A DNA stretch of 64,000 bases from Gallionellaceae bacterium (lineage in GTDB: Bacteria; Pseudomonadota; Gammaproteobacteria; Burkholderiales; Gallionellaceae). Positions within the stretch are counted from its first letter, which is position 1, and every line of letters begins with the position of its first letter. Location: the NCBI GenBank assembly GCA_019753125.1, contig JAIELH010000029.1:2428-66427 (forward strand), read 5' to 3'. Shown piece after piece: positions 1-64,000 of the stretch. The notes under the pieces were generated by a model. That model was not told where the DNA came from. It did no database searches and saw only the letters and a list, made by a program, of their open reading frames with translations. The position numbers and the translations under genes are program-made.

Positions 1-1
1 G

Positions 2-796
2 AAGCTGACCGATGCGGCTTCCGCACAGTATGCGGCGCGCACCCGGAAAAACCTGCGGCTGGCCAATCTGGCGACTGATAAGGCCGATTACCAGCGCATA
101 TTGTCGGCAACGATAGCCGAATCCGGCAGGAGCATCGCGGAACTGCCCTGGATTTGGGGGCGACCCTATGACGAAGTGCTCGGCAAGGTTCGCAAATGTG
201 CCGGGCTGGAACATATTGAAGCCGCCCAGGCGCGCGGCAAAGGCATCATCTTTCTGACGCCGCACCTGGGTTGTTTCGAGATTTCCGCGTTGTATGCCGC
301 GCAACGCGTGCCGATCACCGTGCTGTACCGCCCGCCCCGGTTGCGCTGGCTGGAAGGCGTGATGCGCAGCGGGCGCGGGCGCAGTCGGGTCAGCCTGGCC
401 AAGGCCGATGTCGGCGGTGTTCGGCTGTTGTTCAAGGCGCTCAAACGCGGTGAAGCGATCGGCCTGCTGCCCGATCAGGTGCCCAGCCAGGGCGAGGGCG
501 AGTGGGCGGATTTCTTCGGGCGCCCCGCTTACACGATGACACTGGTGGGACGCCTGGCACAAAGCAGTGGCGCGACGGTGTTGATCGCCTACTCGGAACG
601 CTTGCCGCATGGGCGAGGCTATGTGATACACGTCGAACCGCTGGCGCTGGATTTTTCCGCGCCGGTGCCGCGACAGATCAATGCCGCGCTGGAGCGCACG
701 ATTCGCGCCTGCCCGGCGCAATATCTGTGGAGTTATAACCGCTACAAAATTCCGCGCGGCGTAGCCGCACCCTCACCGCCTGCTGACCAGCCATGA
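2..796 (+). CDS. Lipid A biosynthesis acyltransferase (LpxL/LpxP family), 5'-truncated by window edge
   Basis: Frame open from position 2; motifs PHLGCFE, LLPDQ, FFG, QYLWSYNRYK. Confidence 0.9.
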   Translation, partial: KLTDAASAQYAARTRKNLRLANLATDKADYQRILSATIAESGRSIAELPWIWGRPYDEVLGKVRKCAGLEHIEAAQARGKGIIFLTPHLGCFEISALYAAQRVPITVLYRPPRLRWLEGVMRSGRGRSRVSLAKADVGGVRLLFKALKRGEAIGLLPDQVPSQGEGEWADFFGRPAYTMTLVGRLAQSSGATVLIAYSERLPHGRGYVIHVEPLALDFSAPVPRQINAALERTIRACPAQYLWSYNRYKIPRGVAAPSPPADQP

Positions 797-1665
797 TGAC
801 GCGGCTGGTTATATTCCTGATCTGGTTGCTGCACCCGCTGCCATTGCCGCTGCTGGCGAAGCTGGGCAATGCGTTTGGTTTGCTGCTGTATTGGCTGGCG
901 GGTGAACGGCGCTCGGTCGCCACCACCAATTTGCGCCTGTGCTTTCCCGATCTGCCGGAAGCGCAGCGCGCCGCACTGGCGAAAAAAAATTTCCAGGCCT
1001 TCGCGCGCAGCTTCATCGAGCGCGGCCTTCTGTGGTGGTCGCCGCCGCAACGCATCCAGAGCCATGTCCATGTGCAGGGACTGGAACACTACGCGGCTGC
1101 ACAAGCGCAAGGAGCGGTGATTCTGCTGGCGCCCCATTTCGTCGCGCTGGATGTTGGTTGGTCGTGGCTGACACAACAAGGTAATCTGGTCAGCGTATAT
1201 TCGAATCAGAAGAATCGTTATTTCAATGAGAAGTTGCTGGCAGGGCGGCTACGTTTCGGCGATTCGCGACTCTATTCACGGCAACAGGGGTTGCGCCCGA
1301 TCGTCAGGGCGATGCGCGCAGGCTTGCCGTTTTACTATTTGCCGGACCAGGATTTGACCGTCAAGGACGGGATTTTTGCGCCATTCTTCGGTGTGCAGGC
1401 GGCAACGCTGACTGCCGTGCCGCGACTGGCCGAAATGACCGGCGCCAAGATTGTGCCGCTGATCACGCGTATGCTGCCGGATGGCTCGGGCTATGAACTG
1501 CACTTCTATCCGGCATGGGAGAATTACCCGACTGGCGACTTGGCCGCCGACACACGGCACATGAATGACTTCATCGAGCAGCGTGTGCGCGAAATGCCGG
1601 AACAGTATTTCTGGTTGCACAAGCGCTTCAAGACACGCCCCGAGGGCGAAGAGAAATTTTATTAA
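793..1665 (+). CDS. Lipid A biosynthesis lauroyl acyltransferase (HtrB/LpxL family)
   Basis: PHFVALD, YLPDQD, PFFG, EQYFWLHKRFKTRP motifs. Confidence 0.9.
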   Translation: MMTRLVIFLIWLLHPLPLPLLAKLGNAFGLLLYWLAGERRSVATTNLRLCFPDLPEAQRAALAKKNFQAFARSFIERGLLWWSPPQRIQSHVHVQGLEHYAAAQAQGAVILLAPHFVALDVGWSWLTQQGNLVSVYSNQKNRYFNEKLLAGRLRFGDSRLYSRQQGLRPIVRAMRAGLPFYYLPDQDLTVKDGIFAPFFGVQAATLTAVPRLAEMTGAKIVPLITRMLPDGSGYELHFYPAWENYPTGDLAADTRHMNDFIEQRVREMPEQYFWLHKRFKTRPEGEEKFY

Positions 1666-1685
1666 ATCCAAATAATTCATGAGGT

Positions 1686-1707
1686 GTCGGGTTAAAACCC
1701 GACCTAC
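1686..1707 (-). repeat. Single GTAG-type REP element
   Basis: Minus strand reads GTAG-GTCGGGTT-TT-AACCCGAC: GTAG tetranucleotide followed by a palindrome. Confidence 0.6.
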
Positions 1708-1728
1708 AATCCTCTAAGGGGAGACAAT

Positions 1729-3192
1729 ATGAAATATCACGACCTGCGCGACTTCATCGCACAACTCGAAAAAACCGGCGAACTTAAACGGGTCGCCACA
1801 CCGGTTTCGCCGCATCTGGAGATGACCGAAATCTGCGACCGCGTGCTGCGCGCGCAAGGCCCGGCGGTGCTGTTCGAGAAACCGGCCGGGCACACGATGC
1901 CGGTGCTGGCCAATTTGTTCGGTACGCCGCGCCGTGTCGCATTGGGCATGGGCGAAGAATCCACCGCCGCGCTGCGCGAAATAGGCAAGCTGCTCGCCTA
2001 CCTGAAGGAGCCGGAGCCGCCGAAAGGCCTGAAGGATGCGTGGGATAAATGGCCGCTGCTGAAACAGGTGCTGACGATGTCGCCGAAGCTGGTGTCTTCC
2101 GCACCGTGCCAGGAGATCGTCTGGGAAGGCAAGGACGTGGACCTGGGCAAGCTGCCGATCCAGCATTGCTGGCCCGGCGACATCGCGCCGCTGATCACCT
2201 GGGGACTGGTGGTCACGCGCGGCCCGAACAAGCCGCGCCAGAACCTCGGCATCTATCGCCAGCAGGTCATCGCGCCCAACAAGGTCATCATGCGCTGGCT
2301 CGCGCATCGCGGCGGCGCGCTGGATTTCCGCGATCACTGCGAAAAGCATCCGGGGCAGCCGTTCCCGGTCGCGGTCGTGATCGGCGCCGACCCGGCCACG
2401 ATCCTCGGCGCGGTGACGCCGGTTCCCGACTCGCTATCCGAATACCAGTTCGCCGGGTTGTTGCGCGGCAGCAAGACCGAACTGGTGAAGTGCCTCGGCA
2501 GCGATCTGCAAGTGCCCGCCAGCGCCGAGATCGTGCTGGAAGGCGTGATCCACCCCGATGAAACCGCGCTGGAAGGCCCTTATGGCGACCATACCGGCTA
2601 CTACAACGAGCAGGACAAGTTCCCGGTGTTCACGATCCAGCGCATCACGATGCGGCGCAACGCGATCTACCATTCCACCTACACCGGCAAGCCGCCCGAC
2701 GAACCGGCGATGCTGGGCGTCGCGCTGAACGAAGTGTTCGTGCCACTGCTGCAAAAGCAGTTCCCCGAGATCGTCGATTTCTACTTGCCGCCGGAAGGAT
2801 GCAGCTACCGCATGGCGGTGGTCAGCATCAGGAAACAATACGCCGGGCACGCCAAGCGCGTGATGTTCGGCATCTGGTCTTACCTGCGCCAGTTCATGTA
2901 CACCAAGTTCATTGTCGTCGTGGACGATGACATCGACACCCGCAGTTGGCAGGAGGTGATCTGGGCAATCACCACCCGGATGGACCCGGTGCGTGACACA
3001 TTGTTAGTCGAAAACACGCCGATCGATTACCTCGACTTCGCCAGCCCGGTGTCCGGATTGGGTGGCAAGATGGGGCTGGACGCCACCAACAAATGGCCGG
3101 GTGAAACGCAGCGCGAATGGGGCACGCCGATCGTGATGGATGCGGCGGTAAAGGCGAAGGTGGATGCGATGTGGGGAGAGCTGGGGTTGTAA
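1729..3192 (+). CDS. ubiD: 4-hydroxy-3-polyprenylbenzoate decarboxylase
   Basis: [10 protein letters not shown] start, [35 protein letters not shown]. Confidence 0.97.
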
Positions 3193-3347
3193 ATTGCCAA
3201 GCGCAAAATAGTGCTGAGCTTGCGATTAAAGTGTAGGTTTCCAAGTTTAACCCCGCGTCGGCAGTCGGTTTTGCAAACTCATTGCCCGGAATAAGCCATA
3301 CGCAAAATTCGTGAAACCGAATATCACTAGCTACATTTATTCCAGCA

Positions 3348-3641
3348 CTACGCTGGCTGTGCGTGCAACCTGATACCTAGCGCCGTGGTGACTTTTAGAA
3401 TAGTTGCAAAACTTGGATTGCCTTCGCCAGATAAAGCCTTGTATAAACTTTCGCGACCCAAGCCGGTTTCCTTGGCTAGTTGCGTCATGCCCTTGGCACG
3501 GGCAATGGTGCCGAGTGCTTTAGCAATAAAGGCAGCATCATCTCCAGCTTCTTCGAGACATGCTTCCAGATAGAGCACCATATCCTCATCGGTTTTGAGG
3601 TGCTCGGCACTATCCCATTTGCGTAGTTTGATCTTTCCCAT
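3348..3641 (-). CDS. Addiction module antidote protein (HI1420-like HTH antitoxin)
   Basis: KALGTIARAKGMTQLAKETGLGRESLYKALSGEGNPSF. Confidence 0.9.
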   Translation of the reverse strand: MGKIKLRKWDSAEHLKTDEDMVLYLEACLEEAGDDAAFIAKALGTIARAKGMTQLAKETGLGRESLYKALSGEGNPSFATILKVTTALGIRLHAQPA

Positions 3642-3650
3642 TTCAACCTC

Positions 3651-4020
3651 CTAAATTTTTCGCGCTAGTTCAAGCGCTGTTTTAATATCCTTTGATTGAG
3701 TAGATTTGTTGCCCCCAGCCAGCAATATCACTATCTCAATTCCACGCTGCACGAAATACACACCAGCCCTCTATCCAGCTTTCCCCGGTAGGGGAAAGAG
3801 CAATCGCCTCCTCTCCCTCTGGAAGAGGATTGAGGTGAGGGTTTCTGCCCGGCCCATAATGAATTCGCATTTCCGACACGCCTTCGCCAACCGGTTCGCA
3901 ATCGCCAAAGTTGCCATCCTCGGCGCGGTCGATTCTTACCTGCACACGCAGAACTGCCTGCCTATCCTTCAGTCCGGCGAATCAATCGTCAAACATTTCT
4001 GTTGTTTGAATGGAGTTCAT
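3651..4020 (-). pseudogene. Addiction module killer (RelE-like, HI1419 type) toxin pseudogene
   Basis: MNSIQTTEMFDD*FAGLKD..GNFGDCEPVGEGVSEMRIHYGPG / VYFVQRGIEIVILLAGGNKSTQSKDI; TGA at codon 13 (3982-3984) plus a frameshifting insertion at 3762-3846. Confidence 0.88.
3762..3846. repeat. Palindromic CCCTCTCCC/GGGAGAGGG-type repeat doublet inserted in the toxin gene
   Basis: ccctctatccagctttccccggtaggggaaagag followed by inverted ctcctctccctctggaagaggattgaggtgaggg; interrupts the GPG(YR)VYF motif. Confidence 0.7.
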
Positions 4021-4269
4021 GCGGCCGGGTGTATTATATAGGATACACATGGTCAATTGCTTTCGGCGGAGGATTTTATTTGGCCTTCGGCTCTTCAGGC
4101 CAAAGCTTACCGTGATTGCTAATTGATGGTTTCATTTCTGACAGCGCACTTTCCAATTGTTGATTGTGGCGTCGCTTAATCTGAGCGCGATAGAGAGGCG
4201 CAATAAATATGGTTGACTGGGAACAAAAAATGCCATGCTGTCCGCAAAAATACCCAGAGGACAACAGCT

Positions 4270-6321
4270 ATGAACCCCGTTCTAACCTTGGTCAGTGATC
4301 AGGATGCCGCACTCGTATATCTCGCCGAGGCTCGCAAACACCACACTCAAGCCGCCATTGCCAAGCATTTGGGTGTACAAACTCGCACCATCAGGCGGTG
4401 GGAGGCAAGAGAAACGCGCCCCACCGCCTATGCAGCACACGCCTTGCAGCTATTACTGCCCCTTCCCGAACCAGTAAGCGCAGAAGGCAGTTTCAACTTT
4501 ATTGATCTGTTCGCAGGTATTGGCGGCATCCGCAAGGCGTTCGAAGGCATAGGTGGACGTTGCGTATTCACTAGTGAGTGGGACAGCTACGCACAGAAAA
4601 CCTACGCCGAAAATTTCCGCGACGGCCACAGCATCGCAGGAGACATCACACAGGTTGATGCGGAAAGCATACCCGACCATGACGTGCTGCTGGCTGGTTT
4701 TCCCTGCCAGCCTTTTTCGATTGCCGGTGTCTCCAAGAAAAATGCACTGGGCAAAAAGCACGGCTTTGCCTGCGAAGCGCAAGGAACGCTGTTCTTCGAC
4801 GTGGCGCGCATCATCAATGCCAAACGTCCGCGCGCTTTCCTGCTGGAGAACGTCAAGAATCTTGTATCACATGACAAGGGACGAACCTTTGATATCATTC
4901 GCCGCACCCTGACAGAAGAGCTTGGATACCACATTCACTATCGCGTGATTGATGGTGCGCATTTCACGCCGCAGCATCGCGAGCGCATCATCATCGTTGG
5001 ATTCCTTGAACAGGTTGCATTTGACTTTGATGCCCTGCCATTGCGCAAAAAAGGTGAGACCAAACTTGAAAGCATCTTGCATCGCACCGATGGCACAGAG
5101 CCTGTTCTGGAATGGGATGAAGGCAGGTTCTTCGACCACAAGAAAAAGAAAGTGCAGGATAAATACACCCTCACCGACCACCTGTGGAATTATTTACAGC
5201 GCTATGCCGAAAAACATCGCGCCAAAGGCAACGGCTTCGGCTTCGGACTAGTCACGCCGGACAACATCGCGCGCACTCTCTCGGCGCGCTACTACAAGGA
5301 CGGCTCGGAAATCCTCGTCTATCAGGGCAAGCGCAAAAATCCGCGCAGACTAACGCCGAGAGAATGCGCGCGGCTGATGGGCTTTCCCGACACGTTCAAG
5401 ATTCCTGTGTCGGATACACGCGCATATCAACAGTTTTCGCAAGCGGCTGTTGTGCCTATGATTGAAAACTTGGCTAAACTGATGGTGTCGCAACTCAACT
5501 TAGAGGAGAAGGCACCGGAAGCTATCGAAGTGCCGCAATACATCATGACCACAAACCGCTGGACAAAAGAACAACTCAAACTCGCATTCCATCTTTATTG
5601 CCAGTTACCGTTTGGGAAATTGCACAGCCGAAATCCGGAAATTATCCGGCTTGCAAAGTTGATAGGCCGCACACCCGGTGCAGTTGCGATGAAGCTCGTA
5701 AACTTTGCCAGCCTTGACCCTGCCATCACCAGCACAGGCCGCACAGGATTGGGTAACGCTGGATCACTCGATAAAGAAGTATGGGCTGAGTTTCATGCTG
5801 ACTGGGAAAAGCTTGCTGTCGAGTGTGAATTGCTGAGACGAAATCTTGATGCTAGTGCCTCGATAACTGATGAAGCCGATGAACAACTTGTCCCAGAAGA
5901 TTTCACTGGCGAGACAAGAAAGGTAGTTGCCGAGCAACGCATCAAACAAAATTTCTTCCGTCGCGCCGTGTTGAGCAGTTATCGCGGGCGTTGCTGTATG
6001 TCTGGATTGTCTGAGCCGCGCTTGTTGATTGCCAGCCATATTGTGCCGTGGAGCAAAGACAAGGCAAATCGCTTAAATCCGAGCAATGGTTTATGTCTTT
6101 CAGCGATTCATGATAGGGCTTTTGACAAGGGGCTAATAACGCTTACCGACGATTTCAAAATCGTCGTCTCGAAGGAATTAAAACGCAAGAAAGAGCCTTT
6201 CGTAATCGAAGTTCTGCTGCCTCTGGATGGACGAACAATCGAGCCTCCAGAGCGTTTTGCACCGCAGCCGGAGTTTGTTGCATGGCATAGAAACGAGCTA
6301 TTTGTTGATAACAGGAAATAA
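4270..6321 (+). CDS. HTH - DNA (cytosine-5) methyltransferase (Dcm-like) - HNH endonuclease fusion
   Basis: N-terminal HTH ([20 protein letters not shown]); MTase motifs [52 protein letters not shown]; no stop before HNH region ([26 protein letters not shown]). ATG 4270 follows AGAGG. Confidence 0.85.
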
Positions 6322-6327
6322 GACATT

Positions 6328-6510
6328 ATGCAGCTTGCCGAAAGACAAGATGATTATCCGATTTACTACATCATGTCCGACCAACCGGATTGTTGCGGAA
6401 AGTGCGGGAGCCGCGTCGATTTGCTAGAAATCAAAATGATTGACGGTGAACGCGTGTTTGTTACCGAATGTCTTGGGTGTCACCGCGAAACCCTCATCGT
6501 TGAAGAATAA
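6328..6510 (+). CDS. Small zinc-ribbon-like hypothetical protein
   Basis: 60 aa ORF starting 6 nt after the upstream stop; CGKC and CLGC pairs. Confidence 0.55.
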   Translation: MQLAERQDDYPIYYIMSDQPDCCGKCGSRVDLLEIKMIDGERVFVTECLGCHRETLIVEE

Positions 6511-6516
6511 GTGGAT

Positions 6517-6548
6517 GGCGGGTTACGACGCAAGCGGCTAACCCACGC
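6517..6548. repeat. Truncated REP-like palindrome at the deletion junction
   Basis: ggcgggttacgacgcaagcggctaacccacgc; GGGTTA..TAACCC stem lacking the terminal CTAC, fused directly to coding remnant. Confidence 0.5.
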
Positions 6549-7174
6549 ATCATCCCGAATGGCCGCTCCGAACCGGACTTCATGGGCTGGGAAATGAAGG
6601 CATACAGCGGGAGCCGGATTACCCTGATGACGCCCGAGCCTGACGGCGGCATGTATGGTGACGAGGGTGTGAAAGCATTCGTCAGGAAATTCGGCGCACC
6701 TAGCGGAAACGATACGCTGTATTTCACTGGCACCCATCGCGCCAACAACCGGAACGCCAAGACAGGTTTGACGTTGACGGTGCGCGGCTTTAATCCGGCG
6801 CGCAAAGTGATCGAGGATGTGGGCGGAGCTGTGGAGTTGTTGACGGACGCGGGGCGTTGCGCGGCGGCTTGGTCATTCGGCGACTTGATGATTGGCTGGA
6901 ACAAGAAACATGCTCAAGCGGCATATGTGCCTTATGAGAGCGAGAAAGTGGGCGAGCCAGCCTATCGTTTCTCAGCCCTGCATTGCTGGGTGAGGGAACG
7001 GATTTCAACCGTTATCTGGTCGCGATGTGCGAGGGCTTGGTAATTTTCGATCCGGGCTCAAAGGTAATGAATGCCAGCAGTTCAAAATCTTCTGTCAAAG
7101 CGCGCAGCCAATTCCGCATGTCGGTACAACATCTGGCTCAGCTATACCAGAAATTCGAACCTGAGAAATTCTGA
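6549..7174 (+). pseudogene. MvaI/BcnI-family restriction endonuclease remnant (5'-deleted, frameshifted)
   Basis: IIPNGRSEPDFMGWEMKA (PD..ExK), ITLMTPEPDGG, WNKKHAQAAYVP; frameshift near 6970, continues LGEGTDF..FDPGSK..KARSQFR. Confidence 0.75.
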
Positions 7175-7465
7175 CTTCTCTTAGCCTAAACTATAGCTGC
7201 TCGGCCTACGAAGCATCCAACAAGCAGACACTCGCTTCCAAGTGCATTTGTTGTAAGGAAAAATCCGCTCTGGCCGATTATGTAGGCCGCTCGATTATGT
7301 GGACTTGATCCTGTGGATACGCGCCAACCGCTGATGAGCAGAGGTCGACGCGTATTTTTCTCCCCACATAATCATAACGCCTTTAGGAAGTTGATCAGCG
7401 AGTCAGGCGCACGGTAGCATTGAATCTTGACGTCGGGTAGGATTTTTGTGCTGTCTGCAGATGCA

Positions 7466-7482
7466 GATTTTTAGAAGTGCCC
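7466..7482. mobile_element. Orphan terminal IR of the GGGNACNTCTA MITE/IS family
   Basis: gatttttagaagtgccc is the exact reverse complement of the left end at 37334 (gggcacttctaaaaatc). Confidence 0.6.
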
Positions 7483-7483
7483 T

Positions 7484-8290
7484 TTATTTATCCACACAGA
7501 TGCTGCAACATGCGCCGGCAGCCGCTTCCGCCGATGTATCTGCCGTTCCATTGCACGCGCCGCAGGACGGATCCTTGCTCAGCGAGCTGCGCATGATGTT
7601 CATGCCCAGCGCATTCAGCGTGAGCAGCTTGCCGCTCAATCCGCGCTCGATGCCCATCAACAGTTTAAGCGCCTCGGCTGCCTGCAGCGCACCGATGATG
7701 CCGACCAGCGGTGCGAATACGCCGGTGGTCGCGCAACGCAGCTCGGCGGCAAGGCTATCCTCGGGGAACAGACAGTTATAGCAGGGTGCGTCATCGCGGC
7801 GAAAATCAAACACTGAAACCTGCCCGTCGAACTGGATCGCCGCCCCCGACACCAGCGGTTTGCGCGCGGCCTGACAGGCGCGATTGACCGCATAGCGCGT
7901 CGTGAAATTATCGCTGCAATCCAGCACCACATCGGTCTCCGCGATCAGGTCGCGCAACTGGGCCGCGTCGGCGCGGATCGGCAATGCGATGCACTCGACC
8001 TCCGGATTGATGTCGTTCAGCATGGTCTGTGCGGACACAACCTTCGGCTGCCCGACTGAAGAGGTGCGGTGAATGATCTGGCGTTGCAGGTTGCTGAAGT
8101 CCACCGTGTCGTGGTCGCACAGCGTCAATTGCCCCACCCCGCTGGCGGCCAGATACAACGCGGCAGGCGAGCCCAAGCCGCCCAGACCGATAATGAGCAC
8201 CCTGGCGTCGAGCAGGCATTGCTGCCCTTCGATACCGATCTCCGGCAGCAGAATGTGTCGGCTATAGCGCAGCAATTGTTGATCGTTCAT
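7484..8290 (-). CDS. HesA/MoeB/ThiF family adenylyltransferase
   Basis: RYSRHILL, GLGGLG, SNLQRQ, DCSDNF, PCYNC, C-terminal CxxC. Confidence 0.92.
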   Translation of the reverse strand: MNDQQLLRYSRHILLPEIGIEGQQCLLDARVLIIGLGGLGSPAALYLAASGVGQLTLCDHDTVDFSNLQRQIIHRTSSVGQPKVVSAQTMLNDINPEVECIALPIRADAAQLRDLIAETDVVLDCSDNFTTRYAVNRACQAARKPLVSGAAIQFDGQVSVFDFRRDDAPCYNCLFPEDSLAAELRCATTGVFAPLVGIIGALQAAEALKLLMGIERGLSGKLLTLNALGMNIMRSSLSKDPSCGACNGTADTSAEAAAGACCSICVDK

Positions 8291-8436
8291 GCCGGTACCC
8301 GAGTTTCAAAAGAACACCGATTATTGAACATCGGTAAATCGAAGACAATGCTTTTGTTTTGCAGGCGCATCGCACCGGCCTTTGATTTACAATCCGGGAT
8401 TTACAATCCCACCCATTCATCCAGCCGGAAAATACC

Positions 8437-9471
8437 ATGCAGCAACTCACGATCACCCGCCCCGACGACTGGCACCTGCATCTGCGCGACGGCGCGCTGA
8501 TGCAATCGGTGCTGCCGGACAGCGCGCGGCAATTTGCCCGCGCGATCGTCATGCCCAACCTGCGTCCGCCGGTGACCACCACCGCACAGGCGCTGGAATA
8601 CCGTGCGCGCATCCTTGCCGCCTTGCCGGCAGGCGCCGATTTCCAGCCGCTGATGACGCTGTATCTGACCGACAACACCGGTGCGGAAGAAATTCGCAAC
8701 GCCAAGGCGAGCGGTGTAGTCCATGCGGTGAAGCTGTATCCGGCGGGTGCGACCACTAACTCCGATGCCGGCGTGACCGATCTCCGCAAGACCTATCCGG
8801 CGCTGGAAGCAATGCAGCGTTGCGGGATGCCGTTGCTGGTGCATGGCGAAGTGACCGATGCGGCGGTGGACGTGTTCGACCGCGAGGCGGTGTTCATCGA
8901 ACGCGTGCTGCAACCGCTGTTGCGCGACCTGCCGCAACTGCGCGTGGTGTTCGAGCACATCACCACCCGCGATGCGGCGCAGTTCGTCATGGCGGCGCCG
9001 GACAACCTCGCCGCGACGATCACCGCACACCACCTGCTGTACAACCGCAACGCGATGCTGGTCGGCGGCATCAAACCGCATTACTATTGCCTGCCGGTGC
9101 TGAAGCGCGAGACCCACCGCGAAGCCTTGATCTCTGCCGCCACCAGCGGCAACCGCAAATTTTTTCTCGGCACCGACAGCGCGCCGCATGCGCAGCACAC
9201 CAAGGAAAATGCCTGCGGCTGCGCCGGCATCTATACCGCACATGCCGCGATCGAGTTGTATGCCGAGGCCTTCGAGCAGGCCGGCGCGCTAGATAACCTG
9301 GAAGGATTTGCCAGTTTTTATGGTGCCGATTTCTACCGCCTGCCGCGCAACACCGGAACCCTCACGTTGCGCAAGGAAAGCTGGCAGGCGCCTGCCTCAG
9401 TGGGGTTCGGCGAGCATCGCCTGGTTCCGTTGCGTGCCGGAGAAACGCTTGCGTGGAAGACCGGAGCCTGA
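8437..9471 (+). CDS. pyrC: Dihydroorotase
   Basis: [31 protein letters not shown]. Confidence 0.97.
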
Positions 9472-9472
9472 C

Positions 9473-9790
9473 ATGGATGCCAACGAAGACCGCAGCGAAA
9501 TATTCCGCGCCAAGGTAAACCTGGAAACCTCGCAGATCGCGTGGAAAGAGTTGCAGCGTTTCTTTGCCAGCGGCGCGGCATTGTTCGTTGCGCCCGAACT
9601 CGATCTGGTCGAGGTCGCGTTTCAGATGTCCGAGGACAATGTGACGCAAATCCAGCAATGGGCGGCATCGGGCAAGCTCGGCAAGGTTTCCGACGAACAG
9701 GCGCGCGCCTGGATCGAGACGGGCGCAATGGTCTGGGCGGTGGTCGTCAGCCCTTATGTGCTGGTGCAACCGCCGGGCAGTCTGCACTAG
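9473..9790 (+). CDS. DUF2288-family protein
   Basis: ETSQIAWKELQRFFASG, LDLVEVA, WAVVVSPYVLVQ; ATG 1 nt after pyrC stop. Confidence 0.8.
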   Translation: MDANEDRSEIFRAKVNLETSQIAWKELQRFFASGAALFVAPELDLVEVAFQMSEDNVTQIQQWAASGKLGKVSDEQARAWIETGAMVWAVVVSPYVLVQPPGSLH

Positions 9791-9799
9791 CACACTGAT

Positions 9800-9950
9800 T
9801 CGGCGTCATGCCCAGTTCAACATGCTCTACCGTCCACGGTTCGTTTATCCCCAGCAAGTGCCGGTACAGTTCCTTGCTTTCCATCGCTCGTCTCCTAATC
9901 AAGTTGGAGACGATAGATCAACTTTTACCCACGAAAATGTCCGATGAACC
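9800..9950 (-). mobile_element. ISL3-family IS remnant (left IR and transposase N-terminus)
   Basis: Minus strand begins GGTTCATCGGACATTTTCGTGGGTAA; AGGAG RBS and ATG at 9884 give MESKELYRHLLGINEPWTVEHVEL, typical ISL3 N-terminus, then lost. Confidence 0.7.
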
Positions 9951-10096
9951 TAAAAAGAAGGCGATCCCAAGATGCTACCGTGGGTACAATAATCGCCTGT
10001 TTCACATTGAACTTGAGAAAAATATTTCAAGAGACCGGGAATGTGTCTGGTGAATTTTGTGAATCGGGACGAGCTATAAATATAAGGGATGAAAAC

Positions 10097-10942
10097 GTGT
10101 CAGAAGCTAGCCGATCAGATATACGCATTAGTGTGATAACGGTGGTTCGCAATGGCGTTGAATTTATAGAGCAAACGATTTGCAGCGTACTTGAACAAAC
10201 CTATTCAAACCTGGAATACATCGTCATAGACGGGTTTTCCTCGGATGGGACTGTGGATGTCATAAAATCTCATGAGTCCAGGATCGCACACTGGGTAAGT
10301 GAAAAGGATAATGGTATTGCGGACGCCTTCAACAAGGGATTGGCGCTGGCTACAGGGGATTACATCCTGTTTCTAAATGCGGATGACGCTCTGGCAACTC
10401 CGCATGTTCTGGAAAAAATTGCCACGGAAATTGCCGGCCAAAATTATCCTGTGCTGCTCTATGGCGACTACGACATTATAGAAAGAGATTCTGGTGATTT
10501 AATTTGTCATGGCAGGGTTGTATTCTCCCCAAAAAGATTAACGCATGGACAGGTTCTTCCGCATCCATGCCTTTTTACCGGCCGGAGTTATTTCGAAAAA
10601 TATGGCAAGTTCGATACCAGCTTCAGGATCGCGATGGATTATGAATGGTTGCTACGCGGCATACTCAAGGAGCGTGTTGCTCATGTGCCCATATTGACCA
10701 CCAACATTCGTAATGGTGGGGTCAGTACGCTTGATCAGTCCAGAACTGTGGAAGAGATAATATTGGCCTTAAAAAAGAACGGGTACTTTTCCAGAGGTTT
10801 CTCTGAATATAAAACGCGAGGATATTTTTTTGCTCGTATGCTGTCGAGGAAAATGCTGGACAAGACCGGGCTTTATGATGCATTTTGGTCGGCAAGAAAC
10901 AAGCTTGGCAGTTTTCTGAATAAGCGCCATAGACATGGCTAG
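10097..10942 (+). CDS. Glycosyltransferase family 2
   Basis: ISVITVVRN, IVIDGFSSDGT, GIADAFNKG, FLNADD; start uncertain (GTG 10097 after AAGGGA; ORF open from 9944). Confidence 0.88.
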   Translation: MSEASRSDIRISVITVVRNGVEFIEQTICSVLEQTYSNLEYIVIDGFSSDGTVDVIKSHESRIAHWVSEKDNGIADAFNKGLALATGDYILFLNADDALATPHVLEKIATEIAGQNYPVLLYGDYDIIERDSGDLICHGRVVFSPKRLTHGQVLPHPCLFTGRSYFEKYGKFDTSFRIAMDYEWLLRGILKERVAHVPILTTNIRNGGVSTLDQSRTVEEIILALKKNGYFSRGFSEYKTRGYFFARMLSRKMLDKTGLYDAFWSARNKLGSFLNKRHRHG

Positions 10943-11220
10943 CATATCCCGCGTCAGAACATTCGATTTTTCGCAACCAGCTCAAATTTGCCGCTCTGGA
11001 GAAACCAGGTAAAAATTCATACGCAACCTATCTTTGCCATTTCGCTGTCATTAGCGTGATTGGCAGAATTTACGGAATTGCCGTGTTAAATAAAGAAGGA
11101 ATTATGGCGTTTGTTTTTGGCGTGGCTTCAGTAGCCCTGATTTCGTATATGTTTGCTGTCATTTCCTACAATCTGCTGGAAAAGAAAATTCATGCTGTTG
11201 CTGAAAAGCTAACGAGATAA
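10935..11220 (+). pseudogene. Acyltransferase-3 (OafA-like O-acyltransferase) with large internal deletion
   Basis: ATG 10935 gives MASISRVRTFDF; another frame gives GKNSYATYLCHF..AVISYNLLEK..* at 11220, matching the family's two ends. Confidence 0.65.
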
Positions 11221-11234
11221 ATTGGACAAACTTG

Positions 11235-12005
11235 ATGCATAGCACAGCAACGCAGCTAAAACTATCAATAAGACACTGGGTGAGGGCTTTCCTTTACCCA
11301 AGGCCATTGCTTGGCCTGTTTTTCTTGCCGCGCTTCCTCGGTCACTGGGCACAATATACGCGAGCGGCCGGGGCGCAGAAAATCGGCGTGCTGGATTTGC
11401 AGCCCTGCCTGGGCGACTGGAGCACGCATACGCCATTCGATGCGCATTATTTTTATCAGGGCGCCTGGCTGGCAAGGCGGCTATCGGGGGCAAAGCCAGA
11501 GCGGCATGTCGACATCGGTTCCAGCGTATTGACGATGAGTGTGCTGAGTGCGTGGGTCGATACTGTTTTTGTGGACTACCGCCCGTTGAAAGCGTCTTTG
11601 CCCGGATTAGGCTCGGTAGCAGGTGATATTCTCAGTTTGCCGTTTGCAGATAATTCTCTTGCTTCACTGTCGTGTTTGCATGTGATTGAGCATATTGGCC
11701 TGGGCCGTTACGGCGACCCGATCGACCCGCAAGGCAGCGTCAAAGCGGCTCTCGAATTGCAGCGTATCGTACGCCCGGGGGGTAAGCTTTTTATTTCGCT
11801 CCCGGTTGGGCGTGAACGGATATGTTTCAACGCACACAGGGTGCATGCGCCTGATTCCGTCATGAATATGTTTCCGCAATTGAGGCTGGCCGAGTTCTCC
11901 TATGTGGATGATGCGGGGCAATTAAGGGAACGCCAGCAGCCTTGCTCGGCAAGCGATCTGCGCTACGGCTGCGGTTTTTTTCAGTTTGAAAAACCGATCC
12001 CCTGA
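11235..12005 (+). CDS. DUF268-like / class I SAM-dependent methyltransferase
   Basis: HYFYQGAW, HVDIGS, SLSCLHVIEHIGLGRYGDPIDP, FNAHRV. Confidence 0.8.
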   Translation: MHSTATQLKLSIRHWVRAFLYPRPLLGLFFLPRFLGHWAQYTRAAGAQKIGVLDLQPCLGDWSTHTPFDAHYFYQGAWLARRLSGAKPERHVDIGSSVLTMSVLSAWVDTVFVDYRPLKASLPGLGSVAGDILSLPFADNSLASLSCLHVIEHIGLGRYGDPIDPQGSVKAALELQRIVRPGGKLFISLPVGRERICFNAHRVHAPDSVMNMFPQLRLAEFSYVDDAGQLRERQQPCSASDLRYGCGFFQFEKPIP

Positions 12006-12007
12006 CC

Positions 12008-13228
12008 GTGAAAATTCTTTGCATTCTGGGTGAGCACAATTACGGCGATCCTTCTCGTGGCGAATGCTATGAGTATGTGAATTTTTTACCTGCATTGCGT
12101 AATCTTGGCCATCAGGTAATTTTTTTTGAATCTCTCAATCGCAGCAGTTACCAAAGCTTTGCCGATTTGAACCGGCAGTTTTTGGAAAAGGTGCATGCTG
12201 AAAAACCGGACATCATTTTGTGCGTGCTACATGGCTATGAGATATGGCTGGAAACATTTGAGCTGGTCAGAGAGTGCTGTAACGCCGTTATCATCAACTG
12301 GTCTACCGATGATTCCTGGAAGTACGAACAGTTTTCCAGGTTTATTGCGCCGGTATTTGATATTTACACTACCACCTATCTGGATGCGCTTGCCAAGTCC
12401 AAAAAGGATGGCTACACAAATTTTGTGCTGACCCAGTGGGCAGCGAACTCGGCAAGCTTTGCCAAGCCGTTGCCTGCCAGAGAATGCCGCTACCCGGTAT
12501 CTTTTGTCGGGTCTTGTTATGGCAATCGGCGGAAATGGATTGCGGCGCTTGAAGAGCGAGGCATAGATGTAGCATGCTTCGGCCATGGATGGAAAAATGG
12601 CGCAGTACCCTCAGAAAAAATACCGCAAATCATACGAGAGTCCGTGATCAGCCTGAACTTCGGTGATTCAGGAATGGTGATGCACGGCATAATTCCCCGA
12701 CGGAGCCGCCAGATCAAAGCGCGGGTCTTCGAGGTGCCGGGTGCTGGCGGTTTTCTGATGACAGAAAATGCAGCCAACCTGGACAGCTTCTATCGTATTG
12801 GCGAAGAAATTTCCGTATATGAAGGAATCTCGGACCTCGTGAGCCAAATTACTTATTTCCTTGAGTGCCGGGAGGAAAGAGACAAGATCGCGATGGCCGG
12901 CAATGCACGCACACAGAACGAGCATACTTATGAGGTGCGATTCGGTCATTTGCTTGAAATCGCTTCCCGTATCAAGGCTGCGCGGGGTCTCGGGCAATGC
13001 GCAATTGATTTTGGAAGATTCGACTCGATTTTGAAGAAACACGAAACCGGCGTGCTGCTGAAGATACTGAAATATGCGCTGCAAGCGCCCTGCATCCTCA
13101 TATGGGGGCGCAAGAGGGGTCCGAGGGCTGCGCGCAGATTGTTATTCGAGATTAGTTGGCGTGTAGCCGGGAAAAAAACCTACTCCGTCTCCGGCTGGCC
13201 CGGCAGGCTGTTTTACCGGGAAAGCTGA
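12008..13228 (+). CDS. CgeB-like glycosyltransferase (GT-B)
   Basis: WSTDDSW, VSFVG, SVISLNF, QIKARVFEVPGAGGF, EHTY. Confidence 0.82.
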   Translation: MKILCILGEHNYGDPSRGECYEYVNFLPALRNLGHQVIFFESLNRSSYQSFADLNRQFLEKVHAEKPDIILCVLHGYEIWLETFELVRECCNAVIINWSTDDSWKYEQFSRFIAPVFDIYTTTYLDALAKSKKDGYTNFVLTQWAANSASFAKPLPARECRYPVSFVGSCYGNRRKWIAALEERGIDVACFGHGWKNGAVPSEKIPQIIRESVISLNFGDSGMVMHGIIPRRSRQIKARVFEVPGAGGFLMTENAANLDSFYRIGEEISVYEGISDLVSQITYFLECREERDKIAMAGNARTQNEHTYEVRFGHLLEIASRIKAARGLGQCAIDFGRFDSILKKHETGVLLKILKYALQAPCILIWGRKRGPRAARRLLFEISWRVAGKKTYSVSGWPGRLFYRES

Positions 13229-14040
13229 TGCAAGCTCCGGTCAGTGTGGTTGTACCCTGTTATCGTTGCACGGAAACGATCGAGCGTGCGCTCGCTTCTA
13301 TCGTACAGCAGACGCTTCTGCCTGCACAGGTGCTGTTGGTTGAGGATTGCAGCGGCGACGAAGGCAAGACTCTGGAGTTGCTTTATCTTTTGCAACAAAA
13401 ATATCGGGAGGAAATTGATTTGAAGATTATCACACTCGATAAAAATGGCGGCCCTGCCACGGCACGCAATGCTGGATGGGAGGCTGCGACTCAAACATAT
13501 ATTGCTTTTCTGGATGCCGACGATGAATGGCGTCCGGAAAAATTGAGTACCCAGTATGAATATATGCGCGAGAACCCGGATATTGTAGTCTCGGGGCATC
13601 GGCATATTAATTTGCCCGGCAACCCTTCTTCACTGCATGCCGCTCTTATGACATCGCATAAAAAAATCAGCCCGCTAAGCCTTCTTTTCAGGAACTGCTT
13701 CCCAGCTTCATCGGTAATGCTAAAAAATGAAATTCCATTCCGATTTGCTGACGGCAAGCGATACGCTGAAGATGCTTATCTATGGCAACAAATTGCATTT
13801 GCCCGGCTTCCGATGGTTCGCATCGAGGCCCCCTTGGTGAATTATTACAAAGCACTTTACGGGGAGAGCGGTTTAAGCGCCCAACTTTGGAAAATGGAAA
13901 AGGGGGAATTGAGTAATTTCGTAGCACTATACCGGGCAGGGAGCATCAACTGGTTGTTGTTTATTGCAGCAACAATTTTTTCTGTCTTGAAGTATGTAAA
14001 ACGGCTGGTTGCAACATGGATGAACCGGGCGGCCTATTAA
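13228..14040 (+). CDS. Glycosyltransferase family 2
   Basis: VSVVVPCY, VEDCSGD, GPATARNAG, AFLDADD; TGATG coupling to upstream gene. Confidence 0.9.
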   Translation: MQAPVSVVVPCYRCTETIERALASIVQQTLLPAQVLLVEDCSGDEGKTLELLYLLQQKYREEIDLKIITLDKNGGPATARNAGWEAATQTYIAFLDADDEWRPEKLSTQYEYMRENPDIVVSGHRHINLPGNPSSLHAALMTSHKKISPLSLLFRNCFPASSVMLKNEIPFRFADGKRYAEDAYLWQQIAFARLPMVRIEAPLVNYYKALYGESGLSAQLWKMEKGELSNFVALYRAGSINWLLFIAATIFSVLKYVKRLVATWMNRAAY

Positions 14041-14104
14041 CCATACTGAAGAAGGCGCAGTATTCCGCATGCCCCATGCTTGAAGATATGGTAAACACAT
14101 TTTT

Positions 14105-14788
14105 ATGCTTCAGGATAATTCCATGTACACGATTTTTGTTCGCCTGATAAAGTTTTTTTTCTTCAAATCGCCTTTGTGGCGATTCTTTCTTCCTGTCATG
14201 AAATTTGACATGTCAATTTCACAACTCAATTTCATTGTGAACACGCTTGATGCCATTGCTAATGATGGGGCAGTGCTTGAAATTGGGGTTGGCGGGGGTG
14301 CAACTTCAGTTGTGATTAACAATTTCATGAAAAGCAAATCGATCAGAAGGCATTTTTATGCGATCGACACGTTCTCTGGATTTGCCCCTGAAGATATCCT
14401 GTATGAAAAGGACCACAGGGGAAAAACCGACAACTATTTGTATTACCGCTCAAACAGCAAGGAATGGTACTCCAAGACACTAATTGCGCACGGGATAAAG
14501 GACGCAACTGTTTTTCAGGCGGATGCAAAAGAATTTGACTATAGTGTTATAGGGCCTCTTGCATTTTGTCTTTTTGATGTTGACCTGTATAAGCCTACAG
14601 AATCCGTACTTCCACGTCTTTATGAAATCTTGATACCCGGGGGAGTCATCATTGTCGATGATTGCTCATTGGAACCGTCCATATACGATGGCGCAGGAGA
14701 AGCTTATCGGGAATTTTGCGCGAAAATGGGGTTTAAAGAAGAGCGGGTTCATGAAAAACTCGGTGTTATCAGGAAGCCCCTTTCTTGA
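14105..14788 (+). CDS. TylF/MycF-like O-methyltransferase
   Basis: VLEIGVGGG, IDTFSGF, DVDLY, PGGVIIVDD. Confidence 0.8.
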   Translation: MLQDNSMYTIFVRLIKFFFFKSPLWRFFLPVMKFDMSISQLNFIVNTLDAIANDGAVLEIGVGGGATSVVINNFMKSKSIRRHFYAIDTFSGFAPEDILYEKDHRGKTDNYLYYRSNSKEWYSKTLIAHGIKDATVFQADAKEFDYSVIGPLAFCLFDVDLYKPTESVLPRLYEILIPGGVIIVDDCSLEPSIYDGAGEAYREFCAKMGFKEERVHEKLGVIRKPLS

Positions 14789-14971
14789 TAAATCATCAAT
14801 AAATGAATTACCCCGATTGCAGACGCAAACAACATGCTGACTGCTTTCAACCGCTGGTGCTATCATTTCATCGCAACACACCTCTCTCGTTTCAGCGCCT
14901 GATTGCTTCATCTTCAATCAGCCGGCGGTACTGAATGGTTACAAACAAAAGACAAGCCACAGCGATTATTG

Positions 14972-16105
14972 ATGGAAAAACTTTGTTTTGTCGCAACGAT
15001 TCCCGCCGTAGTGCATTCCTTCCTGAAGGGGCATATTCGTGCAGCCGCAGGAAAATGGCCGGTCACAATCATTAGCCACCCTGACGGCGCAGAACTTCTG
15101 GAAGATATGAGCGCTCAATTTATCCCGCTGGAGATCGAGCGCGAGGCATCACCATGGCGCGATTTGCTGGCCTTGGCGCAACTGGTGAGATTGTTCCGCC
15201 GCGAACGTTTTGACTTGGTTCATTCCATCATGCCCAAAGCTGGATTGTTGGCAATGCTGGCAGGACGGCTGGCTGGTGTTCCCAATCGGATACATACCTT
15301 TACCGGGCAAGTTTGGGCGACCAAACGGGGGTGGCGACGCAGCGCGCTCAAACAGTTCGACAAGCTGATCGTGTCGTTTGCTACCAACATTCTGGTGGAT
15401 AGCCCGTCACAGCGTGATTTTCTGGTTTCTGAAGGTGTTTTGCCGCAAGGCAAAGCTGTGGTCATTGGCCATGGTTCAATCTGCGGGGTAGATGCGCATC
15501 GGTTTCATCCGGATGTCCAAGTGAAGGGCGCGGTATGTGCAGAGTTGAACATAAGCATCGAGCAAACCGTAATCCTGTTCTTGGGCAGATTAAATCGCGA
15601 CAAGGGGATTCTCGACCTTGCTGTCGCGTTTGCCGATATTGCATCACAGCGGAGGGATGTCGTGCTCGTGCTGGTGGGCGCTGAGGAGAATGTGCCTTTT
15701 ACGCGCGTGCAAGAAATCTGCGGCGTGCATAGCGAGCAATTGCGCAGGGTGAACTTCACGCCCAATCCGGAGCGTTATATGGCGGCGGCGGATATTTTTT
15801 GTCTGCCCAGTTACCGGGAGGGGTTTGGGCAGGTCATCATTGAAGCGGCTGCGAGCGGTGTGCCGTGCGTCGCTTCGCGAATATATGGTGTTATCGATGC
15901 CGTGGAAGACGGAAAAACAGGCTTGCTGTTTCCGGCAGGCGATACGGCTGCGCTTACACAGCTTTTATTAAAGCTGATAATGAGCCGCGATTTGCGAAAA
16001 CAAATGGGTGAAGCGGCACGAGTGCGCGCACTGGAATTGTTCCCCAGCCAAAACATTACCCGGGAAATGCTTGCGCTTTACGGCAAGTTATTGGGGCAAC
16101 GCTGA
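14972..16105 (+). CDS. Glycosyltransferase family 4
   Basis: HSIMPKAG, HTFTG, GRLNRDKG, PSYREGFG, EAAASG. Confidence 0.9.
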   Translation: MEKLCFVATIPAVVHSFLKGHIRAAAGKWPVTIISHPDGAELLEDMSAQFIPLEIEREASPWRDLLALAQLVRLFRRERFDLVHSIMPKAGLLAMLAGRLAGVPNRIHTFTGQVWATKRGWRRSALKQFDKLIVSFATNILVDSPSQRDFLVSEGVLPQGKAVVIGHGSICGVDAHRFHPDVQVKGAVCAELNISIEQTVILFLGRLNRDKGILDLAVAFADIASQRRDVVLVLVGAEENVPFTRVQEICGVHSEQLRRVNFTPNPERYMAAADIFCLPSYREGFGQVIIEAAASGVPCVASRIYGVIDAVEDGKTGLLFPAGDTAALTQLLLKLIMSRDLRKQMGEAARVRALELFPSQNITREMLALYGKLLGQR

Positions 16106-16121
16106 GCGCATTAAACGAAGG

Positions 16122-17105
16122 ATGAACTTACCCGTGGCAGATTCCAGGAAGCTACTGATCACAGGCACAAATGGTTTTGTCGGGCGAGTGTTGTGTGACG
16201 ATGCCATGAGGCACGGGTTGCGTGTCAAGGGCGCAGTGCGCTCCGCTCGCGAATTGCCTGTTGGCGTGGAGCCTGTGATTACAGGCTCGATTGACGGCAA
16301 GACAAACTGGACTGATGCGTTGCTTGGCGTGGATGCAATCATCCATCTTGCCGCGCGGGCACACATAATGAAAGACACTGCTGACGATCCGCTGGCGGAA
16401 TTTCTCGCGGTCAATTTGTATGGCACGGAGAACCTCGCGCGGCAGGCCGCACATGCCGGGGTGAAACGCCTGGTCTATGTGAGCTCAATCAAGGTGAATG
16501 GCGAGACTACCAGCGCAACCCAGCCGTTCGCGGAGCTGGACAAACCTGACCCGCAAGACCCTTACGCAATATCGAAATGGCAAGCCGAACAAGCTTTGCG
16601 GCGTATTGCGCGGGAAACCGGCCTGGAAGTTGTGATCGTGCGCCCGCCGCTGGTGTATGGCCCCGGCGTGAAGGGGAATTTCATCAGTTTGCTGGCTGCG
16701 ATAGACAAGGGAATTCCTTTGCCATTGGCAGGAATCAACAATGCGCGCAGCCTGGTGTATACCGGCAATCTGGTGGATGCCTTGATCGCTTGCGTGACAC
16801 ATCCCGCTGCTGCCGGGCAGACTTACCTGGTCAGCGACGGCAAAGATGTCTCGACGGCGCTGCTGGTGGAAAAGATCGCGCAGGCATTGGAGTGCGGCCA
16901 CCGCTCGTTCTATTTCCCGCCCAGCCTGTTGCAGGCTGCGGCGGCATTGTTGGGGCGCGCAAAACAAGCGGAGCGTCTGCTCGGTTCGTTGCGCGTGAAC
17001 AGCCAGAAAATCCGCAGCGAATTGAATTGGGTTCCGCCCTATTCGCTGGAACAAGGCCTGCGCGCCACAGCGGATTGGTATCGGGCGCTGCGCAATGGGT
17101 TATAA
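16122..17105 (+). CDS. NAD-dependent epimerase/dehydratase (UDP-sugar reductase type)
   Basis: TGTNGFVG, HLAARAH, SSIKVNGE, YAISK, RPPLVYGPG. Confidence 0.88.
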   Translation: MNLPVADSRKLLITGTNGFVGRVLCDDAMRHGLRVKGAVRSARELPVGVEPVITGSIDGKTNWTDALLGVDAIIHLAARAHIMKDTADDPLAEFLAVNLYGTENLARQAAHAGVKRLVYVSSIKVNGETTSATQPFAELDKPDPQDPYAISKWQAEQALRRIARETGLEVVIVRPPLVYGPGVKGNFISLLAAIDKGIPLPLAGINNARSLVYTGNLVDALIACVTHPAAAGQTYLVSDGKDVSTALLVEKIAQALECGHRSFYFPPSLLQAAAALLGRAKQAERLLGSLRVNSQKIRSELNWVPPYSLEQGLRATADWYRALRNGL

Positions 17106-17154
17106 TCGCACTACTTCATAAAGCCCTGACGCCGCCCCGCAGCGGTTTACGCTC

Positions 17155-18219
17155 ATGATATTAGTGACCGGCAGCGCCGGATTCATCGGCTCTAACTTCG
17201 TACTGGACTGGCTCGCGCAAGACAACGAACCGGTTGTCGGCTTGGATAAGCTGACCTATGCCGGCAATCTGGAAAACCTTGCTTCATTGAAGGATGACCC
17301 GCGCCATATTTTTGTGCATGGCGACATCGGCGATACGGCATTGGTTAACCATCTGCTGGATGAATATCGCCCGCGCGCCGTCGTCAATTTTGCGGCCGAG
17401 AGCCATGTGGATCGATCCATCCACGGGCCGGAGGATTTCATCCAGACCAACATCGTCGGCACCTTCCATCTGCTTGAGGCGGTGCGCGCGTATTGGGCGG
17501 GGCTGGCGGAAACGGAAAAGCGTAATTTCCGCTTTCTGCATGTTTCTACCGATGAAGTATATGGCTCACTTGAAAAGGGCGAACCGGCATTCAGCGAGAC
17601 GCACCGCTATGAGCCGAATAGCCCCTATTCCGCCAGCAAGGCCGCCAGCGACCATCTGGTGCGCGCCTATCACCACACCTATGGCCTGCCGGTGCTCACT
17701 ACCAACTGCTCCAATAATTACGGCCCATATCACTTTCCCGAAAAACTGATCCCGCTGATGATCGTCAATGCGCTCGCGGGCAAACCGCTGCCGGTATATG
17801 GCGACGGACAACAGATCCGCGACTGGCTGTATGTACGCGACCACTGTAGCGCAATACGTTGCGTGCTGGAAAAAGGCCGTGCTGGCGAGGTTTACAACAT
17901 CGGCGGATGGAGCGAAAAAGCCAACCTCGACATCGTCCATACCGTTTGCGATCTTCTCGATGAACTGCATCCGCGCAACGATGGGAAACCATATCACGAA
18001 CAAATTTCTTTCGTTGCCGACCGCCCCGGCCATGACCGGCGCTACGCGATCGACGCGCGCAAGATCGAGCGCGAGCTGGGCTGGAAACCGGCCGAAACAT
18101 TCGAGACCGGCATCCGCAAAACCGTGCAGTGGTATCTGGATAACCAGGGTTGGGTAAGCAACGTGCAGTCCGGTTCTTACCGGCAATGGGTAGAGAAGAA
18201 TTACGCGGGGCGCAGCTGA
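17155..18219 (+). CDS. rfbB: dTDP-glucose 4,6-dehydratase
   Basis: [38 protein letters not shown]. Confidence 0.97.
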
Positions 18220-18220
18220 T

Positions 18221-18362
18221 GGGAACCTCTAGAAATTCATTTTTCGGGCGAATCGCGTCGTCGCGTGCTCGCTCACTCCTCGCCTATCGAATTGATATGT
18301 CTCGTCGTTCGCTGCGCGGCTCCTTGCGCTTCATCCCGCAAAATGAATTTCTAGAGGTTCCC
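18221..18362. mobile_element. 142-bp MITE with 23-bp perfect terminal IRs and 4-bp target duplication
   Basis: gggaacctctagaaattcatttt ... aaaatgaatttctagaggttccc, flanked by tgat on both sides (18217-18220, 18363-18366). Confidence 0.85.
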
Positions 18363-18364
18363 TG

Positions 18365-19267
18365 ATGAAAATCCTGCTGTTCGGCAAAAATGGCCAGGTC
18401 GGCTGGGAGCTGCAACGCAGCCTGGCTCCGCTGGGAGAACTCATCGCACTGGATGTGGATAGCACTGGTTTGTGCGGGAGCTTCACCAATCCGGACGGTC
18501 TTGCGCAAACGGTACGCGCCGTTGCGCCGGATGTGATCGTCAACGCCGCTGCCCACACCGCAGTGGACAAAGCCGAAAGTGAAGCGGAACTGGCGCGCGC
18601 GATCAACGCGCTGGCGCCCGGCGTGCTGGCGCGGGAAGCGCAGCGCGGCAATGCCTGGCTGGTGCATTACTCCACCGATTACGTATTCGATGGCAGCGCT
18701 GAAAAACCGTGGTTAGAGACGGATGCCACAGCTCCGCTCAGCGTCTATGGCGCGACCAAACTGGAAGGCGAGCAACTGATCCAACAATCCGGTTGTCGCC
18801 ACGTTATTTTCCGCACCAGTTGGGTGTATGGCGCGCGCGGCGGCAACTTTGCCAAGACCATGCTGCGCCTGGCACAGGAGCGCGACGGCCTCAATGTCAT
18901 CGACGACCAGATTGGCGCGCCTACTGGTGCAGACTTGCTGGCCGACATCACCGCCCATGCCATCCGCATGGCACGGCAGCGTGTGGAAGTGAGCGGGCTA
19001 TATCACTTGGCCGCCGCAGGCGAAACTTCATGGCACGGCTATGCCAGCTTCGTTATAGAGTTTGCACGCAAGGCCGGTACCCCACTCAAAATCGCACCCG
19101 ATGCCGTCCGGCCGGTGCCGACCAGCGCCTTCCCTACACCCGCGAAACGCCCGCACAACTCGCGCCTGAATACGGCAAAATTGCACAACACTTTCGATTT
19201 CCATTTACCGCACTGGCAGGCTGGGGTGGAGCGTATGCTTACTGAAATTTTGGAAAGGCAATCATGA
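18365..19267 (+). CDS. rfbD: dTDP-4-dehydrorhamnose reductase
   Basis: [31 protein letters not shown]. Confidence 0.96.
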
Positions 19268-20154
19268 CTCAACGCAAAGGCATCATTCTCGCCGGCGGCT
19301 CAGGCACACGCCTGCATCCCGTCACACTGGCAGTATCCAAGCAGTTGTTGCCGATTTACGACAAGCCGATGATCTACTATCCGCTGTCCACGCTGATGCT
19401 GGCCGGGATGCGCGACATCCTGATCATCTCGACGCCACAGGACACACCGCGCTTCGAACAACTGCTCGGCGACGGCAGCGCGTGGGGGTTGAATCTGCGC
19501 TATGCCGTGCAACCATCGCCGGACGGGTTGGCGCAGGCGTTCATCATCGGGCGCGAATTCATCGGCAATCACCCTTCGGCGCTGGTGCTGGGCGACAATA
19601 TTTTCTATGGCCACACGCTGCACAACCAATTGCAAAATGCCTCTGACCGCGATCGGGGCGCATCGGTATTTGCCTACCATGTGCGCGATCCGGAACGTTA
19701 TGGTGTGGTTGAATTCAATGCCCAAGGCCGCGCCGTGTCGCTGGAAGAAAAACCGGCGCAACCCAAGTCCAATTACGCCGTCACCGGCCTGTATTTTTAC
19801 GACAATGCTGTCGTGGATATTGCTGCCAATCTTAAACCCTCGGTGCGCGGCGAACTGGAGATCACCGATGTCAACCGCCGCTATCTCGAGCGTGGCGAGC
19901 TGGCCGTGGAAATGATGGGGCGCGGTTATGCCTGGCTGGATACCGGCACGCATGAATCGCTGCTGGAGGCCAGCCAGTTCATCCAGACCATCGAACATCG
20001 CCAGGGGCTGAAGATCGCCTGCCCGGAAGAAATCGCCTATCGCAAGGAGTTCATCGACGCCGCACAACTGGAAGCACTCGCCGCACCGTTGCTCAAGAGC
20101 GGTTACGGCGATTATTTGATGCGCGTGCTCAAGGAAAAGGATATGCCGCAGTGA
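19264..20154 (+). CDS. rfbA: Glucose-1-phosphate thymidylyltransferase
   Basis: [31 protein letters not shown]. Confidence 0.97.
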
Positions 20155-20696
20155 AAGCCATCCAGACTGCCATCCCGGAACTACTGATCATCGAACCAAA
20201 GGTGTTCGGCGACGAACGCGGCTTCTTCTTCGAGAGCTTCAACCGGCGTAAATTTGCCGAACTGGCCGGACGCGAAATAGATTTTGTCCAGGACAACCAT
20301 TCGCGCTCGGTTAGAAATGTGCTGCGCGGCCTGCACTATCAGATACAACATCCGCAGGCAAAGCTGGTGCGCGTGATACAGGGCGCAGTGCTGGATATCG
20401 CCGTGGATATCCGCCGCAGATCACCCACCTTCGGGCAGCATGTCGCGCTGGAATTGTCCGCCGAGAACAAACGCATGCTCTGGATTCCGGAAGGCTTCGC
20501 GCATGGCTTTGTGGTTCTCTCAGATACCGCAGAATTCCTCTACAAGACCACGGATTACTGGTACCCGGAACACGAACGCTGCATACGCTGGGACGACCCG
20601 GCGCTGGCGATCGATTGGCAGCTACAGGCTGAACCTGTTCTTTCGGCCAAGGATGCAAATGGCAAGCCGCTTGGGAAAGCCGAGCTGTTCGAGTGA
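20151..20696 (+). CDS. rfbC: dTDP-4-dehydrorhamnose 3,5-epimerase
   Basis: [29 protein letters not shown]. Confidence 0.97.
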
Positions 20697-20746
20697 GATT
20701 AAAGGTAATTAAAAATTAGCCTTGCAAGGCTGGCGGGTGATTCAGC

Positions 20747-22009
20747 TTAATCCACCTCCGCCAGCAACAATTCTTTGATGATTTGCAACGATTTTTCAGT
20801 CGCGCCGCGATTGAACTCCACAAAGCCGGTGCATTGTTGCCGCATTTTCGATAAGGCTTCTGCATCGCTCAACAGGCGTTGCGCTTCTGCAATCAACTGA
20901 TCGGCGGTCTGCACCTGGGTTGCGGCTCCGGCCAGTACCGCCTGTTGCGTCGCTTCGGCAAAATTATAGGTGTGCGGGCCGATCAGCACCGGCGTGCCGG
21001 CGGCGCAGGCCTCGATCAGGTTCTGCCCGCCATAAGACAGCAGGCTGCCGCCGATGAAGGCGAGGTCGGCTGCGGCGTAATAGGCAAACATCTCGCCCAT
21101 GCTGTCGCCCAGCACTACCCGAATCTCTGGCGGAACCGGACGATTCGCGCTCCTGCGCTGAAAGGTTATATCACGCTGTTTGAACATCACAGCAACCTCG
21201 TTAAAGCGCTGCGGATGGCGCGGCACGATCACCAGCAGCAAATCTGGGATGCATGCTTTTTCCAGCGCATCGAGCAGCAGCGCCTCTTCGCCATCGCGGG
21301 TGCTGGCGGCAAGAAACACCTTGCGCCCAGACCCAAACTGCCCACGCAACTGCTCACCCAATTCAAGCATCGCGGACGGTGGCTCGATGTCGAATTTGAG
21401 ATTACCCATTATCGAGATATTTTTCGCGCCGAGAGCGCCCAGGCGTGCGGCATCGCCGGCAGTTTGCGCGGCGACGGCGGCAAGTTCGTGCAGTGCGCTA
21501 CGGGTTAACCGTGAAAAACGCGCATAGCCTCGCGCAGATTTCTCCGACATGCGCGCATTCAGCAGCAGCAACGGAACGTTGTTTTGATTGCAGGTGTGGA
21601 TCAGGTTGAACCAGATTTCCGTTTCCATCAGTATCCCGAGTCGCGGACGGAAATGGCGCAGGAAATGCCGCACCGCGAACGGGTAGTCGTAAGGCAGATA
21701 CACGCGCAGCACGCTATCGCCATACAGCTGCTCGCTGGCGGCGCGCCCGGTGGGCGTGGTATGGGTGAGCAGGATTTGATGGCCGGGGTAGGCTGTGCGC
21801 AGCCGGGCGACGAGGCTTTGCGTGGCTCGTGTTTCACCCACAGAGACGGCGTGCAGCCAGATCACAGGCTGGTTACTGCGCACGGCATAAAAACCGAAAC
21901 GCTCGCCGATGTGGCGCAGATATTCCGGCTGTTTGCGCGCACGCCACAACAGGCGCAGGAAAATGTATGGCAGCAGCAACCACAGCACAGCCGTGTAAAA
22001 GAGTCTCAT
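20747..22009 (-). CDS. waaA: 3-deoxy-D-manno-octulosonic acid (Kdo) transferase
   Basis: WLHAVSVGE, YLPYD, METEIW, GNLKFD, VPRHPQRF, GGQNLIE. Confidence 0.95.
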   Translation of the reverse strand: MRLFYTAVLWLLLPYIFLRLLWRARKQPEYLRHIGERFGFYAVRSNQPVIWLHAVSVGETRATQSLVARLRTAYPGHQILLTHTTPTGRAASEQLYGDSVLRVYLPYDYPFAVRHFLRHFRPRLGILMETEIWFNLIHTCNQNNVPLLLLNARMSEKSARGYARFSRLTRSALHELAAVAAQTAGDAARLGALGAKNISIMGNLKFDIEPPSAMLELGEQLRGQFGSGRKVFLAASTRDGEEALLLDALEKACIPDLLLVIVPRHPQRFNEVAVMFKQRDITFQRRSANRPVPPEIRVVLGDSMGEMFAYYAAADLAFIGGSLLSYGGQNLIEACAAGTPVLIGPHTYNFAEATQQAVLAGAATQVQTADQLIAEAQRLLSDAEALSKMRQQCTGFVEFNRGATEKSLQIIKELLLAEVD

Positions 22010-22161
22010 TCGATGCAGTTCGCAGGTTTGGGGGGCGCAGCCTCACTATCTCAAGCACAAGCCGGATTGTTCGGCAGCCGATGCGGCGTACATTCTATAT
22101 CTACAGAGCGCTGTCATGTGATATCAGACGGAATTGAACGCCATGCAAACCGGATGGCCCA

Positions 22162-22190
22162 TTGCACAAGGCACTAAAACTCGCTATATT
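22162..22190 (+). promoter_or_regulatory. Sigma70-like promoter for the leu leader/leuA
   Basis: TTGCAC-17 nt-TATATT, 6 nt before the leader ATG. Confidence 0.6.
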
Positions 22191-22196
22191 CCCGCC

Positions 22197-22277
22197 ATGC
22201 ACTTCTCCACGCACATCGCAATACTTCACTCCACGTTCAGCCTGCTGGCTGCGCTGCTGCTGCGCGGCGCGCGCTAA
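22197..22277 (+). CDS. Leucine leader peptide (attenuator)
   Basis: MHFSTHIAILHSTFSLLAALLLRGAR*; five clustered CTG codons, ends 81 nt upstream of leuA. Confidence 0.75.
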   Translation: MHFSTHIAILHSTFSLLAALLLRGAR

Positions 22278-22358
22278 TCACACTCCGATTCAGGGCAATA
22301 CAGAGCGGCAACCCGGAGCGGTTGCGCAGGTTTAACCTATCCAGACAGGATTTTTATC

Positions 22359-23894
22359 ATGACAGACAAATTGATTATTTTTGACACGACGTTGCGCGAC
22401 GGCGAGCAGAGCCCCGGTGCGGCGATGACCCGGGAGAAGAAGATCCGCGTTGCGCGCCAGTTGGAAAAGCTCGGGGTGGATGTGATCGAAGCGGGATTTG
22501 CCGCCGCCAGCCCGGGCGACTTCGAGGCGGTGAAAGCGGTTGCCGAAACCGTGAAGGATTCCACGGTATGCTCGCTGGCGCGCGCCGGCGAGAATGACGT
22601 GCGCCGTGCCGGCGAGGCGATCAAACCTGCAAAATCCGGGCGCATCCACACCTTCATCGCCACCAGCCCGATCCACATGCAGCACAAGTTGCGCATGACC
22701 GAGGATCAGGTGGTCGAGCGTGCGGTCAGCGCGGTGAAATGGGCGCTGGAATATACCGACGACGTGGAGTTCTCCGCCGAAGATGCGGTGCGTTCGGAAA
22801 TGGATTTTCTGGTGCGCGTGTTCGATGCGGTGATCAAGGCCGGGGCAAAAACGCTGAACGTGCCGGATACGGTCGGCTATTCGATCCCCGCCGCATGGGG
22901 TGAGCGCATCCGGCAATTGATCGAGCGCGTGCCTGATTCGGACAAGGTGATCTGGTCCACGCATTGCCACAATGATTTGGGGCTGGCGGTGGCGAACTCG
23001 CTGGCGGCGGTGATGAACGGCGCGCGCCAGGTGGAATGTACGATCAACGGCCTCGGCGAACGCGCCGGCAATGCCGCGCTGGAAGAAATCGTGATGGCGG
23101 TCAAAACGCGCCGCGACATCTTTAACCTCGACATGCGCATCGACACGACGCAGATCGTGCCGGCTTCCCGGCTGGTTTCCAGCATCACCGGCTATCCGGT
23201 GCAGCCGAACAAGGCCATTGTCGGCGCGAATGCGTTCGCGCATGAATCCGGCATCCATCAGGACGGCGTGCTCAAGCATCGCGAAACCTATGAAATCATG
23301 CGCGCCGAAGATGTGGGCTGGAACGCCAACAAATTGACCTTGGGCAAGCTCTCCGGGCGCAATGCGCTGCGCCAGCGCTTTACCGCGTTGAACATCGAGT
23401 TCGATTCGGAGGATGCGTTCAATGCGGCGTTCCAGCGCTTCAAGGAATTGGCCGACCGCAAGCATGAAATTTTCGACGAGGACTTGCAGGCGCTGGTCAG
23501 CGACGATGCGATAGCGCATGTCAATGAACACTACCGCCTGGTCTCGTTGCGCGCCCATTCCGAAACCGGTCTGTTGCCGACCGCGAAGGTGGTCATCGGC
23601 ATCGACGGCGTACAGCATGAAGCCGAGATGCAGTGCGGTGGCCCGGTGGATGCGACCTTTCAGGCCATCGAGAAAATTGTGCAGAGCGGCGCCGAGCTGC
23701 AACTGTATTCGGTGAACAACATCACCAGCGGGACCGATGCGCAGGGCGAAGTGACGGTGCGCTTGGCCAAGGGCGGGCGCATCGTTAACGGCCAGGGCGC
23801 GGATACCGACATCGTCGTGGCTTCCGCGAAGGCGTACCTGAACGCGCTCAACAAACTGCACGGCAACCTGGAGCGCGCGCACCCGCAGGTGTAG
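22359..23894 (+). CDS. leuA: 2-isopropylmalate synthase
   Basis: [33 protein letters not shown]-terminal regulatory domain. Confidence 0.97.
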
Positions 23895-23962
23895 GCGCGG
23901 CGAGCCGGATGGATAAGCCAGCACGGCGCGTCCTGGTTTGGATGGCTTAAAAACCTCCGGGT

Positions 23963-25426
<1,464 letters not shown>

Positions 25427-25466
25427 GTTTATTTTTCCCCTGAATGATTCCAAATCAACCCTGATG

Positions 25467-25702
25467 CTTGTCCGCAGATTACGCAGATTGACACAGATTT
25501 AAACCTAAAAACCTCAATTCAAGCCACAGAGCACACAGAGAAATCAGCGGTGTTACACATTTTCATGGCACACCAAAAAGGTGAATCATCCTTGCTCAAC
25601 CATTTGTTTTTACTCTGTGCTCTCTGTGGCTGCCAGAGTTTTTCAGGTTAAAACAAAACCCTGTTCAAAAATCTGCGTGAATCTGTGTAATCTGCGGATA
25701 AG
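25467..25702. repeat. Nested palindromic elements with 9-bp periodic arms
   Basis: Outer tccgcagattacgcagattgacacagatt ... aatctgcgtgaatctgtgtaatctgcgga; inner aacctaaaaacctc..gccacagagcacacagag ... ctctgtgctctctgtggc..gagtttttcaggtt (25502-25649). Confidence 0.8.
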
Positions 25703-25711
25703 TTTGTTGTA

Positions 25712-26971
25712 TTAAACGCGGATTTGCCCGTTACCCAGCACGATGAATTTCTGCGAGGTCAGCCCTTCCAGCCCGACCGGGCCGCGCGCGTGAATCTTGT
25801 CGGTGGAAATGCCGATCTCGGCGCCCAGCCCATATTCGAAGCCGTCGGCGAAGCGCGTCGAGGCGTTCACCATCACCGAGCTGGAATCCACCTCGCGCAG
25901 GAAGCGCATCGCCCTGGTGTAATTTTCGGTAACGATGCTGTCGGTATGTTGCGAGCTATAGGTGTTGATGTGCGCGATCGCTTCGTCGAGACCGGCAACG
26001 ATGCGCACCGCGAGTATCGGCGCGAGATATTCGGTGCGCCAGTCCTCTTCGGTCGCGGCTTTCATCTGCGGCGCCAGTGCGCGCGCCGCAGCGTCGCCGC
26101 GCAGCTCCACGCCCTTGTCGAGGTAAATCTCGCACAGCGGCGGCAATACCTTGGAGGCTACGCCCTGCGCGACCAGCAGCGTCTCCATTGCGTTGCACAC
26201 GCCGTAGCGATGCGTCTTGGCATTGTCGGCGATACGGATCGCTTTTTCGAGATCGGCGTCGTCGTCGATATACACATGGCAGATGCCGTCGAGATGTTTG
26301 ATCACCGGCACCTTGGCGTCGTCCGAGATGCGCGCGATCAGGCTCTTGCCGCCGCGCGGCACGATCACGTCGACAAATTCCTTCATCGTGATCAACTCGC
26401 CGACTGCGGCGCGGTCGGTGGTGGCGACAACCTGTACGGCGGTTTCCGGCAGCCCGGCGGCGCGCAGCCCGGCATGCACGCAGGCGGCGATCGCCTGGTT
26501 GGAGTGGATCGCTTCCGAGCCGCCGCGCAGGATCGCTGCATTGCCGGATTTCAGGCACAGGCCAGCGGCATCCGCGGTCACGTTCGGGCGCGATTCGTAA
26601 ATGATGCCGATCACGCCGAGCGGCACGCGCATCTTGCCGACCTGAATGCCGGAGGGGCGGTATTTCATGTCGCTGATTTCGCCGATCGGGTCGGGCAGTT
26701 GCGCGATCTGGCGCAACCCTTCCGCCATGCCGCGTACGGTCTTTTCGGTCAGCGTCAGGCGCTCCACGGATGCGGCGTCCAGCCCGTTGTTCCTGGCGGC
26801 GCTCACGTCCCTGGCATTTTCGGCGATCAGCCGCGCGCTGCCGTCCAGAATGTTCTGCGCGATCGCTTCCAGCGCGCGGTTCTTCGCGGCGGTATCGGCC
26901 TGCGCGATGATGCGCGAAGCCGCGCGGGCGGCTTGCCCGACAGATTCCATGTATTGCTTGATGTTATCCAT
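25712..26971 (-). CDS. proA: Gamma-glutamyl phosphate reductase
   Basis: [40 protein letters not shown]. Confidence 0.97.
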
Positions 26972-26998
26972 GCCAATTTCCCTGAAGCGAATGAGCCA

Positions 26999-27087
26999 GT
27001 AGGATGGGTGGAGCGTAGCGATACCCATCATTAGATGATTTAAACGCAGATTTTTTGTTGGGTATCGCTATGCTCCACCCAACCTAC
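26999..27087. repeat. REP doublet (REPIN-like)
   Basis: GTAGGATGGGTGGAGCGTAGCGATACCCATC ... GTTGGGTATCGCTATGCTCCACCCAACCTAC inverted pair; same family at 62069. Confidence 0.85.
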
Positions 27088-27157
27088 GAATTGGTGCGCG
27101 TATTTTACCGCAAGCGGGATGGTAAAATGCGCGCCTTTCCTGAATACAAGCGTATCC

Positions 27158-27988
27158 ATGTCCGACATACTGAAAAAAATCCTCGCCGTAAAAGCACAGG
27201 AAGTGGCCGCCGCACAGCTTGTCAAGCCGCTCGCGGCAATACGCGCCGAGGCGGAACAGGCAGCAGCGACGCGCGATTTTATCGGCGCAATACGCAGCAG
27301 GATCACCGGCTGGCAACCTGCGGTGATTGCCGAAATCAAAAAGGCCAGCCCGAGCAAGGGCGTGTTGCGCGCCGATTTCCGCCCCGCTGAAATCGCCGCC
27401 AGCTATGCGCAGCATGGCGCGGCATGTCTGTCGGTGCTGACCGACGAGCAGTTCTTTCAGGGCAGCGCCGCATACCTGAAGCAGGCGCGCGCCGCCTGCA
27501 CGTTGCCGGTGCTGCGCAAGGATTTCATCGTCGACGAATACCAGATTTACCAGGCGCGCGCGATGGGCGCGGATGCGATCCTGCTGATCGCCGCCGCGCT
27601 GGATGTGGCGCAAATGCAGGCATTCGAGGCGCTGGCGCAGCGCCTCGGCATGGCGGTGCTGGTGGAAGTGCATGACGGCGCAGAACTGGATGCCGCGCTG
27701 CAACTGTCCACACCGCTGATCGGCATCAACAACCGCAACCTGCGCACCTTCGAAGTGAGCCTGCAAACCACGCTGGACTTGTTGCCGCGCATCCGGAACT
27801 TGCACCCTCGCCCGCTGGCGGGCGAGGGCTGGGGAAAGGGGGCTCGCATCGTCGTCACCGAGAGCGGCATCCTGAGCGCGGAAGACGTCAAGCTGATGCG
27901 CGCCAATCAGGTGAATGCCTTTCTGGTCGGCGAGGCATTCATGCGCGCGGACGATCCGGGTGCGGAGCTGGCGAAAGTGTTCGGGTAA
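27158..27988 (+). CDS. trpC: Indole-3-glycerol phosphate synthase, with an in-frame repeat-derived insertion
   Basis: [37 protein letters not shown]. Confidence 0.96.
27805..27843 (+). repeat. Palindromic CCCTC-type repeat inserted in frame in trpC
   Basis: Perfect 11-bp IR ccctcgcccgc-tg-gcgggcgaggg plus ctggggaaaggggg tail; translates [12 protein letters not shown]. Confidence 0.75.
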
Positions 27989-28016
27989 CAACATCGATTT
28001 GGCCTGACAGCACGCG

Positions 28017-28226
28017 ATGGATACCGCGCCAGCCGACAAGCCTGCGGGCTGCAACAACTGCACCCATTACTACATCACCCACGACGCCCATTTCAGATAC
28101 GGCTGCCGCGCGCTTGATTTCAAAAGCCAGCGGCAGCCGATCCTCGTCGTTACCGAGGCCTCCGGACAACCGTGCCATTTCTTCCGGCAAAAAGAGCGTG
28201 GCCGGAAGCAGCCGGATATGCAGTGA
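28017..28226 (+). CDS. Small Cys-rich conserved hypothetical protein
   Basis: CNNCTHYYITHD..YGC..FKS..P..V..SG.PC pattern. Confidence 0.7.
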   Translation: MDTAPADKPAGCNNCTHYYITHDAHFRYGCRALDFKSQRQPILVVTEASGQPCHFFRQKERGRKQPDMQ

Positions 28227-28367
28227 TGTCGCCATGGATATAACCCACAGCCCATGAGTTGCATGGGCGGGCAGATGCGGATGATCAACACCGCAAAGCG
28301 GATGCTAGCGACCGTGTGATCAGACGCACAAAATTCCTGACACCGCACCGGCTACTACACTACCAGA

Positions 28368-30347
28368 TCAGGCAGCTACGACCCTGTTTTTACCGCCTGT
28401 TTTTGCCCTATAAAGAGCGGTATCCGCCTTCTGGATAATATCCTCTTTGCCTTCAGCGTCATCCGGGAAAGTTGCCAATCCAAGGCTCACAGAAACAAAG
28501 CCCAGCGGTTGCTTCTCTCTGTAAGAAAACGGATGATCATGGATAGCTTTAACAAGTTTTTCGGCAACTTCTATTGCATCCTTCTTCCCTGTATCAGGAA
28601 GAAGGACGACCAACTCCTCGCCGCCATATCGAAACGGAACGTCCGTTTGCCTGATTGACGCTTTGATAAGTATCGCCATTTCTTTAAGAAGCGCGTCCCC
28701 GGCAGGGTGTCCGTTCGTATCGTTGTAATGCTTGAAATTATCTATGTCCATCATCAGATAGGACAGGCTTTTATGGTTCCGCTTGGACCGGGCCAGTTCC
28801 ATATCGAATCTCTCCAGCAAGCACCGTTTGTTATAAAGACCAGTGAGCCCGTCAGTAATGGCCATCTTCTTTGTTTCTTCAAAAAGCCGCGCATTTTCAA
28901 AGGCGATGGCCAGGTGTTCGGCAACGCTGTCGAACAGGCTGATATGATTGGGTTCAAACTTGTCGGGTTCGTCTTTAAATGCACAGATTAACCCCAATAC
29001 CTCTCCCCTTCTGAGGAAAGGCACCGCAAGAATCGAACTTGTTGCACTGCCGAACAGTTCATCCGGAGTGACGCTCGGCTCTCTGGAAACATCATTAATA
29101 ACTCTGCTTTTTCCCACGGAAGCAATCTGGCCGTAAAACCCTTGGCCAAATTTATACCTCACATCGTGGGTATCTGTATCTTTAAAGCCGGTTTGAGAAG
29201 CGACATATAGCTCATTCTTTTCCTTGTCGCGGATCATGATCAGGATTTTGTCGATATGAATCCCTTTGCTCATGCTTTTAACCAGGCTCAAGAGCATCTG
29301 CTCCGTTTCAAAGGTGGCGTTGAGCGTCTTGCTGACATTGTAAAGAGCGTAAATTTCCAGCAGCCGCCTATCCAATTCCTTCTTGGTCTCCTCCAGTGAT
29401 GTGGCCATTTTATTGAACCCAGTGGCTAAAAGGCCAACTTCATCACCTCCTTTGACAGGAACCCTGACCGACAGATCGCCATCAGACAAGCGCTTGAAAA
29501 CCGCCAGCATACCGTGAAGATTTCTGGTTATGATGAAATTAACTAGCAAGGCAATGACAGCTAGAATGGTTGCCAATCTTAGTATCCAGATCAGCGCCAT
29601 CACGAAGTTATTGCGCTTGATCTCTTTATTGATCTCCTCGATCGAGAATTCCAGGCTGATCGCTCCGAGAACCTCCCCTTCTTTTGCCAATTGATGGCAG
29701 CCGCTCTTTTCTGCACACCCCTCTTTTTTAACGGTATAGGGAATCAAAACCCGCGCATTGTCGCCACTGAAGCGAGAGACAGGCTGACCTGATTTAAGCA
29801 CTTCCTCATCAAGCGCATCCCTTGGGCGCTCATAAACTTCAAGCTCTTTAACCTTGAGAGCTTCAGCGATCTTCTTTTCCAGGGCATAAATATCCCGCTC
29901 CAGATTATTGATCTTCTGCGATATATCTTGGCGTTCGCCCTGATTTTTAGCCTTATTCAGCGCATTCCCAAGCTCGGCCATTTCCTGCGTGAGCGACTGT
30001 TTGCTCTCCACCCACAGAGGGACAACCTCTTTCTCATTAACCTCTTTAAACAATTCGTTGGTTCTGATGCTTCTGATGACATGTACATCCTTGAGTCCCT
30101 TGAGCTCTTTGGACATGGAGCTGAAGATGGCGGGGCGCAAATTCATCCGCCCTTCTCTCATCAGGGTGTTCAAGGTGACGCGAACATTTTCGGCAAAAAG
30201 AAACGACCAATCGAGAATCGCTTTTTGCGTGATTTTTTGCTCTCGATCGGCGTTATAGACGATATCCATAACGGTCATGGTGACAAGGATAATGCTGATT
30301 GCGCCAATGAATTTAAAACTGAGTTTTAAATCCCTTACCCTTTTCAT
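28368..30347 (-). CDS. Membrane sensor diguanylate cyclase (periplasmic heme-motif domain, HAMP, GAF, GGDEF)
   Basis: Two TM segments, CAEKSGCH, DEVGLLATGFNKM (HAMP), GAF, TDGLTG, DIDNFK, RQTD I-site, RYGGEEL. Confidence 0.9.
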   Translation of the reverse strand: MKRVRDLKLSFKFIGAISIILVTMTVMDIVYNADREQKITQKAILDWSFLFAENVRVTLNTLMREGRMNLRPAIFSSMSKELKGLKDVHVIRSIRTNELFKEVNEKEVVPLWVESKQSLTQEMAELGNALNKAKNQGERQDISQKINNLERDIYALEKKIAEALKVKELEVYERPRDALDEEVLKSGQPVSRFSGDNARVLIPYTVKKEGCAEKSGCHQLAKEGEVLGAISLEFSIEEINKEIKRNNFVMALIWILRLATILAVIALLVNFIITRNLHGMLAVFKRLSDGDLSVRVPVKGGDEVGLLATGFNKMATSLEETKKELDRRLLEIYALYNVSKTLNATFETEQMLLSLVKSMSKGIHIDKILIMIRDKEKNELYVASQTGFKDTDTHDVRYKFGQGFYGQIASVGKSRVINDVSREPSVTPDELFGSATSSILAVPFLRRGEVLGLICAFKDEPDKFEPNHISLFDSVAEHLAIAFENARLFEETKKMAITDGLTGLYNKRCLLERFDMELARSKRNHKSLSYLMMDIDNFKHYNDTNGHPAGDALLKEMAILIKASIRQTDVPFRYGGEELVVLLPDTGKKDAIEVAEKLVKAIHDHPFSYREKQPLGFVSVSLGLATFPDDAEGKEDIIQKADTALYRAKTGGKNRVVAA

Positions 30348-30463
30348 TATGAGCCCTTCAAGTTATCAACAATGGTGCTGGCACTTGCTTACCCGGCGAA
30401 CTGCCAAGGCTCACCGGGAATACAGCCATGCCCGGCATGGCTGTCATTGCGATGACGAACTGA

Positions 30464-31069
30464 TTAGAACATTTTGACCTTGAAAGCGTCCTTGGTAGAC
30501 TCTTTTTTATGGATAGCCTTCCTGTCATCAAGCGCTTTCCGGCGATCGAATTTGTACTTTTTGTCGATCTTTTCGGTAAAGGTTGAATCTTTGCCGAGAT
30601 GGCAGGAATTACAAATAGCCGGATCCTCGGAACTGTAAAGCGCTCCGGCCGCTTTGGCCTCTTCTCTGGTAAAGGTCACTTTTTTCTTCTCATGCAGAAC
30701 CTTGTATTCACTTCCGGCGCCGTGACAGCTCTCGCAGCCAACCCCCGCCATTTCAGAGGTTGACACCGCATCCTTAAAACCGCCGGCTTCCTGATAGCCT
30801 GTTGTATGGCATTTCAGGCAGCTTTTATCGTTTGTGTAATCTTTATTGGGGTCGAGATTGCCCTTCAGCTTTTCCTGTTTTTTGACCCCCGGTTTTAATG
30901 ACTCAAAGGCCTTTGCGTGTGCGGTCATCTCCCAACTTACCATGGCTATCCTGTGGCAGCCGCCGCATGACGAGCCGCCAACATAACCCGGCTTTGCAAA
31001 AGACACTCCCGAACATGTCAAGCTGATGGATATTGCCCAAACAAATATAAACCATGTCCTTTGAAGCAT
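30464..31069 (-). CDS. Periplasmic tetraheme cytochrome c (c554 family)
   Basis: Signal peptide; four CxxCH motifs (CGGCH, CLKCH, CESCH, CNSCH); YVG start and VGCESCHG. Confidence 0.88.
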   Translation of the reverse strand: MLQRTWFIFVWAISISLTCSGVSFAKPGYVGGSSCGGCHRIAMVSWEMTAHAKAFESLKPGVKKQEKLKGNLDPNKDYTNDKSCLKCHTTGYQEAGGFKDAVSTSEMAGVGCESCHGAGSEYKVLHEKKKVTFTREEAKAAGALYSSEDPAICNSCHLGKDSTFTEKIDKKYKFDRRKALDDRKAIHKKESTKDAFKVKMF

Positions 31070-31180
31070 TTTGCACCTCCTGAATTATGTTTTAACTTTT
31101 GTCTGCATGATATTTCGTGTCGAATGGATTTGTATCATAACTGGCCGGATTAGTATAGCGGCGGCCCGCCGGGCAACTGC

Positions 31181-31546
31181 TTAGGGGCCGCTGCCTTTGC
31201 AATCCCTGTCGTTGAATGAACAGGTATCGCCCTGTATGTGCCCTTTGTAATGTTCTTCAAAGGCGCGGCACATGTCCGGCTTGAACAGCCACTGATGATC
31301 GGGCGTCGTAAAAAGTTTTGCGTCTATCGGAGTTTCCCGCTCCTGATAAACCTCGACGATCTGCACCTCATCGGGTTTGATGTCATGCTGATGCAGGTAT
31401 TCCACCAGTCCGCAGATCGTATCGGAGAAATAGGAGTTATATTCCTCGCTGCCTTTCAGGATACGAACCCTCGCCTCATAGGTGTAAGGCAGGGTCTTGT
31501 CGTATTTTGATTTCGGCCCCAGTATTTTTTCGAACAGACTCATCAT
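31181..31546 (-). CDS. Hypothetical protein at the end of the cco operon
   Basis: 121 aa ORF, strong AGGAGG RBS, host-like codon usage. Confidence 0.7.
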   Translation of the reverse strand: MMSLFEKILGPKSKYDKTLPYTYEARVRILKGSEEYNSYFSDTICGLVEYLHQHDIKPDEVQIVEVYQERETPIDAKLFTTPDHQWLFKPDMCRAFEEHYKGHIQGDTCSFNDRDCKGSGP

Positions 31547-31567
31547 CGTCCTCCTTGAAGCGGCGGG

Positions 31568-31756
31568 TTACTTTGTCTCGCGGCTCTTGCCGCTATCGGA
31601 ATGCCCCATCATCTCTTCGTCATCATCGAGCAATATCCGGCTGGCATTGCCCTCCATATCCTCGTACTGGCCTTTCTTGACCGCCCAGATCAGCACCGCA
31701 AAAAATGCCAGTCCGAAGAAAATCATGCCAGGTATCAAACTGTAAATCACGTCCAT
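31568..31756 (-). CDS. ccoS: cbb3-type oxidase assembly protein CcoS
   Basis: WAVKKGQYEDMEG..RIL motif. Confidence 0.92.
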   Translation of the reverse strand: MDVIYSLIPGMIFFGLAFFAVLIWAVKKGQYEDMEGNASRILLDDDEEMMGHSDSGKSRETK

Positions 31757-34242
31757 GGCAACCTCCGTGTTTTCGCGAATAAAGTGCGTATGCGTGCCGC
31801 ATTGCCGATCACGACCAATGAACTGATCGGCATCGTGATCGCCGCCACCAGCGGGTTGACTCTTGCCATCATCGCCAGCGGCACCATGATAGCGTTATAG
31901 ACGAACGACAGCCCGATGTTCTGCTTGATCGTGCGCAGCGTGCGGCGCGACAGCAGGGTGGCGAGCCGCACCTTGTCCAGCTCGTTGTGCATCAGCACGA
32001 TGTCAGCGCTTTCCACCGAGACATCGGTGCCCGAGCCGAGCGCGATACCGACGTCGGCGCGGATCAAGGCGGGCGCGTCGTTGACGCCGTCGCCGACCAT
32101 CGCGACGATTGCGCCGCGCTGCTGCAACTGGCGGATCGCCTGATCCTTGTCCTGCGGCAACACCTCGGCGATCACTTCCATGCCGCCCAGTTGCCGCGCA
32201 ATCGCCTCGGCAACCGGCCTGCGATCGCCGCTCAGCAGCGTCATCTTGATCCCGGCCGTGCGCAGCTCGTTGACCAGTTGCTGCGCATCGTCGCGCAACT
32301 TGTCCGCCAGCGCGAGCACCGCGACATGCGCGCCATCCACCGCGACATGCACGCAGCTCATCGCCTGCGCTTCCATCTCGCCCGCCCGCGCCTGCAATCC
32401 CGCATCGAGCGCAACGCCGCGCTGCGCCAGCCATCCGGCGCTGCCCAGCAACATCGCCTTGCCCGCCGCGCTGGCCTCTACGCCCATACTTGCCTCCACG
32501 CCCAGACTTGCCTCCACACCTAGCCCCGCCGCCGCCTGGAATCCGGACACGGTGATGTTGCGGTAATCCAGTTGCTGTTTTTCCGCTTCGGCAATGACGG
32601 CCTTGGCCACGCTGTGTTCGCTGTAGCGCTCGACCGCGGCCGCGCCGCATAACACCTCCTGAGCCACGACGCCGGATGCGACATGCAGGTGCGCGACGCT
32701 CATCTTGCCTTCGGTCAGCGTGCCAGTTTTGTCAAATACGAAATGATCCACCCGCGACAGCGTTTCGAGCGCCAGCCCGTTCTTGACCAGGATGCCGTGC
32801 TTCGCGCCGAGGCCGGAGGCCACCGCAATCGACATCGGGGTCGCCATGCCCAGCGCGCACGGGCAGGTGATGATCAGCACCGAAGTCGCGGCCATCAATG
32901 CGGTCTCGAAATTTTGGCTGTTCCAGATAAAGAACGTCAGCGCCGCGCAGACCAGCGTCACCAGCACGAACCACGGCACGATGGTGTCGGCGAGGCGCTG
33001 GATCGGCGCCCTGGAAGACTGCGCCTCCTCGACCAGCCGGATGATTTTCGCCAGCGTGGTGTCCTGCATCGCCGCGCGCACCTCGACCAGCAATGCCCCG
33101 TTGGTATTCACGGTTCCGGCAGAGACCGGCGCACCGGTTGATTTGCTCACCGGCACGGATTCGCCGCTCAACATCGATTCGTCCACCGCGCTGTGGCCTT
33201 CCAGCACGACGCCGTCCACCGGCACCTTGCAGCCGGGTTTGATCAGCACCCGGTCGCCGGGTTTGACGCCGCGTATCGGCGTCATCTGCTCCTGCCCGCC
33301 GCGCAGCACGATCGCCGCGCGCGGCTGCAGCTCCATCAGGCGCTGGGTCGCGGAAATTGCCTGATGGCGGAACATGCCTTCCAGATAGCGCCCGATCAGG
33401 ATCACGAAGGTCAGGTTGGTGACGGTATCGAAATATACCTCGCCGCTCCTGCTCGCCGTCAGCGTGATGTAGCACGAATAGGCGTAGGTGACGCTCAGGC
33501 CGATCGCAATCGGCAAATCCATCGTCAGATGCCTGCCGCGCAGCCCGCCCCATGCGCCGCGATAGAACGGGTAGCCCGCATACAGCAAGGTCGGCGTGGC
33601 CAGCGCCAGCCCGATCCAGTGAAAGAATTCGCGGAACTCGTCGCGGTTCGCGCCGCTGTACAGCGCAATCGAAATCCACAGCATGTTCATCATCGCGAAG
33701 CCGGCGAAGAACAGCCGGTAGAGCATCGCACGGTTAGCTTTCTTGATTGCGCCTTCCGCGCTTTCCGGGTCGTAGGGCACCGCCGAATAGCCGATCCTGG
33801 CAAGCGCGCGAATCATGTCGGACAATTTGCTGCGGTTGTTGTCCCAGCGCAGATGCAGCCGCCGTGCCGCCAGGTTAACCTCGGCCGACTGCACGCCGGG
33901 CACGCGCTGCAAGCCGCGTTCGATCAGCCACACGCAGGCGGCGCAGTGGATGCCTTCAACCAGCAGGTGAATGTCGCGCATCTCGCCGAAGCAAGTGGTG
34001 AATTCCTGCTGCACCTCGTCGAAGTCGTAGATTTCGATGTCTTTGGGCGGTTCAGGCGGAGGGGCGAGCAACGCGCCTTCCGGGGTGCGCTGATAATAGC
34101 CTTGCAGCCCGGCGTCGAAAATGGCGCTGCATACCGACTGGCAGCCGAAGCAACAGAATTTCCGCTCTGCACCATCGAGCTCGGCGCGATAATCCGCATC
34201 CGTTTCGATCGGCAGGCCACAATGAAAACAATTACCGTTCAA
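31747..34242 (-). CDS. ccoI: Heavy-metal P1B-type ATPase CcoI/FixI
   Basis: CFHCG, CCFGC, CAACVWLIE, CPC, DKTGT, GDGVND; cco context. Confidence 0.94.
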   Translation of the reverse strand: MNGNCFHCGLPIETDADYRAELDGAERKFCCFGCQSVCSAIFDAGLQGYYQRTPEGALLAPPPEPPKDIEIYDFDEVQQEFTTCFGEMRDIHLLVEGIHCAACVWLIERGLQRVPGVQSAEVNLAARRLHLRWDNNRSKLSDMIRALARIGYSAVPYDPESAEGAIKKANRAMLYRLFFAGFAMMNMLWISIALYSGANRDEFREFFHWIGLALATPTLLYAGYPFYRGAWGGLRGRHLTMDLPIAIGLSVTYAYSCYITLTASRSGEVYFDTVTNLTFVILIGRYLEGMFRHQAISATQRLMELQPRAAIVLRGGQEQMTPIRGVKPGDRVLIKPGCKVPVDGVVLEGHSAVDESMLSGESVPVSKSTGAPVSAGTVNTNGALLVEVRAAMQDTTLAKIIRLVEEAQSSRAPIQRLADTIVPWFVLVTLVCAALTFFIWNSQNFETALMAATSVLIITCPCALGMATPMSIAVASGLGAKHGILVKNGLALETLSRVDHFVFDKTGTLTEGKMSVAHLHVASGVVAQEVLCGAAAVERYSEHSVAKAVIAEAEKQQLDYRNITVSGFQAAAGLGVEASLGVEASMGVEASAAGKAMLLGSAGWLAQRGVALDAGLQARAGEMEAQAMSCVHVAVDGAHVAVLALADKLRDDAQQLVNELRTAGIKMTLLSGDRRPVAEAIARQLGGMEVIAEVLPQDKDQAIRQLQQRGAIVAMVGDGVNDAPALIRADVGIALGSGTDVSVESADIVLMHNELDKVRLATLLSRRTLRTIKQNIGLSFVYNAIMVPLAMMARVNPLVAAITMPISSLVVIGNAARIRTLFAKTRRLPWT
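32470..32523. repeat. 3 x 18-bp in-frame tandem repeat inside ccoI
   Basis: Encodes LGVEAS-LGVEAS-MGVEAS. Confidence 0.8.
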
Positions 34243-34306
34243 GAGATAAGGCCGAAGAGTTGTAATTTTCCAAGATTATCGCGAGCATAGCCCGCTCAGG
34301 CGAATT

Positions 34307-37285
34307 TCAATTCAATAACTGCTCAAATTCCTCAATTGACAAAGCATTGCCGAACAGGAAGCCCTGATAAGCCACACAATCACGGCTCTTGAGCGAATCC
34401 AATTGCGCCTCGTTTTCCACTCCCTCTGCAATCACGGTGACGCGGCATCTGCTCGACATATCAATGATGCTCTGCACCAGCAACGCGACGTTGCCATCGC
34501 TCGCGACATCCCGCACAAAGCTTCTGCCAAGCTTGACTTGATCGAGCGGAAGTTGCTTCAAATTGGACAGCGACGAATAACGGACGCCAAAATCGTCCAT
34601 CGACAGACAGACCCCCAGCCCTTTCAAGGCATGCATCTTTTCAACTGCGGCTTTCAGATTATCAAGCGCCATGTTTTCGGTCAGCTCCAGTTTCAGGTGC
34701 GCGGGATTTATACGATACGCCCGCAGAAGGCTGTCCACCCTGTCTACAAAATCCGGCATCGCAAATTGCCTGGCGCTGATGTTTACCGTCAGCACCAGAT
34801 CGCGCATTTTCTCGTTTGCACTCCACAAGGCAAGTTGCCGGCAGGCGGTCTCCAGCGCCCAATCGCTGATATCAAGAATCAACGTACTTTCTTCGGCAAC
34901 CGGAAGAAACTGCTCAGGCATGACCATGCCGCGCTGTGGATGTATCCAGCGCAGCAAAGCCTCCGCTCCTACCGGGCGATTATCGTTATCCACCTGCAAC
35001 TGGTAGTGCAGATGCAATTGCCGCTGTGCAATCGCATTGCGCAAATCACTGACAAATGCAGCGCGCGCTACCACGTTATTTTGCATAACCGGGTCAAAGA
35101 ATCGCACCGTATTGCGCCCGGATTCCTTGGCCTGGTACATCGCCATATCGGCATGCTGAAGCAACTCATTGACCGGCTCTTCGTTGCCGCAGTACAGGCT
35201 GATACCGATGCTGGGGGAGCTATTGTGCTCATGCCCATTGAGGCTGTAAGGGCGCGCCAACGATTCGCGGATTTTCTCGGCGACCAACCCGACCTTGTAC
35301 GAAGCCTCCTCCTGATCGTCGCTGACACATTCGATCAGCACCACAAACTCATCCCCACCCAATCTTGCCACAGTATCCATTTCACGCACGCAGGCCTTGA
35401 TCCGGGAGGCTACTTCGATCAACAACAGATCGCCATAGTTATGCCCGAGCGTGTCGTTAATCAACTTGAAGCGGTCCATATCGATGAATAAAACCGCGCC
35501 AAAGTTATTGAGCCGCATGGAAGCTGTCAACGCCGCGCCAAAACGGTCGAGAAACAAGCGGCGGTTAGGCAATTTTGTCAGCGTGTCATAAAACGCCAGG
35601 TTGTGAATTTCCTCCTCGGCCTGCTTGCGCCCGGTGATGTCGCGGCTGGAGGCATAAATGAAACTCTGCCCATCCAGCTCCACGCCGGAGGCGCTGATTT
35701 CGACATTGATCAACGTACCGTCCTTGCGGCGATATACCGCCTCGAACATATCGTTCTTGCCGACAAGCTCCCTGAACTTCTCTCGCAGTTCCTCAACGGA
35801 CTCCCGGGCGCTCCAGTCTGCCACATTAAGGCCGTGCATATCTTTTTTGGTATAGCCCAGCATTCGACAAAAGGCGTCGTTGGCCTCCACGAGATTACCC
35901 TGCACATCCATCACATGGATGCCGTCCATGGAGGTCTGCATCAATGACTTGTAGCGGCTCAACGTGGAGCCGGTCAGGCGCTGGGCCAGCTCCAGTTCGA
36001 CGGTGCGTTCCTTTACACGCTCTTCAAGGTGCATGGACAGATCGTGCAAACGCGCCTCGTTTTCGCGCGACGCTTTTAACAATGCTCCGAATCCATCTGC
36101 CATTTCATTAAAACTATCGCCTACCTGACCAAGCTCATCGTGTGTGCCAAGATCAATCCGCTCACTCAGATTGCCACCGGCAAAAGCGCGCGCCGAGCTG
36201 GCAATCGAGCGGATATTGACAATAATGGCACGGCAAATGCCAATCGAAAAATAGGATGCCGCCAGGAACAGCAAAAAAGCGATGGCGACAGTATTGCGTA
36301 ACGTATTTTTTGCCCTGGCGATACGCGCCTTGATAAGGGTTTCTGCCATTGGCAGCAACGCTTCATATATCTGCGTATAGCTCTTGTCGATCGCCGCAGT
36401 GGATACCCTGTAGAAATCATTGGGAGACATGGCGAAATGGCCGGAAAGAATATCCGACGCCACGAGGCTAGTGATCTGTCGCACCGAATCATCGATGTTG
36501 CCGGATGTTTCCGCGATCAACTTCTGGCGTGCCGAATTGTGGCGGCTGGTCTTGTCGAGATTGGCCTTAAGGTCGTCGAGCGCATCACCTAGCTTGGAGA
36601 CCAGGATGTTGATTTCGATCTTCCGGGGCTCGGAGGCCTGCTTGTTGATTAGGATACCGGTGCCGTATGCACGGATCTGCCCGAGATGTTCGAGTGCGTG
36701 CGGCAATTTGTTTATGATCGTGTCGATCAGGTAGAACGTATCGAGTTCTGGATCCAGAATCAGCGAGTATTCATCGGCAACAACCTCTTCGAATGACTGT
36801 ATCCGGTCGATCAGGCGGGTATGTGCGGCGAAGTTCTCGTCCATCGTCCAATTGAGGCCTTCTTCGCGCAGGCGCTTCCAGTCGGCCCTGATATGCTGCA
36901 AATCTTCTCTTGAAGCCAGGCCGGGAGGCAGCTTTTCTTCCACCGTCTTGAATGCCTCGATCGCCTCTTGTTCCATTGCAATGCGGCTGTCTCGTATGGT
37001 CTCGTCGCCACCGAGGAGCATGGACGAAAGCCCGCGGTGCTGCTGGAGTATTTGTATGGTTCTGGAAAGCGGGTTGACCAGCTCGATGCCTTTCAGTTCC
37101 TGCTGCATAAAACCGATGGATTTATCGAGGTTGGCAAACAGGCCGTATGCCACTACCGTGATCGCGACCAGCGACATCAACCCAAGCAGCGCAAACTTCC
37201 TGGTGACATCCAGGCGATTCATCATAACTACGGCAGGGGAAAAAAATACCTGCAATAATTTTGCTTTGCCGCTGTTGCTTGCCAT
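34307..37285 (-). CDS. Sensor-HAMP-PAS-GGDEF-EAL c-di-GMP signalling protein
   Basis: TM-flanked helical sensor (LQQHRGLS), HAMP, PAS, RLGGDEF, EALLRW; ATG 37285 after GAGGGG. Confidence 0.9.
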   Translation of the reverse strand: MASNSGKAKLLQVFFSPAVVMMNRLDVTRKFALLGLMSLVAITVVAYGLFANLDKSIGFMQQELKGIELVNPLSRTIQILQQHRGLSSMLLGGDETIRDSRIAMEQEAIEAFKTVEEKLPPGLASREDLQHIRADWKRLREEGLNWTMDENFAAHTRLIDRIQSFEEVVADEYSLILDPELDTFYLIDTIINKLPHALEHLGQIRAYGTGILINKQASEPRKIEINILVSKLGDALDDLKANLDKTSRHNSARQKLIAETSGNIDDSVRQITSLVASDILSGHFAMSPNDFYRVSTAAIDKSYTQIYEALLPMAETLIKARIARAKNTLRNTVAIAFLLFLAASYFSIGICRAIIVNIRSIASSARAFAGGNLSERIDLGTHDELGQVGDSFNEMADGFGALLKASRENEARLHDLSMHLEERVKERTVELELAQRLTGSTLSRYKSLMQTSMDGIHVMDVQGNLVEANDAFCRMLGYTKKDMHGLNVADWSARESVEELREKFRELVGKNDMFEAVYRRKDGTLINVEISASGVELDGQSFIYASSRDITGRKQAEEEIHNLAFYDTLTKLPNRRLFLDRFGAALTASMRLNNFGAVLFIDMDRFKLINDTLGHNYGDLLLIEVASRIKACVREMDTVARLGGDEFVVLIECVSDDQEEASYKVGLVAEKIRESLARPYSLNGHEHNSSPSIGISLYCGNEEPVNELLQHADMAMYQAKESGRNTVRFFDPVMQNNVVARAAFVSDLRNAIAQRQLHLHYQLQVDNDNRPVGAEALLRWIHPQRGMVMPEQFLPVAEESTLILDISDWALETACRQLALWSANEKMRDLVLTVNISARQFAMPDFVDRVDSLLRAYRINPAHLKLELTENMALDNLKAAVEKMHALKGLGVCLSMDDFGVRYSSLSNLKQLPLDQVKLGRSFVRDVASDGNVALLVQSIIDMSSRCRVTVIAEGVENEAQLDSLKSRDCVAYQGFLFGNALSIEEFEQLLN

Positions 37286-37333
37286 CACGATAACCCCCTC
37301 ATGGCTTACGCGCGTGAATCGCAATACACTATA

Positions 37334-37474
37334 GGGCACTTCTAAAAATCCACATTTCATCCCACCTGCTGCGTTGTGGAAAAAATTTCTTGCTTACATA
37401 TCATACATATGCGGCGCGGCGAAATTTTTTCCACGCCTTGCATTTGGGCGAACTCTGGATTTTTAGAAGTACCC
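37334..37474. mobile_element. 141-bp MITE, same family as 18221-18362
   Basis: gggcacttctaaaaatcca ... tggatttttagaagtaccc, flanked by tata on both sides; imperfect palindrome throughout. Confidence 0.85.
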
Positions 37475-37729
37475 TATAGCTGGCGCCGTGGCACGGCGTA
37501 TATTGCTCCTGAACGTTGACCATAGGCGACAACAAAAGTTCTATACCGTTCGTCGAAGCTGAACCGGACACATCCGGCATAGAACTTCTGTTGCCGCATT
37601 CGAGACAGGCTACGCCGGTTAAAAAAACGATAGTGGAAATTTGAATGCTCCCTGACCTGCCAAGCGAGGGCCGCCAAGCAAGCTGATGGTTGGCATTCGG
37701 CCTGTTACATCACGGAATTATGACTTCAT

Positions 37730-38239
37730 TCATCGTGAACTGGCGACCATGAATCTGCCAGTGCCGGCCTCGAACACATCTGCTCCGCGTTTAATGCGGA
37801 TGCGCAACTCCCAGTAGCCCTTGAGCGGAAAGCTGATCGCGCCCCGATAGTTGCCCGCCGACACTTCGGCGAAAGCCGTCGTGAAATCCCTGCTCGCATC
37901 GGCTGCGCGATAGGCCTCTACTTCCATCGTCCCGCTGACCGGCATGCCCTCGCGATCCGCGATACTGATTTCATACGCAGCCGGGGAGTTCATGACAATG
38001 GCCTTGGGTTGCTTGACCGTGGTCTTCCAGGCGAGCATATTGCGCACCTCAATATCGTTCATTGCCTCTGTGTCAGATTTGCGGCTTTTGGTGCTGTAGT
38101 CCCTGTCCACCAACGTGGAACTGTTGTGCATGGCGTGCCAGATGAAAATGCCATTCACCCCCAGCACCACCACGATCAATGCTATCGCCCCGAGGAACCA
38201 GGGGTTGTGCAACCCTTTTTTATTTTCCTGTGAAATCAT
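37730..38239 (-). CDS. ccoH: FixH/CcoH family protein
   Basis: NPW plus a single TM, LVDRDY, G.WEL; downstream of ccoG. Confidence 0.85.
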   Translation of the reverse strand: MISQENKKGLHNPWFLGAIALIVVVLGVNGIFIWHAMHNSSTLVDRDYSTKSRKSDTEAMNDIEVRNMLAWKTTVKQPKAIVMNSPAAYEISIADREGMPVSGTMEVEAYRAADASRDFTTAFAEVSAGNYRGAISFPLKGYWELRIRIKRGADVFEAGTGRFMVASSR

Positions 38240-38273
38240 TTATGCTCCCTGAACTGACATCGCAATTACGCGC

Positions 38274-39704
38274 TCAAGGCTTGGGGCCATTGAACATCGT
38301 TTCATATTCTGCCGCCATGTCCGGGTTGTCGACGCCCTGGATGCGGAACCGGATCGGCATTACTTCTTGGCTGATATTTTCGCCGGGCGCTTTGACAAAG
38401 ATGGTAAAGGATACGCCGCGTCCGTGATGCGCCAGCAATGGTTTTCCGGCGCCGATCATCACTTGACCCTTTACGCCGCCACTTGCCGTGACCGCCACCA
38501 GAACATCCTTGTCGGTCTTGTTGAGCACCTTGAATTCATATTTGTTCTGGATCGAGCCATCGCTCAGGCGCACGAACAGCGGCTGGCGCTCCGGCAGCAC
38601 CTTCAATGTCATCGAACCCAAGTGGGTCAGGCCGTAAACGATGCCGCCCAGCGCAGCCAGAATAATGCCCACATACACCAGTGTGCGGGGATGCTGGTAC
38701 ATTTTTTTGGCGGGCTTGCCGTCCAGCTCATCCAGCGAGGCATAACGGATCAGCCCACGCGGACGGCCAATCTTGTCCATGATCGAATCGCAGGCATCCA
38801 GACACAGGCCGCAGGTAATGCAACCAAGCTGTTGTCCATTGCGGATGTCCACACCGGTCGGGCAGACTTGCACACACTGAAAACAATCGATGCAATCGCC
38901 CGGTTTGCCTTCAGCGGCTTCCGCTCCGCGATGCAGCTTGCCGCGCGGCTCGCCGCGCCTGAAATCATAGGTCGGCAGAATCGTTTGCGAGTCTGTCATC
39001 ACGCCCTGAATGCGCGCATACGGGCACATCCACATGCACACCTGCTCGCGCAACATTCCGGCCAGGATATAAGTGCCGAAAAAGAACATGATCAGCACCA
39101 CCCAGCCGACCAGCGGCAGGCGTAAATGCAGCAGGTCATCCCAGTATTGATAGGCATCGACAAACCAGATCGAAAAGCTGATGCCGGTAAGCAGCGCAAT
39201 CGCCATCCAGATCGCGTGCTTGAGGGTTCTTTTGCGCAGTTTTTCCGGGCTCCACGGGGCGGTATCAAGCTTGCGGCGTGCCGCAGGCGGCCCCTCGATC
39301 TTGTCTTCTATCCAGGCGAACCAGTCGGTCCACGAGCTCTGGAAACAAAAATAGCCGCAGAACACCCGCGATGCGACCGAAGTGACCGCAAACAAGCCCA
39401 TCGCGAGCAACAGCAGCAGCAGCGACAGCATCCAGATATCCTGCGGCAACACCGTCAGGTCAAAGAAGTGGAACTGGCGGTTTTCAATATCGAACAGAAT
39501 GGCCTGTTTGCCATTCCAGCGCAGATAGGGGACAAGAAAAAACAGCAGCCAGAGCGATTCGGTACAGTTTTTTACCGTGCGAAAAAAACCCGGCATGCGC
39601 TTTGCATGTATGGTCACATCACCCTTGTTGACCGACCAGGACTCAAATTCCTGATAAATCACCGTGACGTTGCCGGCTTTATTTTTCTCTATTTCCTGAT
39701 CCAC
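38274..39704 (-). CDS. ccoG: Cytochrome c oxidase accessory protein CcoG
   Basis: RVFCGYFCFQ, CMWMCPY, CIDCFQCVQVCPTGVDIR, CITCGLCLDAC. Confidence 0.95.
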   Translation of the reverse strand: MDQEIEKNKAGNVTVIYQEFESWSVNKGDVTIHAKRMPGFFRTVKNCTESLWLLFFLVPYLRWNGKQAILFDIENRQFHFFDLTVLPQDIWMLSLLLLLLAMGLFAVTSVASRVFCGYFCFQSSWTDWFAWIEDKIEGPPAARRKLDTAPWSPEKLRKRTLKHAIWMAIALLTGISFSIWFVDAYQYWDDLLHLRLPLVGWVVLIMFFFGTYILAGMLREQVCMWMCPYARIQGVMTDSQTILPTYDFRRGEPRGKLHRGAEAAEGKPGDCIDCFQCVQVCPTGVDIRNGQQLGCITCGLCLDACDSIMDKIGRPRGLIRYASLDELDGKPAKKMYQHPRTLVYVGIILAALGGIVYGLTHLGSMTLKVLPERQPLFVRLSDGSIQNKYEFKVLNKTDKDVLVAVTASGGVKGQVMIGAGKPLLAHHGRGVSFTIFVKAPGENISQEVMPIRFRIQGVDNPDMAAEYETMFNGPKP

Positions 39705-39871
39705 AAACTCGCTCCTGGCCTGCCGGATTTCTCTGTGCTAGCCGATGGTAACATGCCGCCGGGGCGCAATTTACACGCCATTGTTTGCGGCCTTCAATTA
39801 AAGAGGGGCGCGATAAAAATCACGCCCCTGCCGAATTGATGCCCTTCAAGAATGAAAACAGACTGCCGGAT

Positions 39872-40783
39872 TTACTTTCCTGATTTATTGCCCGGGGCTT
39901 CTACAGACGCCGCCGGTGCATCTGCCTTTCCGCCGCCGAATTTATACACATACACAGCCAGCTTCTTTATTTCCGCATCGCTCAGCTTGCCGGCTTCCTT
40001 GAAACTGGGCATTACCGCAACACGCCCCATCGGATCGCCCGAATTCACACCGTATGTGATCGTGCGCTTGATGCCTTCGACAGAGCTGTCAAAACGCCAG
40101 ACCTTGTCGGTCAGGTTGGCCGAGCCCACCGCCTCCATGCCCTTGCCGTCTTCGCCGTGGCAGGCAATGCAACCCTTCCCCGCAAACAACGGGGTGGACA
40201 ACGGCTGCCCCTTCGCGACGGCATTGGCCAGCGTGTCGATCTCAGCTGCGGACAGCAGGTCCTTCTGTGCCGGCATCATGCTCTGGCGCCCACCTGCAAT
40301 GGATTCGTGGATGTTGTCGATTTTGCCGCCATACAACCAGTCGTCATCGTTCAGGATAGGCGCGAACAATCCGTCCTTGTCATGCACCCCCACGCCATTC
40401 TGCCCGTGGCAGGCGGCGCAGTTGTCGCCGAACAGCACCTTGCCGGAGCGCTTCACATACTCGGTCAGTTCGCTGTCCGCCAGAATCGCCGCCGGAGTCA
40501 TATCCTTGAGTTTGGCTTCAAATTTTCCGCGCACCGCATCCACCGCGCCCTTGTCGGCCTCCATTTCCTTGATCGCGGTCCAGCCGCCGAAGCCCTTGAA
40601 GTGCTCCCCCATCGTGGAAACCGGGATGGAAGGGTAATACAGCCAGTACACCACCACCCAAACCGCGCTGGCGGCCAAACCCAACATCCACCATTTCGGC
40701 GGCTGATTGGTAAAGTCCGCCAAGTCGCCATCCCATACGTGCCCCGTGGTCGGCACACCCGATACATCGTGTTTTTCACTCAT
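39872..40783 (-). CDS. ccoP: cbb3-type cytochrome c oxidase subunit III
   Basis: TTGHVWDG, PPKWW, CAACH, WLYGG, CIACH. Confidence 0.95.
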   Translation of the reverse strand: MSEKHDVSGVPTTGHVWDGDLADFTNQPPKWWMLGLAASAVWVVVYWLYYPSIPVSTMGEHFKGFGGWTAIKEMEADKGAVDAVRGKFEAKLKDMTPAAILADSELTEYVKRSGKVLFGDNCAACHGQNGVGVHDKDGLFAPILNDDDWLYGGKIDNIHESIAGGRQSMMPAQKDLLSAAEIDTLANAVAKGQPLSTPLFAGKGCIACHGEDGKGMEAVGSANLTDKVWRFDSSVEGIKRTITYGVNSGDPMGRVAVMPSFKEAGKLSDAEIKKLAVYVYKFGGGKADAPAASVEAPGNKSGK

Positions 40784-40989
40784 CTTTTTTCTCCCATTTT
40801 GACAGGATCGTCGTCATCCAGCGCCATGCCGCGTTGCGACTCGAATTTTTCCTTGTTTGCCGGGCGGAACACCATGAAGTAGGCATACACCATGCCTACA
40901 AACACCAGCACCGAGAAGAACACTCCCAGCCAGTCATTGGCGGTCATCGCAGCCACATCCATGCCCAGATAACCAAGCAGGCTAGTCAC
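40780..40989 (-). CDS. ccoQ: cbb3-type cytochrome c oxidase subunit CcoQ
   Basis: Single TM then K..FE...LDDD; lies between ccoO and ccoP. Confidence 0.85.
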
Positions 40990-41743
40990 GGTAATTCACG
41001 CCTTCGCTGAATTTAATGTGATTACCAAGGCTTTGCAGGTAGGCAATAACGGCATCCATTTCGGTCTTGCCTTCCACCGCGCTGGTGGCGCTGGCGATGT
41101 CGGCATCGGTGTAAGGAGCCGGATAAAACGGCATGCTGCGCAGTGCCGCCATATTTTTCTTCAACTGTTCGGCGTCGATCCTGCTTTTCTCCAGAAAGAA
41201 ATAATTGGGCATTACCGACTCGGGCACCACACTGCGCGGATACTTCAGATGGCGGCGATGCCACTCATCCGAATACTTGCCGCCGACACGCGCCAAGTCA
41301 GGCCCGGTGCGCTTGGAGCCCCACTGGAACGGATGGTCGTACATCGATTCGGAAGACACCGAATAGTGCCCGTAACGATCCTTCTCGTCCCGGAACGGGC
41401 GGATCATTTGCGAGTGGCACAGATAGCAGCCTTCGCGGATATAAACATCGCGCCCGGCCAATTCCAATGGCTTGTAGGGACGCACGCCGTCGCCTGGCTT
41501 CCAGTCATCCAGCGATTGCCCGGCCTTGCGCTGCCAGATGATCGGAGCAATTTCCTTGCTGGTCACCTTGCTTTTGACATCGGGAGACAGGTGGGTCATC
41601 GTGCGATCCAGATAGAACAGCGGAACGATTTCCACAATACCGCCAACCGCCAGCGCGATGGCCGTTACGACGAACATCAGGATCGTGTTGCGTTCGATGT
41701 TGTCCTGGAATTTTGTGGAATAGATTTTGTCGTGGTCTGACAT
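40982..41743 (-). CDS. ccoO: cbb3-type cytochrome c oxidase subunit II
   Basis: [34 protein letters not shown]. Confidence 0.97.
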
Positions 41744-41753
41744 GTCTCGCTCC

Positions 41754-43184
41754 TTATGCTTTGACGGGGATGGCGTTCGTGTCGCGCGCGGCTCCCGCCT
41801 TGCGCACCGTCATCACCACGTTGTACAACATGATCCAGGCGCCCAGATTGAAGATGACCCCGCCGATCGCGCGCATCGCATAATACGGATGCATCGCCGC
41901 CACCGATTCGACAAAGGTGTAGGTCAATGCGCCATATTCATCATAATCGCGCCACATCAATCCCTGCATGATGCCGGATACCCACATCGCAACGACATAA
42001 ATTACCGTGCCGACGGTTGATAGCCAGAAGTGCACATTGACCAGGTTGTCGGAATACATCTCGGTGTTCCACAGTTTTTTGACCATGTGATAGAGCGCGC
42101 CAATCGCGACCATCGCCACCCAGCCCAGCGCGCCGGAATGCACGTGGCCAACCGTCCAGTCGGTGTAATGCGACAACGCGTTCACGGTCTTGATCGACAT
42201 AACCGGGCCTTCGAACGTGGACATTGCGTAAAACGCCAGCGACACCACCAGAAAACGCATGATGTAATCGGTACGCAACCGGTCCCATGCGCCGGACAGC
42301 GTCATCATGCCGTTCATCGCGCCGCCCCAGGACGGGATGATCATTGCCAGTGAAACCGCCGCACCCAGCGAACCGGTCCAGTCGGGCAATGCGGTGTATT
42401 GCAGATGGTGCGCGCCCAGCCATACATAGCCGAAGGTCAGCGCCCAGAAGTGCAGCACCGACAAGCGATACGAAAATACCGGGCGGTTCGCCTGCTTGGG
42501 CACGAAGTAATACATGATGCCGAGAAAGCCGGCGGTCAGGTAGAAGCCTACCGCATTATGGCCCCACCACCATTGCACCATCGCGTCCTGCACGCCGGAA
42601 AAGATCGAATAGGACTTGGTCAGGCTGACCGGGATAGCCAAGCTGTTCACGACATGCAGGTAAGTGATCATGATGATCATGCTCATCGTGAACCAGTTGG
42701 AAACGTAGATGTGCGAAGTCTTGCGGATCGCCACAGTCATGATGTGGTTCAGGCCGAACGCCAGCCAGACCACCGCGATCAGGATGTCGATCGGCCATTC
42801 CAGCTCGGCGTACTCCTTGGATTGGGTGATGCCCAGCGGCAGCGTGATCACGGCCAGCACGATAATCAGGTTCCAGCCCCAGAACGTGAACCACGCCAGA
42901 CCGTTGCTCCATAGCCTGGTCGCGCCGGTACGCTGCACCATGTAATAACCGGTGGCCATCAGCGTACAACCGCCAAACGCAAAAACTACCGCATTGGTGT
43001 GCAACGGGCGCAAACGCCCGAACGTGATGTAAGGGATATCGAAGTTCAGAAACGGCCATGCCAGTTCCGATGCGATATACACGCCGATCAGTGTACCCAC
43101 TACCAAATAAATAACGGCTGCGACGGAAAACCATCGCACCACTTCCATATCGTATTTTACTGGTGTCGCCTGAGCTGCTTCCAC
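41754..43184 (-). CDS. ccoN: cbb3-type cytochrome c oxidase subunit I
   Basis: [42 protein letters not shown]; GTG start after GGAAGGGG. Confidence 0.97.
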
Positions 43185-43288
43185 AGTACCCCCTTCCACA
43201 GAGCCCGATTAAAAATAAAAGTATTCGCCGCAACCGCGACGAGAATGACGCAGCGCTGCTATTATGCTACCTAAAAATCAATAAAACA

Positions 43289-43302
43289 CTGATGCGCGTC
43301 AA
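43289..43302 (-). promoter_or_regulatory. FNR box upstream of ccoN
   Basis: TTGAC-GCGC-ATCAG with CATAAT -10 at 43261-43266 (class II spacing). Confidence 0.75.
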
Positions 43303-43435
43303 CCAAATTACCCTATTCATGTCATTTTCATGATCATCTGCCATCAGGGCAAATTGGTTAATCAGCGTAATCGCCAAAAGGTCAAGTCGGCAGCTTGGCC
43401 TTTTGGCGATCGTTTTGCCTCAGCCATGCCCGCAA

Positions 43436-44095
43436 TCAGAATTTGAAACCGTAACCGATGCCCACCAGCAGAGGGTCGGCCTTGATGGTGCTGATTTTAC
43501 CCAGCGCGCTATTGGTGAGGTCAGTCTGGATGTAAACCTTCTTCACGTCGAAGTTGATGTAGGAGTTTGCGCCCACCTTCACGTCGAAACCTGCCTGCAA
43601 GGCGCCGCCGAAGCTGGATTTGTCAAGCGTATTGGCTCCGCCCGAAACGGTATTGAGCGGCGCGAGATTCACAGCGGAAAACCTGGTGTAATTAAAGCCT
43701 GCGCCAACATAGGGGCGGAACTGCGCATCCGGCGTGAAGTGATATTGGAGCGTCAAAGTTGGCGGCAACTCCTTCAGTGAGCCCGCATTGAAAGCGCCGG
43801 CTGCACTCTGAGTTACACGCACCGCATGCTTCTGCGGATAAGTCAGGATAAGTTCAGCGGCGAGGTTTTTGGTAAAGAAATAAGAAAAATCCACTTCCGG
43901 TATCGTTTTTTCCTCGAGATGAATACCATTTGCGGGAACGGCGAGCGCACCGATTGAGCCCGATTTATCCGCCCAATCCACATGAACCGCGCGCACGCGC
44001 ATCATCCAGTTACCGTCACCCTCCGCACATGCGTTAAACGAGGCAAACAATGCTCCCGACACAGCCACAGCTAATATTTTCTTTTGCATAATCAT
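43436..44095 (-). CDS. ompW: Outer membrane protein OmpW
   Basis: Signal peptide, PEVDFSYF, LPPTLTLQYHF, PYVGAG.NY, terminal GYGFKF. Confidence 0.92.
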   Translation of the reverse strand: MIMQKKILAVAVSGALFASFNACAEGDGNWMMRVRAVHVDWADKSGSIGALAVPANGIHLEEKTIPEVDFSYFFTKNLAAELILTYPQKHAVRVTQSAAGAFNAGSLKELPPTLTLQYHFTPDAQFRPYVGAGFNYTRFSAVNLAPLNTVSGGANTLDKSSFGGALQAGFDVKVGANSYINFDVKKVYIQTDLTNSALGKISTIKADPLLVGIGYGFKF

Positions 44096-44198
44096 TCCTT
44101 AAATATTGTGAAGTAAAGCTTTCTAAAAAAGCCGCTCGTAGTTTTTATCCCGCCGCAAACTACCGCGCGCATTTTCTGTTCGGCAGTTGAAAAAAACC

Positions 44199-44212
44199 CT
44201 GATGCACATCAG
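44199..44212 (-). promoter_or_regulatory. FNR box upstream of ompW
   Basis: CTGAT-GTGC-ATCAG palindrome, GAAAAT at the same spacing as the ccoN -10. Confidence 0.6.
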
Positions 44213-44321
44213 CCTTGCTGTTCGATGCGGCACGAATTACAAAAAGGGAGCGACGCGAAAGAGCCTCGGCGCACGGACTGGATGTCCGCAGCGAGGCTGC
44301 GTAAAATGGCGATCAGAAAAA

Positions 44322-45104
44322 CTAGCGGAGATTCACTAACCGCAGCGGCGGAGAAGCCCGCGAAACGGCAGGATAATGATAAGGTTCACACGCAATGTCA
44401 CTCAAACGTTTGAGGTCATTCAAAATGATATATCTGCGTTCGCTGGTGACTACGCCTTCCGCCTGAAAACGTGTAAAAATACGGCAGACAGTCTCCTCCG
44501 CAATGCCCAGATAATCGCCAATGTCGCCACGCGACATGCTCAAATTGAATCTGGTGGGCGAATAATTACGCATGGCGAAACGCCGCGATATGTTCAGCAA
44601 ATAAGTTGCCAGGCGCTCTTCGGCATTTTTCTTCCCGAGCAGCAGCATCAATTCCTGGTTGAGCTTGATTTCCTTGCTCATCATCCTGAGCATTTGGTAA
44701 TAAACCGAAGGGATTTGCCGCACCAATTCCTCGAAACAACTCAACGAAATCTCGCACACCGAAGTTGTTTCCAGCGCCATCGCTTCGCAGTGATAACGTT
44801 TTTCGTCCATCTCGTTCAATCCGAGCAGCTCGCCCGGAATGTGGAAGCCGGTGATTTGCAGGCGGCCGTCGCCGGTAGAAAGATAGGTTTTGACCGAGCC
44901 GCTACGGAGGGCGTAAACACTGGTCAGCTCTTCATCGGCACGGTAAAGTATCTGGCCGCGTTTGAGCATACGCTTTCTTTTCACGTAACGGTCGAGCAGC
45001 CTCGTATCCGCGCTGCCCAATCCCATGGACAAGCCAATTTGATAAAAGCCGCAATCCCGGCAGGCTATTGCAGGGCAACCTTGCTCTTGCATTAATTGAC
45101 GCAT
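44322..45104 (-). CDS. fnr: FNR/Anr-family transcriptional regulator
   Basis: N-terminal CRDC, QITGFHIPGELLG, SVCEI, AEERLA, MSRGDIGDYLG..ETVCR. Confidence 0.88.
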   Translation of the reverse strand: MRQLMQEQGCPAIACRDCGFYQIGLSMGLGSADTRLLDRYVKRKRMLKRGQILYRADEELTSVYALRSGSVKTYLSTGDGRLQITGFHIPGELLGLNEMDEKRYHCEAMALETTSVCEISLSCFEELVRQIPSVYYQMLRMMSKEIKLNQELMLLLGKKNAEERLATYLLNISRRFAMRNYSPTRFNLSMSRGDIGDYLGIAEETVCRIFTRFQAEGVVTSERRYIILNDLKRLSDIACEPYHYPAVSRASPPLRLVNLR

Positions 45105-45265
45105 CACAACCCCCTTTGCTCAGACTTACCGCTCCTGCGCGCCGCGCAAGAACGCATCCACATCGCAGAGCGGTGTCTGTGGTATCGGCGGCAGGTGGCA
45201 CTCTGCCGCAACCGCAATGCAAAAATGCAGGCTTCCTATCATCCTGCCCGGCAATTAAAAAAACA

Positions 45266-45279
45266 CTGACACAAGTCAA
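45266..45279 (-). promoter_or_regulatory. FNR box upstream of fnr
   Basis: TTGAC-TTGT-GTCAG, GATGAT at the class II -10 position. Confidence 0.55.
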
Positions 45280-45331
45280 CCAACGTGATGTTTATGTTGA
45301 TTCAGGCGCTTCAGGTGTCCATCATAGAAGT

Positions 45332-45359
45332 TTGTCATTTGAGGCATTATCGGTATAAT
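45332..45359 (+). promoter_or_regulatory. Sigma70 promoter of tRNA-Phe
   Basis: TTGTCA-16 nt-TATAAT followed by GC-rich discriminator gcgcggc. Confidence 0.75.
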
Positions 45360-45413
45360 GCGCGGCTTCGCAAGTTGGCTGCATCTTAATAACACATAAG
45401 TAATCAGCGAAAT

Positions 45414-45489
<76 letters not shown>

Positions 45490-45502
45490 GAACAAAGAAA
45501 TT

Positions 45503-45528
45503 AAGCCCCTGTTCGCAGGGGCTTTTTT
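45503..45528 (+). terminator. Intrinsic terminator after the tRNA (island-supplied)
   Basis: aagcccctg-ttcg-caggggctt then T run. Confidence 0.85.
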
Positions 45529-45627
45529 CTTGTCAAAACTCCTTAATAGTCTTGATTTATAAGGCTTTCACATATCTCCCGCTGTCCTTGATTGTCTCTG
45601 ATTGTCTCCCTGTATCCATGCTTTCCA

Positions 45628-45690
45628 GTGGGTAATAATGTGGGTAATGAAGGCGTTTTTGGTAGACTGTGGGTAATGACATTACCCGCA
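45628..45690. repeat. Putative integrase arm-binding sites (left)
   Basis: GTGGGTAAT three times plus inverted ATTACCCGC; the same tandem pair occurs at 57049-57070. Confidence 0.75.
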
Positions 45691-45700
45691 GGGGCGAAAA

Positions 45701-46945
45701 ATGGGCAAATTGAACGACAAGGCAGTCCAAGCGGCGCAGCCGGGCGAGAAGGTGCGCAAGATCAGCGACGGCGACGGCCTGTCGCTGGTCGTGCAGCCGA
45801 ACGGCTCTAAGCTATGGTGGCTGCGATATCGATTCGGCGGCAAGGAAAAGACGCTCTCGCTCGGTCAATATCCGCTGGTGACCCTCAAACAGGCTCGTGA
45901 GTGGGCATACGACGCCCGCAAGCTGCTGGCAGCCGGCAGCGATCCAGGCGAAGTGAAAAAAGCGGCAGCAGCCGAGGCTGCGCCCGCCTCTGCGCCAATC
46001 GGCAAGACCGTCGAGCAGATCGCGCGCGAATGGTTCGAGAAGTTCTCGAAGCAATGGGCGCCAGGACACGCAAGCAAAATCGAGCGACGGCTCGAACGTG
46101 ACTTGTTCCCGCACTTGGGTAGGGCCGGAATCGCCGCCGTTCGCCCTGCCGAGCTACTTGCGGCGGCTCGGAGGGTGGAAGCTCGCGGTGCGGTAGAGAC
46201 AGCGCATCGGCTGCTTAACAACTGCGGCCAGGTCTGGCGGTATGCCGTGGCAACTGGCAGGGCGGAACGTGACATTACGGGGGACTTGAAGGGTGCGCTG
46301 CCACCTGTAAAGACCTCACATCTCGGCGCAATCACCGAGCCAGACGAGGTAGGCGCGCTCCTGCGCGCAATCGAGGAATATCGAGGGGGCGAAGTGGTGC
46401 GGCTGGCGCTGCGGCTGGCTCCACACGTCTTTCTGCGTCCCGGTGAGCTGCGTCAGGGCCGCAAAGAGGAATTCAAGCTAGGGGAGGAGGCGGGCGAGTG
46501 GGAAATTCCGGCGGAAAAGATGAAAGGACGCCGCCCGCACGTCGTCCCGCTGTCTCGACAGGCCGTCGAAATTGTCAGGGATGCGATGGAAGCGGCCGGG
46601 GATAGTGAGTGGCTATTCCCATCACCGCTGTCTGCGTCGCGCTGCATATCCGATATGGCGCTTCTGACGGCGATCCGGCGCATGGGATACTCGAAAGAGG
46701 AGATGACGGCGCACGGATTCCGCGCGATGGCTTCGACGAATCTTGAGCATCTGGGCTACGATGTCAGGCTAATCGAGTTGCAGCTTGCGCACGCCGATCA
46801 GAACGACGTGCGGGCGGCGTACAAGAGGGACGTGAGCCGGTTGCAGATTGAGGCTCGGGCGAAGATGATGCAGGATTGGTCGAACTATCTCGATAGCCTT
46901 AGAGTTGGTGCGCAGGTCATCCCGTTTAGATCTGCGAGTTCATAA
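45701..46945 (+). CDS. P4-type tyrosine integrase
   Basis: Arm-binding domain SDGDGLSL..W.LRYRFGGKEK.LSLG.YP; LRPGE, HGFR, QLAH, AY catalytic residues. Confidence 0.96.
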   Translation: MGKLNDKAVQAAQPGEKVRKISDGDGLSLVVQPNGSKLWWLRYRFGGKEKTLSLGQYPLVTLKQAREWAYDARKLLAAGSDPGEVKKAAAAEAAPASAPIGKTVEQIAREWFEKFSKQWAPGHASKIERRLERDLFPHLGRAGIAAVRPAELLAAARRVEARGAVETAHRLLNNCGQVWRYAVATGRAERDITGDLKGALPPVKTSHLGAITEPDEVGALLRAIEEYRGGEVVRLALRLAPHVFLRPGELRQGRKEEFKLGEEAGEWEIPAEKMKGRRPHVVPLSRQAVEIVRDAMEAAGDSEWLFPSPLSASRCISDMALLTAIRRMGYSKEEMTAHGFRAMASTNLEHLGYDVRLIELQLAHADQNDVRAAYKRDVSRLQIEARAKMMQDWSNYLDSLRVGAQVIPFRSASS

Positions 46946-46987
46946 ACCAATTTTGGCAAATTTAGCTTTCTGAATAGTGGGAGTTTA

Positions 46988-47749
46988 ATGAACTGGAAAG
47001 ACGAGCCGTTACTTAGTTGGGTTAACCGCCAAGTCCCTCCCTGGGCCAATAATCAAATCCTCCATTGGAATGATGTGTTTCCTTGCGGCGACGATTTTGA
47101 CGTTAGGGAGTTCCTGATTGAAGAGCGCAGGAACTCTAATTCAACTCTTGATATGCGAAATGTAGTTGGCCAGTGGGATCACTATGCGGGGCAAACATGG
47201 GCAGAAGCTCTATTCGATCCCAAATGGAAACCTGGCAAAATTCGTCACTGCCTCGACAAGGCTGATGAAAACCCTGAATATTATTTCAATGGGGACGTTC
47301 AAGACGACATCAGCTTTAACTCGATTGATGGGATTTCCTGGTATTCAGTTAACAGCGGGAACCATCGTACAATCATCGCAAAATTTCTATGCGAAATGTA
47401 TTACGAGAAGACCGGACATTACCCACTTGTCGCTGGAGTCAGCACAACCCACTATGTGATTGACTGGGAGCTTTATAACCTTTTTAAGCAGCTTCGGAAG
47501 CTTCAAGATCATGGGATTCATGTTTCATTCCCACCAAGATCGATGCGTCGCACAGAGTTGTTTTTTAGTGTTGGTGATTACCGCTTCAATCGAGATGGAA
47601 GGTGTGGGCAATTGAAACCCAACCAATTCAAAGCCTATGCCAAGTGGGTTATTCAAAATGACGGAGCCTTAACGCGTTGGGATAAATTCCATCATCTTAA
47701 ACAAGTTGTTTTTGGAGATTCCAGGAAGCTGATTTACCCTAAAAAATGA
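46988..47749 (+). CDS. Hypothetical cargo protein with ParB/Srx-like GNHR motif
   Basis: 253 aa AT-rich ORF with GGGAG RBS; WYSVNSGNHRT. Confidence 0.7.
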   Translation: MNWKDEPLLSWVNRQVPPWANNQILHWNDVFPCGDDFDVREFLIEERRNSNSTLDMRNVVGQWDHYAGQTWAEALFDPKWKPGKIRHCLDKADENPEYYFNGDVQDDISFNSIDGISWYSVNSGNHRTIIAKFLCEMYYEKTGHYPLVAGVSTTHYVIDWELYNLFKQLRKLQDHGIHVSFPPRSMRRTELFFSVGDYRFNRDGRCGQLKPNQFKAYAKWVIQNDGALTRWDKFHHLKQVVFGDSRKLIYPKK

Positions 47750-47797
47750 AGATGGATATATCGCTATCGTTTTAATCACAGAGAGGGGAGCTAATCA

Positions 47798-48010
47798 ATG
47801 CAAGAATGCGAAATAGATGATGATGGCAATGTCACTTGCCCGAGTTGCGGTCAGGTATACACGGCAATTGGTAATTGCCACCCGACTCCGGCTCCAAAAG
47901 GTTCAGGTGGGTGCATCAAGATTTGCTATTGCCCCTCATGCAACGAGTCATGCTGTGCAGAAAGAGACGCACCCCGTTTAGAACCATCAGGGCCATCGTT
48001 TTCTTTTTAA
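47798..48010 (+). CDS. Small Cys-rich (zinc-ribbon-like) protein
   Basis: GAGGGGAG RBS; CPSC twice, many Cys. Confidence 0.6.
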   Translation: MQECEIDDDGNVTCPSCGQVYTAIGNCHPTPAPKGSGGCIKICYCPSCNESCCAERDAPRLEPSGPSFSF

Positions 48011-48023
48011 CCGCTCCCTATCA

Positions 48024-48572
48024 CTAACCGTTAATGATCGCACCCAGCCTTGCCATCCACTCCTCCCCAGCTCGATGATTGATGAGCGGAACTTTGTATA
48101 ACGGCTTCGCAGGATTATTAGTCTTGAACACAAGCTGATTGCTTGCCTGTCTTGTGTTAGCCCGAATTTTATCTCCCCAAACATTCGTGGAGCCGTCGAT
48201 CTTATCAATCCACTGGTGCTCATAGCCCAAGATGTCGTAAAGGCTGTAGAAGTCGTACGTTTTTGCCCCAAGGTCAACAAACGCAATCACCTTCGACTTG
48301 GAGTCGATTAAGGCCTGTCCAACTTGGTAATCAGCGTTGTGACCACGCTTTTCCAAGTCCGCCTTAGCAGCCTCGTACAACGCACTGTTGCTCTTAATGA
48401 ACCACACGATGCTGCCCACAACCAATCCCGCCACGGCCCATACGACACCAGCCCCAATATTTCCCGACGATATCCATCCGACCACAAACGCGACTACTAC
48501 CACCCCGCCAGCAATCTTTCCGAATCGGGGTCGATTTTCCGAGAGTGAAAACTGAACACGTTGGTAAGCCAT
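48024..48572 (-). CDS. Membrane protein, 2 TM plus soluble beta-rich domain; possible ExcA-like entry exclusion protein
   Basis: GGAGAG RBS; two hydrophobic helices then ALIDSKSKVIAFV..DILGYE..LVFKT..P; function inferred from architecture and proximity to traY. Confidence 0.7.
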   Translation of the reverse strand: MAYQRVQFSLSENRPRFGKIAGGVVVVAFVVGWISSGNIGAGVVWAVAGLVVGSIVWFIKSNSALYEAAKADLEKRGHNADYQVGQALIDSKSKVIAFVDLGAKTYDFYSLYDILGYEHQWIDKIDGSTNVWGDKIRANTRQASNQLVFKTNNPAKPLYKVPLINHRAGEEWMARLGAIING

Positions 48573-48660
48573 TTATCTCTCCAGGTTGTTGGTCAGAATT
48601 GCCGAGCGCTGGGTGACTCAAGTCGAACCCAATATTTGCGCCGGAAGTATATTCCAGTAT

Positions 48661-48900
48661 TTAGTTGCCTTGCCTCTTCTCGCGGAAATAGAGGATCAGC
48701 GCCGCCACCATTTGCCCGGCCAGGCGTGGCGCAATAAAGAACGTCCACACGAAGGCCGCGAATAGCGCAGTGATAGTCCCCAAGACAGGATTGATCCAGA
48801 ATGCCGCAGCGACGATCAGTCCTGTCCATATAAGCAATCCAACCAATACTTTCAGCAGCTCCATGACCTTGGAGCCATTGCTTTTCTGTATCGTGATCAT
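48661..48900 (-). CDS. Small membrane protein
   Basis: Hydrophobic ORF, AGGGGA RBS, start 48900 or 48864. Confidence 0.6.
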   Translation of the reverse strand: MITIQKSNGSKVMELLKVLVGLLIWTGLIVAAAFWINPVLGTITALFAAFVWTFFIAPRLAGQMVAALILYFREKRQGN

Positions 48901-48930
48901 TTGTTTTCCCCTTCTCTCTGGTTTACTTGC

Positions 48931-49305
48931 TCAGTCGTAAATTTTGGCACCGGCCATCCGGCTAGTACGGCACTCCACATATTCCGCAGCATGATCGCAG
49001 CCTGCCCAGTAAGCATCCGCCTCCGGCGTGCCTGGCTGATATACATCTCCTGGAAGGAAAGTACCTTCCAGCAAACGCCTGAGCTTCGCCTCAAAGCCTC
49101 TTCGGTATGCCGGGCTTCTCGGTGTTGCGCCAACGCTGAACCTGTCAGACATTCCATCTTCGACTGTGAATAGGTTTCCCCCTCCTGCTCGTTGATGGGC
49201 CTCGCTGGCGGTGGGTTTAAGTGCATCGGGTTGGTGGGCCTCGCGGGTGCCGCGAAGGGCGGCGGTGTTGATTTGCCGGATGGATTGGTTGTTTGTTGTG
49301 CTCAT
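48931..49305 (-). CDS. Small mobile-element hypothetical protein (PRS.AY..G ... GT.EADA..AG motif)
   Basis: ATG 49305 after GAAAGGG at the base of the long hairpin (alternative ATG 49152); motif recalled from plasmid/ICE small proteins. Confidence 0.55.
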   Translation of the reverse strand: MSTTNNQSIRQINTAALRGTREAHQPDALKPTASEAHQRAGGGNLFTVEDGMSDRFSVGATPRSPAYRRGFEAKLRRLLEGTFLPGDVYQPGTPEADAYWAGCDHAAEYVECRTSRMAGAKIYD

Positions 49306-49310
49306 GGTTT

Positions 49311-49565
49311 GCCCTTTCGTTTGTGGTTTACATCGGTTCGGAGCCGCCTCACCCTGTCCGCGACGATCTGACGGGCGTTTAGACGGGGGCACAAGGCATG
49401 ACAAAAGCGAGCGAGTGGTGCGGCCAGCGCGGAGCCGAAGGCGAGCACTGCCACGGTCGTTTGCGCCCGCCGCAGGCGGTTTGGCGTGACTTGTGCGCTT
49501 TTCCCCGGCTGCCCGGCATGTCGGCGCAAGGGTGGCTCCGAACCGATGTTCGCAAACGAAAGGGC
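49311..49565 (-). promoter_or_regulatory. ~255-nt imperfect hairpin, candidate Frpo/ssi-type single-stranded DNA promoter
   Basis: gccctttcgtttg..acatcggttcggagcc pairs with ggctccgaaccgatgt..caaacgaaagggc; inner arms also pair; TTGTCA-17-TAAACG at 49404-49376. Confidence 0.6.
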
Positions 49566-50015
49566 GAGCACAACGAACGGCTTCCAATCTTTCCGGCAAA
49601 TCGGCGCTGCGTGCAGCGCCACGCTTTTATCAAAGGAGCCATTGCGACGGCGCAGCCGTGGCGATGACAACCCGCCTTTGCTTCGTGAGCCGTGTCGCCG
49701 CAGGCGTGACGGCGATTGCTTCTTCGGAGGCTGCAAGTTATCCATGCCCGCAGCAAAACCGGCGCACACCACGCCAGGCGTTTTGCGGAGAGGTGTGGGT
49801 AACTTTGCAGCCTCCGGCACGCGCAGCGTGCAAGCGGCAGGGATTGATACCCGAAGGGCCGAGACCTTGGGCTCGGTCTGCTGTATTGCGCAATACAGCG
49901 ATGAAAGCCCGACCGGCAAAGCCGAGCCGCCAACGTCAGCAAAAGAGATATGCAGAGAAATTCCGTCAAATATTTTCAAACCGAGTCATTCTCATGACGA
50001 CCACCGCAAACCGCC

Positions 50016-52322
50016 TCATTTCGTATGCCCCTCCGGACTCACTGCGTCCGCCTCGTCACGCCCTCCCGCATCGGACCTCCGTGCGTCCCGCTCCTGCTCT
50101 TTCCTGACTTGAGCGCGGCGCGCCAGGCCCGCAGCTCCGGCCACTGCCGCCGCCTTTGCCTGGCCGCTGGCCCCGCTCTCGATCCTGCTCATTGTGTTTT
50201 GCTCGCCGAGGTCGCCGATGCCTGCGCCGATCCAGCGCAAGATGCGATCAGGCAGGGTTTGCGGCAGCGAGAAGACCAGCATGAATACTCCGAGGATGAT
50301 CACCCCATAGATGAGCATGAAACCGCCGACGGACAGCAGCCCTGTAACGGAGTCGGCCTGGATGATGCGGAAGGCTGTCATAAAGCTGGCATTTACAAAA
50401 CGCACTGCCGGAATCAGGATCGCCATGCTTGCGACCAGGCCCAGCACCATTAATGCGGGCCGGGCGAAGAGCGACATGAGCAGCAGATAGCCTTGCTTCT
50501 GGGAACCGATAAAGGAGTCTTCTCCCTCAGGAGTTAAATGCATCACAACCCACAGTGAACCTGCCGCCAAGGCCTCTACCACTTGGACCATCCACCCAAT
50601 CACGCCCAAAGCAAACACATAGAACGGGATCATGGGAATCCACATGCCCAAGAAATATCCGCCATACAAAATTGCCAACACGCCCGGCTCCACTACCGAC
50701 CACAATTCCTGAATCATCGTCAGCACGAACTTAAGCACCCCAGGACCAACCGACAGCAGACCAGCCAGGTTCGTACCCAATACGGATTGGCCTGCCGCCG
50801 CCTTGGAACCTTCGAACAGGCCATCCACGGTTGCTGTGAGGGTCGCTTTGGTCAGAAGCACGATTTCGCCAAAGGCGGCCATCCAGTCACCAAGGTTTTT
50901 CACCTGCATCACTGGATCGGTGCCGTCTTCGCCAAGATAGAAGACCATGCCCGACATGGCCGAGTTGGCAAGACCGTTAAACCAAGCCTCGACTTGGGTT
51001 TTAACGGTAGTGCCCCCGTCCGCGAAGTCCTCAGGGCCGAGGCCCGTCCGAAGGTGCGGCATATCCGTTGGTTTGCGTGTCTGGACATCGGGGCCTTGGT
51101 CAAGCTTGAGGAGGACCAATCCGGCCAGCGCGGTGTATCTCGTCATGACGAGCTGCACCGCGCTGGACACCTGGCCGCCACCGCCTAGGATGTGGTCGAC
51201 CGTATAGGTGCCAGGAACATATTGATGCCGGGTCGTCATGGCCTTCTGGATGCCGTCTTTGACCGCCACCAGCTCGCGGTGCAGCGCTCCCGCCATGACC
51301 CACCCGCCCTCTTTGAGCTTGGCCTTGACGCCGCTGTTGGCTGAGCCCACCCGCTTGGATACCTCGTCGCGAATATCCTTCAGCATCGCCTCGCGCGCAT
51401 CATCGATAACGACCTGAATCTGGCTGGCGGAGAACTTTTCGCCGGTCGCGTCGGCAACACGGACCAGCTCTATGACCTGAGGGGCCATCTTGGCGAATAC
51501 ATCCATTGCGGCCTTGTACCGAATGTTCCCGATGCTCCCCTGGACGTTGGCAATCTCGTCCTGAAGTGTTGAGGTAGCCTGGTTCACCGATGCCCGATTG
51601 GTGTCCGGCTTGGTAAAGGTGGTGGTCAAAATAACCGTGCCGCATATTTCCTCGCTGCCGGGCCACTTGGGGTCACGGAAATCCAAAAAGGTCTTGTAAG
51701 TCGCCGTAGTCGAACCGGTATTGATCCGCTGATGCCAGGAGTGAAGCTGAAGATTTACCGTACCTGCCCCCATCGTCTGGTTGATACCTTGAGTGACACC
51801 GTAGGCACAGACCTGAGACTGGAAGGCGTTGAGCGCGATGCGGTCAAACTGTTTGTCGTCCACGACGGACCGCATCACCTGCTCAACCGTGGTGGTGTCA
51901 ACGACGTAATCGACCACACGTCCCCACATGTTCGACGCGAACCCAACGGACCAGGTCACGATCAGCAGGATCGCGAGTTGAATCATCGAGTAGCCGCTGG
52001 TGCTGGGGATCAGGAACGCTGAGGCGGTGAACGTGCGCAAGGGGGTGTAGAACGTGGACCATTTCTTGCCGAGCACTTGGCCGTCATTGGCCGTATTGGT
52101 CAAGCCGAAGACGGTTACCCAGGCCAGAATGATGGAGCCGAAGAACAGGACACCACCGTTGAAGAATCCGAACGCAGCACCCAGCATGTTGGCCGTTGCG
52201 TTTTCGGCCCCTGCCGTGCTTCCGCCGACGATGTGCGTGATTGCTGTCCCGAAGATTTCCCGCAGCATTTCAATGGCTGCATCTCCGCTATCGGGGGTAA
52301 ATGGGGCTGCGTTGGGATTCAT
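50016..52322 (-). CDS. traY: DotA/TraY family type IVB secretion membrane protein
   Basis: D....L..IFG, TANDGQVLGKKWS.FY.PLR, GGWVMAG, DP...K..GD, IPMIPF, E.L.A..LW, GYLLL..LF.RP.LM..G, LPD.ILRWIG. Confidence 0.88.
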   Translation of the reverse strand: MNPNAAPFTPDSGDAAIEMLREIFGTAITHIVGGSTAGAENATANMLGAAFGFFNGGVLFFGSIILAWVTVFGLTNTANDGQVLGKKWSTFYTPLRTFTASAFLIPSTSGYSMIQLAILLIVTWSVGFASNMWGRVVDYVVDTTTVEQVMRSVVDDKQFDRIALNAFQSQVCAYGVTQGINQTMGAGTVNLQLHSWHQRINTGSTTATYKTFLDFRDPKWPGSEEICGTVILTTTFTKPDTNRASVNQATSTLQDEIANVQGSIGNIRYKAAMDVFAKMAPQVIELVRVADATGEKFSASQIQVVIDDAREAMLKDIRDEVSKRVGSANSGVKAKLKEGGWVMAGALHRELVAVKDGIQKAMTTRHQYVPGTYTVDHILGGGGQVSSAVQLVMTRYTALAGLVLLKLDQGPDVQTRKPTDMPHLRTGLGPEDFADGGTTVKTQVEAWFNGLANSAMSGMVFYLGEDGTDPVMQVKNLGDWMAAFGEIVLLTKATLTATVDGLFEGSKAAAGQSVLGTNLAGLLSVGPGVLKFVLTMIQELWSVVEPGVLAILYGGYFLGMWIPMIPFYVFALGVIGWMVQVVEALAAGSLWVVMHLTPEGEDSFIGSQKQGYLLLMSLFARPALMVLGLVASMAILIPAVRFVNASFMTAFRIIQADSVTGLLSVGGFMLIYGVIILGVFMLVFSLPQTLPDRILRWIGAGIGDLGEQNTMSRIESGASGQAKAAAVAGAAGLARRAQVRKEQERDARRSDAGGRDEADAVSPEGHTK

Positions 52323-52335
52323 GTCTATCCTCCGG

Positions 52336-52689
52336 TTAATTACAGGGCGTCATTCCGTGGGCAAGCATGGCTGCCTTGGCCTGTGCACGCGCCATTTCCA
52401 CTTGCTGAGGGGGCGGGGGCGGCAAGCCTGATACAGCGCGCATAGCGTCATCGCAAGCTTGGGCGGCCTGATGGCCTGCTTGGCAGACAAGGTGGGGAGC
52501 GGTGGTAGCATCACCAGCCTCAACGGCCTGCCGGATGCGCGGCATCCAAGCCTGCCAAACGGCGTTACTCGCTGTTTGACAAACCGAGAGGGTTGCGAAG
52601 CGCTCCATTGCATCCCCTGCTATGGCTGGCGGGGAAAGCGAGATCGAAAGGAGCGCGGCCAGAACTGTCCTAGTTGGAAATTCCGTCAT
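52336..52689 (-). CDS. Small exported hypothetical protein
   Basis: GGAGGG RBS; signal peptide ending PAIA; four Cys; immediately upstream of traY. Confidence 0.6.
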   Translation of the reverse strand: MTEFPTRTVLAALLSISLSPPAIAGDAMERFATLSVCQTASNAVWQAWMPRIRQAVEAGDATTAPHLVCQAGHQAAQACDDAMRAVSGLPPPPPQQVEMARAQAKAAMLAHGMTPCN

Positions 52690-52705
52690 GATTTTCCCTC
52701 CGCTG

Positions 52706-53275
52706 TCAGTATTCCAGCCCAGTTTCATCCGATGCGGGTTTTGGTTTCAGGCCTGGCTCCGTGGTCAAGTCGCCATCACCTCCGCCTGCGCCACCCGAGC
52801 TACCACCCCCACCCCCATCGCGCCCTTCCACCTCATCCCGCAGGGCATCACGTAGCCATTCAACTGCCCAAGCCTGCCAATCATCCCGGCAGGCCAGTGC
52901 TTGTTCTGGCGTCAGATTCGCCCAGTTCATATCGAACGCGAGTTGATATTCCGCCTTATAGATGGCGCTCGTACGCGCGAGATCGGCGTAATGCTCGATC
53001 AGGAACATGGTCAGAAAGGACAGCAGCACATCCCAGTCCTGCTGACGCTGACGCATCCGCTCACGGAGTTCCCGCAGGTCCTGGCGGTAGGTTGCCCAAG
53101 CCCGGATCATCTGCTCCTCGGGCAGGCGGCGCGGACGCTTACCCTCCCAGAATCTTTCGGTGCGGAGCTCGCGCAGCAACTCCTTCAGGGCAGGTAAAGT
53201 TTTCTCGGCCCCGTTGGAGCTCAGATGAGACTCCAGCAAGATGTTGTACAGCTTGTCTTCGAGTTCGGTAGTCAT
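52706..53275 (-). CDS. Hypothetical helical protein with Gly-rich tail, downstream of relaxase
   Basis: AAGGA RBS, operonic spacing, GGGGGSSGGAGGG linker. Confidence 0.6.
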   Translation of the reverse strand: MTTELEDKLYNILLESHLSSNGAEKTLPALKELLRELRTERFWEGKRPRRLPEEQMIRAWATYRQDLRELRERMRQRQQDWDVLLSFLTMFLIEHYADLARTSAIYKAEYQLAFDMNWANLTPEQALACRDDWQAWAVEWLRDALRDEVEGRDGGGGGSSGGAGGGDGDLTTEPGLKPKPASDETGLEY

Positions 53276-53289
53276 GGTGGCAATCCTTA

Positions 53290-54879
53290 TCAACGTGGTT
53301 TAAGGGTGTTCTCCCGGTCAGGGAGCGGGGTTATCTCGCCGTTGCGCTGGACAGCGACTTGCTGCCCTGGACGCACTGGCCGGGATGGGGTTACTGGCAT
53401 AACAACGCCAGGTCGATCATGCGGCTCGATCCACGCATGTTTGCCGACGTGCCGGACCGTGCCGTTTGTGAAGCTTTGGGTATCCCGCTCGATGCGGAAT
53501 CCCAGCAGAGGTTCTGGAACGCCTTCAGCTCGTTGCTGCTGGATCAATTCCCAGCGGCGAGCGTCAGGATGATTCTCGAAGCGCTGGCGCAGGCTCTCGG
53601 GATCGTTCTTGAGCTTGGCCGCCTCAATGGCATCGACCGGCGCAGCGGTCGCAAGCCATTGCCGGGCCAGCTCGTCACGCGCGGGGTCATTGGTTTGTTT
53701 GTTCATCAAGTTTCTCTCCTCTTCAACAATGCTCGCCAGCTCGGGGTTGGCGATGCGAACGCCTGCGCGTAGCGCTTCGCGAACCGCAAGCCGCTTGAAC
53801 TCATCCGAACCGGTCAGTACCAGACTCGCCCAACCCTTGGCCTTTGCAAGCTCGATCAGGGCGCGCGCCTTGGGGTGGGAAGCCTTCCCGACCAGGCTCA
53901 ATTGATCGCCACGATCCACAATGGCGGGGAGGCCTGCCGCTGCGCCATGAGCCCAGCGGTAGAGCGTGCGCCCGCGCCTAGTCTCAGCTTTCATGGCGGC
54001 AACAGGAGACCGGGACAGCCTGCCAACTTGGCCGGATTCGTTCCGGCAGGAGTTGGCGTTACGGCCTGCGCGTTCACGGCGGGCAGTTCGAATCTCTTGC
54101 TTCACGCTTTCAATATCCTCGCGAAGAACACGAACTCTGCGCCGCTGCTGACGGATGGTTTTGACCTTTGCGTTATTCTGGTCGCGCCAACGATCTCCCT
54201 TGCGTTTTTCTGGACCAATCTTGGGCTCGGGTTCGCCCAATCCTTTCGCCGCATTTGAACGGAGGTCTAAGCGTGGCTGGTGTCCGTGCTCAACCAGAAA
54301 CTGGTTAGCGTAGACCTCCCATCTTTCTCGCAGCTCCTCGACGATATGCTTGTCGTTCCATTTCCGATCTTTACCCCCTCCGCCTTTGGTGGAGTCGGGT
54401 TCGCACAGTTCGCCTGTCTTTTTGTTTCGATAACGGCTGGGCGGACGCTTGAAGAACTGCTCGCTCGGCCTGTCGACACCATCCATGAGGCGGTCGCTAA
54501 ACATAGAGTGGCAATGGATATTGGGAAGACCATCCGCCGCAGTCTTGATATGAATTGAAGACAGATATGGATGCTTATCACCGATTTCCTGAGCAAGCCA
54601 ACCGTCTACAAGTTCTTTCGCTTCTTCGAAAGTAAGCTCTCGCGGGATCGCGCACTCGAACTCGTAGTAAGTTCGACCGTTTGAACGCTCATGGGTGTCA
54701 GCAGCTTCCCAAAATGCAAGGGGATCAGTCGTTGCCCATGTCGGCATGTTCCCCATGCAGATATGGGCAACGTCCTCACGCGAGGAATACTTCTCGACGC
54801 CGATCACGTAAGCGGCATGCTTACGTGCTCTGCCGACCCCGCCACGCTTCAATTTGAAATGTGAGCTATTCCCGCTCAT
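53290..54879 (-). CDS. mobA: MobA/MobL (MOBQ) relaxase with LPD7-like C-terminal domain
   Basis: HAAY, GNMPTWA, FWEAAD..ER.NGR, EFECAIPREL, IH..PNIHCH..FSDR..DG; DRG..LA.AKGW..L.LTGS.EF. Confidence 0.92.
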   Translation of the reverse strand: MSGNSSHFKLKRGGVGRARKHAAYVIGVEKYSSREDVAHICMGNMPTWATTDPLAFWEAADTHERSNGRTYYEFECAIPRELTFEEAKELVDGWLAQEIGDKHPYLSSIHIKTAADGLPNIHCHSMFSDRLMDGVDRPSEQFFKRPPSRYRNKKTGELCEPDSTKGGGGKDRKWNDKHIVEELRERWEVYANQFLVEHGHQPRLDLRSNAAKGLGEPEPKIGPEKRKGDRWRDQNNAKVKTIRQQRRRVRVLREDIESVKQEIRTARRERAGRNANSCRNESGQVGRLSRSPVAAMKAETRRGRTLYRWAHGAAAGLPAIVDRGDQLSLVGKASHPKARALIELAKAKGWASLVLTGSDEFKRLAVREALRAGVRIANPELASIVEEERNLMNKQTNDPARDELARQWLATAAPVDAIEAAKLKNDPESLRQRFENHPDARRWELIQQQRAEGVPEPLLGFRIERDTQSFTNGTVRHVGKHAWIEPHDRPGVVMPVTPSRPVRPGQQVAVQRNGEITPLPDRENTLKPR

Positions 54880-55222
54880 ACCCTGTCCCGTCGTTCATGG
54901 GGTGTCGGGGGCTAGCCCCTGACCGCGTGTCGTTTCCAGAATGGAAACGAGGAATCGCGCCTGCTTTGAAAAAGCAGGGAAACACCACTTGATTCCGCAG
55001 GGTGTAGGCCGCATTCGGAGTCAATGAATTTTCGAGATACTGGCCGATCAAAATGATGGTGCGCAGTTTTTTCTCTGTCGCCGCTTTCATTGCTGCTGCC
55101 TTTTCCCGCTGTTTACTTTGCGCCTGTGCCGTCCACGCCTCTTGTTCTGCCTCGATTTGCTTAAGAGCTGCATCCAGTTCTGCCTGAGAAATTTCGCCTT
55201 GCGATAACTGAGCCATCACCAC
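54866..55222 (-). CDS. MobC/TraD-like accessory protein (3' end runs across oriT)
   Basis: GGAGG RBS; coiled coil then R.I.L.IG motif similar to neighbouring TraD. Confidence 0.55.
   Translation of the reverse strand: MVMAQLSQGEISQAELDAALKQIEAEQEAWTAQAQSKQREKAAAMKAATEKKLRTIILIGQYLENSLTPNAAYTLRNQVVFPCFFKAGAIPRFHSGNDTRSGASPRHPMNDGTGYERE
54899..54963 (+). promoter_or_regulatory. Putative oriT (MOBQ type)
   Basis: IR tcgtttcca-gaa-tggaaacga followed by GGAATCGCGCCTG, resembling MOBQ TAAGTGCG/CCCT; adjacent gtcggggg-cta-gcccctgac hairpin just upstream of mobA. Confidence 0.6.
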
Positions 55223-55236
55223 CTCCGTAATGTTGA

Positions 55237-55572
55237 TTACTGCAAATAGTTGTCGTCTTGCTTGTTGCTCTTTCGTTGTTGCTCTTTTTCCGCCAGCAGG
55301 GCATCGCCAGCACGCTTGAATTCTGAAAATTGATCTGCGTCGGCCATGAGTCGCTGAAGAGCTAAGAAGCCCCCAAGCAACGCGCCTTTATCGCAGTCGA
55401 ACAGGCCGGCCAGTTTGGTCAAACCTCCGAGCTCAAACTTCCGTTGGTTCTCTGCTTTGCGGACTCGCTGCCGCTCCGCTTGGCGTACCGCCCGCTCTTG
55501 CGTTTTTTGTTCTGCTTCCAAGGCTTGGAGTTTGGTTTTGAGAGCGGAGATTTTTTCGTCGATTTTTGTCAT
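55237..55572 (-). CDS. Conjugal transfer protein TraD family (MOBQ accessory)
   Basis: RK....RKFELGGL..LAGL...DK.ALLG..L..FK..G. Confidence 0.85.
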   Translation of the reverse strand: MTKIDEKISALKTKLQALEAEQKTQERAVRQAERQRVRKAENQRKFELGGLTKLAGLFDCDKGALLGGFLALQRLMADADQFSEFKRAGDALLAEKEQQRKSNKQDDNYLQ

Positions 55573-56408
55573 GTGGCGCTCCGGTGGTCGGATTTGTTCT
55601 TAATGCGTACCCGCAGTAAGAGCTCCTCGCCCTTGGCTTGCCAGGCGGGGTCAATAGAGTCTGCGTCGCGCTTGCGCATCGTGGCGTCCTCTTGCTCACG
55701 GCACTGGGTTGCTTGGCGGTCGCGTTGGAGCTGCTCGATTTGCTGCTGGATCAGGCCAGGAACAGGCTGCTTGCTTACGGCACGAAGTGCCGCAACAGCG
55801 GCGGCAATATCATCGGGGGCATGTTGTTGCTCAAGGGCCTCGGCTGCTTGCACATCAGCGGGCAGCCAGGTAACGATGCCACTCTGGCGGCGATTGAATA
55901 TTTTTAGTGCAGGCGCAGCAGCAGAATCAGTGCCACGCGCATGCGCGCGTGGTGCTGCTGCTTCTTCTTGCAGAACCTTAGAACCTTGCAGAACCTTAGA
56001 GGCAGAATTCCCGATGATGGGATTAACCGAAGATCGGGAAATCCGTTCTTCGGTGTAATCACTTGAATTTTCTTGGCTCAGCGGATGCTCAATGGCCCAT
56101 CTATCAGCCGAAACAAGCACCCAGCGTTTCCCGGCAACTTTGCCGCCCTCGACGCGGATGGGCTCTATCCGAAGGGCACCAACCGCCTCCAACTCGTGGA
56201 GGCGTGAACGCAGGGCGTCACGCCCCTCAGGGGCCATGCTGATCAAATGGACCAGGCGAATAATCCATCCGCGCGGAAGGTCCCACAGGAAGGCAAATAG
56301 ACCCCGAGCGCCAAAGCTCAAACGTGAATCGCGCAGCAAAGCACGTGGCAATGGCTTTGCAAAATCAACCTCGCCCTCGCGCTCGATCTCGATTTTGCCG
56401 CCGGTCAT
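55569..56408 (-). CDS. Phage-type replication initiator (N-terminal winged HTH)
   Basis: D.RLSF.ARGL...L..LP.GW motif; internal DNA repeats in the linker region. Confidence 0.7.
   Translation of the reverse strand: MTGGKIEIEREGEVDFAKPLPRALLRDSRLSFGARGLFAFLWDLPRGWIIRLVHLISMAPEGRDALRSRLHELEAVGALRIEPIRVEGGKVAGKRWVLVSADRWAIEHPLSQENSSDYTEERISRSSVNPIIGNSASKVLQGSKVLQEEAAAPRAHARGTDSAAAPALKIFNRRQSGIVTWLPADVQAAEALEQQHAPDDIAAAVAALRAVSKQPVPGLIQQQIEQLQRDRQATQCREQEDATMRKRDADSIDPAWQAKGEELLLRVRIKNKSDHRSAT
55968..56053. repeat. Iteron-like repeats inside rep (candidate oriV)
   Basis: ttgcagaaccttaga twice (55968, 55986); three ccgNNNNt(c)gg units at 56011-56053. Confidence 0.5.
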
Positions 56409-56626
56409 TTTTTGTCCCCGGCGTTATCCCGATCAATCTCTGCGGCAATATCGCCTGCTCGGAAAAACACCGATTTACCTCGGTGAACCGGAGCTATAGA
56501 AAAGGTGCCCATCCACATCCGATTTCTTACGGTCTGCGGTGCGAGGCCAAGGATCGTTGCAGTTGTTTTGAGCGGGACGAGGATTGCGCCGCCAGACTGG
56601 CGCAGCACGAGGTCTAGAGTGTCCAT
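56405..56626 (-). CDS. Excisionase/AlpA-like HTH protein
   Basis: A.ILGLA.QTVRN..G.F..G..V.F...DIA; located next to attR. Confidence 0.75.
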   Translation of the reverse strand: MDTLDLVLRQSGGAILVPLKTTATILGLAPQTVRNRMWMGTFSIAPVHRGKSVFFRAGDIAAEIDRDNAGDKK

Positions 56627-57048
56627 GGAATTACCCTGTCTCTTGGCAGATATGCCAATGTTGGGCGAGACAGGTAATGAGGACTGGAACGATAAGATTG
56701 CTAGCAGGTAGCCTGGGGGCGGGGTCTCACATTCTGCCCAGTAGCATTACCAGCTTTTTTGTATTGCATCATGAAGCGCGGTTCGTTACTCCGCACAGCT
56801 TGTGGTCCTAGTCTCGCGCTATCGCCTGATCGCGCGCTCCGCTCGCTGGATTACCCACCTTATCCCGAATCGTGGGCTTCCACCCCACGACCACCCAGCG
56901 CCACTTGCTTGACGGGATAAGACTAGCTTGTAGCCATATCCACCGTCAACATATTCGTTATCCCTGTTTATCCCTACGTACCCAAGGAAATCACTAGAAA
57001 GACGAGATGTGGCATGTTGTATAATTAAACTCTGTTGTGGCGCATTGT

Positions 57049-57070
57049 GTGGGTAACAATGTGGGTAATG
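57049..57070. repeat. Putative integrase arm-binding sites (right)
   Basis: gtgggtaacaatgtgggtaatg matches gtgggtaataatgtgggtaatg at 45628 with one mismatch. Confidence 0.75.
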
Positions 57071-57144
57071 GCGATGGTAGCCCGCCAAAAGGCCTTTATT
57101 TTCGCGGGTGTTCTATAGTGCCCCGACCACCAGCATTATCAGAG

Positions 57145-57177
57145 CAAATGCCCGATCCGTTCGGGCATTTGTTTTTT
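57145..57177 (+). terminator. Intrinsic terminator, probably the displaced original tRNA terminator
   Basis: caaatgcccga-tccgt-tcgggcatttg then T run, just after attR. Confidence 0.8.
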
Positions 57178-57196
57178 CACGGTATCTTAAGCAACC

Positions 57197-58864
57197 ATGA
57201 TTGAACTAGTTGGCGACAATTCGATAAATGCTCCTGATACGGTGACAACCAATGCGACGATCGTGCACGAGAGCGGCATTGCGCGAGAAGTCAGGCGCCG
57301 CCGCACTTTTGCGATCATCTCGCACCCGGACGCGGGCAAGACCACGCTCACTGAAAAGCTGCTGCTGTTCGGCGGCGCAATCCAGATGGCGGGCACGGTC
57401 AAGGCGCGCAAGAGCGGCCGCCATGCGACTTCGGATTGGCTGGAAATCGAGAAACAGCGCGGCATCTCAGTAGCCAGCTCGGTGATGCAATTCACCTACG
57501 ACGATTGCGTGATCAATCTGCTCGATACACCCGGCCACCAGGATTTCTCCGAGGACACCTATCGCGTCTTGACTGCCGTGGATGCGGCGGTAATGGTGGT
57601 GGACGCGGCCAAGGGCGTCGAAGAGCAGACCATCAAGCTGCTTGAAGTATGCCGTTTGCGCAACACGCCGATCATCACCTTTATCAACAAGATGGATCGC
57701 GAAGTGCGTGAGCCGCTGGAAGTGCTGGACGAAATCGAATCGGTGCTGAAAATCAAATGCGCGCCGGTGACCTGGCCGATCGGCATGGGCAAACGCTTTC
57801 AGGGCGTATATCACCTGCTGAACGACGAGGTGTTGCGTTTCTTGCCGGGTGAAGCAAAAGCCGGGCAAGAAGTCGTCACGCTACAAGGTTCGCAGATCGG
57901 CCAGCTGGCGGCACAGTGCCCGAGCGAGATGCAGACAATGCGCGACGAAACCGAATTGGTCACCGGCGCAGGCGCATCGTTCGATTTGCAGGAGTTTCTC
58001 AAAGGACAACAATCGCCGGTATTTTTCGGCTCCGGCGTCAATAACTTCGGCGTGCGCGAAGTGCTGCGCGCGCTGGTGGACTGGGCGCCGCCGCCGTTGC
58101 CGCGTGCCACCGATGTGCGCATGGTGCAACCTACCGAGCCTGCCTTTACCGGCTTCGTATTCAAGATACAGGCCAACATGGACCCGAATCACCGCGATCG
58201 CATCGCCTTTTTGCGCGTGTGTTCCGGCCGCTACAGTTCCGGCATGAAGGTCAAGCATCGCCGTACCGGCAAGGAAATGAAGCTGGCGAATGCGGTAACG
58301 TTCATGGCGAATGAACGCACGCGCATGGATGAAGCTTATGCGGGCGACATCATCGGCATCCACAATCATGGCCAGTTGCAAATCGGCGATGTGCTCACCG
58401 AAAGCGAAGTGCTCACCTTCAAGGGCATTCCCTATTTCGCACCAGAGCTGTTCAGCCGCGCGCGCCTGCGCGACCCGATGAAAGCCAAGCAATTGCAAAA
58501 AGGCTTGCGCCAGCTCGGCGAAGAAGGCGCGGTGCAGGTATTCGAACCATTAGTGGACACCACGCCGCTGATCGGCGCGGTAGGGCAACTACAGTTCGAA
58601 GTGGTCGAGCATCGCCTGAAATCCGAATATGGCGTGGATGCGGTATTCGAACGCGCCGGCATCCATACCGCGCGCTGGGTAACCTGCCCCGACGCGAACC
58701 ACCTCAACGAGTTCGTCAAGGCCAATCAGGGGCGTCTGGCCAAGGACGTGGACGGCAACTACGCCTACCTTGCCGACACCGGCGTGAACCTGCGTCTGGC
58801 GCAGGAACGCTGGCCGAAAGTGCAGTTTCATGCCACACGCGAGCATGGACAACAACTTGGCTAA
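57197..58864 (+). CDS. prfC: Peptide chain release factor 3
   Basis: [43 protein letters not shown]; exact start uncertain. Confidence 0.97.
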
Positions 58865-58949
58865 TTTCAGCTAATAGCCTGGAGCAGGAAATTTGTTGTG
58901 CGGGACAATGATTACTGCTATGGCTCGATAATGCTCAGTCAGGCGTCAG

Positions 58950-59035
58950 GCGACAGCTTCTGGATTACTGACGACGCGGGCTTTCCCAAGAAAGGCACTC
59001 ACTCGATAAGTGTGGCATGCCAATACTGCTGTGCG
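58950..59035 (+). mobile_element. IS701-family transposase fragment
   Basis: WITDDAGFPKKGTHSISVACQYC resembles the IS701 W..DDTGFPKKG.HSVGV.RQYC motif. Confidence 0.7.
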
Positions 59036-59071
59036 TTAGCCCGGCACCCAACAATCGCTGATCAGCCCGTT

Positions 59072-60160
59072 CTACTTGCCGGTTGCGCGGAAGCCACGGA
59101 TCACGCTGCTGACGGTGCTCAGGATGAACAATGCCAGCGCCACTGCATTCAATAATCCGCCAAGGTTGCGCAGCGCCGGCAGGGCCAGCCCGTCACCGGC
59201 GAGGCGCACCAGCAGCGATATATGCAACACCAGCAACGGCAGGTAGAAAGTCCGGTGATAAGGCATCCTGACTTTTACCACGGCAGGGAAGATTATCGGG
59301 GCGTGGCCGAAGACCATCGAAAACACGAAGCCGATCAGGATCGCGTGCAGCACCGCATCATAGGCGATCCCGGACAGCCCGCCGGCAAGCAGCATGATGC
59401 TGCCGATCGCGAGCCAGGCATAGCCGGAAAGCAGGCATACGGCGATGAAGCGGGTCAGCCCTTGTTCCTTCACCGTGCGCCGTACGATGTCCTGGCGCAG
59501 CAGCCACAGTGCCAATCCGAGCAGCGCGGCGCCGTATAACGCGGCGCCGGAACCGGTTGCGCTCAACAGCATGCTGCCTGCGACAAGCATGGTCAGAATA
59601 ACCGCAAAAATTTGTTTGGCGCGCGGCGAAGGCGGCAGGAAGCGCGATAGCTCGAGGCGCTCGCCGGCGATGGTCAGTACCAGAAAGTTGATCCACAGCG
59701 CCACCACTTCCGGCACCGGTGTGCCGGCCAGCCACAGCAGATTGCCAGCCAGCCAGCTCGCTGCGCCGAGCACCATCGTGATCATGAACAACTCGCGCTG
59801 GCGTAGCATGATCAGCGTGGTTCCGGCGAGCAGCATGGCGCTGCCGAGCGTCATTGCCGAAGCGCCTGCGGAAAGCGGGAGTCCGAGCAACAGCGCAACA
59901 CCACCCAGCCCGGTCAGCAGCGGGCCGGCATAGGCCCAGCGGTAGCCCAGCGCGACTGCACGCTCCAGGCCGATCACGGTGCCGAGAAAACCGCATATCA
60001 TCAGCGGCCCATGCAACAGAACCGCTTGCGCCGAAGGCAGCGGCACCACCCAGCCCAGACGCGTGAGGCCGGCCAATACGCCCGATATCAGCGAGGCAAA
60101 CCCCAGTATCAGCAGCGGCAGGCGAAACGGAACGCCCAGACCCGGTGGTTTCGCGCTCAT
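59072..60160 (-). CDS. Polytopic membrane protein (NnrS-like / DUF59-associated)
   Basis: HGPLMICGFLGTVIGLERAVA, TIAGERLEL, YDAVLH..GFVFSM.FGHAP. Confidence 0.75.
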   Translation of the reverse strand: MSAKPPGLGVPFRLPLLILGFASLISGVLAGLTRLGWVVPLPSAQAVLLHGPLMICGFLGTVIGLERAVALGYRWAYAGPLLTGLGGVALLLGLPLSAGASAMTLGSAMLLAGTTLIMLRQRELFMITMVLGAASWLAGNLLWLAGTPVPEVVALWINFLVLTIAGERLELSRFLPPSPRAKQIFAVILTMLVAGSMLLSATGSGAALYGAALLGLALWLLRQDIVRRTVKEQGLTRFIAVCLLSGYAWLAIGSIMLLAGGLSGIAYDAVLHAILIGFVFSMVFGHAPIIFPAVVKVRMPYHRTFYLPLLVLHISLLVRLAGDGLALPALRNLGGLLNAVALALFILSTVSSVIRGFRATGK

Positions 60161-60209
60161 TTGCGGCCCATATGGTGCGAACCGGTTGTTTGTGTGGGTG
60201 TAATTGCCA

Positions 60210-60536
60210 TCACATCTGTTCCCAGCCGAAATGGTCGCGCGCGTTCTTGCTCATCTTGTCCGGGCCCCACGGTGGCTCCCACACCAGATTGATGTCGATT
60301 TCGGTTCCCTCCGGCGCCAACCCGGTCAGTGCACGGCGCACATCATCGAGAATCATGTCGCCCATCGGGCAAGCCGGGGTGGTCATCGTCAGATCGATAC
60401 GCAGTTTGTTGTCCGAAATCTCCACGCCATACACCAGGCCCAAATCGACGATGTTCACGCCGACTTCCGGGTCGATGACGTTGTGCAGGAGATTCAGAAT
60501 GGTTTCCCTGGAAGGCATTTCTGATTGCTGGGACAT
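60210..60536 (-). CDS. DUF59 (SufT/PaaD-like) metal-sulfur cluster assembly factor
   Basis: VIDPEVGVNIVDLGLVY, TMTTPACP, LVWEPPW. Confidence 0.92.
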   Translation of the reverse strand: MSQQSEMPSRETILNLLHNVIDPEVGVNIVDLGLVYGVEISDNKLRIDLTMTTPACPMGDMILDDVRRALTGLAPEGTEIDINLVWEPPWGPDKMSKNARDHFGWEQM

Positions 60537-60571
60537 CACAAAATCCATTGAGGCAGATAAAAAAAGTTTTG

Positions 60572-60738
60572 AACCTTAAAACCTCTTTCGTCCACGAAAA
60601 ACACGAAAGTCACGAAACAAATCAATTGGCTACACAGGCTTAATAATTTACCCATCGTGTGAGGCTGCAAATAGTTGTATATATTTGATTTGTTCGTGTC
60701 TTTTTGTGTTTTTCGTGGACAACTGGGCTTTTTAGTTT
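60572..60738. repeat. Palindromic element with 9-bp periodic arms, same family as inner element at 25502
   Basis: aaccttaaaacctc..gtccacgaaaaacacgaaagtcacgaaacaaatcaa ... ttgatttgttcgtgtctttttgtgtttttcgtggac. Confidence 0.8.
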
Positions 60739-60945
60739 GAATCGGTTTGCCTTTCGGGCACCAGGCATCCGTATTAACGAGGGCGCAACGATACCAGATT
60801 TTTTGGTGAACGGCCTTGGCAGACAACATTGAGAATGTCAGGCAGCAAATCCGGCAAGGCAAGCTGACACTTGCTTTTGCCAGTTACACTGGCATCCATC
60901 AAATTTTTCTATTTTTATTTATACAAAAATATGTATAATCATTCC

Positions 60946-61284
60946 ATGCATACTCATGCCAAACCGGTTGAGTTTCTCGGCAGCGCATTGAATGACTTGC
61001 GCAGCTTCCCTCTTTCTGCACGCCGTGAAGCCGGATATCAGATCGATAAGGTGCAACACGGCGAAGAACCGGATGACTGGAAGCCGATGAAAACCATCGG
61101 TGCGGGCGTGCAGGAAATCAGGGTTCAGGATGAAGCAGGCGCGTTTCGGGTGATCTACATCGCCAGATTGAAAGAAGCGGTCTATGTACTGCACTGCTTC
61201 CAGAAAAAAACGCCCAGAACTTCCGCGCAAGACATCGCGCTGGCCAGCAAACGATATAACGAACTCATGCGAGGTGCGAAATGA
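60946..61284 (+). CDS. Type II TA toxin, RelE/HigB (Gp49-like)
   Basis: DLRSFP..R..G, PDDWKPM..IG.GV.EIR, FRVIY, YVLHCFQKK; TATAAT 6 nt before the ATG suggests a leaderless transcript. Confidence 0.9.
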   Translation: MHTHAKPVEFLGSALNDLRSFPLSARREAGYQIDKVQHGEEPDDWKPMKTIGAGVQEIRVQDEAGAFRVIYIARLKEAVYVLHCFQKKTPRTSAQDIALASKRYNELMRGAK

Positions 61285-61562
61285 GCAAGCAACGATTCAA
61301 AAACGTATGGGACGCCATCGAAGACACACCCGGCGACGCAGCCAACATGAAGGCGCGCGCCGAATTGATGCGCGCCATCATCGAATACATCCGCAGCAGC
61401 GGCATGACCCAATCAGAAGCCGCCAAGACACTTGGCGTTACCCAGCCCCGCATCTCCGACCTGATGCGCGGCAAAATCGACGTGTTCTCCCTCGATACGC
61501 TGGTCAACATGCTGGCGGCGGCGGAGATAAGGCTGGAGATGCGATTAAAAAAAGCGGCTTGA
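61281..61562 (+). CDS. Type II TA antitoxin, XRE/HigA-like HTH
   Basis: TQ.EAA..LGVTQPRISDL.RGKI..FSLD.L; ATGA overlap with the toxin. Confidence 0.9.
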   Translation: MSKQRFKNVWDAIEDTPGDAANMKARAELMRAIIEYIRSSGMTQSEAAKTLGVTQPRISDLMRGKIDVFSLDTLVNMLAAAEIRLEMRLKKAA

Positions 61563-61605
61563 GATTACAATTTATTTCGCGTTTATTACCAGACATATCT
61601 GAACC

Positions 61606-62064
61606 ATGATCCTCTCCACCCTTGCACAATCCGACCGCTACGCCGCGCTGCATCCGTTGTTCCCGCGCGCATTCGAATACATCCGCAATACCGACCTGCC
61701 GGCGCTCGCGCCGGGGCGCTATCCGATCGTCGGCGAGGATTTGTTCGTCATCATCGAAAATGTCGCCGGACGCACGCGCGACGCGGCAAAGCTGGAATGC
61801 CATCGCCGCTACATCGATATCCAGTTGGTGCTGGAAGGGATCGACGAGATGGGCTGGAAGACGCTGGCGGATTGCGGCGATCCGGTGAGCGACTACAGCG
61901 CGGAAAAGGACATACGGTTTTTCAACGATGCTCCGGCAACGTGGATTGCCACACCACCCGGGGCATTCTGCATTTTCTTCCCGGAGGATGCGCATGCGCC
62001 GCTGGTCAGCAGCGGCAATATCTGCAAGGCGATCTTCAAGGTTGCGGTGCGTCCGGCGATCTAG
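61606..62064 (+). CDS. YhcH/YjgK/YiaL (DUF386) family protein
   Basis: E.HRRYIDIQ, IFFPEDAHAP. Confidence 0.9.
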   Translation: MILSTLAQSDRYAALHPLFPRAFEYIRNTDLPALAPGRYPIVGEDLFVIIENVAGRTRDAAKLECHRRYIDIQLVLEGIDEMGWKTLADCGDPVSDYSAEKDIRFFNDAPATWIATPPGAFCIFFPEDAHAPLVSSGNICKAIFKVAVRPAI

Positions 62065-62068
62065 AAAT

Positions 62069-62210
62069 GTAGGATGGGTTGAGCGCAGCGATACCCATCG
62101 GTTAATCGTCACCGGTCGTTTTTGATGGGTAGCTCTGCATAGCCATCTGACTAGGCTACCCAAATACGACAGCCAAGTCATTGGTTATCGCTGCGCTCAA
62201 CCCATCCTAC
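62069..62210. repeat. REP doublet (REPIN-like) with internal palindrome
   Basis: GTAGGATGGGTTGAGCGCAGCGATACCCATC ... TTATCGCTGCGCTCAACCCATCCTAC. Confidence 0.85.
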
Positions 62211-62221
62211 GAAACTCCCGC

Positions 62222-63082
62222 CTAACAGCTTGTTTCGTCGTCGAACGCTATGTCGCCTTCGGCAATCTGGTCGCCGATTTTGAGGTTCTTGAAATCGAAC
62301 AAACTGCTGTCCAGCAGGTGTGATGGTTTGACGTTCTGCATCGCGGTGAAGATGGTCTGGCTGCGCCCCGGATATTCGAGTTCCCATGCGGCCAGCATTT
62401 TCTTGATGTTCTTGCGCTGCATGTTTTCCTGCGAACCGCACAGGTTGCACGGGATGATCGGGAATTCCATGCCGCGTGCATAGCGCGCGATATCTTTTTC
62501 GGCGCAATAGACCAGCGGCCGGATCACGATGTGGTCGCCCTTGTCGGTCACCAGCTTCGGCGGCATCGCCTTGAGTTTGCCGCCGAAAAACATGTTCAGG
62601 AACAGCGTCTCGATCATATCGTCGCGGTGATGGCCCAGCGCGATCTTGTTCGCGCCGAGTTCATGCGCGACGCGGTAGATGATGCCGCGCCGCAGCCGTG
62701 AACACAGCGAACAGGTGGTCTTGCCCTCCGGGATTTTTTCCTTGACGATGGAATAGGTGTCCTGGTTTTCGATGTGAAATTCGACACCGATAGATTTGAG
62801 GTACTCCGGCAGCACTTCCTCGGGGAAGCCCGGCTGTTTCTGGTCGAGGTTCATCGCGACAATGCGGAAATCGATCGGTGCGCGCTTGCGCAACGTCAGC
62901 AGGATGTCGAGCAGCGCATGGGAATCCTTGCCACCGGACAGGCATACCATCACCGTGTCGCCGTTCTCGATCATGTTGAAGTCGCCGATCGCCTTGCCGA
63001 CCTGATGTTCGAGCCGCCCTTTGAGGCGGTTGAAATTGGTGGAATGACGCTCGAATTGGATGGGTTGTGCAATGCCGTTCAT
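62222..63082 (-). CDS. ttcA: tRNA 2-thiocytidine(32) synthetase
   Basis: [41 protein letters not shown]. Confidence 0.96.
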
Positions 63083-63098
63083 GCTTGAAAGTTTCTTT

Positions 63099-63851
63099 CT
63101 AAATATTGATGCTTCTGCCGCCATCGACAGAAATGATCTGGCCGGTAATATAGGGAGCGTCCTGAATCAGGAACGCGACTGTCTTGGCGACATCGTCCGG
63201 CTCGCCCTCGCGCTTGAGCAGCGTATGCGCGACAATTTTGCGGCGTTGTTCGATATCCTGCCACTGCCCGCCTTCCGGCCAGATGATGACGCCGGGCGCG
63301 ACGGCGTTGACGCGCACCTGCGGCGCCATTTCCTGCGCCAGCCCGCGGGTCAGCGCGGCCAGCCCGGACTTGGCGACGCTGTAGAGCAGATGCCCGTACA
63401 TCGGGCGTTCGGCATGGATGTCGGCGATGTTCACGATGCAACCGTGGCGGCGGCGCAATTCAGCCGCTGTCGCTTGTGCGAGCAGTAATGGCGCTTTCAG
63501 GTTGGTGCCGAGCAGGTCGTGCCATTGCCGCTCGTCGATTGAATCCAGCGGCGTGGCAAAGAAGCTGGAAGCGTTGTTGACCAGCGCGTCCAGCCGCCCG
63601 AATCTTGCAACGACCGATTGCACCAGCGGTTGCAGCGCATCTGCATCGAGCAGATCGGCATTGAATGCGGCGGCACTGTCCGGACGCAGCGCATTCAGCT
63701 CGTCCTGCAACGCCAGCGCCTCCCGCGCGGAACTGCGGTAATGCACGGCCAGCGTGGCGCCTGCCGCGTGCAGGCGGCGGCAAATCGCCGCGCCGACACG
63801 CTTCGCCCCTCCTGTCACGAATACCACTTTGCCTTGCATGCCACGCTCCAT
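63099..63851 (-). CDS. Pteridine reductase (FolM/PTR1-like SDR)
   Basis: [27 protein letters not shown]. Confidence 0.88.
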
Positions 63852-63891
63852 TAGACTCGCACTTCATCCCACTTCTGAATTATACCCGACC

Positions 63892-64000
63892 ATGCCTGCC
63901 TCTCTACCAGCACCCGGCCCGGAAGCGCTGCAACACAGCGCGCGTTTGGCTGAATTGATCCGGCGCGACATCGTTGCCCGTTGCGATACTCAAGCAACGT
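63892..64000 (+). CDS. Start of a MidA-like SAM-dependent methyltransferase (3'-truncated by window)
   Basis: MPASLPAPGPEALQHSARLAELIRRDI; usual divergent neighbour of pteridine reductase. Confidence 0.6.
   Translation, partial: MPASLPAPGPEALQHSARLAELIRRDIVARCDTQAT

Follow-up and report, generated by a model that had tools for sequence, protein, structure and literature searches.

What does a small mobile island gain from carrying a single gene of a conjugative mating pore? The question is raised by an 11.66-kb element in the 3' end of a tRNA-Phe gene of a freshwater bacterium (genome 2.47 Mb, 88% complete), located in a 64,000-nucleotide stretch of DNA referred to here as the window (Table 1). 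The first-pass annotation had described an att-bounded element of about 11.6 kb with an integrase, a MOBQ-type relaxase, and an oriT-like site, and the boundaries, Pfam matches, and alignments bear this out. The att core has only two matches at one edit or fewer across the 2.47-Mb genome, and these are the attL and attR copies. Empty sites are found among relatives, where a tRNA-Phe gene lies 54 to 161 bp from a prfC match in 9 of 22 prfC loci, and in one metagenome, where a contig of run X7 joins position 45483 to 57127, skipping 11,643 bp; the depth of this contig is 173, compared with about 320 for the island and about 500 for the left flank, and the shorter side of the joint has just 23 letters. 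The att repeats and empty sites show integration at, and loss from, tRNA-Phe, and we infer that the island is excised as a circle; no attP circle joint is present in the contigs of eight sequencing runs, rare forms being dropped from contigs. An arm-site-like 9-mer occurs five times in the window (45639, 45668, 49794, 57048, and 57060) and 13 times genome-wide, with 0.34 expected per 64 kb, and its position is likely that of integrase arm sites. The element encodes an integrase and lies between att sites at a fixed target, has its own relaxase and oriT-like site, and contains neither a complete mating pore nor VirB4; it is an integrative mobilizable element (IME) at tRNA-Phe. The tRNA is the sole match in an Rfam scan, IMG/VR contains no confirmed relative of the island, and a phage collection has four weak records matching it.

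Table 1. Features of the island and its integration site (positions in the window)
Feature	Coordinates	Strand	Basis
tRNA-Phe(GAA), integration target	45414..45489	+	ARAGORN, Rfam
attL core, 15 nt, tRNA 3' end	45476..45490	+	repeat search; empty-site joint
Left group of direct repeats (9-10 nt), probable integrase arm sites	45628..45678	+	function inferred
Tyrosine integrase, P4-like three-domain, 414 aa	45701..46945	+	three Pfam integrase domains
253-aa cargo ORF, low GC	46988..47749	+	no family match (Pfam, NCBIfam)
70-aa Cys-rich ORF, possible zinc ribbon	47798..48010	+	weak Pfam matches only
182-aa ORF, N-terminal hydrophobic segments	48024..48572	-	dN/dS 0.23
79-aa hydrophobic ORF	48661..48900	-	dN/dS 0.19
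~125-aa ORF, conserved in other islands	48931..49308	-	sequence comparison
Long hairpin, ~335 nt	49270..49605	+	fold z = -10.9; 0/100 shuffles as stable
traY/dotA, 768 aa, intact, only mating-pore gene	50016..52322	-	TIGR04346, fold, dN/dS
115-130-aa ORF, signal-peptide-like start	52336..52728	-	dN/dS 0.29
195-aa ORF, sister-island copy very divergent	52706..53293	-	sequence comparison
MOBQ-type relaxase (MobA/MobL + LPD7), 529 aa	53290..54879	-	Pfam MobA_MobL E 1e-21
118-aa ORF that overlaps oriT, probably a relaxosome accessory factor	54866..55222	-	position; no family match
oriT candidate, hairpin then nick-like core	54928..54962	+	alignment
TraD (PF06412) relaxosome accessory protein	55237..55572	-	E 2e-11
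279-aa putative replication protein	55569..56408	-	position-matched look-alikes in sister islands; no Pfam/NCBIfam match
73-aa putative excisionase/AlpA-like	56405..56626	-	position; homologue in L012; no family match
Right direct-repeat cluster, likely integrase arm sites	57048..57070	+	repeat analysis
attR core, tRNA 3' end lacking one base	57120..57133	+	repeat search; empty-site joint

The minus-strand genes xis-rep-traD-orf118-mob-orf195-orf130-traY form a single, closely packed run that ends with traY, the intervals between them being -23 to +14 nt. The relaxase passes the Pfam cut-off for MobA_MobL, scores 64 bits against NCBIfam MobQ (under the cut-off of 200), and has a dN/dS of 0.24 relative to a sister island. 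The oriT candidate was identified by alignment: its hairpin and core have a counterpart upstream of the relaxase in six related loci. A strict MOBQ nick consensus has no match in the island within two mismatches, and the nick site in the candidate is a putative one, placed after the MOBQ consensus. The first-pass gene labels hold only in part, with one gene matching TraD, whereas the excisionase (73 aa) and the Rep (279 aa) match no family, and no other TraD-like gene matches TraD. The central observation stands, with the intact 768-aa traY of the relaxase operon being the only type IVB secretion system (T4BSS) pore gene, and Pfam and NCBIfam searches of the 15 island ORFs giving no other T4BSS gene, no coupling protein, and no ATPase. 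Elsewhere on the island, a 109-aa frame (48897-49226) overlapping the ~125-aa ORF is probably not a gene (dN/dS 1.2), the long hairpin is common in part to other islands (blastn) and is a possible single-strand promoter or signal, and a promoter scan found one promoter compared with 2.7 expected.

The island TraY scores 380 bits against TIGR04346 (cut-off 100; model positions 3-656), its only PDB match by sequence is DotA (9ngy; E 6e-50), and the same structure is the only Foldseek match below 0.001 for its predicted fold (E 3e-9, with a TM-score of just 0.31; model pLDDT 71). It is about 25% identical to IncL TraY. The reading frame is intact in all eight sequencing runs, and contigs of RNA run X20 cover parts of it, as contigs that cannot show transcription. 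Relative to the sister island (L011), which likewise has no mating machine, traY has a dN/dS of 0.079 at a dS of 0.25, and all 13 traY pairs compared have dN/dS values of 0.06 to 0.21. Residues ~193-430 are hypervariable, with 10 to 50% identity where the ends hold 80 to 90%. Between the sister islands, the traY-mob block diverges jointly (dS 0.25 for both genes), compared with a dS of 0.006 for the integrases, which are 99.8% identical. Neither TraW/IcmX nor TraX/IcmV partners are present on the island, and the lone TraY must therefore fit foreign partners.

Could traY simply be the leftover of a decayed MPF-I integrative conjugative element (ICE)? Decay certainly occurs, as only the C-terminal 120 to 260 aa survive at 7 of the 18 family loci and at three others, and these independent truncations in 10 loci indicate that traY is at times dispensable; a further genome (G238) has a traW-traY block and no IcmL or IcmK match. 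For this island, however, the explanation is largely refuted, and we consider it highly improbable: traY is not a relic because its dN/dS against the sister island is 0.08 with both islands lacking a machine, it is intact in every run, and no other T4BSS fragments are present. Moreover, in four clades of the TraY tree, each with 100/100 support, lone TraYs group with those of T4BSS elements, and traY has therefore been captured repeatedly, rather than being left over from a recent deletion in a single ICE. Placing the 23 lone TraYs in a single clade is rejected (p-AU 7e-53); the clade test leaves out metagenome loci L036, L038, L043, L047, and L050, which come without a genome-wide T4BSS assignment. 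The expectation that islands keep traY holds, as do the other computational predictions made at first pass: copies are often intact and under purifying selection, although decay occurs too, with 10 C-terminal remnants. The truncated copies are polyphyletic with differing start points and do not constitute a conserved 'mini-TraY' family. Together, dN/dS and recurrence show that the island TraY is functional and selected while alone.

This recurrence is evident in searches of 301 family genomes, where traY is far commoner (15 genomes) than the other T4BSS core genes IcmL (2) and IcmK (3), in agreement with the first reading of the locus; only G227 has all three. Nine of 11 full-length family loci adjoin a relaxase, and the only T4BSS genes seen there are IcmV/TraX or a coupling protein. 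The relaxases beside lone traY are MOBQ, MOBP, MbeA-like MOBP, and MOBF. Three complete 27- to 40-kb plasmids read whole have a relaxase and traY, and other annotated T4BSS pore genes are absent; PLSDB contains 3,963 records with a TraY match, 301 of which are 'mobilizable' by MOB-suite, some with resistance genes. Three loci (L117, L125, and L127) have a lone traY with no recognized relaxase nearby, as might be expected if TraY performs a helper-independent host job, such as a membrane channel or defence. Nonetheless, such a role seems quite improbable, as a relaxase lies no more than a few kb from most lone copies, neither PADLOC (no convincing match) nor any other match points to a defence role for the neighbours, and the literature covered describes no such activity.

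The host assembly (88% complete) has no match to IcmB, IcmO, IcmK, IcmL, DotC, or a coupling protein, and TraU/IcmB, TrbC/IcmO, TraM/IcmL, and TraN/IcmK, or remnants of them, which would mark an MPF-I ICE, are absent from both island and assembly. Hosts of SGI1-type islands are often without a helper. Complete T4BSS elements that might act as helpers do exist, both in other family genomes and with close relatives of the island TraY, although none is found in this genome. Contig C36 of G227 encodes DotB, DotD, IcmL, TraO, IcmG, IcmJ, IcmB, TrbC, PilN, and TraY, and helper-type pBVIE03 has a TraY with 42% identity and annotated IcmB, IcmO, IcmK, and DotC. No TraY from a known full machine is more than 42% identical, and other TraY relatives are 50 to 93% identical. 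We know of no exclusion gene for Burkholderiales-type T4BSS elements.

We lean towards the view that the island inserts its own TraY into the type IVB (MPF-I) channel of a helper plasmid or ICE, such that the helper's entry-exclusion protein in the recipient would miss the channel. Following integration at tRNA-Phe, and loss from it presumably as a circle, the relaxase would nick oriT, as its family suggests, and the helper's coupling protein and pore would be used, because both are absent from the island and the assembly. TraY, functional and selected while standing alone, would replace or mix with the helper's TraY pentamer, and by analogy with SGI1 TraG the gain would be escape from exclusion, invasion of helper-carrying cells, and onward passage of the island. 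TraY/DotA, the one pore gene retained in every case, is the subunit described as the exclusion partner on the donor side in MPF-I systems (PMC12282955, PMC6112013, PMC8125031) and as both the central gate and the equivalent of VirB6 (PMC12624023, PMC12857230, bioRxiv 2025.06.23.660953). The background given at first pass on TraY/ExcA exclusion and SGI1 TraG agrees with the published accounts (PMC12282955, PMC6112013, PMC8125031, PMC5389848). Taken as a whole, the first-pass interpretation is supported in part.

Improved transfer, or a shift in the range of recipients, would explain the data no less well than exclusion evasion, and TraY might enter the helper pore for preferential or more efficient island transfer, or to reach other recipients, and not for exclusion escape. 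SGI1 TraG with TraH also lifts SGI1 transfer over that of the helper (PMC5389848), DotA is the channel gate (bioRxiv 2025.06.23.660953), and traY sits in the relaxase operon and has diverged together with mob at a rate that the integrase does not share. However, one pore gene is kept with four unrelated relaxase types, and a recipient-side function fits this better than relaxosome matching. We judge this alternative unlikely, if still to be reckoned with, and note that it and exclusion escape are not mutually exclusive.

A second alternative is that TraY acts mainly against the helper or redundant self-transfer, either as a poison subunit by which helper transfer is reduced or as one member of an exclusion pair belonging to the island. 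Small coiled-coil genes are present at the traY 3' end, the position of excA, in T4BSS-type elements, many islands, and remnants, and trbK, which is flanked by trbJ and trbL in GISul2 and the IncP islands, offers a parallel (PMC5704250). But no member of these coiled-coil families is found on this island, BLAST finds no likeness between its 182-aa membrane ORF and the ExcA of IncI1 or IncL, and the partner families match no NCBIfam exclusion model (best Atlas score 0.88, no family). An island needing the pore would also lose by poisoning it, and we regard this alternative as improbable.

The preferred reading, in which the island's own TraY lets it slip past exclusion, has precedents in other conjugation classes. 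SGI1 encodes TraN, TraG, and TraH, has IncA/IncC helpers (MPF-F), and its pore-subunit strategy has been demonstrated (PMC5389848); like SGI1, our island is integrated, is not self-transmissible, and has a divergent copy of a VirB6-like exclusion-target subunit (PMC5389848). SGI1 TraG is 40% identical to that of its helper (PMC5704250), comparable to the 42% between the island TraY and the nearest full-machine TraY. The island differs in being of MPF-I/type IVB affinity, with one pore gene rather than three and a canonical MOBQ-type relaxase, and in being known from sequence alone. It occupies tRNA-Phe with no TraN, TraG, or TraH match, whereas the SGI1 family is defined by a trmE site, traN/traG/traH, and IncA/C AcaCD activation; at most, it may work like SGI1. 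ROD21-like (EARL) islands occupy an Asn-tRNA site in Enterobacteriaceae and have a conserved EARL integration module; by its tRNA-Phe site and its betaproteobacterial-type host, this island falls outside that group.

Exclusion escape has also been proposed, although not shown, for GISul2 and for the 'IncP island' of Burkholderia glumae, which encode trbJ-trbK-trbL (MPF-T) (PMC5704250). Both are IMEs with a few pore genes including a VirB6 homologue, and the IncP island has its own relaxase (PMC5704250); they differ in being MPF-T with three genes including an exclusion gene, whereas here there is an MPF-I TraY alone, a MOBQ relaxase, and no recognized exclusion gene. All share with our island a VirB6-like subunit carried without the rest of the pore, the hallmark of a pore-remodelling IME. 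PAGI-8 and PAGI-48 of Pseudomonas aeruginosa are 14- to 16-kb tRNA-Phe islands with an integrase and TraY/DotA, noted with no mechanism in the available text of PMC12024412; they resemble the present island in site, integrase, and TraY/DotA, a comparison by description only, and differ in that the same text describes no relaxase, mechanism, or family. IncI1 R64 and IncL/M pCTX-M3 encode a TraY of the same family (TIGR04346 over cut-off), but there traY belongs to a full transfer region and is followed directly by excA, neither of which the island has (PMC6112013, PMC8125031, PMC12282955). The idea is thus less new than first claimed, because trbJ-trbK-trbL MPF-T islands were proposed to act alike and lone TraY/DotA islands had been noted in P. 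aeruginosa. In the literature searched, pore-subunit hijacking is shown for MPF-F and proposed for MPF-T, and no MPF-I version was found described.

A broader proposal, to which we give somewhat less than even credence, is that a widespread and hitherto undescribed guild of tRNA islands and 25- to 45-kb mobilizable plasmids, among which at least four relaxase types occur, repeatedly stole the gate subunit TraY/DotA of type IVB conjugation machines, reprograms a helper channel with it alone, and slips past exclusion, the coiled-coil genes after traY being a new exclusion family. If the island does act in this way, mating-pore hijacking would extend to a third major conjugation class, and one subunit would suffice. 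The reading of 'mobilizable' plasmids, and of islands, that carry a stray traY would then change, with MPF-I elements as their helpers. With the DotA-IcmX structure now solved, naturally divergent TraY alleles could map how exclusion recognizes the DotA/TraY gate.

The boundaries of the island, described in the first-pass annotation as att-bounded, are real. The 3' 15-mer of the tRNA-Phe is repeated, minus one base, at 57120-57133, and the 2.47-Mb assembly has only two matches to it within one edit. Clusters of short direct repeats lie just inside each end (5 copies in the window, 13 in the genome), as would be expected for integrase arm sites. An empty allele is present in sequencing run X7, where 45483 is joined to 57127 on one contig (short side, 23 letters), beside contigs bearing the island. 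The island would form a circle; no attP joint was found in the contigs of eight runs. We note that attR (57126-57127) varies between strains or assemblies, being 1-3 bases shorter than in the window in contigs of 6 of 8 runs. In relatives, tRNA-Phe lies 54-161 bp from prfC at 9 of 22 prfC loci, and the other 13 have no tRNA within ~1.5 kb. Among the matches listed, the island occurs, whole or partial, in twenty runs from 12 studies (18 of the 20 runs flagged as possible sources) of drinking water, groundwater, rock, wastewater and lake; the nearest named record carrying it is a Gallionella MAG, and its host is probably a member of the Gallionellaceae.

In a profile scan of 15 ORFs, the integrase, MobA/MobL+LPD7 relaxase, TraD and TraY clearly matched families, as originally proposed, but the ORFs called 'Rep' and 'excisionase' matched none and owe their labels to position. 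Placement of traY in the relaxase operon also holds: it comes last in a series of closely spaced minus-strand genes that includes the relaxase (gaps, -23 to +14). TraY scores 380 bits against TIGR04346 (cut-off, 100), its sole PDB relative is DotA, and its structure model has a pLDDT of 71. The oriT candidate aligns with an element upstream of the relaxase in six related loci, and island DNA is presumably nicked. Separately, 49270-49605 forms a very stable 335-nt hairpin (z, -10.9), which we take to resemble leading-region single-strand promoters; part of this region is repeated at G000:C23:29840-30024 and in loci L013, L071, L072 and L076.

Features of the island and of other elements in the same genome (G000; C, contig; L, locus)
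Feature	Position	Description
tRNA-Phe, integration target	45414-45489	ARAGORN
oriT candidate	~54928-54962	hairpin then nick-like core
L001, second lone-traY element	G000:C36:114-7643	tRNA-Thr; MOBQ relaxase, IcmV/TraX-like gene; cut by contig end
L002, third element	G000:C29:1-5513	tRNA-Ala; MOBQ-primase relaxase, HigBA pair, traY remnant
L003, island at tmRNA	G000:C57:1-7652	related integrase, ParA, 443-aa TraN (MPF-F); cut by contig end

Genes for TraY apart from a type IVB (T4BSS) machine recur. Among 301 family genomes, traY was matched in 15 (13 above cut-off), against 2 genomes for IcmL and 3 for IcmK; all three occur only in G227, on a single contig. Because kin are non-independent, and because plasmids drop out of MAGs more readily than islands do, this ratio overstates the excess to some degree. 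The 18 family traY loci (17 from this search, one added separately) comprise 11 full-length copies and seven C-terminal remnants. A relaxase adjoins nine of the 11 (four MOBQ, including the window island and its sister L011, four MOBP and one MOBF); with four of the nine near contig ends, and a Pfam scan of neighbors covering a subset of ORFs (445 + 121), the only other T4BSS genes there are IcmV/TraX in four and a coupling protein in two. The other two full-length copies belong to the complete machine of G227 and a traW-traY block in G238. At the order level, traY was matched in 14 of 401 genomes, and the 14 new loci include seven full traY genes beside a relaxase (MOBQ, MOBP or MbeA-like), three without a recognized relaxase, two remnants, one cut by a contig end and one unannotated. 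Exact tRNA-end repeats flank 4 of 16 loci tested (L077, L117, L121 and L124). In PLSDB, 3,963 records match TraY, 301 of them typed mobilizable, and three complete 27-40-kb plasmids have a relaxase and traY with no other annotated pore gene.

Two further contexts were seen. At L030, L031, L134, L135, L119 and L120, a plasmid module recurs in which traY, coding for 830-960 aa, is the sole pore gene and is accompanied by a MOBP relaxase, a small coiled-coil gene and an M23 peptidase; one carrier has blaGES-5. At L125 (G579:C22), traY adjoins a secretin, DNA polymerase A and dNMP kinase in a phage-like context.

The window traY is intact and under selection. Against L011, it has dS of 0.25, dN of 0.020 and dN/dS of 0.079, uniform along the gene (Nei-Gojobori), compared to a dN/dS of 0.24 for the relaxase; all 13 traY pairs fall at 0.06-0.21, with dS saturated in several. 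The two islands are near-identical but mosaic (dS of 0.006 for integrase and 0.25 for traY and relaxase, with orf195 almost unalignable), and therefore the transfer block was exchanged. The middle of TraY (~193-430) is far more variable than its ends. Ten truncated, polyphyletic copies (L002, L052, L080-L085, L128 and L130) have the C-terminal part only, with no N-terminal piece. In most of them the small gene after traY is retained, as would fit a promoter for it within the 3' end of traY. Decay in homologous islands, raised at the outset as evidence against the proposal, is thus real among relatives, yet it is not the state of the window island, and that its traY is a relic is very improbable.

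In a 31-row TraY tree (LG+G4, no mixture model), lone TraYs group with those of T4BSS elements in each of four clades with 100/100 support: G227 with L075 and L124; pND6-2 and a Xanthomonas plasmid with L001, L071 and L121; L066 and a Bordetella plasmid (T4BSS status judged solely by neighbors) with L056 and small MOBP plasmids; and pBVIE03 with the window, L011, L012, L032 and L074. In a 72-row quick tree, a single clade of 23 lone TraYs versus nine machine-linked ones is rejected (p-AU, 7e-53; seven state changes; 40 rows of uncertain context omitted). As judged from these trees, lone TraYs and machines have become associated several separate times, probably in the direction from machine to island.

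Helper-type elements exist. The proposed check for a helper T4BSS in the same genome found none: in the 88%-complete assembly, PF12696, PF11393 and PF12293 had no match, IcmB, IcmO, IcmK, DotC, TraW, TraX and ExcA queries matched nothing, and DotB queries matched only pilus and secretion ATPases. We consider a helper-independent role of TraY improbable. G000 has two further relaxase-traY loci. The L001 TraY is full-length (770 aa), 22% identical to the window TraY and in another clade, which suggests a second helper type; in L002 just the C-terminal 121 aa remain, and a small coiled-coil gene comes next. L003 looks like an SGI1-type hitchhiker. C36 also has a filamentous-prophage-like region (L001:9426-12000, L146:1-6265), with a Zot-domain ATPase and integrase, between tRNA-Thr and tRNA-Lys.

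A small coiled-coil gene lies at the traY 3' end in many relatives and is a candidate exclusion gene; the window island has none there, and a role of its TraY in interference or self-exclusion is unlikely. Unnamed 125-250-aa coiled-coil families occupy the excA position beside traY in ~45 loci (e.g., L013:14715-15143 and relatives), and are candidate new entry-exclusion proteins.

According to the accessible text of the papers cited, TraY is the donor-side partner in MPF-I entry exclusion (PMC12282955, PMC6112013, PMC8125031) and the VirB6 counterpart (PMC12624023), DotA-IcmX is a pentameric central gate (bioRxiv 2025.06.23.660953, PMC12857230), and replacement of helper TraG by SGI1 TraG gives entry into IncC-bearing cells, plus a transfer boost (PMC5389848). 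Given these roles and this precedent, the simplest reading, which we somewhat favor, is that island TraY would be incorporated into a helper type IVB pore as a substitute subunit, with exclusion escape as the outcome. That the gain is instead in transfer efficiency or recipient range is possible, if appreciably less probable. 

The accessible text of an IME review lists SGI1 (MPF-F), GISul2 and an IncP island (trbJ-trbK-trbL, MPF-T), and mentions neither TraY nor MPFI (PMC5704250). A term search of a 2026 preprint that treats genomic islands as hitchers gave neither TraY nor exclusion, and term counts in the accessible ROD21/EARL text gave zero occurrences of TraY/DotA. Pseudomonas aeruginosa PAGI-8 and PAGI-48 have tRNA-Phe, integrase and TraY/DotA, described without a mechanism in the text available (PMC12024412). 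No description of MPF-I pore hijacking was found in the literature searched, which comprised main texts, few of them from subscription journals. The window feature is real and a member of the IME class; it would work like the pore-remodeling islands SGI1 and GISul2, although it belongs to neither family. The extension to MPF-I is plausible rather than startling, and its worth lies in its breadth, single-gene minimalism and direct testability.
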